Assembly: GCA_020891255.1 (NCBI GenBank)
Contig: BQFW01000006.1
Coordinates: 1,116,001-1,180,000 of the forward strand
Reading direction: 5' to 3'
Origin: Entomortierella parvispora E1425
Taxonomy: Eukaryota > Fungi > Mortierellomycota
DNA length: 64,000 bases
Shown: piece after piece, positions 1-64,000 of the stretch
Position numbering within the stretch: position 1 is the stretch's first letter
Layout of the letters: each line of letters opens with the position of its first letter
The notes under the pieces: generated by a model
Told to the model about the DNA's origin: nothing
Seen by the model: only the letters and a program-made list of their open reading frames with translations
Databases searched by the model: none
Position numbers and translations under genes: made by a program

Positions 1-302
1 CAGATCTTCTCGAGATGTTGTCCCTCTACGGCTACGCTTTGACGATCTGGATCCCTGTCTCTGTCCTGTCCGTGATCCCGATTGAGCTGGCTCGTTGGAT
101 CCTCCTTGGAATCGGAGCAGGTCTCTCAGGCGTATTTTTGATCAGAAACATGTACCCAGTTCTGTCCAGAGCCGAGGCCCAGATAGCAAAGATCATCCTC
201 ATTCTCGTCATCGCCTTCCACGGAGCATTGGCGCTTGTTCTCAAGTACAAATTCTTTGCCAACACCAGCACTATCGCTCCTCCAGCTGACCCTTCGACCT
301 GA
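1..302 (+). CDS. YIP1-family (YIPF1/2-like) membrane protein, 3' fragment
   Basis: Open frame running in from the window edge: ..LYGYALTIWIPVSVLSVIPIELARWIL..G..LSGVFLIRNMYP followed by a hydrophobic helix. Resembles the Yip1-domain C-terminus (recognised from memory). Confidence 0.7.
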   Translation, partial: DLLEMLSLYGYALTIWIPVSVLSVIPIELARWILLGIGAGLSGVFLIRNMYPVLSRAEAQIAKIILILVIAFHGALALVLKYKFFANTSTIAPPADPST

Positions 303-1258
303 ATAACCACATATTAAATCATATGGATTGAGTGCATTACAGCGGTTACTGCTTGTTTTTTTTCGCCCATGTGTGCTCTATTGTTGTTTTATGTTGACTG
401 TTACCAGTTCTGTCCAACCCGCAGCGCACGCAGGTTATATTGTCTACAGAGCAGGCACAAGCACGAGTGTGTATTACAAATCCGTGGGATGCAAGTGTGG
501 ATGATGGGCGAGGAGGGGTGGGCCTAGGCAATGTCCCTCAAGGCTCTACTCGAGAGCCTGTGGAGAAAGTCCATAGGCGATTAGCCATTCTTTCGCCCCT
601 CGTTCAGAAAAGCCGCGCGCTTCGTCCTCCTCTCTCCTCGCCACTTTGACGCAACAGAACAACAGAGTCTTCAGTCCAAAGCGACAACAATAATCCCCCG
701 TTTCCGCCGAGAGTAAAAAGAAAAGTTTGTCTTTGCATGTTTTTTTCTTTACAAGCTCCCCTCCATACAAAAATGTCATGAATACGAGAGTGGGCGCGAA
801 TATCCTGTGCGACAAACAAAAAGTTTGCGATCTTGTGGTCAGCGAACCAGAAGCGGACAGCGGCAGAAGAAGAGTCTACTCTGTCGTCCACCCTCTCAGC
901 CTTTATTATGGTTTCTATTCAGTCATGGTAACAAAGTTACACCCTCACCCTCGCCCGATGCAGGCCAACGGTGGGAGGGCAAGGCGGTCAGTCAAATTCC
1001 CCCCCACATCATCCCATTTGACATGCGCGCCTTCCAACGGTCAACTTGCTTTGTTACTCATGATCAGCCCGCTCTTGCTCCACTCATCTGTCGCCACATC
1101 GTACCATCCGTGTCGGCGGATGTTTTCCGTATAAATGCCCGAGTCTTGAAGGTGGGCTCGATCGATTTTTCTTCTTTTTTTCCCCACACTTTCCACTTTT
1201 CCCTCTTTATTTCTCACGCGTCTTTCCTTCCGATTTCTCTCCACAAAACACACACACA

Positions 1259-1927
1259 ATGCGTTTCTCAATTGCTGCTACCCTCATCGCCGCCTCGGCT
1301 GTCGCACTCCTTTCCCAAGTCTCGGCCGCGTTGACGGAACAAGAAAAAGCAGATATCCGTGAAATGGACGGTGACAATGCCAACATGTGCCCACCATGTC
1401 TCCAAAAGGCCATGAACAACCACTTTCCTCATGCATGTGACAAGGACTTGGATACCGGCCGCGTTCGGCCCGAGGGCGCCACGGATAGCGAAGAACACTG
1501 CGTTTGCGTGGCCTTCATGGACTTGCACTGGATGAAGGCAGATTGCTCATTCGAGTGTCCGTATGTCTTCAACGAGAAGACCATGGGCTTCTTCTTGCAC
1601 TCTTCCAAGATTGAGGGATGTGACAAGTGGATCGATTTTGAGACAGGTCTGGAAAAGCAGGTCAAGGGTCATCTCACCAAGGATCCCAGCTACAAGCCCG
1701 AGGTCTACGAAATTGCACCAGAGCCACCCAAGGACGAAGCCATCGCGACTGAAGAAGAAGATGAGCGCCTCTACGATGTCACGGTCAGCATCACGACGGA
1801 GGAGAGCGACGCCAAGTTGAAGGCCGAGAAGGAGGAGAAGGAACGCCTAGAGCTCGAGAGTGGAATCAAGGTCGATCCTGTCGTCGCCAAAGAGGCCGAA
1901 GCCGAGAAGCCCAAGGACGAGCTGTAA
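1259..1927 (+). CDS. Secreted-pathway Cys-rich protein with C-terminal KDEL (ER retention), unknown function
   Basis: Single 222-aa ORF with an N-terminal signal-peptide-like stretch (MRFSIAATLIAASAVALLSQVSA), 8 Cys including CPPC and CVC, an acidic tail and terminal KDEL-stop. Confidence 0.85.
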   Translation: MRFSIAATLIAASAVALLSQVSAALTEQEKADIREMDGDNANMCPPCLQKAMNNHFPHACDKDLDTGRVRPEGATDSEEHCVCVAFMDLHWMKADCSFECPYVFNEKTMGFFLHSSKIEGCDKWIDFETGLEKQVKGHLTKDPSYKPEVYEIAPEPPKDEAIATEEEDERLYDVTVSITTEESDAKLKAEKEEKERLELESGIKVDPVVAKEAEAEKPKDEL

Positions 1928-2303
1928 ATATCCCCCTCGCTGCCCTTTCCAAATAAATTAAAGAATGACCAAAAATGAAAAAAAAAAAAAAAGATCGCCA
2001 CCAACCAACCATTCTTTCAGGGGGTCACAGTTTCGCTTGTGTTCTTGTTCTTGAAGACATGCAGCTTGACATTTCTTTCTTTCATTGCCATCTCTCTCAT
2101 CCAGGACCAGAAGCAGGACAAGGTCGGGAAAGGACGAGGCGCAGGAACAGGACACCCGGCCCACGCCACGACAACTGAATAGCTGACAACTGTGCCCCAC
2201 GACTACGTTCTCTACTGAGCCCAGCTCTCGTCTACCCTCCTTCCTCCCACTGTTCTGAAAGACTGGGCGTAAAAACTAAAAAAGTCATCGCCCTTCAATC
2301 GCC

Positions 2304-3932
2304 ATGGGGACTTTGCATTCGCCACCAAACGAACCACCTGATCAACAGCAACAGCATCATCAATCACCACCACCATCACTCCCACCACATCAGGCATCCG
2401 AATCGGCGCACCCTCTTCTTATTCCAGAGCTTGTCCTTGCTGTGGGGTCACATCTATCTCAAACTCAGGCCCTACAGGCTGTTCAGGTCTGCAAGATTTG
2501 GTACGCCTGCCTCATACCCATCCTCTACCAACGAGTTACCCTTGGAAGAAAGAAGCAATCTGCCAATGGAACAAAGAAGGCTCAAAGGCCCATGCTAGGA
2601 GTTTTGCAGCGGTATGGATCGCACGTCAGGACACTCCTCTGTCCAGAAAACTACGCAGCACTAAGGTTGACAGCCCCTCTTTGTTGCTCGATTGAGACTT
2701 TGGTTCTGGGTCGGTTATCGGACGAAGTACTCGAGATCCTACGTCGCAATAAGGAGACAATCCGTCGACTCGAGTTCAGACGGAGCAAGAAGCCACTCAC
2801 GTTTGCGGAAACTCGAAGGAGCAGTTTCTTCCCACCAGATCATGTCCTTCAAATAATGAGTCAGATGCCGCAGCTGCGGACCCTCTCCATCAGCTCGCTG
2901 GTTCTCAGGACGGATACTCAGGCCACCTTGTTCTTTGGGATCTGTGAAAAACTGGCTGCTTTAGAACTCTCGGGCGACATCCAGTTCCTGCTTCCGTCGC
3001 ATGAAAAGAGTTGGCACACCAATACCGAACTTCGATCCCTGGCTTTGATCGACTGCAAACTGTCGACTGAACGAGAACTCGCGTTGCTTGCACATTGTCC
3101 AAACTTGGAGCACTTTTTGAAGCGGGACGAAGTTTTCTGTGCACTTTCACATCTCTTTCCTCAATGGACTTTTGACCCGCCTGAAATCAAAAGTTTTAGT
3201 TACACCTCACCAAACGCAGGCGACGGCGAACTGGTATGGGCGATCAAACTCCTTCCCAAGATTGATAGACTGGACGTGAGAGGCAGCAAGTTTGGTCCCC
3301 TTTGCAGTCAACTGATGGTGCTACACTTGAATGAACAGCTCAGGATTCTGGATATAACCGACTGTAAGAATGTAGATCCAGGTATGGTTAATAGGATCAT
3401 GTGTTCCTGTCCAGGGTTGACCAGCTTCAGTGCCGACAAAATCAGGGCAGAGGAAGTAATAGAGTCTCGGTGGGTCTGTTTGGAGCTGGAAGAGCTGCAA
3501 GTGGCCTTTATTGGAGACGGTGCAGGCCTATCACTCTATCATGTCCAATGTGGGGTGTACGACCAGCTGTCCAAACTGCGAAAGCTCCGGCTGCTCAGCG
3601 TTTCACGAGGGTCTTATTCCTCCAGGTCCATCCTTCAGCTTAACCTCGACAGCGGGCTAGCACGGCTTGCGCAGTTGAAAGAGCTTAGAGAGATTGGATT
3701 TGAACAGCCGGACGATCGAATCAGCTCTTTCAGAGTTGGGATGGCTGAGCTTCAGTGGATGCTGAAACACTGGCCAAGGCTCGAAGGAATCTATGGGACC
3801 TTGAGTCCAGACCCTAATTGGGGGACTTTTATGAAGACTTTTCTTGAGCGTGAGCGGCCGGGGATCCGGGTAAAGACCCAGTTGAACTACCACAAGCGTA
3901 CCGCATGGCCAGATAGCCTTGCCAACGTGTAG
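2304..3932 (+). CDS. F-box-like / RNI-like LRR protein
   Basis: 542-aa intronless ORF. F-box-like HPLLIPELVLAVGSHL..VCKIWY motif followed by LxxLxL repeats (LRSLAL, LRILDITDC, LEELQV, LRLLSV). Confidence 0.75.
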   Translation: MGTLHSPPNEPPDQQQQHHQSPPPSLPPHQASESAHPLLIPELVLAVGSHLSQTQALQAVQVCKIWYACLIPILYQRVTLGRKKQSANGTKKAQRPMLGVLQRYGSHVRTLLCPENYAALRLTAPLCCSIETLVLGRLSDEVLEILRRNKETIRRLEFRRSKKPLTFAETRRSSFFPPDHVLQIMSQMPQLRTLSISSLVLRTDTQATLFFGICEKLAALELSGDIQFLLPSHEKSWHTNTELRSLALIDCKLSTERELALLAHCPNLEHFLKRDEVFCALSHLFPQWTFDPPEIKSFSYTSPNAGDGELVWAIKLLPKIDRLDVRGSKFGPLCSQLMVLHLNEQLRILDITDCKNVDPGMVNRIMCSCPGLTSFSADKIRAEEVIESRWVCLELEELQVAFIGDGAGLSLYHVQCGVYDQLSKLRKLRLLSVSRGSYSSRSILQLNLDSGLARLAQLKELREIGFEQPDDRISSFRVGMAELQWMLKHWPRLEGIYGTLSPDPNWGTFMKTFLERERPGIRVKTQLNYHKRTAWPDSLANV

Positions 3933-4089
3933 ATGAGAAAATAGTCAGGGACCATGCAAGAATCTGGTTGCAAATTAAAGACAGTCACAGTATTTACTTT
4001 TTTTTTTTTTCTTTTTTCTGGCATGTAAGCATGCAGTTGCTTTTTTCAGGCATTCCTCTCTTGTTCACATTCTTTATACCAACCTAGCC

Positions 4090-6382
4090 ATGTTCTCTAT
4101 TCCTGGCTTCAATGTCGGCAGTCTCGTCGTCGAGGCACCCAAGGAACAACTGAAGAAGCGGAAACACGAGTCTGATACCACGACCATCGCCTCGTCGTCT
4201 TCCATCACCACCACAACCACCACCGCCAGTTTGACCCCCGCAGCGTCCACCTCCGCCTCGACCACGACCTCTTCATCTTCTGCAGGAGCCATCCTCCCCA
4301 TCGCCGCCTCTACTTCCAACGCACCCTTCTCCAAAAAGTTCAAGAAGGAACCCGTGTTCGAGAAGAGAGCGCCTTCAGAGCCCAAGCTTGGCTGGGGCTG
4401 GATTCCTGAACCCGTGCCTTTGAAGGAGCGTGCGACCTGGAACCAGTCCACCAAGGCCCTTCGCAAGGCCAAGGCAGAGGAGGAGAAGGCCAAGAGAGAG
4501 AAGGCTATTGAGGAAAAGAAGAACCTTGTGAGCTCCATTAATGCTCCCTCGACCGCTGTCGAGTTGTTGTTGAACGGCTCCGTGGACATGAAGGACATTG
4601 CCACGATCGGTAACAAGAAGAAGGCAGATCAGGACACGGAAAAGTCAGAGGAGGGCAGTGCTGGAGCCAAGAAGCGTAACAAACGCCTGGAGAGAAAGAT
4701 CAAGAGAGCTGCTTATATTGCCGCCTTGGAGGCCAAGGAGAAGAGCAACAGCGTTGCTGCCGTGGACAGTGATGTGACCATGACCGATGCGACCCAAGTG
4801 GAGGTTGCTGAAGAAAAGGCGACCGAGGGAGTTGAGGCCGAGGTGGCCGCAGAGACTGGAGATGGTGTCAAGAAGCCAAAGAAGAAGCAGCAGATGCCCA
4901 AGACCCCCTTGAGCCCCGAACTCGCAAAGTTGACAAACAAGGAGAGGCGCATGTTGAAGCAGCTCCAGAAGAAGCAGGCTGAGGAAGGCGTGGACCCATT
5001 GGCAAAGCCAACCCCTGCTGTGGCTGAGACGACACCAAAGGCACCCAAGGAGAAGAAGGAGAAGAAGGAAAAGAAGGCTCAGCAGGATACCAAGCCTGTG
5101 GAGCAGACCAAGGCCGCTCCTGCTGAAAAGGCTACCAAGTCAACAGTGTCGAAGAAGGCCACCGCTGCCCCTACCCAGGAGAAGAAGGCGGACAAGGCAG
5201 ACAATGTGACCTCAAAGAAGCAGCAGCAGCTTGCCAAGGAGAGAGAAAAGTTGCTCGAGGTAAAAAAGAGATCCTACCCAGGAATGCAGTTCTTTTTACA
5301 CCGGGCTTGTTCACTTAACCCCTTGTTTTTATTTCTCTGTAGGCCTTGTCTCGAACTAACAACGCTTTGGAAGAATTGCAAAAGTCTTTGGGAGATGGCG
5401 AGGACGATGCACCCATGGCCAAGGCCGATGTCCAATCCGCAGTTCAAGGAAAGAAGAGCAAGAAGGAGAAGAAGGCCGCAGCAACCACACCAGCACCTGC
5501 TGCCCCAGTAGCATCAGCATCGCAGACAAAGCAGCCAAAGTTGACTAAGCTTCAGGAGCAGATGAAGAAAACTCTTGCTGGTGGCAAGTTCCGATTCTTG
5601 AACGAGCAGCTTTACACCACAACAGGCGAGGAGGCCTTTGAGCTTTTCCAGTCCAAGCCCGAGCTCTTTGATGAATACCACGAGGGATTCCGTTCCCAGG
5701 TCGAGCTGTGGCCCCAGAACCCTGTGGACATTTTCATTTCTCAATTGAGACCCATGTCCAAGGATACTGTGATTGCTGATTTGGGATGTGGAGATGCGCA
5801 GATTTCAGCCGAGTTGCCCAAGCACAACGTGTTGTCGTTTGATCTGGTGGCTAAGAACGAGCGTGTCACAGCCTGCGATATTGCTCACTTGCCATTGGCA
5901 GACAACTCTGTGGATGTCGCCATCTTCTGCCTGAGCTTGATGGGCACGGATTTCTTGAAGTTCTTGAGGGAAGCTTACCGCGTTTTGAAGCCCAAGTGAG
6001 TGTTGTGATGCACAGAGAGTGATTGATGGTTCCATTTTCGCGTGTGGAAAATATTTGATCTAACCGCCGTCGAACTTGTTTTTTTTTTTAATCTTGCAAT
6101 AGCGGTCAGCTCAAGATCTCAGAAGTCATCAGTCGATTCACAGATGTCGATGCGTTCGTGGATGCGCTCAAGCAGTTGGGCTTTGAGCTCAAGAACTCGG
6201 ATTCGTCCAACAAGATGTTCATCATGTTTGACTTTATCAAGCCCGATCAGAGCGCAGCTGGTGGCAAGAAAGGCAAGAAGTCGAGCAAGAAGCAGGCACC
6301 CAAGGAGGATCCCCAGCAGGTCGACCTTGAGAGTCTGGATGGACCCAGCCTGTTGAAGCCCTGCATCTACAAGAGGAGGTAG
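4090..6382 (+). CDS. RRP8: 25S rRNA (adenine-N1) methyltransferase Rrp8 / nucleomethylin
   Basis: Exons 4090-5259, 5343-5995 and 6103-6382 joined by GT-AG introns in frame. Motifs KFRFLNEQLYT, FDEYHEGFRSQV..WP.NPVD, IADLGCGDA, FCLSLMGTD, and C-terminal LKPCIYKRR. Confidence 0.93.
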
Positions 6383-6495
6383 TCCAGTTAGTTTGTCCAT
6401 AGTATCTTCATTTTAAACACCAAAAAAACATTCATCATTTTTGCATCGAATTTGCACCAGGCCTTTCTCAAGGGTTGCGCCACTAAAAGAAAGTT

Positions 6496-6504
6496 TAAAA
6501 AAAG
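6496..6504. repeat. Left 9-bp target-site duplication TAAAAAAAG
   Basis: Identical to 14100-14108 and directly abuts the TIR. A 10-bp reading (TAAAAAAAGG) is possible if the terminal base is mismatched. Confidence 0.85.
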
Positions 6505-7525
6505 GAAGCTCTGAACCCAGCCCCTCTTTGCTCACTCCTTCACTTCAGAGGGGCTGGGCGCAAATCTCACCCTTTCCTATGGATGACCCAAAATAATTTT
6601 TTCGTCCAAAAAAGGAAAAAAAATTCTCTGATAAATAGTGTAATTTAAAAACTTTAAATAAATTCACTCTAATAATAATAAAATAGTGAGAGTAATGCCA
6701 GCCATGCAGCCATGCCATCGCTCGTCGCCCGGCTTGAATGGGGTTAATTTCTTCCATTTTTTCATTTTCAATGCCACCACTTTCTTTCATAAACCCCGCG
6801 TTCCGATCTTGCATTCAGCTCCTGCCACCTCTTCTTTATACCCTTCATCTGATTAAATGACAAAGATGGCAAGCAAAAGACCAATCGAGCAGAGGTGAGG
6901 AGACGCGTCTCGGGTGTCCATGATGCTCAGAGTCGCCCACGCGTCCATCTGCTCTATTTTTCTTCATCTCTTCATATTTTCTGTTGTAGTCATGATGCTC
7001 TTAGCAAATCTGATCAAGATATCCCGGGAACGCCGAGAAGATCGCGTAGCACCAAGGTGAGTAGCTTGATGTGGTGCCTGGTGGCCTCTTCCTGGTGTGG
7101 CCTCTTCTAACTCTGTGATTTACAATAGGGTGAGGGACGATTTCGTCTTGATTCCCCAGGTGCTCCTCCGCGAACCCCGCAAACAACACAAACCCCACGA
7201 GCACCACGAGCACCACGAACTCCACGAACCCCGCGCACCTCACAAACCTTACAAACGCCAAGATTCATACAGTCACCAATTGTGGCCAACCAAGTATGAA
7301 AAAAATCGTTAAAAAATATGTGCTGCTCGCGTTTTCTTTTCTAACAGATGTATCCACCTCCTCCCATTCATATCGATTAGGGAACTACCAATGGTTCTGG
7401 TGCTACCGATATGGCCCAACCTTTACCCTTTGTCATGGAGGCACAGGCTCTTTCTCCGACTTCTCAGGCTGCGTACATTGGAGGATCAACGCAATTCAAC
7501 ATTGGAAAAAATTCGACGCCACCCA
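6505..7525 (+). repeat. Left terminal inverted repeat (1021 bp)
   Basis: Reverse complement of 13080-14099. ORF-track entries are mirrored exactly (6545..6814- = 13790..14059+; 7001..7261- = 13344..13604+). The only difference found is a T5 vs T4 run at ~6957-6961. Confidence 0.95.
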
Positions 7526-10500
7526 ACATTGGAAAAGAGTCGCCGCGACCCAGCATTGGAGATGAATCACCGCGACCCAAGCATGCGTCAGAGGAGTCTC
7601 TGCTCGATCCTTTCTGTGACAACACTGATGGAGAGCCATTCGATAGCCCATTCTGGCTTCGGAGATTAGGAAGTAATCGAACAGAGACGCCGATGATATG
7701 GGTTTCTGGGAACGATTACATGAGGACCCCCACAAGAAAAAACTCGCGACGATCTAGGAATCTGAGCACCCCTCAGTTCGCGTAAGCATGAGATACCCCA
7801 ACCTGCCTACCCTGTCGCAACTTTAGTTGCCCCCAGGTTTACGCAAATTTCTAACATGCAGTGAAATTCAGTGATAGGATTAGGACTTTAACGGCCGACA
7901 TGGAGGAGCAGTTCAACTCATCGACACTGCAGGTAAATTCAGCACATGGTTTCGAAAACATCCTTATCGTAATTTATGAATTACCTCTCAAGTGAATTAC
8001 GAATTACGTATAGATGTGCATGCCCGATTCCCCCACACTCAGAGCGACCAATGGAGAGGATCGAATGCCCGGATCAACAAGGAAGCCGCATGTATGTGAA
8101 GACCGGTTGTCCAAAGAAACCAGCAATATGTCACTCCCACAGGCGTCTAACAATTATTTTTCTTTTTAGCATTCCTCTACCCACAAAGTTGCAATGATTC
8201 TTAACTACATCAGGGAACAACAGCTTTCACTTCCCGCCTTCTTCGAGAAGCTGTTTAACTCTCAAGATGAAAACATCAAGCGCTGGACTCATCAATTCTA
8301 TCACAAAGACGGTCCTCGTCGCGTTATCAAAATTTGGAGCCAAAAGTTACGCAAGATCAAAGAATGGGATGCCCCATTTGTGAACAGCGCTGTAGACGTC
8401 GTTGTCTCAAGGACTAAACGGGAGCTTGATCGCCTCAAGAACGGCGTCGTAGGTGACGATGGCCCACACCCAGCCTACCGATTCCCGCACAATAGAATGT
8501 CGGAGGAAAATATCGATAAGATCCTCAGGAACGGGTTTCTCGACTCTTACGCCGGCGAAGCTTCTTTTTTGACACGACTTTTGGACGGCATGCTTAGCAA
8601 GGGAAATGGTACGAACAGTGGCGATGGTAGCACCAGAGTAAACGAAGGCAACAACAACGGCAACGACAGTGAGAACGACACCGAGAGCAACAGCGACAAC
8701 AGCGACAATAGCGGCGACAACGACATCGACAGCAACGGCGATAACACCGTCAACAACGGCAGTGACAACATCGGCAACAATGATGAAGAAACTGTGGGAA
8801 GCGCTACACCTGCTCGCAGGCGCGGTCGAAAACCCAGCTCTGTTCGTGGCTGCATCTCTGCTATGCTCATGTTCTTGAGATCCCAGCAATGCAATGCTTT
8901 TCAGATGGTAATGGGCATCTATCTTCACTGCCTGGGAGCTCCCAGACGAGTTTTAGAGACTTTGTCGGCTCTTGGACTTTGCGTGTCATATGATCAGATT
9001 CACAGGGCATTGAAGGCCTTGACCAAAGACGCACAGGAGAGGGTGAAGGTGGCAGTCCTCAACAACGACTTTTACATTGTATACGACAACATCAACATTG
9101 CCACAAGGCACCATCACCAGAGAGTAGGAAAAAGAGACACGTTCGACAACGGCACAGCTGCTACCGTGATTCTGATTCCCGACAGCTCAAATCTCGGGAG
9201 CTCCAGGAGTGCTGAAATACCTCGATCATCCCCAATGGTTTGCTTCAGAGTGGACAGGCCAGAGCCAAGCGCCAGCATTTTTTTCCCCACAAGCACCGAC
9301 CGCACCATGACTAGGGCTGCCTGCCGCACACATCTGTCGACTGCCATTTCGCAGTTTTTGCCTCGATCACCCAGTGTTTGCGTGATTCCCATGCCGGCCA
9401 TTGACGTACTGAAGGTTGTTAAGACGAAAACTTTTCCATTGCCAACCATGAAGATCGATGAGTCGACTATTGCCGGAAATCTCGCAGTGCTGGAAAACAT
9501 AACAAAGATAGATCTCGGCTTAAGCGATGAATGGTTCAGCAAGACCACCAGGGACATCATAGTGGCCGGTGATCAGATGACTGTCTCTAGACTTTTATCT
9601 CTCAAGGTACACCGCATGGTTGAGTCGGATCCATTCGGCAGTCTTGGTTGGGTACATCCTACGTTTCAGCTCTTCCATCTCCAAATGACACTTTGCTCCA
9701 CGATCTACAAGACACATCTTGGCGCCGATGCCAATACCCCAGGCTCACTTGCATCATTCATTTCCCTATTGGCCAGTAAAGGCTTTAACACGGATAAACC
9801 GGAGTACAAGCCAACCAGTGAACTGCTGAAGATTGTTTTCGACGCAATGTCAATGGTACTCTGGGAAGATCTTCATACCTCAGTGGAGTCTGACATGACA
9901 AGATTCGTTGATCTTGTCATTTACGCCATAGCTAGTCTGCAGCATGCCAATCCCTTGCTCAATGGCCGGCCCTGCACTCCAGCAGATATCAATGCTCTTC
10001 TCTTCCTCCGAGACATGATCGTTTTCATCGAACTCTCTGCTGCTATTAAGGCTGGCGATCTTGGGCGGATAAGATGTGTGCTACCAACCGTGGCATTGAT
10101 GATGCACGGCGGAGGCAATTCCAAATATGCCCTTGAGCTACTACGATTTTCTCCACGGCATGCGCCACCTGTGGACGCGTGAATGGGAACACAGGGTCCT
10201 TTCAAGCATGCTGGTGAACCCTAAAGGCATTCCTCAAGCATGGATGCCAACGGACATGTACCAAGAAATCATCAACTTCCTCCTCAAAGCCACTCATGCA
10301 GCGAAAGGGCCAAACGCAAGCTGGGACTATCTTCGCGAACAAATCTCAACAAACGTCGAGATATTTCAAACCATTGCACGTAATTTCGAACGGGAGATAG
10401 AAACCAAGTACAACAGCACTGCTCACAAAAAACCATCCACGAAAGAGGATGTTGAGCTTGTCAGAGACAATCTCCAGTTCTGTGGAATCCTTTGGGCATC

Positions 10501-10666
10501 CAAGCAAGACACTCGGCCTTCTCCATCCGTGGTAGTTGACCTTCAAACTGTTGGCGCGCACAAAATGGCAGAGAGTGCTATAGCATGTTTTCTCAGAAAA
10601 AGCGATAGCTACGATACTGTGGATATGGAGGAAGTCGAGGCCAACGACCATGTTGTAGCTGAATGA
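6866..10666 (+). CDS. Academ-type DDE transposase (DUF6589-like), ~1098 aa after correcting one frameshift
   Basis: Modelled exons 6866-6894, 6990-7056, 7129-7293, 7381-7781, 7872-7932, 8014-8091 and 8170-10666. Candidate catalytic motifs YIVYDNIN, IVAGDQMT, FHLQM and TDMYQEIIN. A +1 T in TTTT at 10147-10150 splits ORFs 8194..10182 and 10127..10666. The core ORF is solid, while the 5' exons are inferred from splice signals. Confidence 0.8.
7498..7578 (+). repeat. 27-bp (9-aa) minisatellite, 3 units, at the inner edge of the left TIR
   Basis: Units encode NIGKNSTPP / NIGKESPRP / SIGDESPRP. Confidence 0.8.
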
Positions 10667-10832
10667 TATTTTATGACAATAATAATACTAACTAAAGAAG
10701 AATGAATGAATGGGACCTGGGCTCGTGCGATGTTAAATGGCCCGGCCGGCTGTAAATGTTTGGTTGTGCAGGGTCATCAGATGCAAGCAGTGACTCCATC
10801 TCCTTGTCATCTTGGCTCGGTCAATTGATGGG

Positions 10833-13738
10833 CTATTCTTCGACTACCAAGGAATTTTGATCATTTTTCGTACTTTCTATCTCGCCCAGGGCTTTCGCCA
10901 CAACCTCAGCGATCATTTCAAAATGATCGCAATCCACTGGCACAAAATCACAGCTGTCAGCTATCAACCTCACCATTTCAGTAGTGGTGGCCGCAAAGAG
11001 CTTGTAGCACAACCTTGCGAGTACTTTATCGGGCAAAACGCAAAGCTCGAAGTCCACGAAGGACACTTCTTCTCCTGTCCATTTTTTGCACTCGTTCTTC
11101 CTCCACTCCAATAACCTGTTCCTCCCTACATCCTGATCTTTGTCCGCGCTCTTCCCCTTTGGTATAGTCAGTTCGGGCCCAATTTGACCAGTAAGTTCGG
11201 TCGTCTTGCGGCGACAAGACTCACCGAGACATACATCACAACATTTGGTACGAGAGGATATTTTGTTCCCTAGATATTCATCCACCACATGCCACCGACA
11301 TTTCCTCCGACTGTTGTCCTTGTCCTTTTCCTTGTCCTTTTCCTTGTCCTTGTCCTTGTCAATTGGGGGGCAACGAAATTTAAGATGTCAGGTCTCTTGT
11401 TGTATTTCCTGCTGGTAGTTGGAGGCGCCAAGAGGATCCCAAAGCCTTTAGTTCCAGGACCCCTCGCTGCTCGACCGAACCTCTGCACAAGACTCGTCAA
11501 ATCGTGAGGCAGACTTCATATCATTGAAAATATCTTGAAGTAAGTAAGATCGTCTCTCATTTCATCCGCATTGTCCAACCTTAGTTACGTTTCAACTTAC
11601 TCATATTGGAACACAGTGATAACATCTGAGATATCGCATCCCATGCCGCAGGCATCAGTAGCCAACAGGACATCAATCTCGCTATTAATGAACTTGAGCA
11701 GGACTTTATCCTTGGAAGAACTAAGGCGGGTTGAGAAAAATGCGTCCATTCGCAGATCAGGCCTCAATGGCCTTAACTTGTCCTGTACATCTCTGAGAAG
11801 TGCGATGCTGTCAAAATAGACAATCGTCTTTGTATTGTCCAGCAACTTCGCCAGTTGTCTGACTCGATTCCTTAGTGAAAAGGTATGAACTTCGAGCTGG
11901 ATGTTATCACGAATGTCATCCACACGAATGACATGAACGGTGGACGAGGCGAGAAAGACGCTATTCTTGATTTCCTGGAGCGAATCGGGTGGGAGGGTTG
12001 CAGTCAGGCCTACGATCGGCACCCCAGGTACCTTACCACGCAATGATCCAATTTGCGAATAATACGGCCGAAAATCTTTCCATTTATCTACACAGTGGAC
12101 TTCATCTACGACGATGGAGCATAGTTGACTTTTCCAATACTTATTGTTCCAAAGGTCCTGAACCTTGCATGCAGTAGATCCTTTCCCGAAAATGACTTCT
12201 GGCGACATGAACACAGCTCTGTAATGTCCCTCCTTAACTAATTTAATGTCACTGTCGTTAACTCGATTGCCGTTGTAGGTCGAGAGTAGCAAACAAGTGA
12301 CATCCTTTTCTTTGAGTTTCTAGAGTATTAACACAGGGTCGCATTGCGCGATATGTTAGAAAAAGTATACCTGTTAGACTGGTATATTGTATGCTGGCAT
12401 ACCTTTATCTGATCCTGCATCAGGGCAATCAACGGCGAAATGACGACCGTAATCTTGTCCTTCCACATCACCATTGGCAGAGAAAATACAAGTGTTTTTC
12501 CCCACCCGCAGGGCGCAAGCAGTAAGCAATCCTGCTTGTTGTATATATGTTTGACAACACGAAGCTGCTCCTCCTTTGGTGAGTGATGAAAACGCTTTCG
12601 GCAAGCTTGAATAGCCTCTTTACATAATGGATCCTGCAGTATGAAGATTACAGACATATATGCATTTTAATGTGAGAGTTAATGCAAGTCCAGAACATCG
12701 CCATTTCATAATTAAACTCGACTTACCTGGACATCACTCTCGTCTTCGCGTTCATCGCTTTTTTGTATAAACGGTAAAGGTTGGCTAAGAACCGCATTTG
12801 ATGGTGACGAGAATGACTGCAACGGAGAGCCGACAGAATTGGCGGGTGAAGAAGGAGCTGATGACGATGGCTGCATCGATGACCACTTTTTCCTCAAAGG
12901 GGTTCTTACATAATAGTTATCAGAACCCCACGTCATGATTGGTTCTCCATCAGTGTTATCACAGAAAGGATCGAACGTCAACTCCTCCGACGCATTGCTG
13001 GGTCGCGGCGATTCTTCTCCAACATTGGATCGCGTCAAATTCTCTCCAACATTGAGTCGTGGCGGTTCTTCTCCAGTGATGGGTGGCGTCGAATTTTTTC
13101 CAATGTTGAATTGCGTTGATCCTCCAATGTACGCAGCCTGAGAAGTCGGAGAAAGAGCCTGTGCCTCCATGACAAAGGGTAAAGGTTGGGCCATATCGGT
13201 AGCACCAGAACCATTGGTAGTTCCCTAATCGATATGAATGGGAGGAGGTGGATACATCTGTTAGAAAAGAAAACGCGAGCAGCACATATTTTTTAACGAT
13301 TTTTTTCATACTTGGTTGGCCACAATTGGTGACTGTATGAATCTTGGCGTTTGTAAGGTTTGTGAGGTGCGCGGGGTTCGTGGAGTTCGTGGTGCTCGTG
13401 GTGCTCGTGGGGTTTGTGTTGTTTGCGGGGTTCGCGGAGGAGCACCTGGGGAATCAAGACGAAATCGTCCCTCACCCTATTGTAAATCACAGAGTTAGAA
13501 GAGGCCACACCAGGAAGAGGCCACCAGGCACCACATCAAGCTACTCACCTTGGTGCTACGCGATCTTCTCGGCGTTCCCGGGATATCTTGATCAGATTTG
13601 CTAAGAGCATCATGACTACAACAGAAAATATGAAGAGATGAAGAAAATAGAGCAGATGGACGCGTGGGCGACTCTGAGCATCATGGACACCCGAGACGCG
13701 TCTCCTCACCTCTGCTCGATTGGTCTTTTGCTTGCCAT
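10833..13738 (-). CDS. Transposon-encoded RecQ-like SF2 helicase, ~796 aa after correcting one frameshift
   Basis: Modelled exons 13738-13710, 13615-13549, 13476-13312, 13224-12727, 12633-12403, 12319-11601 and 11513-10833. Motifs I APCGWGKT, Ia SPLIALMQDQ, II DEVH, aromatic loop WKDFRPYY, III LTAT, V ATDACGMG, VI QRFGRAAR, and RQC-like Zn motif CRW...CCDVC. A 1-nt deficit falls in the G6 run at 11365-11370. Confidence 0.85.
13000..13107 (-). repeat. 27-bp (9-aa) minisatellite, 4 units, at the inner edge of the right TIR
   Basis: Units encode NIGKNSTPP / ITGEEPPRL / NVGENLTRS / NVGEESPRP. Confidence 0.75.
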
Positions 13739-14099
13739 CTTTGTCATTTAATCAGATGAAGGGTATAAAGAAGAGGTGGCAGGAGCTGAATGCAAGATCG
13801 GAACGCGGGGTTTATGAAAGAAAGTGGTGGCATTGAAAATGAAAAAATGGAAGAAATTAACCCCATTCAAGCCGGGCGACGAGCGATGGCATGGCTGCAT
13901 GGCTGGCATTACTCTCACTATTTTATTATTATTAGAGTGAATTTATTTAAAGTTTTTAAATTACACTATTTATCAGAGAATTTTTTTTCCTTTTTTGGAC
14001 GAAAAAATTATTTTGGGTCATCCATAGGAAAGGGTGAGATTTGCGCCCAGCCCCTCTGAAGTGAAGGAGTGAGCAAAGAGGGGCTGGGTTCAGAGCTTC
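13080..14099 (-). repeat. Right terminal inverted repeat (1020 bp)
   Basis: Reverse complement of 6505-7525. Confidence 0.95.
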
Positions 14100-14108
14100 T
14101 AAAAAAAG
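14100..14108. repeat. Right 9-bp target-site duplication TAAAAAAAG
   Basis: Identical to 6496-6504. Confidence 0.85.
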
Positions 14109-14303
14109 GTCCAGCAGGTCCCGTCCAAGGTGCGGATTCACATCTTTTTCCATTCAGACAGCTGCATTCCTTTTGTTTTGTTTTGTTTTGTCTGCTCTTC
14201 CTCTCCTCACTTCGTTGCTCTACCCCATTCCTCTACCCCATTCCTTTTTTGTTACCCAGAAACCGTTGGTTGCTTTCTTACCATATCTATCTTGACGCTA
14301 AAC

Positions 14304-16868
14304 ATGCCCAACCGTCCATCCAGCAACAACCGCTCCCGCAGACCAGCCAGGAGGCCCCCAGCCAATAACCCTCCTATCGCGCATGTTGGGGGTCTTTACC
14401 CTGTTACTATGCAGCCTGCAAACCCTGCGCCTCCAGCACCACCTGTTGAGGAAGAGGAACATTTCGAGGACAACAGCATCGAGTTTGTAGGATCGCTCTT
14501 TGACTGCATTCTTTATGAGCGTGCCTACCATCGTTTGCATACTCTGAAAAAAGCCTGGGATTTCCCTGTCGTGTACGAAGAGGTTGCCCAGGACTTGGTG
14601 GCCTGCTATCGACTGTCGCTCGAACCAAAGTTCCTCAATAATCCAATCACATCAGTGTTTTCTCGATATTTCCAGCGTCAAAAGTCTCTCCTGACGGCCA
14701 AGGGTCTTAGGCGCTTTGTCCACGACCACATGGGAACCTACGAACAATTCCCAACCTCCAGCATGAATTCATTCGGCATGTATACCATGAGTGCAGGATT
14801 TTTGGACGAAGATGTCGAGGTTGAGGATCTGGACGAGGAAGAATTGAGCGACTTTGACGCGGTCACCCATGGTCGTCGAGTTACCCGAAAGGGGGTTGCG
14901 TACAAGGGACCGCAATTGTCTCGCAATCATGAAGAGGACTACGCACGAAATTACTATGCGATCTACAAGCATACCCAGGACATGATTGCGGTCATGATTG
15001 AGCATCTTCGGAGAAAAATGTGGTACCATCAAGGCAGTGGCGGTCAAATTGTGGCCCTCAAGGGCATGGGCGTTGAAAGACCAAAGCCGGAATCTAATGC
15101 GAACAAGAACCAGAGCTTCATGGACGACACTGATGCGGATTGGAAAAATCGAGGCATATCTGACGTCAAGGGTGTCAAAAAGTACACTCGTCGATTTAAT
15201 GGCAAGATCAAGCGCCGCAATTACGAACGGAACCGAGCCAGGATTGTCACTGAGGGGCGGGTTTATGGACAAGCATATCCCAGTGGAGCCATTCCGTCCG
15301 ACGTTTTCATGAGTCCCACCGCTCCCACTGACTATTCGGATTCCGAGACCGAGGATCAGGATCCAGAGAGTGTGAAGAGGCGAACGGAGGACAGCCTGAG
15401 GATTGACGAGACTATCGCGCAGTTGGCTGGGATGTCAACAATGGAGTACAGGTCATACAAACGCGCGATTCGATACCTGCCTCCGTCCCACAAGGATATC
15501 CTCTATGATTGGAAAGGCGTGAACAGAGACTTGAGGCTGATTGATCTGCCATTTGAGGATGCTGAGCCGAGTTTCTACGCTGGTTTGACTAAAGCACTCA
15601 TGGAAAAGTACAGAGTACGTAGCTATGGTTCTGCAGATTAAGTGCTTCATCAAGCGTTGTGTGTTTATGATTCATCTCAATCTTTTTAGGGGTTATTGCC
15701 TCCAGACGACATCATGAACAGGCACAAAGCTCTTGCCGTGACACTAGCTCAGGTGCTTAAAATCGCCTTCCCTTCCGAGGATCTCGAGGTGGAACCTTTC
15801 GGGTAAGGATAGTGTGTCCGAACTGTACATGTTTAATCACTATTTAATTGACCTCTTTTTTGTGGTCTTCTTTTAATCACCTGTAGTTCCTTCGTCAGCG
15901 GACTTTTGCTCAAGGACAGCGACGCTGATTTCTGCATTACAGGACCCAATATTCACGAACACAAACTTCTTAATGACATGGAACATCTCGGAGATGTTCT
16001 TCGGCGCTTTGGCATGAAGGACGTGGTGTGTATTCCAGGGGCCATGGTCCCTATTGTCAAGTTCAAGGATCCTCAAACCAACATGGAGTGTGACCTCAAC
16101 TCAGGAAACAACTTGGGTACAGTCAACTCTGAACTTATCAAAGCTTACCTTTCGATTGACGAAAGGGTCAAGCCTTTCCTGTACCTGATCAAGGCCATCA
16201 GCAAAGCTCAAGGGATCAATGATTCCAAGACTGGGTACTTGAGTAGCTACGCTCTGACTTGGATGGGAATTGTCTATCTTCAGCAATTGATGATTCCAGA
16301 GAGCGAGCAGGGCAATCGTGCCTCTTCCAGTTCTGTGCTGGTCGGTGGAGGCGGACCCAGTGCAGCCCCACGGCCCTGGAGACCAGTCTTACCCAAGCTT
16401 CAGCAACAGCCTGCCGAACACATGACAGATTTCACCTCTCGACTTAACAGTCATATCAGAAGCGCTGGCAACACTGCAGATGGCAGTAGATCTCCTTCCA
16501 CGGCGTCGGGTGATAAGGTCCAATGCCGTTTTGACGAGAACAAGACGGGACGTCTGACAGGATTTGGTCACCGCAATACGCGATCATTGGCGAGTCTTGT
16601 CATTGGCTTTTTTGAGTTTTATTCTCGTCGGTTCTGTTATACGGGGACATCCATCCACGTGGCGACGGCAGAATATGTACCAAAGACGGCGAAGGAACAA
16701 CAATTGGACAACCATCGGTTTAAAGTCGTGGATCCATTCCAACTTCATCGTAACATCACGGGCACGTGCCGCGGCGAAACATTGGCACGGATTTGGCGCG
16801 CTTTCGATCATTGCTATCAATCACTGAGTGCTGGCGACGTGGCCAAGACCCTGGTTCCTGTGGAGTAG
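14304..16868 (+). CDS. Cid1/TUT-family non-canonical poly(A)/poly(U) polymerase with a long uncharacterised N-terminal region (~801 aa)
   Basis: Exons 14304-15614, 15690-15802 and 15887-16868 join in frame. Pol-beta NTase motif FGSFVSGLLLKDSDADF, third Asp in CDLN, GYLSSYALTWM, and PAP-associated motif VVDPFQLHRNITG. Confidence 0.85.
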
Positions 16869-17142
16869 GTCTTTCTGGTTTTTGAGTTTTAAGTTAATGG
16901 ACTAAAAAAAAAAAAAGAAAAAAAAAAAAAAAGAGAGGGAATAAATCAATTAAGGGTGTAGAAACCAAAATCGCCATTCGTTGACCTCCATTCGCGAAAG
17001 ACAGTGCTTTACATGCATTCTTCAACAAACAGCATTCTGGAAAGCCCGCAAGTTTGACACGACACGACACGACACGACGTGGGACAATTATAGACGTTCA
17101 CCATCTCATCACCAAAAACGAAATAGCTCATAAACTCACAGA

Positions 17143-17532
17143 ATGGCATCTCGACCTCCAGGAACGCCGATTCTCGGCGGGCAGGGCGTTGGCGTAGGTG
17201 GATTGTCAGGCGGCGTCGGATCGACCACCCCAGGGGGATCAGCAGCAGCAAGCACAGCAGGTCCTGGAGTGGCAGCCTCGATCGTTGGAGGGATTGGAGG
17301 TACTGCAGGTCAGACAGCCGCCATGGCTGCAGCGGCCGTAGCAGCCCGGAACGCAAACCTGTCGGCATTGCAGGAAATTGAGGAAGCCTATAACAAGCGT
17401 CTGGATATGGATGTGAACCAACTCATGGAGTCGTTTGGCGATATCATCAAAGTCGCCAATGTGAGTCGCCGATCTCCTTTTTTTGTGGGTCATTTATCTA
17501 AACTATCTGTGGAGGTTACGATACTCATTGCG

Positions 17533-17572
<40 letters not shown>

Positions 17573-17947
17573 AAACAGATCACATACACGGATTCATCGT
17601 TTACAAAAGACAAGTACAAGTTGGCACAGGAGTCTTATCAGATCCAGGGACGGGCGACCAACATTGTGAGTTCAGCAGAGTCATTGCTGGCGATGGTCAC
17701 CGAGTTGAAGCAAACGTTGTTGCTGAACGATACCAGCACTTTGGCAGAACTTTCGACGCGACGACAGATGGAATTGACCATCCAAAAGACCGCGGTCAAG
17801 CAAAGAGTGGTTGGATTGAAGGAAGAAGTGGATCGGACAATCTGGGAGTTGGAGCAGACTTGCTATGGAACTGCCCCAGTCGTGCAGGGCGGAGGAGAAG
17901 GCAGCGGAGCAAATTCATTAACTCTGGAGAACGACGCGCTGCAATAA
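17143..17947 (+). CDS. MED22: Mediator subunit Med22 (Srb6/Surf5)
   Basis: Exons 17143-17460 and 17579-17947. Motifs RLDMDVNQLMESFGDIIKVA and RATNIVSSAESLLAMVTELKQTLLLND. Confidence 0.8.
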
Positions 17948-18158
17948 ATATTGGCAGATTAATAGTAATAGAGAGTAGAGAAAGATTGGGTGAAAGGAAG
18001 CGCGAGAAAAGGGTTCATTCTGACTAGTTTATTTGATATCGGTTTATTGAAGACAGCCCTAGTAGTCTGGTGCTGTATGTATAGGGGAAGGAGGTTATGG
18101 TGGTGGTGTCTATAATCGATCCTTGGCAACGACCCGAGGAATTGGATTGTTCCGATGT

Positions 18159-18935
18159 CTAGACTGAGGACAATGAAGCGGAAGGTTGCTGACTTGATCG
18201 TTTGCGGGGACCAATGATACCCTGCTGGCGATTCATCTTGCAATGGCACTGGTGACCTTCACTTTCGTCACCAGTCCTCGATGCTGGACGAAGTATAGGT
18301 CGCTTAATTGGAGAGCGGTGCGACCGGTAAATCATACTACCCGGGGTCAATGGTGATATGTTGAACCGCACTTGCTTGCTCTGCCTGATCTCGTTCGTGA
18401 TACGTAGGCGACTGAAAGTTTCAAGTAGCCTATTGCCGTTCCTGGGGATATTCAACGGTGCAGTACTCACCAGCCATGGCCCACGGTTTGCATCTTCATG
18501 CAGGACGTCGAGTTTCAAGTCTCTTGTTATGCTTTGAAGGATGGTAGTTGATGGGGTAGGGTCACCGAGAGGCCCTGTGGAGCTGCTCTTGATCGTGCAT
18601 CGAGTGGAAGTGTCATATTTTTGCGCCTCTGAAGGTAAAGTTATGGTTCTTCTCAATGTCTTGTCGTCATCTTGGAGATCGAGCTTTGCAAAGTTGATTT
18701 GAATTTCTGTAAGGGATGGAATCTCGAAAGTTCTACCACCTGCTGCCTTGATGTTGGGAGGGTGAGGAGGGGTTGGGGTAAAAACGAGCTGGGAAGGGAC
18801 ATCGACAGCGACTTTATGGTGGGCATCTTCCTTTCCAAAGAACAAAGGCGGCTTCCTGGGAATGGCTTTAATTGGTAGCGCAGACAGAGTCTCTGGTTGA
18901 GCAATGACAGGTTGGACGCGTTGTGGCTGTGACAT
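18159..18935 (-). CDS. Hypothetical protein, 258 aa, Pro/Ser/Thr-rich
   Basis: ATG-initiated 258-aa ORF. No recognisable family. Confidence 0.5.
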   Translation of the reverse strand: MSQPQRVQPVIAQPETLSALPIKAIPRKPPLFFGKEDAHHKVAVDVPSQLVFTPTPPHPPNIKAAGGRTFEIPSLTEIQINFAKLDLQDDDKTLRRTITLPSEAQKYDTSTRCTIKSSSTGPLGDPTPSTTILQSITRDLKLDVLHEDANRGPWLVSTAPLNIPRNGNRLLETFSRLRITNEIRQSKQVRFNISPLTPGSMIYRSHRSPIKRPILRPASRTGDESEGHQCHCKMNRQQGIIGPRKRSSQQPSASLSSV

Positions 18936-19478
18936 GTCAACTTCAAGACACTTGTAGTCTGAGATTACGGCCGAGAATAACTGTGCTAGGAAGAGTCGCT
19001 GCTATTTCTCTGGGTAGGTGAGTGATGAATAGCGGGGCTTCAGGAAGAATTGGGGCAGGGGTGGGGCCAATGTAGACGATTTAAGTATGCTTTCAGCGGA
19101 CAGATCGGCGGTACCTTGGTCCGATACTATCGCCAGATATGGATGTTGGAGGATTACAGCAGGTGGAGTACGGTGGCATAGTCCGGAACATCAACCTGTA
19201 GGCGTCCTTGTGCTAGTTCGAGGTTCAAAGTCGGATAATACCGCATCCACATATACGGGGATCGGGTCTCCCTGAAAGTGGGAAGATGAGGATACCAATT
19301 CTAATTATTTATGGCCAAAAAAAAAAAAAAAAAAAACCAGAATAAAATGTGCGCCACCAAAATCCACAAGACTGCTTTTCTCTGCCTTTGAACAACAATC
19401 ACTGCTGCTGTGCTCAAAGCATTCCTTTGCCTCATTCCTCTTCATTCGCTTATATTGCGCGCATCCAGTGTGCGTGTC

Positions 19479-22400
19479 ATGGATCCAATGGAGCGAGCGA
19501 GCACTCGGGACAGCAATGGCGGTGGCGACAGCAGCGACTCTGACGGCGTTGCTAACGAAACACCACGAAAGCGTCAAAAAACACAGAGACCACAGAAAGC
19601 GCACAATAATTCTGGGTCCGAGTTCGACTTTGGATCCGACTCTGGATCCGACAGTGGCTCTGGCTCTGGCCCTGGATCTGGGTACGTGTTTGAATCCGAA
19701 CCCGAATCCGAATCTGGACCTGCACCTGAAAGGCGTAGACCTGTACCCGAGCGAATCATGCGAGATGCTAGACCACGCCCTCCACGCTGGACCCGCGACG
19801 ACGACGAAACACCAGAAATCGAGAGCAGATACCCCCAAACAGTCGTGTCGAGAGGATTTAAAGGCTTCGAGAATGGGATGGCAGAGAGGGTTTTGAATCA
19901 TCTCGAAGACTCTCTCTCAAGGGGAGGAGAAGAGGATGAAGCTCAAAGGGAGCAGGATCTGGCCACTGAGACAAGGGATCAAGGATTGGACGATGTTACC
20001 CTGTTGAATCTTTTCACCGCTCAGATCAAAACCAACTTGCCTCGAGGAACCGGCAAGAATGTCGTGAAATTGATTCGACAGAAAGTGGCGCAGGAGAACA
20101 TCTGCCGTTTGCCACAGCACTTTGATATTCGAAAGAGAAAACGGGCGATTCCCTACTACACTCTAGCCAGAGTTCCCGTATATCTCGAGCTGAAGACTTA
20201 CCGCCCTTTCGATTACAACCGTGAGTTAGATCCTCTTTATGGTTTCATGGTTTTAGGGTTGTGGCTATGTGTATCTTTTGATATTTCCTATTCAATGCCT
20301 TTTGTAACTAATTCTCAATTCTTGTTGGCTCTCTTCATTACGGCAGATAAATACGACTGGATGTCTCCAAGATCCCGCGTTCGCCAAAAAAATGACGAGC
20401 TGCATTACAAATTCAAGTGGACAGAGGCTCGTGTTGCAGAAGCGCAGCTGTCGCTGACAGGTAATTGCCCGCGTCTTGTTCTCTCTTTTTTTTTTTTTTG
20501 GTTTTCTGCTTGACTTATCGAAATAATGTCTACTCATGTAGCGGATGCGGAGGAAGTCGTTACGAGAGCCAAAATCACCGTGGAGCGTGGAAAAAGACGC
20601 ATGAGGAGACTGGATACAAAGTACTACTATGCGCCTATTGACATTTTGGACCGGCGTTGTAACTGGTGTGGAATCCAGATCATGGATTTCCGCAAACGAT
20701 TCCTTCTCCAGAGTGCTCTCATTGATGTCAAAGGAGTGGGACCTATACCAACATTGTATGACCTCGACCACGAAGGCAAACCTTTGTGTTACCACTGCGG
20801 TAAGGACTTTGATGCGCGTTGTGGAGGTACATCGATGTAACCATTTACTAACATTAATTATGTGATTAGTCGCTGAATGCGGAGCACTGCTCAAAGAAAA
20901 ACGAAGGTTCCAGACCCTTTACGAGCTGACGTCAGTTCCGGAACCTGAGGGATGTTGCCATTGCGGAATCCGAGAAAGTGTCCAGTTCAATCCCGCTTTT
21001 GGTTTAATCGGGAAAACATGCCATGACTGCAGTATGTTGTACAATGTTCAGAGTTCACTTTATATTGCTCCGGGTTGACGGCAACTGTTCTAATCAGATT
21101 ATCTTCAATAGCTGTTTATCATCTGAAAGAGGCTCGCTACCCCCTTCCTCCAAGGTTACCTAAACGGCATTTCCTGTAATGGCTTAACACATATTCCCAA
21201 AGTTGTTTTCGGGGTGGGGGTTCGCTGGACTTGATTCTAACGTACCCTTGTTTCTCTGTTATTCTAGATCATTGGTGAATGCGATTGTGGATTCGACCGA
21301 TAGTCAGGGCATACATTGGGACAGGGTTGCCAATGATGCTTTAGCAAATCCACGCTTTCTCTACACCGCACAAGGACTCCTATCTCAATGGTTGTATCGT
21401 GTTAGGTATCCTGGTAAGAGCAGACAAACTATGGGACGCTGTGTCGGGCAATCTCTATTTCATATTGACACTTGGTTCTCTACCACGAAACTACCTTAGA
21501 ACCCCAAAACTACTCGACGTACGTCCTGCTCCAGCGTAACCATTTGACAAGGCGAAGCCAGGACTGGGAACTTTACACTTGCCGAGCCGAGAGTCCTACA
21601 CACGCAGCCCTTTATTTTGCTCGCTTTGTGGCCTTGTACAAGAAGCGACCGATGACCTATCTCTACATCCGACAGGTTGAAGAGTGGAATATACCCCCTA
21701 CCCGCACTGATGAGTGGGAAGACCTGTCTTCTGGTCTGCTAACATTCGATCAACTCAAAAACAGGATCCGAAAGAATCTTCTAAAGAACGCCGAAACCAC
21801 ACCTTTGGATGAATGTGAGGAAGTGGAGGCCAAGGTGGTGGAGGAGGTCCTCTCGAATATTGCACAGATCAAAGAGAATCTACAGAGCGAAGTAGTGGAG
21901 AATCGCGTGCCTATGAGACGCCAGGATCGCTCAATGTGGAGAGTTCGAATGAAAACCGAGTTTGGTGTCGCCAATAGCCATTTGCTTGATCAACTTCACT
22001 GGGACGAAGAGGAGCATAGACGCGACCTTGCCGAGTTTAAAGATTATCTACCAGAAATCGTCAAGGCCTACCCTCCACGAAAGGGTGAGAAGGAGAAAGT
22101 TCGTCGCCGACAACTGAGATATTACGGCAAAAATACCACGAAGGCCATGAACGAGTTTGAAGAAAGACAAGGAGTGACAAAGGGTCTCTATGGTCTCTTG
22201 CCCTTGGATCGCCTTGAGGATCGCACACCCTACCTCCCACAATGGGCCAAGCGAAATGCACGGGACATTGCCAAGAAGACAATTGCAGACAATCGCCTTC
22301 GACGCATTCACGAGCGTCACGTCTTGTATGAGCGCTATCGGATTTTGGACCACTTAAGGCAGCGCATGTCCAGACACAATCTCTTCAAGTTTGCGCAGCC

Positions 22401-23697
22401 ATTTGGCGCAAGGAGTCTTCCAGCCGATATTAGCAAGTTCACAGGGATAGACGGGATCAAGAAGAGAAATGTGCAAGACTGTCAAGTGGTCGCTCTCAGT
22501 TTTAGGGGCGCCAACTCGGATGTGCCTTTTGATAAACCAAGTTATCATCTTTCAAGACCCCTCGATCCGCTCAGGAATCCCAACAACCTTCGGTTAAAGC
22601 TCGGACCAAGACCGGACCTCTCCTCAGACTCGGTGCGGAAGAACTATTTGCATGGGTTGATGGAGAAAGAAAAGAAAGCTGCTGCCGACCTCGATCCTAT
22701 TGTTACCACCTTGAGGCTCAATTGGACGTACAGCGAGCCTTTGAATTTTGCCCGTCGACAGGAGCTCCCTGATGCATTTGAAAGCGCAGCAACGCCGTCG
22801 GGTCAATACCCAGTCCATCTTCTGCCAGCAGAGTATCAGGTGCACGTCTTTCAGTCTGTACTCATTCCAGAGTCTCGGACCGTACATGTTCGATTGATCC
22901 GCACCGAGCGATATCGACGCCAAGGCGACAGTGTCCAAGGCGGTGGACCTGTGCAATTGCCCTCGGTCATCAACTCGGAGAATACTAGAGGATTCTACCG
23001 GGATTCCAACAGGGCTGAGCGTTACAAGAGCTCGATTAAGGGACCAGATTCAACAGCTCTGAAGACTGAACCAGAGCCAGCGGTTTTCCTCCGATCCTAT
23101 GTTGATCCCAAATCGGGCCAACGAGGTGTCGAAACTTGGCTGCCAAAGAAGAAAAAGGAGCCTTCGGCCGCAGCCCTTCCACATGCCCTTCGCCTGTTGA
23201 GACCCGACAGCAATCTTGATTCAACAGACGAGGATGAAAGCGACAGTGAGGAAGAAGTAAAGGAGGATTCTGAGAAGTCTGAGGCCGAGGACGAGAACGA
23301 CTTGGAGGAATTCAATGGTATCCCTCACCAGGTGCAGTACGAGCCCACGATTGACGAGTTGTCCGAGGTGACCTACTTTGAAGACAGTCAAGCGTTTTCA
23401 AAGGACAGAAATAGGCGCATACTCCGTCAGTCCGTTCAGGAGATGGACCAGGAAGTTGTACTGCCCTCAGTGCTGCGGACAGTGGCTGCCTATGGTCAAT
23501 TGGATCAATACTTGCCCCCATCTGCGGCTCTGGATTCAGACTCGGACGAAGACATGGATTCGGAAGACGATCAGCCGTCCAAGATCCAACCACTTGTCGA
23601 AAGAGAACTTATCCGCTACGCAAAGCTGAAACTCGCGGTTGCGAAACGAACTCCAAAGCAATATCCGAAAACCAAAAGACTGAAAGAAGAAATATAA
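19479..23697 (+). CDS. Large (~1236 aa) uncharacterised protein with CxxC Zn-finger motifs and a Myb/SANT-like segment
   Basis: Exons 19479-20220, 20347-20460, 20542-20826, 20870-21031, 21112-21175, 21268-21413 and 21500-23697 join in one frame (3711 nt) through GT-AG introns. Contains CNWC-x39-CYHC, CCHC-x18-CHDC and HWDRVA...TAQGLLSQW. Confidence 0.65.
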
Positions 23698-23816
23698 AAA
23701 AAAATAAAAATGGCGAAAGAGTAGGAAAGAAAACCATTGATCTCACAACAGCAAAGGGGAGAAAAGGAGATGTAAATTTCAAAACGTAGGCAGATCCTGT
23801 TAGTTTTATTGAAAAT

Positions 23817-25134
23817 TTAGAACTTGGCGAAGTTCTTGGCACCCTTGACGACCTTCTTCTGGACCTTGAGGACGTTGAAGCGGACAGTCTTGGAAAGGGG
23901 GCGGCACTGGCCAACAGTGACGGAGTCACCCTGCTGGACACCGATGAAGCAAGGGGACATGTGAGCGGCCAAGTTCTAAAGGGAGAAGGAAAAGAGAAAT
24001 CATATGAGTATGCAAGTCTTAAACAAAAAAAAATATAATGAATCAGGGGCGAGTCCATGGTAGCAGTTCCTGGAAAGGCCCTCCTAATATTGTTGTAGAT
24101 CTCAAGCTAGTAACTGAACATGGCGGTCTGATTGACAACCACTCCTGTGAGGCAGCGGTTGATTCCCAGAACTGAACGTAGCGACCGAACAAAGGGTTGG
24201 GCAACTGAGTTGAGAGTGAAGGCGATAAACATTTATGGTCTCGAGCATTGGTGTTGCTGTCCATGCTGCAGTGGTTGTCATCTTCTTGTATTGTCCATTT
24301 GATACTGCTGAGGTCGGCCACGAGAGTAGCTGGAAAGTGGGACCTGTTCAGTGTAAACAATAGTGGGAGCCTCGAATTTTTTTTTTACCTTGTGGCGCTT
24401 CTCGTAACGGTTGTACTTGGAGATGAAGTGGAGGTACTCGCGACGGATGATGATGGTGCGCTTCATCTTGGTGGAGATGATCTCTCCGGTCAAGATGCGG
24501 CCACGGATGGAAACATCGCCGGTGAAGGGGCACTTCTTGTCAATGTAGTGACCCTCAATAGCCTCCTTGGGGGTCTTGAAACCAAGACCGACATCCTTGT
24601 ACCAGCGGTTGTTCTTGACCGACTTCTTGCCGGCAACCTTGGCGTTTTGGAAGATACCCTGCTGCTTCTGGAAAGCCTTTTCGATCTGTTGGATTTGATT
24701 GATTTCGACAATTAGAGAATAATCAAAAAAAGGTCAGCCTCTCTTGCCCTTTTGGTTGAATCGTAATGTCGATGATGAATTCCATTCCAAAATGAAGTTG
24801 ATTCATGATCCTGAATCCTGCTGGTCTGATCAATCCTGATCCATGACGAGGGGTGGTCCAGTCCATTGATTCAGGAAAGAAACGGAAACAAGGGATCTTT
24901 TTTTTTTTTTTGTTTTTTGATCATGGTCCGGATCATGATCAAAGTGATCCCATGAATCCTATGATGAGAATAAGGGTCGCTTCTGACAAATGGTCCATGA
25001 ATCCCCAATGTTGCCCCGTGGAGTTGTTGTCGGTGGAACAATGCGAGGCAAGGGTTCTCCTGAGGGACGAGGTGGGTGCTTCCTGAATGAGTTTTTTTTG
25101 TTGAATCCCGAATCCCACGCACCTGCTCAGACAT
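23817..25134 (-). CDS. RPS11: 40S ribosomal protein S11 (uS17)
   Basis: Exons 25134-25123 (MSEQ), 24685-24389 and 23975-23817. Sequence [45 protein letters not shown]|NLAAHMSP. Confidence 0.95.
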
Positions 25135-25434
25135 GATGGGAAGTTGGCAAAAAAGGATGTTCAAAAATCCGCTGCTGCTGTTTTGTTATGGACAGTTGCT
25201 GGTCCCGTGACCTGCCTCCTCAGCCACCGAGATCGCTGTGCCGCCCCTTAACGCGATTTCGAGGGTCCCTGTTGGATGTGCCTTTTGCTCGCACTCCGCT
25301 CCTTTTGACTTCTTCCGCCACCAAAAGGTAAAAAAAGAGAAGAGGCTCCTCCCAATCCTTCCGCTCCTTCCTCTCATTCTCTCATTGCTTGACATCCATC
25401 CTCTCCTGTGTCTCCATCCTCTCATCAGCTCACA

Positions 25435-27472
25435 ATGTCCCGAAGAAGCAGAGCCAATGGAAACACCTTTGTCAACAATGTCCGAGGTCCAACCAGTGCC
25501 CTCACAAGTTTCCTGAATGAACGAGGCATTCGTCGAGCGAACCCCGCCCCTGCCCCTGCCGCCGAAGCCCCTGCATCCCCTTCGCCCGATTCCCCCGATA
25601 TCGAACAGAGCGAGGAAGGCACCGCTGGAACCAGCACTGTAACCACTACGACTGTCTCTGAAAGAACTGTCCGACTCACTCGTGGCCGCCGAGCTGCCGT
25701 CTCTGCTAGCACTTCCCGGTCAGAGTCAATTGACATTGACGGTGTCTCGGACGACGACGACGAGGACGAAAAGGACGGTGTGAACTTGGTGCAGCTCCCT
25801 GTTAGCACTCGCCCTGTAAGATCCACTCGCTCAGCGGCAGCGTCGTCTTCTAACGCTGCTGCCTCCAAGGCCAAGGGTAAGGCCGTCGAGACCGAGTCTA
25901 AGAAGCGTCCTCGCAAGAAAGGCGATCCAGATTCCTCCGACGATGACTATGTTCAAGAGAACGCCGGATACCCCTCGAGATCCAACTTTAGTCACAAAAG
26001 AAGATTGCCTCGGGCCACCAACAAGATCGAGTTTTGCTCTCGCTGTCGTGCGCGTTTCACAGTCAAGGCCGGAACCACCCCTGTTGTGGATGAAGATGAC
26101 GGCGGTCTGTTGTGCCCCACCTGTGCCGGAGATGCAGCTCCTGTGACACCCAGTCAACCCAAAGCAAAGCCCATCAAACGTGCACGACGCAAGGCACAGA
26201 AAGCCGAAATCGAATGTCAAGTCCCGTCCCTGCAGGACTTGTGCATCAGTGTGAGGGCATAATGTCATTGCATGTTACAAGCTTGTTTCCATCTATGATC
26301 AGTTCATTAATACTTCATCGAATATCTCTTATATCGTCATCCAGAAAATCGCCTCTTGCATTGAGGATGTCGAGGGGTTTGGGGATATCAGCTCCATCAG
26401 CATGGACAAGATTTGCAAGATTATTTGCCGTAACCGGTCTCTGGACACTGATACTCTTCAGCTCTTCCTCGACGCTCGACTTACAGATCTGACTCTGTAC
26501 GACTGTACGAATATCACGGCCAATGGTCTTCAGAACATTGCTCAGTTCAGCCCTTTGCTTCGATCGTTGAAGCTCAAGCTTTGTGGTCGGATCAATAACG
26601 AGGTCCTGGATTTCTATTCGGAACATCTTACAGAGCTCACATCGTTGTCTTTGTTTGGACCCATTCTTATCTTGGAGCCATCCTACATCAAGTTCTTTGA
26701 GTCTGTAGGTGAGAGATTGGAACGATTTGAGCTCAAGAGTTCGACGCGATTCTCACTGAAGGCCGTGACGGCTCTGTGTGAAAGCTGCCCGAACCTGACA
26801 CATCTTCGATTGAGCGACTGTAACCTGATGGACGACAACTGGCTAGCACCTATTTCCAACCTCACGCAACTGAAATCACTTCGTATCCGTAATCCGGAGC
26901 CCGACAAAGTAACGACCGAGGCAGTGGTGAAGTTGATTCAGGCTGTGGGATCCGGATTAGAAGAATTGGAGCTCAAGGGCATTCCGTCCTTGGAGGATCC
27001 TGTTCTTTTGGATGCCATTCGGCCGTGCTGTGTTCGCCTCGAGAGACTCAACTTGATGGGATGCGAGGACTTTACAACAGAAGGTGTCGAGTCTTTGTTC
27101 AAGGGCTGGTCTCTCAACCGTGGATTGTCGTACATCAACCTCGAAGGCTGTGTGATGTTGAAGGACGAGGCCTTCACTGCAGCGATCAATCACTCTTGCG
27201 ATACTTTGGAACGATTGAGCATCAAGTGTATGGATGAACTGACAAAGGACGCTTTGATGGCGTTGAACAAGTGCGAGAATCTTTCGATCCTGGATGCAAG
27301 TTGGTGCCGTGCTATGGATGACGAAGTGATGGAGGGGTTGGTCAAGGTGGCTCCAAAGTTGAGCAAAGTGACAGTGTGGGGTGATCATCGATTGACAGAG
27401 TGTTGCCCGACGCGGCAAGGTCTTAAGATTGTTGGTCGCGAAGGCGACTATATTGATCTGCGATTCATGTAG
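25435..27472 (+). CDS. RAD7: Rad7-like nucleotide-excision-repair LRR protein
   Basis: Exons 25435-26250 and 26345-27472. N-terminal VRGPTSALTSFL motif, Zn-like CSRC..CPTC, VPSLQDLCI, then RNI-type LRRs. Confidence 0.8.
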
Positions 27473-27704
27473 TGTCCGAACTTGATTAAAACGATTCTTG
27501 CCATGCAAGTGCCTCATTATTATTTTTGTATTGAAGACACGATCGTCGGCATATTGCAAAGACATTGTGGTTTCTTCACTGATGGCCAAGGTCTTTTTCA
27601 AGATCTTCGCCTGCTGGAGAGATGTAATCATCATATTATCGGTGCTGCTGTTCTACTTCTCTTCATTCCAAGGCTGAGTTTCGCAAGATAAACACTGAAC
27701 CTCA

Positions 27705-28120
27705 GAGGACATGGCCAAACAGTTTCTGAAGACAATTGACATCCGCAACCGAAATCACCCCAACAGGAGTGGACTTGGCATTTAATAACTCTTCGAACCA
27801 CAGCTGTGTTACGAAAGATGTGTTGGTGGTGAACAGAATGAATATGTCACCAGCCAGGGAACAGCCATGCCAGAAGGATAACACTATCTGCGGGGTTACG
27901 AATTGGATGGGTTATCAAGATAATCAAAAAGTTGAAGAGCCAAGACGAACATTCAAGAGAGTGAAGCAAGTTCTTCTAGACCGCGGTCTTTAGCAGCATG
28001 GACTCTGTAAGAACGTGTGCAATATGCAGAGGTGATGACAAGGGTCCTCGGTGGACCTCATGCTGTGCAGAACGTACACTGGAAGTGCCAGAGCTAGAGT
28101 CCAAACAGCTCAATTGCAAG
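27705..28120 (+). pseudogene. Decayed IS630/Tc1-mariner-like DDE transposase fragment
   Basis: Colinear motifs across three frames: EDMAKQFLKTIDI..NHP, FNNSSNH..DVLVVNRMNMSPAREQP, KRVKQVLLDRGL*, and CAIC..RWTSCCAERTL. These parallel the FDNSSNH / DAL..MN.PGGKQP / KQVL.ERGLW / CCA.R.L pattern of fungal transposases, recalled from memory. Confidence 0.55.
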
Positions 28121-28261
28121 ATTATTTTTTTTTGGTGTACTCTGTTTCAATTGAAAAGGTAGACATGGGGCATGCCAGCGTGGCTCAGCAGTCGCCAAAA
28201 AAGGGTCATAAGATCACTGCTTTATTGCAAAAAGATATTGTTGTTGTAGGGATGCTTTCAT

Positions 28262-29590
28262 TCAAGGCCAAGCCCAAAAGAAAGGCGATCCTTCACAGCG
28301 AATCTGCGACGATAAACTCTGCAAGAGCTGTTCGATAACCAACTCCAACTTTGAGGTTTGTTCCGCATTGTGCATTTTTGTCTTGATGTACTCCAGAAGA
28401 TGCTCAAGACTGTCGGCTGTGCTTGTAGTTTTGGGGCTCTTGATGTCTCCACGGTGAAGACTGCCCTCTTCATGATCTTCGACCGTTATAGTGGCATCAT
28501 CGTCCTCATCATCACTGTCATTACTTCCGCTATCTGAGTCCTTTTCATTCCAAGACTGGGTTTCGGGGCCTAGAGAAACCGCGTTTTGTAATGCTCCTGA
28601 GCTAGAAGGGCAGCGTATTATCGAGGTGCCAGTAGGTGGTTGAATGGGAAGAGGGCAAGGGCGGCGATGGAGATCTGACCGCGGACTGATTATAAATGAA
28701 GGAAGACTAGCGACGTTTGACTCGTCTCCAGAGATGCAAATTGGTTTGCACGAAGGGAGGGTTGGGCTGGAAAAAAGGTGCTGCATCATACCCTGGAGAC
28801 AGCTGGTTGACATGCTAGAATGAAATGACTGGGAATGAGTACTACCGTTTGCCATGTCTTCTGGGAACTGTGTTGAGGTCAAGAAAGTCTGAGGGGATAC
28901 ATATTGAGCTCTTGTGGCTGCAGTGGAAGCGGCTGTTGCAGCGCCAGCCTTCTTGGTCTCTGAAAGCTTCCATCCAGGCTCGCGTCTGTCCAGTACGTGA
29001 TTACGCTCGGCACCACTGTAGGTAGTCGTTTGGTGGGCCACAAACACAAGTCGTTGGTCATCGAACCAGTTTTTCGTCATTGCTGAAATGTCACTCTCTT
29101 CTGGATCTAGGATCGCATCCAAAACACCATCTGGTAGACCAGCCGCCACTGCAAAAGTGTCGTCCTTCTTGTCCTGTGTGTCAAAATACAATGTCTCCAT
29201 TCGACTCAACTCTCGACCATAGGCGTTCCTTCGAGGAAAGGATGACCATGGCGAAAAAAAGATCCTGGGCGAGTCACTGTTCATCCAGTGAGTGGAGAAA
29301 GGCCATGTCCTCCCATGAGAAGGAGCTGGTGGTGTGGCAGCCGCTCGTTGGAGGCTCGATTCTGACCTCTTGAACCAGCCGCCAGGTGGGGGACAGACGG
29401 CCTTGATACTTGTAGCCAGAAACAGAGGATAGGTGGGAACGGCTCGATCGAGGCTGTGATAGTTTGTGGACGTCCTCTGAGTGGGATGTAGTAGACTTAG
29501 TTGGATGTTGATATTTGCTGCAATAGCCGAGGTCAAGATCGAGGTGGCATTCTCAGGCCGTTTGTTTCGAAGGTGCATAGGGTCGGTCAT
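28262..29590 (-). CDS. Hypothetical, largely disordered protein (~440 aa; true start uncertain)
   Basis: 442-aa ORF with Ser/Thr/Pro-rich and acidic tracts and a short C-terminal helical segment. No family recognised. Confidence 0.45.
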   Translation of the reverse strand: MTDPMHLRNKRPENATSILTSAIAANINIQLSLLHPTQRTSTNYHSLDRAVPTYPLFLATSIKAVCPPPGGWFKRSESSLQRAAATPPAPSHGRTWPFSTHWMNSDSPRIFFSPWSSFPRRNAYGRELSRMETLYFDTQDKKDDTFAVAAGLPDGVLDAILDPEESDISAMTKNWFDDQRLVFVAHQTTTYSGAERNHVLDRREPGWKLSETKKAGAATAASTAATRAQYVSPQTFLTSTQFPEDMANGSTHSQSFHSSMSTSCLQGMMQHLFSSPTLPSCKPICISGDESNVASLPSFIISPRSDLHRRPCPLPIQPPTGTSIIRCPSSSGALQNAVSLGPETQSWNEKDSDSGSNDSDDEDDDATITVEDHEEGSLHRGDIKSPKTTSTADSLEHLLEYIKTKMHNAEQTSKLELVIEQLLQSLSSQIRCEGSPFFWAWP

Positions 29591-30290
29591 TGTCTGAAGG
29601 AAAAGTTCACTGTACTGACTTGAAGTGTTTGGCTGAGATATCTAAGAATCCTTGGTTTTATGCAGATGGCGAGTAGCAGAGGAACAGAAATGGGGAGTAT
29701 GAAAGGGTCAGAGAGCGAGAGCGGCGGTTCAGGCAACAGACGTCTTTTATAGATTGCTATTGTTCGGGAATTCACAGCGTACTTGGACATTGTGGTTACT
29801 TCCAGGAACGCTCTTTCACCGATGTGGATCCTGGATTGTGTGCTGGGTGTTATAGAGTGTGTCGAATGTTTCCGCGCCAAAGTCCGAAGTTGGATCATTG
29901 TGGTCCTCAAAACTGACGCTGTTCCTGCCGCCAGGTTTCTATTTCCAAAATGGGTCGACGGCAGAAATCGTGCAGTTCCCACACGCGTTGGGACGCGATT
30001 CCTCAGAAATGAATGCAGCATGGAAGTACATGTACTGTTCAGCGGGCATTGTATTGTCGTTGCAGTTGGTGGGCCAAGGCGAAGTATCTCTGCATGAGGT
30101 GTTTTTCTGTCCAGACGGACAGATATGTCCTGGAATAGGTAAAACTATTGCCATTCGATTTCCCGCACTGCCTTTCAATATTAACGGGCCATTGCAGTGC
30201 AGTGCAGCTAGAATCTGCTCCTGTGCATCAGTTGCTTGCAGTGAAAAGAGCAGAGAGGCAGGGAGGGAAGGAAGCAGGGGTCTTGGTGTC

Positions 30291-30326
30291 GCACCCACCC
30301 GCCTGGTTGCACCCACCCGCCTGGTT
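30291..30326. repeat. Perfect 18-bp tandem duplication (GCACCCACCCGCCTGGTT)x2
   Basis: Read directly at 30291-30308 and 30309-30326. Confidence 0.9.
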
Positions 30327-30810
30327 GCTGTCCCCACGTGCAGGAGGAGCGGTCTGATGGTACTGGGTGATGTAAGCTGTCCCCTGCTTGGCCTTGCACC
30401 CGCCCGCTCTTCCCGCGGGAGGAGACAGGTCGATACATGGCTAGAGAAGAGGAAGACATGGCCAGAGGACCCAAGCGCTGTCTGTGTCCCGAAGAGCATC
30501 CAAACCCAGGGAACAACACACTGCCAATCTGCAATAGTGTTTTTTAAAGTTCCTGGGCGGGATGAGAGCAGACTGCCGGAGGAAAGAAGACACAGAAGAA
30601 AGAAGAAAAGAGGCCATGATGGGCGATGGTTGGATGTGGATGGGTGCTCTTTTCTTTTTTTTTCTTTCTCTTTCTTTCTCTCTTCTTTCTGTTCATGTCT
30701 CTTCCCTCCCTATCCTTCTCTCCCTCGCCTTCTTGCCACCTTCCCCTCGCTCCATCCTCAGTGTTCATTCATTCCTCCATTCGTCTGCATTCATCCCTTG
30801 AACCAGCACC

Positions 30811-33800
30811 ATGCACGAGGACAGGGACGAGGTGAGTGGTTGAGTGTTTCCACCCCTGATCGTGCTTCATTCGCTTTCCTCCTTTTCCCCTCTCCGTGTC
30901 ATTCCATCCTCCATTCCATGGGTCATTCGCAATGCAACTCATGTCACTCTCCCTACCTTGGTTTATCTCATAGTCAACCGTCGTTGACCTGGCTGTTACG
31001 AACTACCAGCCTCGACGCCAACAGCGACAACAACAGCAACAACAGCAACAGCAACCCGAGTCCTCCTCTTCCTTAGCCGCCTCGGTATATCCCTTCTCCA
31101 ACATCAGTCCTCCTACCTCTGCTGGTGCCGGGGTATCCAACGCAGCCGGGAGCAATGCCTCACCACGCAAAAAAAACAGATACTTCAAACCCCCGGAGAA
31201 GAAGGACTGCCCCCGCCATGCAGAGGGCCATCCACCCAACAAGTACACAACCAGGGACCTGGGCAACAAGCGCATCGTCTCACTCTTCTATGGATCGGAT
31301 GTCGTCCTCTTTGACAGCATCCTCGCCTACCGCCTCGGCAATCCAGACAGACGCGTCGAGGACGCGATCGACACCTTTGGTAAGATGATGAAACCTCGCC
31401 TGTCACCGAATGGAAGGACCGTTGGAGGCAGGGCCGACTCCTTGCAAGTGACCATCCATGCACCATCCTTTATTTCTCGCTCTTTGTTCTCTTCTCATTC
31501 TCTCTCCCTCTCCCCTCATGCGGACTCGTGTATGTAGAGGAACATCAAGGTGCAGATGCCATGGCCAACATCATCTATGAGACTCAGGCTTTTGATATGA
31601 TCTTCAAGTACCCCATCCCTGAACATCTTCGAACAAAGATTTCGGATGAACCCCCTGTCATCGGACTCGCCCCTGGCATCTCGGACATCGAGATCAGCTC
31701 CACCAGCAGCGCTGCCATGGCCCGCAGAGAAGCCAAAGCGGAACAACTACGTCTGGCAGAGGAGAAGACAAAGAAGCAGCGGGAACAGGCCATCCTTTTG
31801 TCGTCACTTGAGGCTGGAGGAGACAGGAAGGACCTTGAGGCTTTGGCCAAGGATCCAAAGGTGGAAAAGGAGGAAAAGTTGCAACGGTATCGCCATCGTT
31901 TCAAGAAGGCCATGTTAAAGGAGGGGCTTGTGATAGAGGAAGACCCGAGCATTGATGGCGACGAGATGTTTTTGAAGATCTACACTCCCTTCTGGAGACT
32001 TTGTATTGAGGCTCAACGATTGAGATACAAGGTCGAGCTCACGGTAAGCAAAAAAAAAAAAAAAATGACTTGTCTAGATGCTCTTTTATTTTGATGTGTC
32101 TAATTGTGGCTTCTATTTTTTCCCTCCCTCTTCTATGGACTTGGTTATGGATCATGTGTTGTCAATGCAGCACATCGAGACCAATAAGGACAAGGCAGAA
32201 GCGGACAAGGCGGCGGTCAAGGCAGCTTCCCAGGGATTCTTGAATCGTTATATCTGGAGGTTTATCCAGAGAGCCGATAATGTGTCCTTGCCCCTGCGTC
32301 CAGAGTCCTTGCTCTTTAAGGCCTCGAAGCTGCGCCACTATGCCCGTGCAGAGAAGTCTCGTAAATGGAGCGACATTGTCCGTCATGGAGGCGGTATCAG
32401 GCCCGATGGATCCGGAGTTGGATCCAACATGGGTTCTGATGGCAAGGATGGATTCTTCTCCACGGGTCGCCGTGGCAACCTGGTAAGAGCACAATTTGTG
32501 CTTTGCCCAAAACCCTGTGGATTTTTTAAGAGTGGGCTGTTGGCCCATGGGCAGGGCTCTCTTAATTCGCATGCATGGGAAAATGACCCTGTCTAACATG
32601 AATGCCGCGGTTACACTCACTTGTCATAGACGGAGAGTATCATCATCTATAGCAAATTCAGGACAAAGAAAGGCGACCGACATGCCCTCAAATCCGTCAT
32701 GGATAAAAAGGCGTTCTCAGCAATGTTCACATTGCACGACGGATCGTACAAGTCGAAGGTCCTGCCCGTACCCAACCGACGCACGCTTTTGTTCCAACAG
32801 TGGGTTCGCTCCCGGCATAGTCAGCCGCTGGAAGAGATTCGAATGTACTATGGAGAGAAAATTGCGCTGTATTTTGCATGGATTGGCCATTACACTCAAT
32901 GGCTCGTCTCGGCTGCCATCGTCGGTTTCGCCTTTTTGATTTTTGGACTTCTCAACTATTACGTCTTTGCAGGAGATGGCTTGTCCAAAAGCAACACAGT
33001 GGCTGCCCAAATGGGAGATATTTTCGACAATGCCTTGACGCTGCCATTCTCACTTTTCATGTCGGTCTGGTCATCTCTGTTTGTCGAGTTTTGGAAGCGA
33101 AAGAGCAGTGTGCTCGCATATGAGTGGAACACCCTGGACTTTGAACAACGAGAACGAGCTCGGCCAGAGTTTAAGCCTACAGGAACACGCATCTCTCCCG
33201 TGACAGGAAAGACAGAGTTGTATTACCCGCGTTACAAGCAGATTTTGTCTCTCATGACGAGCATCTTGGTCGTATTTGTTTCGATCGGTATTGTGATTGT
33301 CTCTGTAGGATCGCTCATGTTGTTTGGAGTTATTTTACGACGTGGTTCTCCTGGCAACTACAAGACTACAGCCATCACTGCCGTACTGAATTTGGTGGTT
33401 ATTATGGCTCTTGGCACAGTATATGCTCGACTTGCAAAGTTTTTGACAGATAATGAGAATCACCGTCGTCTCACTCAATATCAAGGTAAGTTGTCAATGG
33501 AGCCTTTGACTCTTGTTTGCGTTCATCTTACTCATTGTAAGTGCTCTTGTTATTGTTGTAGATGCCTTGATCATCAAGCGATTCCTATTTGATTTCGTCA
33601 ATTTTTACTCTGCGCTGGTTTATATTGGGTACCTCAAGGACAACGTTGGAAGCACAGCCAAGATCTACAAGACACAGACCTACCACGATCAATGTGTGGA
33701 GTCCTGTATGAATGAGCTCACTATCCAGCTTGCCATTGTGTTTGTGGGAAAGCAGTTTTTGAACCAGGCTCAGGAGTTGGCAATCCCTCAGCTCCAAAAG

Positions 33801-35021
33801 TGGTGGAACAGGAAGAATGAGCTTGCAGAAAAGGCGAAATTTGTCGGAAAGTACAAGGACAAGAAGCCAAACATGGTCAAGCCTCCTCAGTGGGCCAAAG
33901 ACGACATCTTGCCGGACTACAATCCCCAGATGTTTGAGGAATACCGAGAGTTGGTGATCCAATTTGGATTCTGTACCTTGTTTGTGGTCGCTTTCCCGAT
34001 CGCGCCCATTTTCGCTCTGTTGAACAATGCTCTGGAGATTCGAGTTGACGCTTACAAGCTCTTGACTCAGCATCGTCGCCCCATTGCCCAAGCCGCTCAA
34101 GATATCGGTAGGTTTTAATAGCGCCAACATTCCTGATTGTTGACAGTCAGTCAAAGAAAATTCTGGGGGGCCTTTCTAACCTATTTCCTTATTTCTGGCT
34201 CGATGAAACAATAGGGAGCTGGGAATACATTCTGACGCTGTTGACACATCTCTCAGTCTTTACCAACGCATGTTTGATCGCCTTCCGATCCACCTGGATG
34301 AAAAACAACGTTTTTACTGCTGTGCAGTGGTACACGCCTACTCCGGAGGGATCGAATGAGACTAACTTCACATTGCTCGCAGTCCAACTTCTCTTCATCT
34401 TTATTTACGAGGTAATGGACTGTCTTGCCTAAAGGATAAGCCAGAATGGATGTTTTCTTGCAATGTGCCGCATTCGGTCGGTTATACTAAGCCTTTTGCT
34501 CCCTTCTGTTTTTCGATTAGCATGTTGTGCTGTTGATTAAGGTTCTCATTGCCTATCTGGTGCATGATGTTCCTCAGACAGTGAAGTTGGCGATTGAGCG
34601 TGAGAACTACTACACTCGTTTGGCACTGAATGACGAAGAACCAGCCATGGACGAGGTATTGGAAGACCTTGATGATGATACCGACGACAGCGATGATGAG
34701 GACGAGGTTCGGAAGCAGCGGTACCTCAATATGGATGATACCTATACCAATTACGAGCACGATCCCTCGGATGAGAAGGACCTCTCTGCAGAGACGACGG
34801 AGGAACAGGAAGATGCCGAGGATGAGGCAGAATTGGAGGCGTTGATCAAGGCTGGAGGTTGTGGCTGTGCCGCCCATGGCGATGGCTTGTTGGGTACGGC
34901 CAAGGGTGGATTCGAGACCACGTGGATGAACCGATTCCGTCCCGAGAGCCAGGCGGTGTTGAGGAGACGACAACAGAGGCAAAGGAAGAGGCAGCAGGCA
35001 CAAGAAAAGGGTCAAGCTTAA
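30811..35021 (+). CDS. Anoctamin / TMEM16-family Ca2+-activated scramblase/channel
   Basis: Multi-exon, first exon MHEDRDE at 30811-30831. Motifs QPLEEIRMYYGEKIALYFAW, FVEFWKRK, RERARPEF, LIIKRFLFDFVNFYS, EYRELVIQFGF..LF..AFP.AP.FALLNN.LEIRVDAYKL, and RRPIAQAAQDIGAW. Confidence 0.92.
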
Positions 35022-35260
35022 GACAAGTTCTGGAATCAAGTCCTTTGAGTACTGTGGAGGAGGACGAGACCCTATCCTCTCTCTCATAATTTATCTACAA
35101 TTTCAACAAAATAATAATAGCCATGTTTTTTTCTATCTGTCAAAGGGAGCTTTTGTTTATTGAGCGAGTCGATGATGATGATGATATGAAGTCGAAAAGC
35201 GATGCAATAATGAGGGTATTTAAAACTTTTTGATATTTAGATGATGCTGTTTGTTTCTCT

Positions 35261-37801
35261 CTACTGGGTCTTGTCCGTCTCCTTCTCCTTCTCGATGTCA
35301 AGAGACACTATACTACTCGTCCCGGATGAGGCACCAGCGGCGCCACCAATGGTACTAGAGCTGCTGTTGTTGCCATGCCCGACCGCCTCCAAAATCTCCT
35401 CCTTGTCGCCGTAGACGTTCTCGACGCGATGGGAAGTGGCAGGGATGGTCGATGCTTCTTCCAGATCCAGGGGTGCACCGCCCTCTTCTGGGAACTGATC
35501 GGGGTCTCTGTTGGCTGCAAAGAGGACAACAGCGAGGATGCCAACGCCGCCCATGACACCATAGGCATAGAAGGCAGAGCTGTAACCCTCCATCAAGGCC
35601 AGATCGTCACCGACGGCAGGTGTGTGGGCCTCTGCAATGATGTTGGCAATGGCCAAGCCAATCGGGGCACCCATCTGGATTCCGACGTTGTACACTTTTG
35701 AAGAAGGCAAAAAAAAAAAAAAAAGTGTTAACTACAGATTCCGAAATGACACGACTGTTAGGTTCAGTTGCCCCACAAACACGGATCGTCTATCTTACCT
35801 GCACCGACGACACCTTGATCCTCATCAGCGGCATCAGCGACGGCGTTGACCTGGCAACACATCCAAGTAGGGGAGAGGCCACAAAAGTTGACAATCAAGG
35901 CTGGGAAGGCCCAGTGCCAGTAAGTCGTGTTGGGGGAGCACTGAGCAAAGAGGACACTGGAAACAATGATAAAGACCAGGCCGACAATCATGATGAACTT
36001 TGTCCTAGTGATGGCAAACAACCGAGTAACGGTGTAGAGACCAAACATCAAACCGACACCATGGACGATATAACAACAGGCCGTGATCAGGGCGTTGAAG
36101 TGCATCACGTTCTGGAAGGTCAAGGACGAATAAAAGATCATGGTGTTGTAGGTAGCGGTCAAGCACACAATGATGATGATGGAACTGGCGAACCGACGGG
36201 ACTTCCAGATGTGAAAGGGCATGATGGGGTACTCGATCTTGGATTCAATAATCACAAAGGCGATCAAAAAAGCGATACCAACGGCAAAGGGGGCCAAAGT
36301 CTGGGCAGCGGCCCAGCCTGAGGTCGTGGACTCTGTGAGGTAATAGATGATGGCAATGATGCCGACCGTGAAGCAAGCGGCACCACCATAGTCGATACGG
36401 AGATCCACAGGCTTGCCTGTCAGGGTCGAGATGCGGTTCTTGTCGGGCTGATAATCAGGAATCACCAAGAATCCGGCAAAGGAGAGAGCAAAGGAGAGGA
36501 TTGCGGTCAGGTAAAAGATCCAGGACCAACCAATGGTCGCGTCAAGGACACCGCCGAGCAAGACACCGATGGTTTGACTACAAAGAGAAAAAAAAATGAA
36601 GCAAGCAAGATGAAATTGGATCCAACGAGTTAGATTCCAGGCCCTTCTTTGTTACGGTGGTTGCGATCTGCTGCAGGCGTGTTGCAGGCGATCCATGTGG
36701 CTTTCCCTTTTCATACTGCATCCACCTACCCAGTAATGGCTGCACCACTGAACACGGAAAGAGCAAATGTACGCTCAGGACCTTGACGATAACTGGTCGT
36801 CAACAACGCGAGAGCCGATGGACTAAAAAAGGAATACAAAGAAAAAAAAAAGTTTAGGCCAACAACGTTTACGTGCCTAGCAGCCTAGCAAAAAGAACTG
36901 TGCGCCATCGTGGGGAAAAAAGTGAGGATAGTCATACATTGTGAATCCAGCACCAGCTCCTTCCATGGCACGAGCAACAGACATGAAGATTGGACTTCTG
37001 GCAAAGCCGCACACGAGGGCCCAAATAGCGAACCAAGAGGTACCTGAATGTTGTCATGAAAGTGTTAGTTTTTATCGGACTACTCATTCCGCGGAGCAAG
37101 GGGGCAATGAACAGCTATGCACTTTCAATAGAACAACGTAGGAGGCAATGCTTACCAAGTAAAAAGATACGCTTGTGGCCAAAGAGATCACCCTGAGTGG
37201 CGAACAGAGAAAGGAAAAAAGATGGAAGAGTCATAAGGAACTGTGGCTAACAGGATCTTCCCATTTTTCTCTCGCAGTAACAGGAGCATTTTTTTCATTT
37301 CTTTTTTTTGGGACGGGTAACTTACCATGCGACCTCCAACGAGCAAAAACGCGGCGTATGTGAGAGCGTAGGCGCTCACGCACCTACAACATAGGAGGAC
37401 CCACGCACAGGAGATGCAGAACAGGCACGTTAGATGTCAAAGCTCAAATTGCAAAAAAAAGAGGAGGAAGACACAAGGGACATTGCATGCGTTTTTATGA
37501 ACAGATGATGGCCTGCTTCTTTCATGGTCGAGATAAAAATATCACCCCACGGGACTCACCATTGAAGCTGATTAGGGTGGTATCCAACATCTCGGAGGAT
37601 GGAAGGCAATGCAATAGTAATGGAGGCCACATTGATGATGTCGAGCATGGCGGCCATCGATACCAAGAACAGGAGGAGACCCTTGATTTCGCGCAGTCGT
37701 CTGAACCAAGGTAGGGCATTCCTGATCGAGGAAGGCTTTGAGTTTGGTTCTGGAGTGGTTACTGTAGACTCGACTACAGACTCGTGGGCGGTATCCGACA
37801 T
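35261..37801 (-). CDS. MFS transporter, DHA2/EmrB-QacA-like (14-TM type)
   Basis: Multi-exon. Motifs AAMLDIINVASITIAL, YALTYAAFLLVGGRM, IGWSWIFY and LRIDYGGA, with many TM helices. Confidence 0.85.
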
Positions 37802-39009
37802 GGTAGTCTTAGTCTTGTGGAGAATGAAAGGACGGAGATTATTATTTTTTTGGGACGGGAAATAAACTGCGCAAGCAAAGGGACGCGTCGAAATGTATGA
37901 AAAACGGCAAGGAGCGGGGAGATGAAGTAGTAGATCAAATGTAGGAACAGGAGGAGCAGTAGAAGCAGGGGGAAGAAGATATTGAGGTTGAATAATTCGG
38001 AGCGGAGAGTTCGATGAGTTGGAGGCAAGGAAGGATGAGTGGAGGATGGTCTGAAGAAGGAAGGTTGGGGGTGTTTGCGGAAGATACCCCTCCTTTTATA
38101 ATTTTTTGTTGTTTGTCGGGCCTTGTCGGTGTTTATTTGGAGGGACGCCGCGAGTTGGTCCATGGCTTTGCGCACATTGTACCGAGATTGTGCGGAAAAT
38201 GGACAGGTTGATCAAACTGCGCAATGCCCAGTAATGTCCACCTTTCCACCACCACCATTGGATCCATGAATCACGGACTTTGAGCGGGGGCAGGAGACAG
38301 ACAAAAGCATCCACAAAAAGAGAAAAAATAGAGGGATTGACCCTTGACGTCTGCTCAGGAATTCACTGGGAACACCTCCACCGTCCAGTGTCCACCCTCT
38401 TGCTTCCCCTGTTCAGAGCGGACAATCAACCAATGGCTCTTGCTGTTGTGATTTGCTCTCTTTTGCTTGTTTTTTTTTCTCCTTCCCGTTGAGATGCAGC
38501 AGTAATTGACTCGTACTACACTTGCATGCTCTGTATCCTCTCACTAGTCTCTGTCCTTCCTTTATTTCTTCCCCTTTCTGTGTCCACAACGACCCCTGCA
38601 CGCGTCGTTTAGGTTTGTCGTCGACCTTATTTCGGGACATCGCCCCCGAAAAATTTGCGCCCAGCCGGACTTTTTTCTCTCTTTCTTTTTGAACTGACGA
38701 ATTGTACATGTACACGGCGGAAGTGCGCAGGGGAGGCGGAAGATCCCCTCCAATGACGCTGGGGGAGAGAAGAGCATCCCTTTTTCGTTTTAAACTTCCA
38801 ATAGGCTTTGTTTGTAATCCTGGCATCCTGACCTTCTGCCCGTTCCACAGTTGATGGCGAGAGAGGGAAAAGAAGAAAAGTACAGAACTTTGGCAACGAA
38901 GCATCAACAATGCACACACAAATACAATCCATGCATTAATCAGCGGCCTTCATTGCCTTATTTCTATTGTGGTATGATTCTATTGTCCAATGGCGTTTGG
39001 AAGCGCTTT

Positions 39010-40748
39010 CTAGAGTCTTGACTTTGTGAACTCGGCGTCAGTCCGATGGGTGTCCGAGAGGCCGTCCAGGAACGCGGACATGAGAATTGCTAATGAAACG
39101 ATAGGGGACGCGCAGCCTTATTATTAGTTACCCGTTCCTGAACCCGAGAAAGGGAAATGACGGGAAAAGGGGGAGAGAAGGGTAGGAGAGCGAGACAGAG
39201 AAAGAAATAGAAAAAGGAAGGGGCAGGGGTATTTCTGGTTCACTTACTAACTTCCTCTGGTTTCTCAAGGCAGACCAGATGTCCAGAGCCCTTGACCACA
39301 TCCAGGGACCCATACTTGCAATTCTTGAGTTTGGCACTTCCCAAGGCAGGGGGACTGTGCAGATGGTGAGTACATAGGAAGATGGCGTCAGTCAAAAGAG
39401 AAAAAGCAGAGATGCGCAACCCATTCATATCAGCAAGTTGGCCGGAGAGGTGCATACTTGATATCAGATGTTTCGCCCAAGATCAAGTACACTGGAATAT
39501 GAAGATCGGCCAGTCGATTAAAGGCGTCATGAACGGCATTGCCTTCATTCGCAAAGGTAATTGCCTCTTGGAATTTCGGTCCCTTCAACGTCAAGAAGGT
39601 CGATCCATCCTCTTTTACACCTTCAAGCATGCCATGTTCCTGCGGCGATACGGGTCGGACATCAATCGGAAGTGTGGTTAGGGCTTTTTTTTCATCTTAT
39701 TGCATGCAGTAAAGCTAGAGTTTGGAACTTACCAAGTAAATCTCGAATGCCTCAGGGTGAATGGCCCTGAAGAACTTTTTGGACAGCAAATCCTCCCTTG
39801 CATGGAGTCTGTGATCCGCATCGATATGAATGAACTGAACGGTTAATTGCACTGCCTTGGCTGGACACAATCAATGATCACTCGCAAAAAAAAAAAAAAA
39901 GCTTACCTATCCTTCCAAACATCGCGCCTTCTCAACGTTGCTTGTCCCATGGGGTTCTCAGCAAGTGGCAAATTGACGTACCAACCATCAGGGAACATGG
40001 TGGGTTCGATCGCAATAATCGAGGAAAAAGTTCCTGGTCGCAGAGATTCAGCCAGAATGCTATCCATCGTAACATCAAACAAAAAGTTAGGAATTATAAT
40101 GCTTGTGGATCCAACAAGTCTAAACTCAGTTGATACTATGAAATTTGACTCCTACAAGGCGCTTGCTCCTACACTACAAGTCGAGGAGGAAAGAATTCAG
40201 TGCTCAGAAAGAACTTGTTTTGAAATGTTTAGGACAATCCAAGCGAGACGCGCGATGCATCTTAAAGAGACTGTGTTACCTGTGGCCAACTCCGATGACG
40301 TTCTTCAGGCCAAAAGTGTCGATCATCTTGAGAACGTCGCGAGCATACCAGTACCAATTGCCTGCACATTGCGCACCGAGATGTTAGCACAGGGTAAAGA
40401 TCGGATTGATCAAAAGGAAGCGTCAACCGCCAACGACTTACATTGATCTTCAAGGACGTCTTTGTTGAGGACAGCACTCTCACCCATGTTGCGGAGATCA
40501 AGAGCGTACATATCACTGTTGCACCAAGGAGATCCCAAGCGAGCCATGACTGGCTCCCAGACTTCCTTGTGGAAGCCATTGGCGTGGGCAAAGAGAATGG
40601 GCAGAGTCTTGATGCGGGAGCGAGCATCTTTGCTAGAGTCCGGAACAAGTTTATAGGCGTTGCACGCTATGGAGAAGTGTTCAGTGGAAGCAGGAATGGT
40701 GTAACTCGTCATGTGATGTCGTGAGCGAAAGGAATCTAATGGGGTCAT
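39010..40748 (-). CDS. Alpha/beta hydrolase with C-terminal SRL (putative peroxisomal PTS1)
   Basis: Start GCCACCATG at 40748. Motifs ILFAHANGFHKEVWEP, YALDLRNMGES, spliced GHS|VG nucleophile and GHLVCLEKPEE. The modelled last exon 39089-39010 ends ..AEFTKSRL*. Confidence 0.75.
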
Positions 40749-41814
40749 GGTGGCACTGTTTCAGGCTGAATGCGAATGGGAGGGATTGATGAAGGGAGAG
40801 TGAAAGAGGGAATGAAAGAACGGAGGAGAAAATCCTTCCTTTCGGTGAAGGGAGAACGTTCCTGTGTTGCACCCCGTGTCACCACCAACGGTGCGTGCTT
40901 GCTTCGCTGCGAGTGCGGCTGCCCGCATTGGCAATTGGCAGCGGATCGGTTCCAGTCCTGACTGGGTGTTGTTCACACAAGGCACGATGCCCCGATTCTC
41001 GTTGTCTTAAATCCGGCCGTTGGAATCCCATCGATCGTCTCGTAGTCGGAATAAAATATTGCCACTAAAGTACCATTTAATCCAGCATTTTTATTCAATG
41101 AACAGGCGAGGCGAGCACGCGGCAATTGGCAAAAAGCAGGTTGTCCACTTTTAGCTCAAGATGGACCCACCACAAGGTTCGCAGTTGTGGCCCTTGCTGG
41201 TGCTCTTGCCTCGTTCTCTTCAGGTGCTCGTGTGCTGGTTGGTCCTTTCTGACTTTTGTTTGTGTGCACTCAAAAAAACCATAAGCGATCCACGGTGGGC
41301 AACATGCCCCCAACTGGAAGGACAGTGCGATCCCAAGGCACAAACACGGTGCGGCCCAGCCAACTGTTCAACAATCAACAAGTTTTTTGTCAACCCTACC
41401 GAGGGGGCGAGGCAACAACCTTTTCTTCTTTATCTCTCCACTTGCTCTTCATCTCCCACTTTCCAGCTCCTTGGCCTTCTTTCTCCCACCCTCTCTGCAA
41501 CCCCTGCACGTCTTTTCTATTTAGCTGTTTGCCACACCTCGCTCATCGCGCTTGTCATTCAGTTCCTGCGACCGTCCTTCATCTCCATTGCACCGCCGTC
41601 TTCATCTCATCTCTGCTCGTCCTCATCTCTGCTCAACCATCAGCGACGTCCATCCCGTCCTGAGACCCGGCCATGCATCCGAGCACGACCCCCTCGCCGG
41701 ATGCATCTTTTCCAGGCATTGGTACGGACAAAAAGGACAAAGAGGGAAGAGAGTCTTCTCCACACGTCTGTTCCGCACTAAAAGCCAAAAATTATTGTCG
41801 GCCCCTGGACATCA

Positions 41815-43872
41815 ATGTCTCACACGCATTCTCATGTTCCGCTCGACTTAGCCCACTACACGTTTCTTCGCCAGCTCGGTCAAGGCCGTTTCTGTGTCGT
41901 CCATCTGGGCAGGCACTTTTATACGCAAAAGCTGGTACGGGGCTTGCCTTTCGTTTTTTTTGGACGGGTGGACGGAGGACATATGAAATGCAATGGGTGC
42001 AGGATGCACAAGCGAGAAGGAGACAGGGTTATTCAGCTTGAACAAGGAGCGGGACGGGGAGACGCAAGGCAAAAAAAAAACGTGTCCTGTATTCCAAGGG
42101 CAAGGGGGGACGATATCCACTCGACGACGACACTAGTTCATTCCCAACCTGCCTTCTGGGCCCCAACTCACCAGCTAGAAAAGCAGTGGGTCGAATCCCA
42201 TCGCAGGAATGACTCCCCCATCCCCATCCCCTTACGATCTAAATGACAATGGACTAATAGAAAGCTGACACTGGATCAACCATCTCCTCTTCGATAGTAT
42301 GCTGTCAAGGTGATTGATAAACAGGCGCATAAGCCCGATATCCTGCACCGGCTTCGGAGAGAAATTGAGCTCATGGAGTCACTGGATCACCCCAACATTG
42401 TCAAGCTTCACGAGGTGATAGAAACACAGTTCTCAATCTATGTCTGCATGGAATACGTTGAAGGTCAGTAGATCACCTTCGACTTCTTTGCATATTTTGT
42501 GTGCAACCACAACAAATCCTTGCCACCAAGCCTGCTGACCCATGCTCTCCCTTGCTGAATCCTGCAGGCTGCAGTCTGGAGCAACTCCTCAAGAATCAAC
42601 TCCTGGGAAGGTTGTGCGAAAGTGATGCGCGCAGTATCACCCGCGAACTTGCCAGTGCTGTTTCGCATTGCCACTCTCGATTCGTAGTTCACAGAGATCT
42701 TAAGCCGGCCAATGTTCTCATCACTCCTGGCGGCAAGGTCATGCTGATCGACTTTGGCCTTGGCAACACCTTTTCCTACCGTTCACGACTCAATACGATT
42801 TGTGGTATGTTTTTTTTATTGACACGTAAATCTCTATGGATGAGCTTGGCAGTGCGGCCAGTTAACAATCATTGTCCCTTTAGGATCCCTCCCATATTAC
42901 TCTCCAGAGATCGCTCGAGGATCGAATTATACAGGGCCGGAAGTCGACATTTGGTGCCTTGGCGTCACTCTTTTCAGGATGGTCGTAGGACACGATCCCT
43001 TCATTGGCAACACGAAGCGCGATGTCAAAGCCATGATCACGCAGGGAACATTTCGGCTACCATCAAATCTCAGCAACCCTCTTCAGGCGACTTTGCTCAA
43101 GCTTCTTGCACCTGAAAGCTGTAAAAGACGCAATCTTGGCATCTTGGAGGGCGATCCCTGGCTACATGGTGATTCAATGGAACAGCTGCCACCTTTCCTG
43201 TCTGAAGACAGAGGGATGGGTGAGAACAGTCGACTGAGCGGCACGACTCTGATTCGCCATTCATCAAAACACATATGGAAGAGGCATTCCCAAACAGAGA
43301 GCTACTACTACGGAAAGAACGGGTCTCTTCTTGGCAGTCGTTCCCTGCTGGCAGATATGACCGGTGGAGGCATCTGGCAGCTCGACAAGGCTCAGCCGCG
43401 GTTCCACAAGAACCGGATCCGACTTTTGCCCAGTCCCGGGGCAGAGAGCGATCAGTTGTTCAGGAAGGACATCGATTTGAGTCTGCTTCAATTCCTGATG
43501 CCGATACTGTGGAACTGTCGCGTGTCCTATTATCTTCACTCAACCTCCCGTATCCTGTGCGGGACCAGTTTCGATAGGGACTCTTCCATCTCCAAGAACC
43601 AAGCCGCCATTGTACTTTCAAAGTTTGTGCACCACCTCGGAGCAGTCATGACCGGCTCGTTGACAGTCTCTCCTACCCATACTCCCGGAACATCAATGGC
43701 TCGCTCAGGTGTCTTTTCTATTGACATTGTCAAAGAGAGAGGGAGTGACAAGAGTGGTTACCTCTTGATTGTCAAGCGACTCTTTGGGTCCTCAAGCACC
43801 GTGCAACACTTCAAGAAGCAGTTCTTGCAGAACGCAGCTTCACGCGATGATGTCGGAGCTACCTTTATCTAA
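41815..43872 (+). CDS. Ser/Thr protein kinase, CAMK group (AMPK/MARK-Kin1-like)
   Basis: Exons 41815-41934, 42298-42463, 42568-42804 and 42884-43872. Motifs LGQGRF, YAVKVIDK, HPNIVKL, HRDLKPAN, DFG, CG|SLPYYSPE and DIWCLGV. Confidence 0.88.
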
Positions 43873-44339
43873 ATCCTGTTTCAGGGACAACCTTGCATCC
43901 ACTTTCGAAGGCGGTGGCATGTCAACATCTATACCTTTCGGCCCTCTGCCATACCCTTTTCAGGCCATCCGTATCTTGTAATAATAATAACCAACTTTTT
44001 GATGCCAATGTGAGAATCTGTCTGTGTGTGTGTCTCTTCCTTGTCTGTGTCCATGTGTTGTGGATTTGGGACCTCGAACGACCAACATGCTCTCAAGACA
44101 GCCAGAGGGAAGAAAGCATGCATCAGTTCCTCTAAACCAGACCAAGTTGAGCCGCCGAAACACAGGACAGAGACACACAAATACAGCCATCGCCTTCTCT
44201 TTCTCATCTCCGTCCCTTCATCACCACCGTCCCACTGCCACCGTCTTTTTGTCATCTTACCTTGACCGATCCTTGCCTTTTTCTTTATTCATCCTTACAT
44301 CACTCTTCACCTCCTCCATCATCCCGTCTTTCACACACA

Positions 44340-47184
44340 ATGGCAACTGAAGTTTGTAAGTTGTACTTTCACTCCCTTTTCCCTCCCACAGAAGTCCGCT
44401 CCATATGCAACCGTTCTCCCGCTCTGTCATTCCCGCCTATGTTTTCAATGGCACAGAGAAGGTCCAGAGACAAAAGCAGAACCATCGCCAGTCCAACCAA
44501 TTCAAGTCTGGTACTAACAACTACTCCTCATGTTCTCTAAACAACAGCTCTCCCATTGACCCCTCCCGCATCCAAGGCAAGTGCGAGCTGCTAAAGCTCT
44601 TCAAAAGCTGCAAAAAAACGACCTCCGTTTTCTTTGCTAGCCAGCTCTCTCCTTCTCTCGCTCTTCACTTCACGGCCCTTGCGGCGAGTTCCTCTCTTGC
44701 CCCTCCAATTGGCGCCTCCTTGAGTGCCTTTTTTGATACTGGCACCTCCCCATGGCTCTTGTCGACGCAAAAAGTTTTTTTCTTTTGCTCAAAAGGAAAA
44801 CTCATGCAGGCAATTCGTCAGAGGAAAAAAAAAAAGACACGTCTTTTCAGGGCCTTTGTGCCATTGAGGACCAAGTCAGGGAAAGAGTATCATCTGGGAC
44901 TCGGCCTGTTAGGAAAAGGGGATTTGTTTTTCTTGCTGCACAACAGTGAGGGACGTGTTGATTTGCTACTGGGGATGATTCTTGATTGCCTTTCCTTTGT
45001 TCTCCTGTTGTTGTCGCACACACTTGGCCCGAAACGCTCAGGATTAACGGTCCAATTTGTGGGTGTCTTTGTTCTTAATAGTCCTTGATGAACGGCGCTC
45101 TCCGCAAGAAGTTGCAAGGCTATGTCGGTTTCGCCAACCTGCCCAACCAGGTCCACCGCAAGTCGGTCAAGAAGGGCTTCAACTTTACCATCATGGTTGT
45201 TGGTAGGTGATCTCTTTTACAGTCTTGCGAGAGAGCAAGCGATGGCAAAACGCCAACACACCAGGAACAAAGGACAAGCAGAGCAGTAGCAATGCACCGT
45301 GTGGTTCCTTCTCTATCCTCCCGCGACACTGACTGACTTGACTGTCAGTTGTGTTAATGGTTGATTTTCAGATGAAAAGAATACGGGCTCGCATGCTCTT
45401 TCTCATCTGTCTATGGGAGAGGAGGAGTATTTATAACCATGCTGTGTGCAAGTTGTGTGCATGTTTTGGGTGTGCACCGAGCATGGACCAGGAGCCAGAT
45501 CCGACGACAACCTCAACAAACCATCCGGCAGTCTCCACAAGGTGTTTTGTTTCTACACCAGGAGCAATGTTGTTTACCACAGGAGTCGATACTCGACAGG
45601 ACACCGACGACGCTAGCTTCTGCAGCACTGCCCCAGGAATGCAATTACCACGGGTGGGGAAAGGACAAGTCGACACTCAGGGGGCTTGTTGACAGGATGC
45701 TCTGTTCCAGGATGCACCGTCCCTGAGGGGCGTCCTTCAGATCCATTTCATTAACCCTCGTTCATTTTCTGTGGCCGACCATTAGGTGAGTCTGGTTTGG
45801 GCAAGTCGACCCTTGTCAACACCCTTTTCAACGCCCCTCTTTACCCTCCCAAGGAACATGTTCCTTTGACTGGCGAGAGCCCCAAGACTGTCGGCATCCA
45901 GGTGCTGAACACTGACATTGAGGAGAATGGTGTCCGCCTGAAGCTCAATGTTGTCGATACCCCCGGCTTTGGAGACTTTATCAACAACGAAGAGAGGTAA
46001 GGATCGTTGACCTGAATGCAATTGGAAATTGACTTTTGGCGGCGATGTTATCGGATGTTTGTTGATTGACACTTTTTTCAATGTTTCTTGTTTGCGCTAG
46101 CTGGAAGCCTATTTTGGAGACGATCGAGAGCCGCTTTGACGCTTACCTTGAGCAGGAGAACCGCGTCAACCGTAGCAAGATCACCGATACCCGCGTCAAC
46201 GCCTGTCTTTACTTCATTGCTCCCACCGGCCACTCTCTCAAGGCCTTGGACATTGAGTTCATGAAGAGACTTCACAAGAAAGTCAACTTGATCCCTGTGA
46301 TTGCCAAGAGCGACACTATGACCAGCGAGGAGATTGCAGCCTTCAAGGAGCGCGTAAGTTTTAGATATGGGGTGGAGTGGTTTGTGTCTGTACAGATGAT
46401 CATCGATATAAACATGAGCTGACTCTCTTTGATCCTGTTCTCTTGATATTTAGATTCTTCTGGATATCGCTCACCACGACATCAAGATCTACCACGCTCA
46501 GCACTACGACTGCGATGACATTGAGACCATCAACGAGACCAAGGATGTTATGGTAAGGATCAAGCGAGATTAGTATTCTCTCATTGTCATCATTTCGCTC
46601 TTTCAAGATCTGACACGAAGTTTTCATTGTAATAGAGCAAGATCCCTTTTGCCATTGTCGGATCAGACAAGGCCGTTGAGACTGCTGATGGCCGTCTTGT
46701 CCGTGGCCGCAAGTACCCTTGGGGAGTGATTGAGGTTGACAACGAGGACCACTGCGACTTTGTCAAGCTTCGCCAGATGTTGATTCGCACGCACATGGAG
46801 GAGTTGCGCGAGTTCACCAACGACATCCACTACGAGAACTACCGTACCGAGAAGTTGTTGGCTATGGGATACCAGCAAGACAACACTGTGTTCAGAGAGG
46901 TTGATCCCTTGGCCAAGCTCGAGGAGGAGCGTGCATTGCACGAGGCCAAGCTTGTGAAGATGGAGCAGGATATGAAGCACGTGTTCCAACAGAAGGTGCA
47001 AGAGAAGGAGGCCAAGCTGACACAATCCGAAGCAGAGCTGTATGCCAAACACAAGGAGATGAAGGACGCGCTGGAGAAGCAGCGTCTTGACTTGGAAGAG
47101 AAGAAGAGGAGGATTGAACAGGGTCGCCCGACGACTCCTGACAAGCCTACCAAGAAGAAGGGCTTTGGATTTGCCAACAAATAA
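44340..47184 (+). CDS. CDC3: Septin, Cdc3/AspB type, copy 1 (425 aa)
   Basis: Exons 44340-44355, 44548-44576, 45082-45202, 45786-45996, 46101-46353, 46454-46552 and 46636-47184 (1278 nt). Motifs [42 protein letters not shown], and a coiled coil [11 protein letters not shown]. Confidence 0.88.
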
Positions 47185-47220
47185 TTGTGGAAAGTGAACG
47201 ATCCCCAGCGGAAATGAGGA
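44540..47220 (+). repeat. Near-identical direct repeat unit (second copy ~48268-50944, offset ~3724-3726 bp)
   Basis: ORF-track entries recur at a constant offset (45782 to 49506; 46726 to 50450). Only scattered SNPs and small indels were seen. Confidence 0.9.
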
Positions 47221-48084
47221 GAGGGCTACCAGAAATGAGTTAAAGTGAGAGCGATGGACGTTAAAGTCCTCCCATTCTTTTTTTTCTCGTCTTTGTCTTC
47301 CTTCTGATATTTTGGAAAGCGGTTTCTCTCTGGGAGAGAACTCATTTGCCAAGAAGGTGGACTTTGTCTTTCTTTTCATTCCACTTTATTATTTCCACCC
47401 AAAAGACGTCCAATCCTCCCCGCCGATATTTATGTGAAGCAGGCAACAACATACACCAGATAATAATGAATAGGCAATAATCTCCTAGATAAACCCTTTT
47501 AAACCTCAAACGTGGCTCACAAGGATTCAGGGCCGCAATCAGCGCCTTTCTTTCTGAAAAGCGAATATGTCACTTGTTGATGTTGTCCTTGCCAACCTTG
47601 CCGCCCTTACCAACATTCAAACGTTGTCACACAGGCCATAGTGCAAATTCATTTCAACTTTGTCCAGGGAGTGTGCCTACATCAGTAATTAACGTGGTTT
47701 GGTGTGTTTGATAGACAAAGAGAGAGACAGAGAGGGAGAGAATGGAATTGAAGGCGCATCCTCGACTCGGACAGATGGCAACCAAGGTGCTCTCAAGAAT
47801 GCGACGACGGCGGAAGAAACAAAGGCAATTGAGCATGCATCAGTTCGTTTAAACCAGTCCAAACCCAGAGCAATAATTTGAGCAGCAAGAAAACAGAGCG
47901 AAACGAACAGTGACAGTTCAAGCTGGCACAAAAGGGCTAGCAGCATCTCTTTTTTATTCTCATCTCCATCCCTTCATCACCATTGTTTCCATCCATCCTG
48001 CCTTAAACCCATCCCCGTCTCTTTACCTTTATTCATCCTTTCACTGCTCCCTACCCCTCTCCATCATCCTTTCCTTCACACACA

Positions 48085-50908
48085 ATGGCAACTGAAGTTT
48101 GTAAGTTGTACTCACCTCTCTTTCAATCTCTCTCAGAAGTCCGCTGGCCACCATGCACCGCGCTTCCTCACTTTTGTCTTTTACTGCCTGCGTCGTTGCG
48201 AATGGGACTTAAGAATGCCAATACCATTCAAGTTTCGTACTGACCAATGTTCTTTTTCTTTTTTTGAAAAACAGCTGTCCCATTGACCCCTCCCGCATCC
48301 AAGGCAAGTGCGAGCTACCAATGCTCTTCAAAAGCTGCAAAAAAACGACCTCCGTTTTCTTTGCTAGCCAGCTCTCTCCTTCTCTCGCTCTCCCACTTCG
48401 CGGCCCTTGCGGCGAGTTCCTCTCTTGCCCCTCCAATTGGCGCCTCCTTGAGTGCCTTTTTTGACACTGGCACCTCCCCATGGCTCTTGTCGTCGCAAAA
48501 AGTTTTTTTCTTTTGCTCAAAAGGAAAACTCATGCAGGCAATTCGTCAGAGGAAAAAAAAAGACACGTCTTTTCAGGGCCTTTGTGCCATTGAGGACCAA
48601 GTCAGGAAAAGAGTATCATCTGGGACTCGGCCTGTTAGGAAAAGGGGATTTGTTTTTCTTGCTGCACAACAGTGAGGGACGTGTTGATTTGCTACTGGGG
48701 ATGATTCTTGATTGCCTTTCCTTTGTTCTCCTGTTGTTGTCGCACACACTTGGCCCGAAACGCTCAGGATTAACGGTCCAATTTGTGGGTGTCTTTGTTC
48801 TTAATAGTCCTTGATGAACGGCGCTCTCCGCAAGAAGTTGCAAGGCTATGTCGGTTTCGCCAACCTGCCCAACCAGGTCCACCGCAAGTCGGTCAAGAAG
48901 GGCTTCAACTTTACCATCATGGTTGTTGGTAGGTGATCTCTTTTACAGTCTTGCGAGAGAGCAAGCAATGGCAAAACGACAACACACCAGGAACAAAGGA
49001 CAAGCAGAGCAGTAGCAATGCACCGTGTGGTTCCTTCTCTATCCTCCCGCGACACTGACTGACTTGACTGTCAGTTGTGTTAATGGTTGATTTTCAGATG
49101 AAAAGAATACGGGCTCGCATGCTCTTTCTCATCTGTCTATGGGAGAGGAGGAGTATTTATAACCATGCTGTGTGCAAGTTGTGTGCATGTTTTGGGTGTG
49201 CACCGAGCATGGACCAGGAGCCAGATCCGACGACAACCTCAACAAACCATCCGACAGTCTCCACAAGGTGTTTTGTTTCTAAACCAGGAGCAATGTTGTT
49301 TACCACAGGAGTCGATACTCGACAGGACACCGACGACGCTAGCTTCTGCAACACTGCCCCAGGAATGCAATTACCACGGGTGGGAAAGGACAAGTCGACA
49401 CTCAGGGGCTTGTTGACAGGATGCTCTGTTCCAGGATGCACCGTCCCTGAGGGGCGTCCTTCAGATCCATTTCATTAACCCTCGTTCATTTTCTGTGGCC
49501 GACCATTAGGTGAGTCTGGTTTGGGCAAGTCGACCCTTGTCAACACCCTTTTCAACGCCCCTCTTTACCCTCCCAAGGAACATGTTCCTTTGACTGGCGA
49601 GAGCCCCAAGACTGTCGGCATCCAGGTGCTGAACACTGACATTGAGGAGAATGGTGTCCGCCTGAAGCTCAATGTTGTCGATACCCCCGGCTTTGGAGAC
49701 TTTATCAACAACGAAGAGAGGTAAGGATCGTTGACCTGAATGCAATTGGAAATTGACTTTTGGCGGCGATGTTATCGGATGTTTGTTGATTGACACTTTT
49801 TTCAATGTTTCTTGTTTGCGCTAGCTGGAAGCCTATTTTGGAGACGATCGAGAGCCGCTTTGACGCTTACCTTGAGCAGGAGAACCGCGTCAACCGTAGC
49901 AAGATCACCGATACCCGCGTCAACGCCTGTCTTTACTTCATTGCTCCCACCGGCCACTCTCTCAAGGCCTTGGACATTGAGTTCATGAAGAGACTTCACA
50001 AGAAAGTCAACTTGATCCCTGTGATTGCCAAGAGCGACACTATGACCAGCGAGGAGATTGCAGCCTTCAAGGAGCGCGTAAGTTTTTGATATGGGGTGGA
50101 GTGGTTTGTGTCTGTACAGATGATCATCGATATAAACATGAGCTGACTCTCTTTGACCTTGTTCTCTTGACATTTAGATTCTTCTGGATATCGCTCACCA
50201 CGACATCAAGATTTACCACGCTCAGCACTACGACTGCGATGACATTGAGACCATCAACGAGACCAAGGATGTTATGGTAAGGATCAAGCGAGATTAGTAT
50301 TCTCTCATTGTCATCATTTCGCTCTTTCAAGATCTGACACGAAGTTTTCATTGTAATAGAGCAAGATCCCTTTTGCCATTGTCGGATCAGACAAGGCCGT
50401 TGAGACTGCTGATGGCCGTCTTGTCCGTGGCCGCAAGTACCCTTGGGGAGTGATTGAGGTTGACAACGAGGACCACTGCGACTTTGTCAAGCTTCGCCAG
50501 ATGTTGATTCGCACGCACATGGAGGAGTTGCGCGAGTTCACCAACGACATCCACTACGAGAACTACCGTACCGAGAAGTTGTTGGCTATGGGATACCAGC
50601 AAGACAACACTGTGTTCAGAGAGGTTGATCCCTTGGCCAAGCTCGAGGAGGAGCGTGCATTGCACGAGGCCAAGCTTGTGAAGATGGAGCAGGATATGAA
50701 GCACGTGTTCCAACAGAAGGTGCAAGAGAAGGAGGCCAAGCTGACACAATCCGAAGCAGAGCTGTATGCCAAACACAAGGAGATGAAGGACGCGCTGGAG
50801 AAGCAGCGTCTTGACTTGGAAGAGAAGAAGAGGAGGATTGAACAGGGTCGCCCGACGACTCCTGACAAGCCTACCAAGAAGAAGGGCTTTGGATTTGCCA
50901 ACAAATAA
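48085..50908 (+). CDS. CDC3: Septin, Cdc3/AspB type, copy 2
   Basis: Same exon structure as copy 1. The only amino-acid difference noticed is L to V in exon 2 (SLPLTPP vs SVPLTPP). Confidence 0.88.
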
Positions 50909-51639
50909 TTGTGGAAAGTGAACGACCCCCAGCGGAAATGAAGAAAAGGAGATCATAGATGAGGAAAGGTGGAAGCGATGACGAGGATCTGTACTTGAAC
51001 AGTTGAGCTATTGAAGGAGAGAATCTTGTCATTTTTTCCACTGGATTTTCGCATTGAGATCAACGACGCCTCTCTGGGAGAAGCGCAGCCTTCCTCTTTC
51101 CACTTATTATTTCTGCACAAAAAGACGATCAAAAGTCCATATTTATACGAAACTGGAGTGCACACACTCTCACATACGGTACTTCCGACCGACCCTAATG
51201 AATACCTGAGAAAGTAAACCTTTTCAAAAGACCCAATTGATCACCTGACCAAACCTGAGTTTTCCGGGAGTGTCCGATTGGGACGCGACTTCTCCCTTGG
51301 ATGCTCTCGAACGCACGTATGCCCGCGTTTTCTGAATGTGGAGGGACCAAACCAAAATGAACAGGAAACCTTGACCGGAAAGACCGCCAGGTTTCGCATA
51401 CTCTTTCTTTCAAGTGGATATGTGGAGGGTGGACCAAACGACGGTGGAGCAGGTACGGTGATGGGTTGCCGTTTTGTTCCAGTGCGCGGCCGTGGTCACC
51501 CTTTTTGATTTTTTTTTTCGCCCGTCTTTTGCACAAAAGTCGTCCGTCGCCTCTCTTCCTCTTCTTTTCTCTTTTTCCTTGTCTGTTTCCTTCAGTCTCC
51601 CTCTCCTCTCCACTCTTCTCCACACCCACACATCTTTCC

Positions 51640-53544
51640 ATGTTATCCTCTCAAAAGTTCGGTGGCCTGGCCAAGGTTGCCGCCAGGGCCTTCATCACTC
51701 CCTTGGTAATCATCAACTGCCATACCATGCACTTTCCTTGGAATGACATGCAAACTCCATACCCCAATGCATTGGGAATCTGACGACGGCGAGTGGCTGT
51801 GTTTATGTGAAGCGAGCTTGGGCGACAGGCGATCAGATGGAATGAAATGCACGGCATCCACTTGCTCAGTTTGGGTCAAGGAGCGGAATACGCACTTGGC
51901 AGGACCTTACGCACTTGGCAGGACCTTCATTTCATCCCAATATTTTCCGCCCTCCTCTCCCCCATTGATGGTAGTGTTTGCACTTCAAACAAAACACAGG
52001 GAAAATACAGGGGAGGAAAAAGTGGAGCCCAATGCATTTCTCTCACGGTCCTCAATCGCTGACAGTTTATCTCTTTGCTAACCAAATCGATGTGTCCATA
52101 GACCGTCCGTCGTTTTGCCTCTGCTGCTGCCAGCAATGTCACGATCAACCTCCACGAGGGATCTTTTGAGTCCTACAACTGCGATACCCCTTCCTTGGAT
52201 GTCGAGATTTCCAAAGAGGAGCTCGTTCATATGTACAAGAGCATGGTCACCATGAGACGCATGGAGATGGCTTCCGATGGTCTGTACAAGGCCAAGCTGA
52301 TCCGCGGTTTCTGTCACTTGTGCACCGGTCAGGTAATGATCTACGCCTGTTCTTTGTGTTTTATGTCAAAGGATGATCGTGATAAACACGCGTGCACCAA
52401 AGCGGAATTAGGCGCTGGGCGCGGAAGAACAATTTCGATCTGTACTTTTACAAAATGGGTGGTCACACTTCGCGACTTGCACGCGTTTGGCATGCATAAA
52501 GCTTCTTTCTGACATTGAACAATCATTTATTTTGATATCCGAATGGTTTTTAGGAAGCTGTCGCTGTTGGTATGGAGACTGCATTGACTGCCGATGATAA
52601 GATCATCACTGCCTACCGTTGCCACGGATTTACCTACATGCGTGGTGGTTCCATCACCTCTATTCTCGCTGAGCTTCTTGGACGCAAGGCTGGTATCTCT
52701 GGAGGCAAGGGAGGCTCGATGCACATGTTCACCCCCAACTTCTTTGGAGGAAACGGTATTGTCGGTGCCCAGGTTCCTCTTGGTGCTGGTATCGCCTTTG
52801 CTCAAAAGTATCTAGGCCACAAGGCTGCCACTTTTGCCCTTTATGGTGATGGTGCCTCTAACCAGGGTCAGGTCTTTGAGGCCTACAACATGGCCAAGCT
52901 CTGGGACTTGCCCGCTGTCTTTGTTTGCGAGAACAACCGCTACGGAATGGGAACTGCCGCCAACCGCTCTTCCGCCAACACCAGCTACTTTAAGCGCGGA
53001 GACTATATCCCTGGGTTGAAGGTAAGGATCCACTGGCCCAAGACATGTGAAGAAAGATCTAGATCTATGGTGATTATCGGTGAGACTTTAAAGCTCGAAG
53101 CTGACTTTTATTCATTCGTTTCACATTGTTTAGGTTAACGGTATGGATGTCTTGGCTGTTCACCAGGCCGCTGCCTATGCCAAGGAGTGGGCTTCCTCTG
53201 GCAAGGGTCCTCTTCTGTTGGAGATGGAGACTTACCGTTATGGAGGTCACTCCATGTCCGATCCCGGTACCACTTACCGTACTCGTGAGGAGATCCAGAA
53301 CATGCGATCCAACAACGATCCCATCACTGGATTGAAGCAGCGTTTGTTGGACTTGAACGTCATCACTGAAGATGAGATGAAGGCCATCGAGAAGAATGCT
53401 CGTGCTGAAGTTGACAAGTCTGTGGAAGAGGCCAAGGCCAGCCCCGAGCCCGATATGAGCGAGTTCTTCACCCACGTCTACCAAAAGGGAACGGAGGTGC
53501 CATTCCTCCGTGGACGCGAGCCTGAGGAGGTCTACAAGTACTAG
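51640..53544 (+). CDS. PDA1: Pyruvate dehydrogenase E1 alpha subunit, mitochondrial
   Basis: Exons 51640-51705, 52102-52332, 52554-53021 and 53134-53544. Motifs [24 protein letters not shown] (ThDP motif) and [13 protein letters not shown]. Confidence 0.96.
51889..51926. repeat. Perfect 19-bp tandem duplication (TACGCACTTGGCAGGACCT)x2 in PDA1 intron 1
   Basis: Read directly from the sequence. Confidence 0.9.
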
Positions 53545-54711
53545 AGAGAAAGAGAGAGAGAGTAAGGGATCAAAGACGCACATGCTAGTGCTGATTTCCA
53601 GCAGTGACAAAAAGAAAAAAGAAAAAAAAAAAAGAACCAAAAACATAAAATACCATGGCCCATTTTGTTAGTGCAATTTACAATGTTGTTGTGGGGAGGT
53701 GAGGTGCAAGGCCCCTGGGGTGGCGACTTTGACTCGCTGGCGAACCACGGACGGACGCGATGTCGCCACTGGGGGACTGCTTCTATGGCATGGCGTGATT
53801 GGCTGACTGAAATTCAAAAATTCAAGGACAGTCGCCCAACCCACGACGCCCGAGATAACACGGACGGGATCGACCGCAACCAAAAAAAATAGGTCCCTTG
53901 CTCACGTAGACGATCTGGGCAAGGGTGCAGAGGCTCCAGAGATCAATTGGCCGGTGCAGGGCGAGGTCAATTACAGGCGGTCAGGGCGGAAGGAGAGGTC
54001 AACACTCTTTGTCCCACGCTCCTGGCTTGGTTGTAAAGTCCTTGTTCTTTTCTGTCTTTCTCGGAGGAGAAGAAGCGCGAACGGATCAATTGGTCTTTGC
54101 TTTCTGGAGATAGGCACGCGGCAACTGTTCAATTGACACCATTTTTTTCCAGTCCGACAGAATCCAGTGGAAGAGCGACCGATGCTGTGAATGAAAAAAA
54201 AAAGATGTCCAGAGGGAGGACGGTCGCTGGGAGAAGTCAGAAGGGGGGGAAAAGTGTGAGAAACGAGTAAAGAGGAAGGGAAAGGGCCTCGACTGAGGAT
54301 CAAAAAAATAAAATAAAATTTCAATGCCCGGAGGTGATTGTGCGATGTGAGAGCGAAATGATTTGAGATTTTTTTTCGCTTTTTGTTTTTGGTTTATGTT
54401 CGATGGCATGCGTTCCTGGCGGTGAGAGCAAAGGGAAAATCAACAAAACGTTGTGTGAGGGAAGGACGGAATGCTGCCAGCAGGCTGCGCGAGCGTGCTA
54501 AACACTGGAGAATGACAACCCAACCCCAAGGCAAAGACAGGGGCAGCCAGCCAGCCAGCCAGCCAGCCAGCTTCTTTATTCCACATTGCAATAAAGAAAT
54601 AAAGAGAGAAAGAAAGAAAAAAAGAATGGGGGAGCAGCTACCCTCTGCGTGCTTCAGCTTGGGAAAAAAAAAGAGGAGTCAAGGAACTGACGATTCACAC
54701 TCCTCCGCCAG

Positions 54712-54718
54712 TATAAAA
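54712..54718 (+). promoter_or_regulatory. TATA box of the SAM synthetase gene
   Basis: TATAAAA about 97 bp upstream of ATG 54809, followed by a pyrimidine-rich tract. Confidence 0.55.
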
Positions 54719-54808
54719 TCAGCTGCAAACCGCCTTTTTCCTTCTTTTCTTTTCTTTCCTGTTCTCCATCTCATCCACTCCCTCCCCCATCCCTCATTTA
54801 CTTTAGCC

Positions 54809-56309
54809 ATGTCCACCTTCCTTTTCACCTCTGAGTCCGTCGGCGAGGGTCACCCCGGTAGGTTCAAGTCTCTTCTTTTCTTTCTCGCGCTGGCTCTTCA
54901 CTCTCTTCTTTCTCATTGCAGAGAATCGAAAGCAAAAAAGGCCTGCGGAATCAAGATCAGGATTCTCTTTAGGATCAGAATCACCGACCCTTCCAACCAA
55001 GATCAATCAGCTTTCTCCCCGAGTCTTTCAAAACTAACAAATCTCGATCTTTGATTATCATGGACTCGCTCTCGCTATCTAGACAAGATCTGCGATCAGG
55101 TCTCTGACGCCATTTTGGATGCTTGCCTTGCCCAGGACCCCATGTCCAAGGTCGCTTGCGAGACCGCTGCCAAGACCGGTATGATCATGGTTCTCGGTGA
55201 GATCACCACCAAGGCCACTTTGGATTACCAGAAGATTATCCGCAACACCATCAAGAACATTGGATACGATGACTCCTCCAAGGGTTTCGACTACAAGACC
55301 TGCAACGTTCTTGTCGCCATCGAGCAGCAGTCCCCCGATATTTACCAGGGTCTCGTCCAGAAGGGTTTCAACGTTGAGGATATCGGAGCTGGTGATCAGG
55401 GTATCATGTTCGGTTACGCTACCGATGAGACCCCCGAGCTCATGCCCTTGACCTTGGTCTTGTCTCACAAGCTCAACAAGAAGATGGCCGATGGCCGTCG
55501 CGATGGTACCCTCCCTTACCTTCGCCCTGACTCCAAGACCCAGGTCACCATCGAGTACAAGAACGAGGGTGGTGCTTTGGTTCCCCTCCGCGTCCACACC
55601 GTCGTCATCTCTGTCCAGCACTCTGAGGATGTTGACAACGAGACCCTCCGCAAGGCCCTCAAGGAGGAGGTCATCGACAAGGTCATCCCCGCCAAGTACC
55701 TCACCCCCGAGACCGTCTACCATCTCCAGCCCTCTGGCAAGTTCATCATCGGTGGTCCCCAGGGAGATGCCGGTGTCACCGGACGCAAGATCATTGTTGA
55801 CACCTACGGTGGTCACGGTGCCCACGGTGGTGGAGCTTTCTCTGGAAAGGATTGGTCCAAGGTCGATCGTTCCGCTGCTTACACTGGTCGCTGGATCGCC
55901 AAGTCCATTGTCAACGCCGGTCTCGCCCGCCGTGCCTTGGTCCAGCTCTCCTACGCCATCGGTGTTGCCGAGCCCACCTCCATCTTTGTCGACACCTACG
56001 GTACCGGCACCAAGTCTGACGAGGAGATCCTCGCCATCGTCAAGCGCAACTTCGACCTCCGCCCCGGTGTCATCGTCAAGGAGTTGAACCTCTTCGAGCC
56101 CATCTACACCAAGACTGCCTGCTACGGACACTTCGGTCGTGAGGAGTTCTCCTGGTACGTGTTATTTCTTTTTTTCCCTCTCTTCAACTGTCCTTCGGCC
56201 CCTAAATTTCTTTGGTATGTTTTGCAATTGTTCATCGATTAACCTGTTGACTCATCGTTTGCTTGTTTTCATTGTTAACAGGGAGAAGCCCCGCGAGCTC
56301 AAGTTTTAA
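54809..56309 (+). CDS. SAM1: S-adenosylmethionine synthetase (MAT)
   Basis: Exons 54809-54857, 55083-56154 and 56282-56309. Motifs [28 protein letters not shown] and YGHFGR. SAM1 vs SAM2 naming cannot be resolved. Confidence 0.96.
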
Positions 56310-57255
56310 AGAAAGAACAAGAAGGAAAAAAAGGCGTACACCTGCCCTGCCATCACACAGTCGTAAAGACATGAGATGGTCGTGGCAACGTGTATTTGTA
56401 TATGCATGATAACCGATAGGGATTCTTCTGAACGTCCTTTTATCAAGTCACCAGCAGCTGGTTCAACCCACGCTGTTTGCCCATTTTCTCACAATTCTAA
56501 AACTTCTTCAAAAACTTTTTACCCTTTCCAACACGCCATCACACAATTGATGTTCATTCCCTTTGTATGTAGACTTCTTTTTTCATTGTTCTTTCCTTAT
56601 GATAACCATTGTTCAACACAATAAATGTACTTTTACCGCCCCCCAAAAGGTTGTTCCATCTATGGCTTGATTCGCACGCTGGTCAATATCATTCTTCGAT
56701 AAAACTTTAAAGACTTGGCTCGGGGAAGGAGTGTTGTGTAAGTGATCCTTGCGCAGAAAGTGGGTGCAGGCATTGTGCATGGGGATGCATTCTTTTTTTA
56801 CGGTTCTGTATCTCTCAAATGCTGGGGTAATTTAGGATTTCGACGTGGAAGCTTCGAGCACCCAAGAGCCTTTAGCACAAGCCATGGGAACGCCCAAGCC
56901 GGCTCTTCATATGAGAGAGGGTTTTGTTCTCCCCACGACTTTCGTTGACACATGGCGTTCCTGGAGCGGAGATACAAATATGAAGAGCAGGGACTGCTTC
57001 TCAACAGAATCCCTAGTCTAATTGATCACGTGCTACACGTGATCAAATTCAGCCACCAATTTTCGATTTTCAGGGAAAGCGCGGTCGATGCGCATGCATG
57101 TTCCATGCTGCCTTGCACAATCTCTGCTCGCTCATCCATCGCAGTCTCTTTCCCTTGCTTTCTTATACCATTCAAGAGATATTGTCTTTGCTCTATCTAG
57201 TTTCCTCAAAGTCGTCCTGTTCCAATCCACCCACACATCGCTTTCGTCAAGCAGC

Positions 57256-59185
57256 ATGTCAAAGTTTCAGACCTCTATCCACGAGTACCTGGAAACACTC
57301 CCATTACAGACATTCAACCGACTTTACCAGAAACCTGCAACATGTCTAGCGGTCTTTCGGTATGTGTCTGTACTGCAAAGCTCATAGTCTTTCCTGTTAT
57401 TGTTTGGAGAGATTGACTACAGGGAGAAATGTGGCGTGAATGACCCATTAACGTCTCTGTGTCTACCGTTTGAAGACTTTTGCCACCATTAGGGAAACAA
57501 ATAATCATGTCCAGTCTTTACGTGGATCCGCCTATTGCTGTCTCGGATATGAAGCTCTGGTTCAAGGGCAGTGCAGGAGAGATGTGCGTATACTATGAGA
57601 GACTTAATACAACATTAGGATCTGGATACCTTCTTATAAATGTTTTTCTGACTGATCTGTGCATTTATTTTTTCTTTTGTAGAAAGCACACAGAAGCAAT
57701 GCAACGACTGAAGGCCTTGCATATCTTTGAGGAAGTTCGGGGGAAATACGCCATGAATGCCACATTTCTGGAACAGTTTAGGAATGCTCTGACTGGAGGG
57801 TAAGAGGCTATGATCATGTAAAAGTCATTGCACAATTTCATTTTCTTTGCAACGTACTCATATTTTGTCCTTTATTGTTGTAGTGGCAACTCGCAAAGCT
57901 TTGGGCTGGCTACATCAACACCAGACAAATACCATGTGGATATCCACTTCCTGGACGATTATGCCACAAAGCAATGGGAGGCGATTCTGCACTTTATGGT
58001 CGGCACAACTGAAGGTCGACCTCCATGCAAAGGTGTTTTGAACTTGCTCGGACGCAGTGGACTGATGACAGGTGGGGCTGACAATGGTGGTGGAGGAGGC
58101 GATCAGATGGATGCACGGGATTTTGCGAGTCAAATGGCGCGACAGGATTTCGGTGTTCCCAAAATTACACACAAGGGATTTCAGTTCTTGTTGCAAGATA
58201 TCAATACCCAGGTCTGGGCTTTTCTGCTCCAGTACTTGAACATGGCAGAGAGCTTGAACATGGATTTGGTGGAGGTGTTGACGTTTTTCTTCCAGTTGGG
58301 ATCATTGGAGCTCGGCAAGGATTATTCATCCGAAAATCTGACCCCAACACAAACACACCTTTTGGAGGATTTGAAGGCGTACGGCATTGTGTATCAGCGC
58401 AAGCGAGGCAGTCGACGATATTATCCTACAAGACTGGCTACGACATTGACATCAGGTACGCCAGTCATGTTAGGATCACATACGAACGCCACCAAGATTG
58501 CTGCAGCCGCTGCAGCTAAGAAAGCAGAAGAAGAAGAGGAGGACGATCATGGCTTCATTGTCTTGGAGACCAACTACAGGATTTATGCATATACAGGTAA
58601 GGGGGCATGCGAGTCTTGATAATAGTATGAAGGCGATAGTCTTTATTGACTGGTTGTTGTTTGTCTTTTCTTTTAGATTCACCATTGCAAATTGCAGTCT
58701 TGAACCTTTTCGTCCACTTGAGAGATCGATTCCCCAACATGGTGACAGGAGTAGTGACGCGCGACAGTATTCGAAGGGCATTATCCAAAGGCATTACGGC
58801 AGATCAGATTATCACCTATTTGACAGCGCATGCGCATGCTCAAATGCGGAAGCACTCCCCTATCTTGCCGCTTACAGTGGTGGACCAGATTCGACTGTGG
58901 GAGATTGAAAAGAACCGACTGAGACCAGTTCCCTCCTGGTTGTATTCACAGTTCAGTCGTCAGCAGGACTTTGAAAGCACTCTGGAGTATGCAAGCGAGT
59001 TGGATGTGGTGCTGTGGTCGAACCAGAAGAGGCGCATGCTGTGTATCACGGCAGAGGGACATACCGCTGTTGGAGCCTATGTTCGCAAACTGATCAGTCG
59101 GCACAAGGAACTGCAGGCGCAGCAGGCACAACAGTCAAGTCCACACACCCACCATTCGCCGCATGTCTCTTCTGTTGCATCATGA
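57256..59185 (+). CDS. TFB2: TFIIH subunit Tfb2/p52 (GTF2H4)
   Basis: Multi-exon. Motifs LYQKPATCLAVFR, ITHKGFQFLLQD, RRYYPTRLATTL, IVLETNYRIYAYT, PNMVTGVVTRDSIRRAL and TVVDQIRLWEIE. Confidence 0.93.
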
Positions 59186-59847
59186 TAAATAAAGCTGACG
59201 CGCGTTGAAGCTAGAAAGCCCAAAAAAAAAAAAAAAAAAAAAAAAAATGTGGATTTGACCCAAGGAAAGTGGGAAACCGAGCCAGTGGGAACCAATCCTG
59301 TGAGCCAGCAGATGACCGAATCCATGCAATAAAGTCAATTGATGGCATTTGACTTGCGACGAACATGATGACATGGATGCGGTCAGGACACCAGGACCAG
59401 AGCTTGGGTTCCAGAAGCCAGGAAAGGCCCGAGGATGTACATGTGCATGTACACCATCCCAATGCTCGATTTCATAAGCTACAGAGCGGGAGTCGAAACG
59501 ATCAATTTGCTCACAGGTTTGCTTCCTCTTGTCCTTCCTTCATTTCCCTGCCACCATTGCCCTTCTTGGACAACCTCACCGAGCCCGCTCTTGTTTTCGC
59601 TTTGTTTTCATGGCGGTCCCGCTCTTCTGAGCTCAGAAGCAAAGCGGCCTTTGACGCGCCCCCGTTCTTCTTTTTTTTTTTTTTTGTCTTCTTCCTCTTC
59701 TTCTTTGTCCCTTCACCTTTCACTGATATCATTATCATTCCCACACCCAAGCTTCACTTCATTCCATTCCATCCTCTTTGACTCTCCTCCCGCTTGCTCC
59801 CACTCTAACATCGATCATACCCTTGGGCCCACCATTTCGTGTTTTCA

Positions 59848-62033
59848 ATGCCCGCTGACGATGAGACAAGGCCCCTGTCAGCACAGGAAGTGAACCTCAC
59901 CAGCAATGGTGATCCAGACATGGACGATGGCGACGAGAGTGATCCCTTGTTGCGCCCTTCTCTCCCAAGACACAGCACTGTTGAGCATGGACCTCCAGCA
60001 GACCCATGGCACATCTCGTACTGGATTATGGTCATCCAAGGAGCCTCTATGCTATTGCCTTGGAATGGTAAATGTCTCCCCATGATCTTTCTCTCTCAAG
60101 CAAACAAAAGGCAGGGTCACTTTATCATGTCTGCAGTTGCTCTGTCTAACGCGTTGGACGACTTTCTCTTCTCCATATAGTGTTTATCACGGCCCAGGGA
60201 TTCTTTCACTTTCGGTTTGCAGGATCGCCCTATGAGGACAACTTTCAAAACTACTTCTCTGTCGCGTTCATGGGAACCAACTTGTTGGTGGTCGGAAGTT
60301 CTATCCTGATTCAAAAACAGGTAACGCGAAACTGGGTTGATATGATGCAGACTGTCGATGGAGTCAAGGTCTAAGGATAAAAGCCAACAGGATACCAGGA
60401 ACTCTGAGTGATAGGCGGCAGCACCATTGGTTGACGTGGGAACAAGGAAGAAGGAGAGCAGAGGATCGACCTTCTCCATCTGCACAGTCCTTGGGGCATC
60501 GTTGACAACGGTTACAACAACAAGGGGGAAGCATATGGTTAACAATCTCCCCTTTATTTTGGTCTGTGAAAATTCATGCTTAGGCTCCTGGAACAACACA
60601 CATCATTGGAAGTCTTTTGTTGAACGCGTTCGTATTCCTGGCAATCCTGGTATCGATTCAGATGGAACGGGCCATCGACCCCACACTGTATTTCTTCTTT
60701 GCTATTACGATGCTCTCATTGTCCGCCATCTCGACCTCGATCGTTCAGAATGGCATGTTTGGCTTGGCATCTAAATTTACCGGCCGCCATGTTCAGGGAG
60801 TCATGGTGTAAGATGGTTTTTTCATCCCCCTTTGTTGCAATGTGCTTTGATATTCAGCATGAAGTTCTAATGTCTATTTATCCCAATAGTGGTCAAGGAC
60901 TTGCCGGTGCTGGCGTTGCCATCTCTCAAATTGTGACCCAAATTTTGTCACCCCCCAAGGGAAGCTCTTATACCGACGAATACCTGTCAATATCGGATTT
61001 AGCTGAACTAGGCGGACACAGGAGGAGAAGTGAGGGACTGGAACACTCTGCCTTCATGTTCTTTTCATTCGCGCTGGGATTCACGCTCGTCTCTGTACTT
61101 GCTCAGGCGTTGCTGATTCGCCTTCCAATCTACGACTATTACACATCGGAGCAGGCGCTTCAGCCTATTCAATTCCTTGCACCCCCCTCGCCTGCAAACG
61201 GATTGGCAGTTCCTGCCGATAGCTCGGACGCGCGTCGTAATTCCACCAGCTCCATGGCCTCTGCAGTGACAACTGTGACTATTACACCCGCCATGATTGC
61301 AGAGACAAACCGCCGATTGAACGAGGAGGCCCATGAGCGAGAGGAAGCTGAGCGTGTGAACCATTACAGAAGCACAAGTCTTGGCGCAACAGCCTTGGCC
61401 ACAGACGCGAGCGCATTGCAATTGATGCATGACATCTACCCCAAAAAGAAGGCGCACCCTCTGCTGATCTTGTACATCTCCATCACATTGGTCTTTGCCT
61501 TGACCTTGTCCTTGTTCCCGTCCTTGACCGCGTTGGTGAAATCGACCAACGAGGCGCCAGACCGTGGTCGAGTATTTGGGGACTTGTTTGTGCCGCTGCA
61601 TTTCTTGGTCTATAACGTGGGCGATTGGGCTGGCAAGACCTTGCCCTCCATTGCCTTCTTTTCACCCAACACGACCCATCCTACCCGGAAACAACAATTG
61701 CGATACTTGGCAGGAGCCTTGTCTCGATTAATGTTCATTCCCATCTTTTTGACCGCCAACCTGCCGATCAAACCTGAGGGAGCTCGCTTGTTGCCGCTGT
61801 TGATTCGTCGGGACGAGATTTGGTTCTTGCTGGTGTTCTTGTTTGCGATCACGAACGGGTACTTGGGCAGTTTGATCATGATGGTCGGACCCGCCTGTGT
61901 GCTGGGAGGCGAAAAGAAGGGTCGCGCAGGCGTCAAGCTTGGCTTCTGGCTGACCGCTGGACTGGCTCTGGGAAGTGTTGCAAGTTTTGGAGTGAGGGAG
62001 TTGATGTGTGCCAGAGGTGGTTGTTCGGCTTGA
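59848..62033 (+). CDS. Equilibrative nucleoside transporter (ENT/Fun26-like)
   Basis: Multi-exon. Motifs GASMLLPWN|VFITA, GQGLAG, LTLSLFPSL, YNVGDWAGKTL and TNGYLGSLIMM. Confidence 0.88.
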
Positions 62034-62403
62034 GAAATTGAACCTCAAGTCACTGAAAGTGTTGTTCTGTGATAAAACAAATAAAAAAATAATAGAAGAT
62101 ATTTGCATCACTACACTTAATGTCGATGGGAGATGCAGTTGGAGTATCCAGCTTCACATCCACAAAGTTACGAGTCCAACAAAAAAAAAAAAAAAAAAAA
62201 AACGCGTCGGCTTGATTGGCGTACGTGATCTGCAAGTCAACTTTGGGCTGTCGTCCTCTGAATGTCCCACAAATACGGCGGCGGCTCAAAGTCGGGGGGC
62301 ATGCGTTGAGGAACTAGGCCAAGAACCTTAGAAAACACCCATCGTTTCACTGTTGCCAAGAGTTGGATAGCTCAAGATTCGCGACCGTGGTTCGCTGTCA
62401 ATT

Positions 62404-62427
62404 CCCCCCCCCCCCCCCCCCCCCCCC
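62404..62427. repeat. C24 homopolymer (G24 on minus strand)
   Basis: Read directly from the sequence. Intergenic. Confidence 0.85.
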
Positions 62428-63860
62428 TCCAAAAAAAAGGCGTGTTTTACGACAAGACCTGGATCCACTTTTGTGGTCCGCATCGGATTAGCGATCGTGA
62501 ACAGGCTGCCTGCATTTGTGGCATTAGGCGGCCTTGGGAGATAAAGTGACGACGACAATGACATCAACGGCAGCGACATTCGATGAGGGGATGGAGTATT
62601 GCACTTTATAGCCTCTACAGATTCATTGTCAGCTGTGGGCTACTTGTGATTCCAGTTTTCAAACATGATGCCAACCCCGAGCATGATTTTTTCAGGAAAG
62701 AAAGAAAATTGGAGGAGGTCTTGACTCTGGAGTAGGGGTGCTGAAGGAGGTCAAGGGGAAGGCAAGTGGATGTGGGGTAAGCGAGCCAAGCCAGCCAGAA
62801 TAAACCGCGCCTTTGAGTGCAACATGAACAAAAAAAAATCACGCAGGGTCTGATTCTGGGGGTCATTGGAAAGGCAAAGGACTCAGGGGAGAGGCGAGTG
62901 GCAAGGGGAGAGTGAATGGTGGCGACATGGGAGAGGGAAGCCATGTTAGCATATAGAAAAGTCCGTTGGCCACATGGTGGCAAAGGCTGTTCTATGGTGG
63001 TGGCACAAGGAGGCTAAGGAGGATAGATTGTTAGGCAACAATCTGTCACTTGGGGGCGAGGGAGGAGAAAAAAGAGAAGGGAGGGAAGGGAGGAAAAGGC
63101 AGGGTGCAAGGGCAAGGTTCCGCAGGGCGAGAAGGGGGAACGAGATAGAGGCAGAGGATAAAGAGGAGGCACAACAACAGGACAGCAAGGATGTCGCTTT
63201 TCGCCGTGCCAAGGAACGTGTGTCTCTGTCCGCGGTCCTCTTTTGCACATGCCCTTTGGGGTGTGCGACAAGCGACAAGCGACAAGCGATTCGCAGACGC
63301 TGCCGCCGAGAAAAAGCCTGGGACTCGGCATACTGCAGAAGTCTGGAGTGCACAGCGGAGCAAGATCGATGACACCGACAGCCTTGGTCTAACAACCATA
63401 AAAATGGACGACATGGACGCGACTACGTGGATGCTTGGTGTTGCCACGGTGATATTGCCGCATCGGGGAACAAAGGCCAAGGAGGAGACGCGGCGGGTGT
63501 GGGGATGCCCACGAACAACGAGCAAACGACCATCCCCGTCGACCTTTCCTCTATGCTCCTTGGCACAGTCAGCCAGTCACTGCACTCGAATGCCAAGCCA
63601 AGAAGACGGCTGAATCCCATATATTGAGAGGGGACACAAGGGTCCATCCTTTTTTGTTCTTTGTTCCTTCCACTTTGCCATTCCATTCCATTCTCTCGCC
63701 ATCCACCCCTCTCCCTCTCTCTCTCGCTCTCTCTTTACTGTTTCTGTCCATCGAGCACCCCTTCGACCTTTTTCTTCGTTCCCACCCTCCTCACCTCACC
63801 TCACCTCACCAACCGACTGTGAGCCTTCACTTTCACCTACCCCCCAACACGCCCACAGCC

Positions 63861-63962
63861 ATGGCCGACTCGAACCTGAGCCCATGCAAAGTCAGCTACA
63901 ACGGCGCCTTCCGCCGGTTCCTCATTGCCCGGCCGGCGACCTGGAACGACTTTGAGGACAAG
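63861..63962 (+). CDS. First exon of a PB1-domain-like protein (partial)
   Basis: ATG in good context. MADSNLSPCKVSYNGAFRRFLIARPATWNDFEDK|GTACGG matches the K-x-x-Y...RRF...W..F..K start of PB1 domains. Confidence 0.6.
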
Positions 63963-64000
63963 GTACGGGTGGTCTTACATATACACACACAGAGTATCCC

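What the first reader, a model, noticed from the sequence alone, without database searches (positions are those of the whole stretch)
6496..14108. Complete, apparently young AcademH-type transposon with very long (~1 kb) TIRs and an intact TSD
The sequence shows a 7595-bp element, 1021/1020-bp TIRs differing by a single detected indel, a perfect 9-bp TSD (TAAAAAAAG), and convergent transposase and RecQ-like helicase genes whose stops are only ~166 bp apart (10666 and 10833). Helicase-bearing Academ elements with 9-10-bp TSDs are established (Kojima 2020), but the role of the helicase in transposition is, to my knowledge, uncharacterised. Near-perfect TIRs and TSD suggest recent insertion or ongoing TIR homogenisation.
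Basis: partly seen in the sequence, partly recalled or inferred. Interest (0 to 1): 0.75.

Follow-up and report, generated by a model that had tools for sequence, protein, structure and literature searches.

The report
Young helicase-carrying AcademH-type fungal transposon
This is one of nine almost identical copies of a 7.6-kb jumping gene in the soil fungus Entomortierella parvispora that carries a cutting enzyme and a RecQ-type DNA-unwinding enzyme; both genes start inside its 1-kb mirror-image ends, and it usually lands 9 bases from a fixed host DNA word.

Summary
Window 6505-14099 is a 7595-bp element with 1021/1020-bp inverted ends that differ by one T-run indel. It is flanked by a perfect 9-bp duplication (TAAAAAAAG), and its two inward-reading genes stop 166 bp apart. 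It is no fold-back artefact. The genome (Entomortierella parvispora E1425) holds nine copies at different loci, eight with perfect 9-bp duplications, and they differ almost only by single-base homopolymer indels.

The AcademH reading fits every feature I could test: a DDE/RNase H-fold transposase (Pfam DUF6589), a RecQ-family helicase, 9-bp duplications and no XPG nuclease. I could not compare it with reference Academ transposases.

"Complete" needs a caveat. As assembled, this copy has two frame breaks in the transposase and one in the helicase. They are probably unpolished Nanopore errors.

- The ends are coding, so both proteins begin with the same 138 amino acids.
- Seven of nine copies sit exactly 9 bp from the host word TTGGTGGCG (zero or one mismatch).
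- Arm identity stops abruptly next to diverged paralogous coding sequence, so the arms were homogenised or re-duplicated recently.

This scan had already reported the element, the shared exons and the target word from other copies. I re-tested them here. I rate it a new variant of a known kind.

The parts
6478..6486 (-). Host target word, one-mismatch variant (reads TTAGTGGCG on the minus strand), separated from the TSD by a 9-bp spacer (6487-6495)
   Evidence: the same word, with zero or one mismatch, sits at this exact offset in 7 of 9 copies; the word is about 6-fold enriched in the genome.
6496..6504 (.). Left target-site duplication TAAAAAAAG
6505..7525 (+). Left terminal inverted repeat, 1021 bp. 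The outer 352 bp are non-coding (terminus plus presumed promoter and 5'UTR). The rest holds exons 1-3 and the first 144 nt of exon 4.
6507..6567 (.). Subterminal palindrome inside the TIR (21-nt arms, 19-nt loop), mirrored at 14037-14097
   Evidence: I9, I10
6857..6894 (+). Transposase exon 1 (start codon at 6857), inside the TIR
   Evidence: GenBank model P0001 mapped onto the window; hand model
6990..7056 (+). Transposase exon 2, inside the TIR
7129..7293 (+). Transposase exon 3, inside the TIR
7381..7782 (+). Transposase exon 4. Codons up to 7524 are shared with the helicase (end of the common 138 aa). Beyond that it is a diverged paralogue of helicase exon 4.
7873..7932 (+). Transposase exon 5
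8014..8090 (+). Transposase exon 6. The C-run at 8029-8033 is C5 here and C6 in the copy behind the GenBank model, so the frame shifts.
8188..10666 (+). Transposase main exon (start approximate; stop at 10664-10666). It holds the DUF6589 catalytic domain and is split in this copy by an extra T at 10147.
9085..9087 (+). Predicted catalytic Asp 1 (motif YDNIN)
   Evidence: Near-invariant column in 60 homologues; lies on the first strand of the RNase H fold in the model
9571..9573 (+). Predicted catalytic Asp 2 (motif GDQ)
   Evidence: Invariant column
10265..10267 (+). Predicted catalytic Glu (motif QE)
   Evidence: Near-invariant column
10667..10832 (.). 166-bp spacer between the two convergent stop codons
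10833..11513 (-). Helicase last exon (RecQ motif VI, Cys-rich zinc-type motif, C-terminal domain). The C/G run at 11359-11364 is one base shorter than in copy L026, whose continuous frame matches relatives L028-L030.
11601..12319 (-). Helicase exon 6 (DEAH box, motif III, Helicase_C)
   Evidence: (best solved relatives are WRN, RecQ, BLM, RECQ5 and RECQ1)
12403..12633 (-). Helicase exon 5 (Walker A, RecQ motif Ia)
12727..13224 (-). Helicase exon 4. The first 48 codons (13224-13081) are shared with the transposase.
13312..13476 (-). Helicase exon 3, inside the TIR
13549..13615 (-). Helicase exon 2, inside the TIR
13710..13747 (-). Helicase exon 1 (start codon at 13747), inside the TIR
12999..13106 (.). 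Four tandem 27-bp units (9-aa coding repeats) across the inner TIR edge. The left side has two units, at 7486-7539.
   Evidence: D1, D2
13080..14099 (-). Right terminal inverted repeat, 1020 bp
14100..14108 (.). Right target-site duplication TAAAAAAAG

Best explanation
Window 6505-14099 is one insertion of an autonomous class II DNA transposon of the helicase-encoding Academ lineage (AcademH type) in Entomortierella parvispora E1425. It belongs to a nine-copy family that spread very recently. Shown: the element has identical 1-kb inverted ends and a 9-bp target duplication. It encodes an RNase H-fold DDE transposase (DUF6589) and a RecQ-family helicase, read inward from the two ends. Each end carries the non-coding terminus, an upstream region, a start codon and three and a half exons, so both proteins begin with the same 138 residues. 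Inferred: transposase bound at the termini cuts the element out and joins it to target DNA cut with a 9-bp stagger. Integration is steered to a point 9 bp from the host word TTGGTGGCG, either by a DNA-binding part of the element's proteins or by a host factor bound to the word. The two identical ends act as one promoter used twice, which gives co-ordinated expression. The common N-terminus may give both enzymes the same localisation or the same partner. The RecQ-type helicase most likely handles DNA structures formed by the long inverted ends, or channels repair of the excision gap into non-crossover copying. Such copying would restore the donor copy and keep the two arms identical.
For: Anatomy.
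Nine copies at distinct loci, eight with perfect 9-bp TSDs.
Youth: only 21 variable alignment columns among nine 7.6-kb copies, nearly all 1-nt homopolymer indels.
Transposase: Pfam DUF6589, E 9e-59 and 9e-26 for the two halves. D, D and E columns are conserved in 60 homologues. The AlphaFold model has pLDDT 90.4. Its nearest folds are Hermes (Z 10.8), Tn5 (9.3), retroviral integrases (8.6), P element (8.3) and RAG1 (7.7).
Helicase: DEAD and Helicase_C domains, and the best solved relatives are all RecQ family.
Shared exons: the GenBank model EMPS_07069 (P0001), made by AUGUSTUS with the authors' transcript sequences (from HISAT-mapped RNA-seq) supplied as its cDNA file (PMC8759367), maps to TIR exons on both arms for residues 1-138. 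Past the arms the two genes stay in frame, with an in-frame 27-bp indel and a conserved peptide. In soil relative L028 the contig-end inverted repeats carry one ORF that continues into the helicase.
Target word: it sits at exactly +9 in 7 of 9 copies (4 exact). The chance of 4 or more exact hits is about 7e-16. It is absent at that offset in the 10 insertions of two sister families.
Architecture recurs: two more families in this genome pair DUF6589 with a convergent helicase; 8 of their 10 insertions have perfect 9-bp TSDs.
AcademH is defined by a helicase and 9-10-bp TSDs (PMC10045372, citing Kojima 2020) and is reported from Mucoromycota (PMC10799480).
Against: No reference Academ transposase was available, so clade membership rests on architecture, TSD length and exclusion of other superfamilies. 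As assembled, this copy has three frame breaks, and no single copy is intact in both genes under the GenBank-type model. If those indels are real, the family may be decaying rather than active. The N-terminal 138 residues are low-complexity and poorly conserved in Podila homologues. No excision footprint or empty site was seen, so cut-and-paste is inferred from the enzyme type. The roles given to the helicase and the shared N-terminus are inference only.
Confidence: 0.8

Rival explanations
1. It is a helicase-carrying DDE transposon, but DUF6589 is not the Academ transposase. The element would then belong to a separate, unnamed superfamily that merely shares the 9-bp TSD and a helicase with AcademH.
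For: No direct comparison with Academ references was possible. Pfam calls the domain a family of unknown function. Fold searches place it only generally among DDE enzymes with an insertion domain.
Against: The defining AcademH combination is fully present and recurs in three families here. AcademH is reported from Mucoromycota and Basidiomycota, the same taxa where DUF6589 is abundant. Academ is among the few superfamilies reported for Mortierella, and the others listed there have Pfam models that did not match.
Confidence: 0.12
2. The family multiplies by a replicative or repair-coupled route rather than by simple cut-and-paste. The RecQ-type helicase would drive strand displacement or synthesis-dependent copying, so that the donor is retained and one arm can template the other.
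For: Nine near-identical full copies exist with no deletion derivatives, MITEs or solo ends. The arms are identical over 1021 bp, introns included. The adjoining paralogous coding stretch has 14 synonymous and 28 non-synonymous codon differences in 68 codons.
Against: The catalytic fold is closest to cut-and-paste enzymes (Hermes, Tn5, P element). Copy gain by ordinary gap repair after excision explains the same data. There is no direct evidence for any intermediate.
Confidence: 0.25
3. The apparent target-word preference is indirect. The element prefers a class of open or nucleosome-free intergenic DNA in which TTGGTGGCG happens to be common, and does not read the word itself.
For: The word is about 6-fold over-represented in the genome, so it is probably a host regulatory site. 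This insertion lies between two genes, 113 bp past the RRP8-like stop codon.
Against: Regional preference cannot explain an exact 9-bp spacing and a fixed word orientation in 7 of 9 insertions. The sister families do not show it.
Confidence: 0.1
4. The inverted repeat is an assembly fold-back or a collapsed duplication, not a mobile element.
For: The assembly is Nanopore-based, and long inverted repeats can be created by chimeric reads.
Against: Nine loci on five contigs have unique flanks and their own TSDs. Related elements with inverted ends occur in independent soil metagenome contigs.
Confidence: 0.01

Closest known systems
AcademH (helicase-encoding lineage of the Academ DNA transposon superfamily; Kojima 2020, Mobile DNA 11:15)
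   Same: It has a DDE transposase plus a separate helicase gene, TIRs and 9-bp TSDs. It occurs at low copy number in fungi, including Mucoromycota. It has no XPG nuclease.
   Different: The TIRs are very long (1 kb) and contain the start codon and first exons of both genes. Insertion lies at a fixed 9-bp offset from a host 9-mer. I could not read the original paper, so I cannot say whether either feature was noted there.
MuDR/Mutator of maize
   Same: It makes 9-bp TSDs, has long TIRs, and has two convergently transcribed genes whose promoters lie in the two TIRs.
   Different: The transposase here has no MULE or MuDR domain. The second gene is a RecQ-type helicase, not mudrB. Here the TIRs carry coding exons as well as promoters.
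Tn7 with TnsD (attTn7 targeting)
   Same: Insertion occurs at a fixed distance from a recognised DNA sequence that lies outside the duplicated target bases.
   Different: Tn7 is bacterial, uses a dedicated target selector and an AAA+ regulator, and has a single chromosomal site. Here the word has about 1,900 genomic copies and the recognising factor is unknown.
hAT (Hermes) and P element transposases
   Same: They are the best structural matches: an RNase H-like core with a large all-helical insertion before the catalytic Glu.
   Different: There is no sequence-level or Pfam match. hAT and P elements make 8-bp TSDs. Neither carries a helicase.
RecQ-family helicases (WRN, BLM, bacterial RecQ)
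   Same: The helicase core motifs match, including the DEAH box and the RecQ-type motif Ia. A Cys-rich segment follows the core at the position of the RecQ zinc-binding region.
   Different: No RQC or HRDC domain was detected. It has a transposon-specific N-terminus shared with the transposase and a C-terminal domain conserved only among related elements.

Membership tests
AcademH | Target-site duplication of 9 or 10 bp | tested here: met
   The TSD is 9 bp in this copy and in 8 of 9 family copies; one has 7 bp. Definition as quoted in PMC10045372.
AcademH | Encodes a helicase in addition to the transposase | tested here: met
   DEAD and Helicase_C exons lie on the minus strand. They are of the RecQ family by comparison with solved structures.
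AcademH | Transposase groups with Academ transposases in a phylogeny or profile comparison | not testable with these tools
   No Repbase or Academ reference sequences are reachable. Kojima 2020 and Yuan & Wessler 2011 are not held. Support is indirect: taxon range and exclusion of other superfamilies.
AcademH | DDE/RNase H-like catalytic core | tested here: met
   D, D and E columns are conserved. A confident model matches Hermes, Tn5, integrases, P element and RAG1.
AcademH | No XPG nuclease (the AcademX marker) | tested here: met
   No XPG hit in any ORF or exon of the element scanned, nor in the eight long homologues scanned.
Mutator/MULE | MULE-type transposase domain | tested here: not met
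   Pfam finds only DUF6589.
Kolobok (KolobokH) | TTAA 4-bp target duplication | tested here: not met
   The TSDs are 9 bp and of varied sequence.
hAT | 8-bp TSD and hAT dimerisation domain | tested here: not met
   The TSDs are 9 bp. No hAT Pfam domain was found. The only link is a fold-level resemblance to Hermes.
RecQ helicase family (for the second gene) | SF2 core with RecQ-type motifs, followed by a zinc-binding segment | tested here: met
   All strong PDB matches are RecQ family, with E down to 9e-16. The motifs are visible in the translations. A Cys-rich segment is conserved in relatives.
RecQ helicase family (for the second gene) | RQC winged-helix and HRDC domains | tested here: inconclusive
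   No Pfam hit in the C-terminal exon. I made no structure prediction for it.

The most novel reading that the evidence does not exclude
This is a eukaryotic DDE transposon whose integration is sequence-guided: it inserts at a fixed 9-bp offset, in a fixed orientation, from the host 9-mer TTGGTGGCG. Its inverted ends double as a twice-used gene head that gives the transposase and a RecQ helicase one common N-terminal module. That module, or the region just after it, could tether both enzymes to the same DNA site or partner, and the helicase could keep the 1-kb arms identical through non-crossover repair.
Probability: 0.4. Interest if true: 0.8.

Novelty: new variant of a known kind. Interest (0 to 1): 0.6.

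Why it matters
AcademH is one of the least studied DNA transposon groups. No one knows what its helicase does, and no active copy has been studied at the bench. This family offers a nearly uniform set of nine fresh insertions in a culturable fungus with public DNA and RNA reads. The target word is clear enough to test by integration-site sequencing. The gene layout, with coding TIRs and a shared N-terminus, makes specific predictions for mutagenesis. A cut-and-paste element that integrates at a fixed distance from a short word would also interest people who build insertion tools. The main limit on novelty is that the superfamily is already described, and this scan had already reported the same family from other copies.

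Tried and rejected
1. Kojima 2020 (by DOI and PMC id) and Yuan & Wessler 2011 are not held. No supplements are held for Muszewska 2017. So I made no reference-based Academ test.
I therefore did no look-up of the annotated helicase protein, neighbouring gene calls or transcript assemblies.
3. My first alignment of the nine copies looked 30% divergent. The identical ends hide orientation; after flipping seven copies the differences fell to 21 columns.
4. I looked for MITEs, solo TIRs and deletion derivatives with the full arm and with the outer 160 bp. I found only the 18 arms of the nine copies.
5. I tested for tRNA or small-RNA gene targeting of the Dada type. There are no tRNA genes within 1 kb of any copy.
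6. I looked for a link to AcademX through XPG fusions among long DUF6589 homologues and found none. One apparent transposase-helicase fusion in Actinomortierella is probably a merged gene model.
7. The ESM Atlas returned only DUF6589 clusters.
8. A wide alignment was too divergent for the metagenome scan. A narrower one gave five loci.
9. Copy L027 has the same small change in both arms. I considered this as direct evidence of arm-to-arm conversion. I set it aside because the site is an indel hotspot in several copies.
10. A near-match to the target word lies at the inner TIR edge (7517-7525). This is compatible with chance.
I redid the exon mapping from stored files only.
12. I searched the spliced gene models exon by exon, by reference. 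I did not submit a joined protein to any tool.
Full report
OBSERVATION. The repeat finder gives two abutting inverted-repeat blocks: 6505-6960/13644-14099 at 100% and 6958-7580/13025-13647 at 97%. A gapped alignment shows that they are one arm of 1021 vs 1020 nt, with a single T-run indel near 6958/13647. The nine bases TAAAAAAAG directly flank both ends, at 6496-6504 and 14100-14108. The element is 7595 bp. The inward-reading frames stop at 10666 (+) and 10833 (-), 166 bp apart. Every number in the finding is confirmed.

NOT AN ARTEFACT; COPY NUMBER AND AGE. The 1021-bp arm matches 18 places in the window's own 38.9-Mb assembly. They form nine pairs about 7.6 kb apart on five contigs. I fetched all nine with 1-kb flanks. 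Each has unique flanks. Eight have a perfect 9-bp TSD of unrelated sequence, and one (L027) has 7 matching bases. Because the ends are identical, orientation must be read from the interior. After orienting, the nine copies differ at only 21 alignment columns. Nearly all of these are single-base length changes in short homopolymers. These indels fail the four-gamete test against each other (for example the sites at 8828 and 10147 show all four combinations). This is what random consensus errors produce and what inheritance along a copy tree does not. The best transposase homologue is EMPS_07069 of Entomortierella parvispora, at 100% identity. That genome was assembled from Nanopore reads and polished with Nanopolish and Pilon (PMC8759367). 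Short-read polishing works poorly inside nine identical 7.6-kb repeats, so residual homopolymer errors are expected there. True substitutions between copies are close to zero, so the burst is very recent. No MITEs, solo ends or deletion derivatives were found.

IS THIS COPY COMPLETE? Not as assembled. An extra T at 10147 splits the DUF6589 domain between ORFs 8194-10182 and 10127-10666, and the Pfam profile runs on without a gap (positions 8-319, then 318-410). Only the copy on contig 7 (L024) has the uninterrupted 831-codon exon. The C-run at 8029-8033 is C5 here and C6 in the copy that underlies the GenBank model. In the helicase, the run at 11359-11364 is G6 (as read on the + strand) in eight copies and G7 in L026. 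Only G7 gives one continuous last exon, and three related elements from soil metagenomes have that continuous frame. No copy is intact at all three sites. I read this as assembly noise and not decay, but only the raw reads can decide.

THE TWO ENZYMES. The plus-strand gene carries Pfam DUF6589. The family is large: 2426 representative clusters at E up to 0.001. The members I looked up come from Mortierellaceae and Agaricomycetes. In an alignment of 60 homologues the conserved columns include YDNIN, GDQ and QE. These correspond to window 9085-9087, 9571-9573 and 10265-10267. AlphaFold2 on that alignment gives a confident model, with mean pLDDT 90.4 and pTM 0.91. Foldseek ranks Hermes, P element, RAG1, Transib and ISCth4 first, with weak E-values. 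The independent all-against-representatives search gives Hermes Z 10.8 (298 residues aligned), Tn5 9.3, retroviral integrase cores 8.6, P element 8.3 (346 aligned) and RAG1 7.7 (360 aligned). The three conserved acidic residues sit where an RNase H-fold transposase has them: on strand 1, just after strand 4, and on a helix that follows a large all-helical insertion. So the protein is a DDE transposase of the insertion-domain type.

The minus-strand gene has DEAD and Helicase_C domains. Its largest exon finds only RecQ-family proteins among solved structures, namely WRN, RecQ, BLM, RECQ5 and RECQ1, with E down to 9e-16. The translations show a RecQ-type motif Ia, a DEAH box and motif VI. A Cys-rich stretch follows where RecQ has its zinc site, and it is conserved in relatives. 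'RecQ-like' is correct.

THE ENDS ARE CODING. I noticed this before consulting earlier notes; three notes of this scan report the same on other copies. Reading inward from either end there is an ATG (6857; mirror 13747). Then come three short GT-AG introns in phase and an open frame that crosses the inner edge of the arm. The GenBank model P0001 was predicted by AUGUSTUS with the authors' transcript sequences, derived from HISAT-mapped RNA-seq, supplied as its cDNA file. It uses exactly these exons. Residues 1-138 map to both arms. Beyond the arm edge the two genes stay homologous and in frame for about 68 codons, with an in-frame 27-bp repeat-unit difference and a conserved peptide, and then become unrelated. 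In the soil relative L028 (69% transposase identity) the contig ends are 137-nt inverted repeats. These repeats carry one open frame, and on one side it continues into the helicase. The head is low-complexity, rich in Pro, Thr and Arg, and poorly conserved in Podila. That suits a disordered localisation or interaction segment better than a folded domain.

ARM IDENTITY ENDS ABRUPTLY. The arms are identical over 1021 bp, including three introns and 352 bp of upstream sequence. The next 68 aligned codons show 26 identical, 14 synonymous and 28 non-synonymous codons. Neutral sites inside the arms should have diverged as much as those just outside. Therefore the arms were homogenised, or one was recopied from the other, long after the original duplication. 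The edge lies in a tandem array of 27-bp units.

TARGET CHOICE. In 7 of 9 insertions the word TTGGTGGCG lies exactly 9 bp beyond the TSD, always pointing away from the element, on either side whatever the internal orientation. Four are exact and three, including this copy at 6478-6486, have one mismatch. The word occurs 1863 times in the genome, against 313 for the reversed control. It occurs 6 times in the window, against 0.43 expected. It is therefore a real host word, probably a regulatory site. There are no tRNA genes nearby.

SISTER FAMILIES AS CONTROLS. The Pfam model finds further DUF6589 loci in the genome. They resolve into family B and family C:
- Family B has seven copies of 6.25 kb with 553-bp arms at 100% identity.
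- Family C has three copies of 6.89 kb with 259-bp arms.
Both have a convergent helicase. Eight of their ten insertions have perfect 9-bp TSDs; one shows 7 matching bases and one an 8-of-9 match. Their termini are related to family A. None has the word at the +9 offset. So the DUF6589 + helicase + 9-bp package is recurrent, and the word preference is specific to the family studied here. In family B the helicase ATG sits right at the inner edge of the arm. There the arms supply only upstream sequence, as in maize MuDR. Family A has extended the arm into the coding region.

WHAT IT IS. The features quoted for AcademH are a helicase and 9-10-bp TSDs, against 3-4 bp and an XPG nuclease in AcademX (PMC10045372). 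AcademH is reported at low copy number in Basidiomycota, Ascomycota and Mucoromycota (PMC10799480). Academ is among the few superfamilies found in Mortierella (PMC5751038). All testable defining features are met. MULE, Kolobok and hAT are excluded by domain content or TSD. The one untested feature is clade membership of the transposase, because no reference sequences were available.

HOW IT LIKELY WORKS. Shown: the parts and their arrangement, recent multiplication, 9-bp staggered integration, and the position of insertions relative to the word. Inferred from the enzyme class: DDE-catalysed excision and strand transfer by a synaptic complex on the two identical ends. Inferred from the layout: one promoter sequence used twice gives coupled expression of transposase and helicase, and a common head gives both the same localisation or partner. 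Speculative: the RecQ-type helicase removes hairpins or cruciforms formed by the 1-kb inverted ends. Alternatively it steers repair of the excision gap into synthesis-dependent, non-crossover copying. That route would restore the donor, raise copy number and keep the arms identical.

CONTEXT OF THIS INSERTION. It lies 113 bp past the stop (6380-6382) of an RRP8-like methyltransferase gene. It lies about 20 bp before a long open frame that starts at 14130. It is therefore intergenic.

PRIOR WORK IN THIS SCAN. Other copies of this family were already reported, with the same organism, the shared 138-aa head and the target word. I re-derived these independently or re-tested them. My additions are:
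- the copy-by-copy frame-break table, and its likely cause in the assembly method;
- the structural assignment of the transposase;
- the codon-level contrast at the arm edge;
- the two sister families as controls.

NOT DONE. I searched the gene models exon by exon, by reference, and submitted no joined spliced protein.

Noticed in passing
G000 contigs C12, C16, C2, C6, C11, C10 (loci L033-L038, L041): A second young DUF6589 + helicase transposon family: seven copies of 6.25 kb with 553-bp perfect TIRs. Six have 9-bp TSDs and one has 7 bp. The helicase start codon sits at the inner TIR edge.
   Followed up: partly
G000 C2 and C9 (loci L039, L040, L042): A third DUF6589 + helicase family: three copies of 6.89 kb with 259-bp TIRs and 9-bp TSDs. 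One copy (L042) has stop codons in the transposase.
   Followed up: partly
whole genome; window 1996-2004, 2320-2328, 19352-19360, 25316-25324, 35341-35349, 58487-58495: The 9-mer TTGGTGGCG is about 6-fold over-represented in the genome (1863 vs 313 for the reversed control). All six window copies are on the minus strand. It is probably a host regulatory word of unknown binder.
   Followed up: partly
window 7486-7539 and 12999-13106: Tandem 27-bp units that code for 9-aa repeats straddle the inner edge of both TIRs, with two units on the left and four on the right. The edge of arm identity falls inside this array.
   Followed up: partly
window 6507-6567 and 14037-14097: A subterminal palindrome (a 12-bp perfect core, CCCAGCCCCTCT and its complement) lies within the first 63 bp of each end. 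It is a possible paired binding site or hairpin.
   Followed up: no
window 7517-7525 and 13080-13088: A one-mismatch copy of the target word lies exactly at the inner end of each perfect arm. The count of such near-matches in the element is compatible with chance.
   Followed up: partly
L027 (G000 C6:406198-413790) and L036 (G000 C6 near 67100-73350): Two of 19 insertions across the families show only 7 matching flanking bases instead of 9. This could be a variable stagger or a later small change.
   Followed up: no
all nine copies, site equivalent to window 6955-6958 and 13647-13649: The context CTCTATTTTTC is an indel hotspot in several copies and arms. Copy L027 has the same variant in both arms.
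   Followed up: partly
window 5346-6382: An RRP8-like rRNA methyltransferase gene (Pfam Methyltransf_8) ends at 6382, just upstream of the insertion.
   Followed up: partly
P0082 (Actinomortierella ambigua, 8-kb contig): A GenBank protein joins DUF6589 and helicase domains in one chain. Given the convergent layout seen here, it is probably a merged gene model.
   Followed up: no

What the first reader, a model, noticed from the sequence alone, without database searches (positions are those of the whole stretch)
6505..13738. Both transposon genes appear to start inside the TIRs and share ~135 identical N-terminal residues and three introns
In the left TIR, ATG 6866 opens a chain of canonical GT-AG introns (6895-6989, 7057-7128, 7294-7380) whose exons join without a stop. 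They read MASKRPIEQS-HDALSKSDQDIPGTPRRSRSTK-GEGRFRLDSPGAPPRTPQTTQTPRAPRAPRTPRTPR...-GTTNGSGATDMAQPLPF...NSTPP. This continues in frame through three more introns (7782-7871, 7933-8013, 8092-8169) into the transposase ORF. The mirror ATG 13738 in the right TIR gives the same leader, which splices in frame (12634-12726, 12320-12402) into the RecQ-like helicase. The one difference found between the TIRs is a 1-bp indel inside intron 1, where it cannot shift the frame. The TIR would therefore be a duplicated promoter plus N-terminal module that gives both proteins matched expression and the same tag. That tag has about ten S/T-P sites (TPRR, TPRA, TPRT) and a basic KRP/RRSR stretch, a possible NLS or CDK-regulated region (inference). 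I do not know of this architecture being described for Academ elements but could not search.
Basis: partly seen in the sequence, partly recalled or inferred. Interest (0 to 1): 0.9.

Follow-up and report, generated by a model that had tools for sequence, protein, structure and literature searches.

The report
Transposon genes start inside its repeats
A young, multi-copy jumping gene in the soil fungus Entomortierella parvispora uses its two 1-kb mirror-image ends as duplicate promoter-plus-first-exon cassettes, so its transposase and its helicase are made with the same 138-residue N-terminal tail; RNA data confirm the splicing.

Summary

**The element.** Window 6505-14099 is a 7,595-bp AcademH-type DNA transposon of Entomortierella parvispora E1425. 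It has a 9-bp target-site duplication and about 11 copies that show no substitutions between them. Its inverted ends are identical for 1,021 nt.

**RNA evidence.** They also lack one further helicase intron.
- A fully spliced 463-nt leader contig starts at 6809, inside the repeat.
- It overlaps both ends of a 5,102-nt contig that covers both converging genes.
The products are a 1,101-aa DUF6589 transposase and a 799-aa RecQ-like helicase, with 138 identical N-terminal residues.

**Assembly points.** The 1-bp difference between the arms is probably a Nanopore homopolymer artefact, and so are two frameshifts in the window copy.

**Relatives.** Families in Podila verticillata, P. humilis and Linnemannia gamsii also have perfect long repeats whose inner edge lies in an exon open in the same frame on both arms. 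A Mycena relative has short repeats and diverging genes.

**Still inferred.** The tail's function (nuclear import or phospho-regulation) and translation from the leader AUG are not shown.

The scan noted the same idea on other copies of this family. Public gene models already start in the repeat, but I found no paper describing it; Kojima 2020 could not be read.

The parts
6496..6504 (.). Left copy of the 9-bp target-site duplication TAAAAAAAG
   Evidence: Read directly from sequence; same 9 nt at 14100-14108.
14100..14108 (.). Right copy of the 9-bp target-site duplication
   Evidence: 9-bp duplications also flank the relatives in L003 and L006.
6505..7525 (+). Left terminal inverted repeat (identical part, 1,021 nt): tip motif, inferred promoter, 5'UTR, start codon, exons 1-3, introns 1-3 and the first 145 nt of exon 4
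   Evidence: identity; spliced RNA contig 6809-7525.
13080..14099 (-). Right terminal inverted repeat, mirror of the left, serving the helicase gene
6505..6526 (+). 22-nt tip motif, identical in elements of three species; likely transposase recognition/cleavage end
   Evidence: Exact matches at both ends of W, L001-L004 and L006; 0 expected by chance in the window.
6516..6558 (+). Subterminal 12-bp palindrome (two inverted GGGGCTGGG-type sites, 19-nt spacer)
   Evidence: conserved in three species with one compensatory change in L006; z -3.4 to -4.9 against shuffles.
6527..6808 (+). Inferred promoter region inside the repeat (mirror 13796-14077)
   Evidence: Among the contigs listed, the leader contig begins at 6809, and the depth bin 6702-6835 is fully explained by that one contig, so nothing lies on 6702-6808. 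Inference only: there is no 5' end mapping.
6857..10666 (+). Transposase gene (DUF6589). Exons 6857-6894, 6990-7056, 7129-7293, 7381-7781, 7872-7932, 8014-8091, 8170-10666. Consensus product 1,101 aa (P0066). The window copy carries one extra T at 10147.
10833..13747 (-). RecQ-like helicase gene. Exons 13747-13710, 13615-13549, 13476-13312, 13224-12727, 12633-12403, 12319-11601, 11513-10833. Consensus product 799 aa. The window copy lacks one G after 11364.
7526..7700 (+). Diverged but homologous continuation of the shared N-terminal region (mirror about 13079-12905). It begins inside a 27-nt tandem array.
   Evidence: I3, I6, I7; local protein alignment, conserved DPFCDNTDGEP and Y.RTP.RK.
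10667..10832 (.). 166-nt gap between the two converging stop codons, covered by the same RNA contig as both genes

Best explanation
**What it is.** This is an active, very young AcademH-type cut-and-paste transposon, with about 11 copies that show no substitutions between them. Each of its two ~1.02-kb terminal inverted repeats is a complete 5' gene cassette.

**Layout of each repeat.**
- The outer ~60 nt carry the conserved tip and a subterminal palindrome, presumably the transposase sites.
- The next ~250 nt act as a promoter (inferred).
- Transcription starts about 305 nt from the tip and reads inward.
- The first AUG (6857, mirror 13747) opens a frame that runs through three spliced introns within the repeat.

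**Products.** On the left the frame continues into a 1,101-aa DUF6589 DDE-type transposase. On the right it continues into a 799-aa RecQ-like helicase. Both proteins therefore carry the same 138-residue N-terminus, which is basic (pI 11.5), proline/serine/threonine-rich and predicted to be disordered.

**What is shown and what is inferred.**
- Shown: the anatomy, the splicing, the reach of both mRNAs into the repeat, and conservation of the arrangement in relatives.
- Inferred: the promoter, translation from the leader AUG, and the tail's role. My best guess for that role is a common nuclear-import and phospho-regulated tag that brings both proteins to the nucleus together.

**How the arms stay identical.** They are probably kept identical by repeated arm-to-arm conversion.
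For: **Anatomy.**
- Repeats and their identity.
- 9-bp target duplication. AcademH makes 9-10-bp duplications (PMC10045372).
- Pfam DUF6589, and DEAD plus Helicase_C.
- Best solved relatives of the helicase are WRN, RecQ and BLM.
- Invariant D576, D738 and E926/E969 in 25 homologues.
- Weak but coherent fold matches to the Hermes, P-element, Transib and RAG1 transposases.

**RNA.**
- All 12 introns are absent from the contigs of run X2, and no X2 contig lies on any leader intron.
- The leader contig spans 6809-7525.
- A 5,102-nt contig runs from 7496 to 13109 with spliced helicase-sense and transposase-sense junctions. Each of its ends overlaps the leader contig by 30 nt.
- Leader contig depth is 112 against 79 for the bodies.

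**Start codon.** 6857 is the first AUG after 6809 and has an in-frame stop just upstream.

**Intact products.** P0066 and the 799-aa helicase.

**Copies.** Copy number is about 11 from DNA contig depths of 77, 839 and 1,627. Four copies differ only by homopolymer indels.

**Relatives.**
- L003 has 827-nt, L006 900-nt and L009 250-nt perfect repeats, each with one frame open across the inner edge on both arms.
- Independent annotations start the transposase (L003) or the helicase (L006, L001, L004) inside the repeat.

**The tail.** Residues 1-272 of the transposase model have pLDDT below 50 and no secondary structure. Composition and 10 S/T-P sites.

**Arm identity.** Repeats of different species are unalignable beyond about 60 nt (50-54% identity against 48% for shuffles), yet the arms within each element are 100% identical.
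Against: - The RNA evidence is assembled contigs, not reads. There is no strand and no 5' end mapping. The assembly graph branches at the repeat edge, so no single molecule is shown to carry leader plus transposase or leader plus helicase.
- The run is labelled 'DNA?' by the tool. I read it as RNA because its contigs are spliced and the genome paper reports RNA-seq of this strain.
- There are no protein data.
- The leader is poorly conserved between species. In the Mortierella alpina relative, only a 2-residue exon of the annotated model lies in the repeat. A long shared coding tail is therefore not essential to the family.
- Membership in Academ was not checked against Repbase sequences.
Confidence: 0.8

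Rival explanations
1. The leader is transcribed and spliced but is functionally neutral. The repeats matter as duplicated promoters and 5'UTRs, as in MuDR. The shared coding tail is a tolerated disordered passenger that appears wherever arm-to-arm conversion happens to spread into homologous 5' coding sequence.
For: - The leader sequence is weakly conserved across species.
- The amount of coding sequence inside the repeat varies widely: 138 aa here, about 57 aa in L003, about 10-39 aa in L009 and about 2 aa in L005.
- The leader is predicted to be fully disordered.
Against: - The frame is kept open through 260-290 codons and 4-6 introns on both arms in several families.
- A PGTP-plus-basic motif and PFW/RTP.RK motifs recur in the leaders of different families.
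- Both proteins need nuclear entry, and no other obvious basic cluster lies upstream of the folded domains except those in this N-terminal region.
Confidence: 0.13
2. Only one of the two genes really uses the repeat-borne start. The mirror copy on the other arm is a silent by-product of repeat homogenisation, and that gene starts at an internal promoter and AUG.
For: - Contigs cannot assign leader RNA to an arm.
- Some public models start the helicase or the transposase internally (L003 helicase, L006 and L009 transposase).
Against: - Both ends of the 5,102-nt RNA contig run from spliced gene bodies through exon 4 into the shared 30 nt.
- The leader contig is deeper than the bodies (112 against 79).
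- The internally started public models lie in the same frame as the open upstream extension.
Confidence: 0.05
3. The long identical repeats, or the whole arrangement, are an assembly artefact of a Nanopore-based genome.
For: The assembly does carry homopolymer-length errors in this repeat family.
Against: - Four copies at different loci have the same structure.
- Independent Illumina contigs reproduce a 989-nt repeat contig at twice the internal depth.
- Three other species, sequenced by other groups, show the same layout.
Confidence: 0.01

Closest known systems
AcademH lineage of the Academ superfamily (Kojima 2020, Mobile DNA 11:15, known to me only through citations; PMC10045372; PMC10799480)
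   Same: - Terminal inverted repeats.
- A DDE-type transposase plus a separate SF2/RecQ-like helicase.
- 9-bp target-site duplication.
- Low-copy presence in Mucoromycota.
   Different: Here, and in related Mortierellaceae families, the repeats are 0.25-1 kb, the two genes converge, and both start inside the repeats with shared exons. A Mycena AcademH-like element (L007) has ~160-bp repeats and diverging genes. I could not read Kojima 2020 to see whether repeat-borne exons are mentioned there.
MuDR, the autonomous Mutator element of maize
   Same: There are two converging genes (mudrA, mudrB). Each is transcribed inward from a promoter in its own terminal inverted repeat, and part of the repeat corresponds to the transcript (PMC8224964, and my own knowledge of the MuDR literature).
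   Different: - MuDR repeats are ~215 bp and, to my knowledge, contribute promoter and 5'UTR only, with no shared coding exons or introns.
- The transposase family is different (no MULE domain here).
- The second gene is not a helicase.
Galileo (P superfamily, Drosophila), recruitment of internal sequence into long repeats
   Same: It has kilobase-scale, dynamically growing inverted repeats. Pieces of the transposase ORF have been recruited into both repeats (PMC4168063).
   Different: In Galileo the recruited piece is the 3' end of a single ORF and its mirror copy is not part of a second gene. Here the repeat supplies working 5' exons to two different genes.
En/Spm (CACTA) TnpA and TnpD
   Same: Two element-encoded proteins share 5' exons (my own knowledge).
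   Different: There the sharing comes from alternative splicing of one transcript from one promoter, not from duplicated DNA at both ends.

Membership tests
AcademH (Academ superfamily) | Target-site duplication of 9 or 10 bp | tested here: met
   TAAAAAAAG at 6496-6504 and 14100-14108. 9-bp duplications also occur in L003 and L006. Criterion taken from PMC10045372.
AcademH (Academ superfamily) | Encodes a helicase in addition to the transposase | tested here: met
   DEAD plus Helicase_C. Best solved relatives are WRN, RecQ and BLM, E 1e-15 to 1e-12. The 799-aa product is supported by RNA-defined exons.
AcademH (Academ superfamily) | Transposase related in sequence to Repbase Academ transposases | not testable with these tools
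   No Repbase sequences are available. Only Pfam DUF6589 matches. Indirect support: DUF6589 is reported as enriched in Puccinia striiformis, in the subphylum where Academ is most abundant.
AcademH (Academ superfamily) | RNase H-like DDE catalytic core | tested here: inconclusive
   D576, D738 and E926/E969 are invariant in 25 homologues. The model core has pLDDT 75-96. The best Foldseek PDB matches are the Hermes, P-element, Transib, RAG1 and ISCth4 transposases, but only at E 0.02-0.1.
AcademH (Academ superfamily) | Terminal inverted repeats | tested here: met
Mutator/MuDR | MULE-type transposase (MURA) | tested here: not met
   The Pfam scan of the transposase ORFs returns only DUF6589. The resemblance is functional (a promoter in each repeat), not membership.
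RecQ helicase family | SF2 core most similar to RecQ-type helicases | tested here: met
   RQC and HRDC domains were not looked for.

The most novel reading that the evidence does not exclude
In Mortierellaceae AcademH elements the kilobase inverted ends form a self-homogenising two-way gene cassette. Frequent arm-to-arm conversion keeps promoter, introns and N-terminal exons identical. Transposase and helicase are therefore co-expressed and carry one common regulated tag (nuclear import, phospho-control or a shared docking site) that is required for mobility. This would be a way of coupling two transposon proteins that has not been described before.
Probability: 0.3. Interest if true: 0.75.

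Novelty: new variant of a known kind. Interest (0 to 1): 0.62.

Why it matters
**New role for the ends.** Transposon ends are normally seen as protein-binding sites, sometimes with a promoter. Here they also carry spliced coding exons that are used twice, for two unrelated enzymes. This is a compact way to give partner proteins the same expression signals and the same N-terminal tag.

**A natural experiment on concerted evolution.** The arms are identical within each element, yet the repeats are unalignable between sister families. The conversion boundary is visible inside a tandem array.

**A tractable system.** The family is expressed, intact and multi-copy in a culturable fungus. It could serve to study Academ transposition, which has never been studied biochemically.

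**A practical point for annotation.** Repeat maskers and gene finders will truncate or split such genes. Nanopore homopolymer errors in repeat families create false frameshifts.

Tried and rejected
- **RNA run search.** A search with host genes and kind 'any' then found the runs.
- **Kojima 2020.** It could not be opened by DOI, PMC id or PubMed id. Prior description of repeat-borne exons therefore remains unchecked.
- **Literature searches.** Searches for the architecture returned nothing relevant beyond MuDR and Galileo.
- **P0010.** This second Podila verticillata family was not on record.
- **Mortierella alpina (L005).** The tips are degraded and no frame is open across the repeat edge. 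It does not support shared coding there.
- **Rhodofomes (L008) and Actinomortierella (L010).** These loci had no inverted repeats in the DNA fetched.
- **Fold search.** The transposase model gave only weak matches.
- **Alternative intron in L001/L002.** I considered the alternative public model P0001/P0062, which splices differently between 7933 and 8170. I rejected it because it follows from an extra C at 8029 in L001/L002 that neither the window nor the read-based contigs carry.
Full report
**Source and setting.** The 662-aa ORF at 8194-10182 is 100% identical to annotated proteins of Entomortierella parvispora E1425, assembly GCA_020891255.1. That genome was assembled from Nanopore reads, polished with Illumina reads, and annotated by AUGUSTUS with hints from stranded RNA-seq of the same strain (PMC8759367).

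**The element.**
- The repeat finder and a gapped alignment show inverted arms at 6505-7525 and 14099-13080. They are identical except for one T in a T-run at 6957.
- Directly outside lie two copies of TAAAAAAAG, at 6496-6504 and 14100-14108. AcademH elements make 9-10-bp duplications (PMC10045372).
- The interior encodes a DUF6589 protein on the plus strand and a DEAD/Helicase_C protein on the minus strand.
- The helicase's best solved relatives are WRN, RecQ and BLM.
- In an alignment of 25 DUF6589 homologues, D576, D738 and E926/E969 are invariant.
- An AlphaFold model has a confident core, and its best PDB matches are DDE transposases (Hermes, P element, Transib, RAG1), though only at E 0.02-0.1.
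- I therefore accept 'AcademH-type', with the caveat that no Repbase comparison was possible.

**Copies.**
- Three other copies (L001, L002, L004), at different loci and with unrelated flanks, differ from the window only by six single-base homopolymer-length differences. There is no substitution in 7.6 kb.
- Illumina DNA contigs of the same sample have depth about 77 on the flank, 839 on the interior and 1,627 on the repeat. That gives roughly 11 copies.
- The Illumina DNA and RNA contigs omit the T at 10147 and add a G after 11364.
- The window copy's frameshifts in both genes are therefore most likely assembly errors. The family consensus encodes an intact 1,101-aa transposase (P0066) and a 799-aa helicase.
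- The arm-to-arm indel at 6957 is of the same kind.

**Splicing and transcription.** Run X2 comes from the same sample. It holds only 28% of the sampled words of a host region, and its contigs lack introns, so it behaves as the RNA-seq library. Four observations follow.
- A 463-nt contig lies on 6809-6892, about 6990-7054, 7127-7293 and 7381-7525. It therefore lacks 6895-6989, 7057-7128 and 7294-7380, and it fits the right arm equally well.
- The binned depths are fully explained by this contig alone, so no unspliced leader contig is present.
- A 5,102-nt contig runs from 7496 to 13109. It lacks 7782-7871, 7933-8013 and 8092-8169, and on the other strand 12726-12634, 12402-12320 and 11600-11514. 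The arithmetic fits: 5,614 - 249 - 263 = 5,102.
- Both ends of this contig overlap the leader contig by 30 nt, which is what a 31-mer assembly graph gives at a branch.

Both gene bodies, in their spliced sense forms, are therefore continuous with the shared exon 4 sequence inside the repeat. No listed RNA contig lies on 6702-6808, which puts the start of transcription near 6809, about 305 nt from the tip. These are contigs, so strand, exact 5' ends and single-molecule linkage are not shown.

**Reading frames.**
- The first AUG downstream of 6809 is at 6857 and is preceded by an in-frame stop. It is the start used by the public models (MTKMASK...).
- From it, both spliced frames are open.
- Random openness of 138 codons has probability about 0.0013, and about 1e-6 for the 260-290 codons upstream of each conserved domain.
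- Past the identical part, the two proteins remain recognisably homologous for about 65 residues. Conserved motifs are DPFCDNTDGEP and Y.RTP.RK.
- Identity between the arms ends inside a 27-nt tandem array at 7497-7584 and 12999-13075.

**Nature of the tail.**
- It has pI 11.5, is 71% P/S/T/Q/G/R/A, and has ten S/T-P sites and basic clusters.
- Residues 1-272 of the transposase model have pLDDT below 50 and no secondary structure.
- A PGTP-plus-basic motif recurs in the N-terminal regions of the four related families inspected.
- Its role as a nuclear-import or phospho-regulated tag is inference.

**Relatives.**

| Species (locus) | Inverted repeat | Duplication and tip | Key observation |
|---|---|---|---|
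| Podila verticillata (L003) | 827 nt, perfect | 9-bp duplication, same 22-nt tip | The transposase model starts in the repeat. The mirrored leader reads open for 185 codons to an acidic patch, then a donor site at the position matching the E. parvispora helicase intron. The annotated helicase Met lies in that same frame. |
| Podila humilis (L006) | 900 nt, perfect | 9-bp duplication, same tip | The JGI helicase model starts at the mirror of a left-arm ATG. One frame is open across the repeat edge on both arms. |
| Linnemannia gamsii (L009) | 250 nt, perfect | not established | One frame is open across the edge on both arms. |
| Mortierella alpina (L005) | 637 nt, 98% | tips degraded | Essentially no coding sequence inside the repeat. 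|
| Mycena (L007) | ~160 bp | not examined | The two genes diverge. |

The arrangement is therefore a lineage feature of Mortierellaceae families. It is not universal to AcademH, and the amount of shared coding sequence varies.

**Arm identity.** Between species the repeats are unalignable beyond the first ~60 nt (50-54% identity against 48% for shuffles), yet within each element the arms are 100% identical. In the window a diverged homologous stretch also follows the identical part. Together these point to arm-to-arm conversion after the N-terminal regions had already diverged, and probably to recurrent conversion. The mechanism is unknown.

**Comparison with known systems.**
- MuDR has a promoter in each repeat driving two converging genes (plus my own knowledge), but no shared exons.
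- Galileo shows recruitment of ORF pieces into long repeats, but not as working exons of a second gene.
- En/Spm proteins share 5' exons by alternative splicing (my own knowledge).
- I found no paper describing repeat-borne shared exons in Academ. Kojima 2020 was not available.
- Public gene models already start in the repeat, so the data exist but the architecture is undescribed in what I could search.

**Earlier scan notes.** The scan's first-stage readers raised the same idea on other copies of this family.

**Verdict.** It is a new variant of a known kind.

Noticed in passing
window 8029, 10147, 11364, 12359, 13643, 13725 (and 6955-6957): All differences among four copies of the element are 1-nt homopolymer-length changes. 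Illumina DNA and RNA contigs disagree with the window at 10147 and 11364. These are likely Nanopore errors that survive polishing in repeats. They split or truncate the public gene models (934-, 940-, 544-, 452- and 281-aa versions of one 1,101-aa protein).
   Followed up: yes
window 6516-6558; L003 9606-9650; L006 6735-6778: A subterminal 12-bp palindrome (CCCAGCCCCTCT, 19-21 nt, AGAGGGGCTGGG) is conserved in three species, with one compensatory T/A swap in Podila humilis. It may be paired transposase sites or a hairpin.
   Followed up: partly
window 6505-6629 and 13980-14099: A separate 120-nt RNA contig covers only the outermost tip, at higher depth (176). It has several different flanks and a different continuation after 6629. 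Run X3 (another sample of the same species label) holds only tip fragments with mismatches. These may be non-autonomous derivatives or host read-through transcripts.
   Followed up: no
window 10667-10832: The two genes converge to within 166 nt, and one RNA contig covers both. The 3' ends may overlap and could give double-stranded RNA. Read-through into the opposite repeat would create a hairpin with the leader.
   Followed up: no
window 7497-7584 and 12999-13075: The inner edge of arm identity falls in a 27-nt tandem array that encodes 9-residue repeats (NIGK.S..P type). The number of units differs between the arms.
   Followed up: partly
window 11314-11360: A (TTGTCC)n microsatellite encodes a (DK/EK)n run in the helicase C-terminal part. 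It lies directly beside the G-run whose length is miscalled in the window.
   Followed up: no
window 8651-8760: A tandem-repeat-encoded N/D/S-rich low-complexity insert (about residues 415-509) sits in the transposase between the helical N-domain and the catalytic core. The related Podila proteins read (P0002, P0003, P0006) have acidic or lysine-rich inserts at the same place.
   Followed up: no
L007 6097-12649 (Mycena olivaceomarginata): An AcademH-like element has ~160-bp repeats, with helicase and transposase genes diverging from the centre. This is the opposite gene orientation to the Mortierellaceae families.
   Followed up: partly
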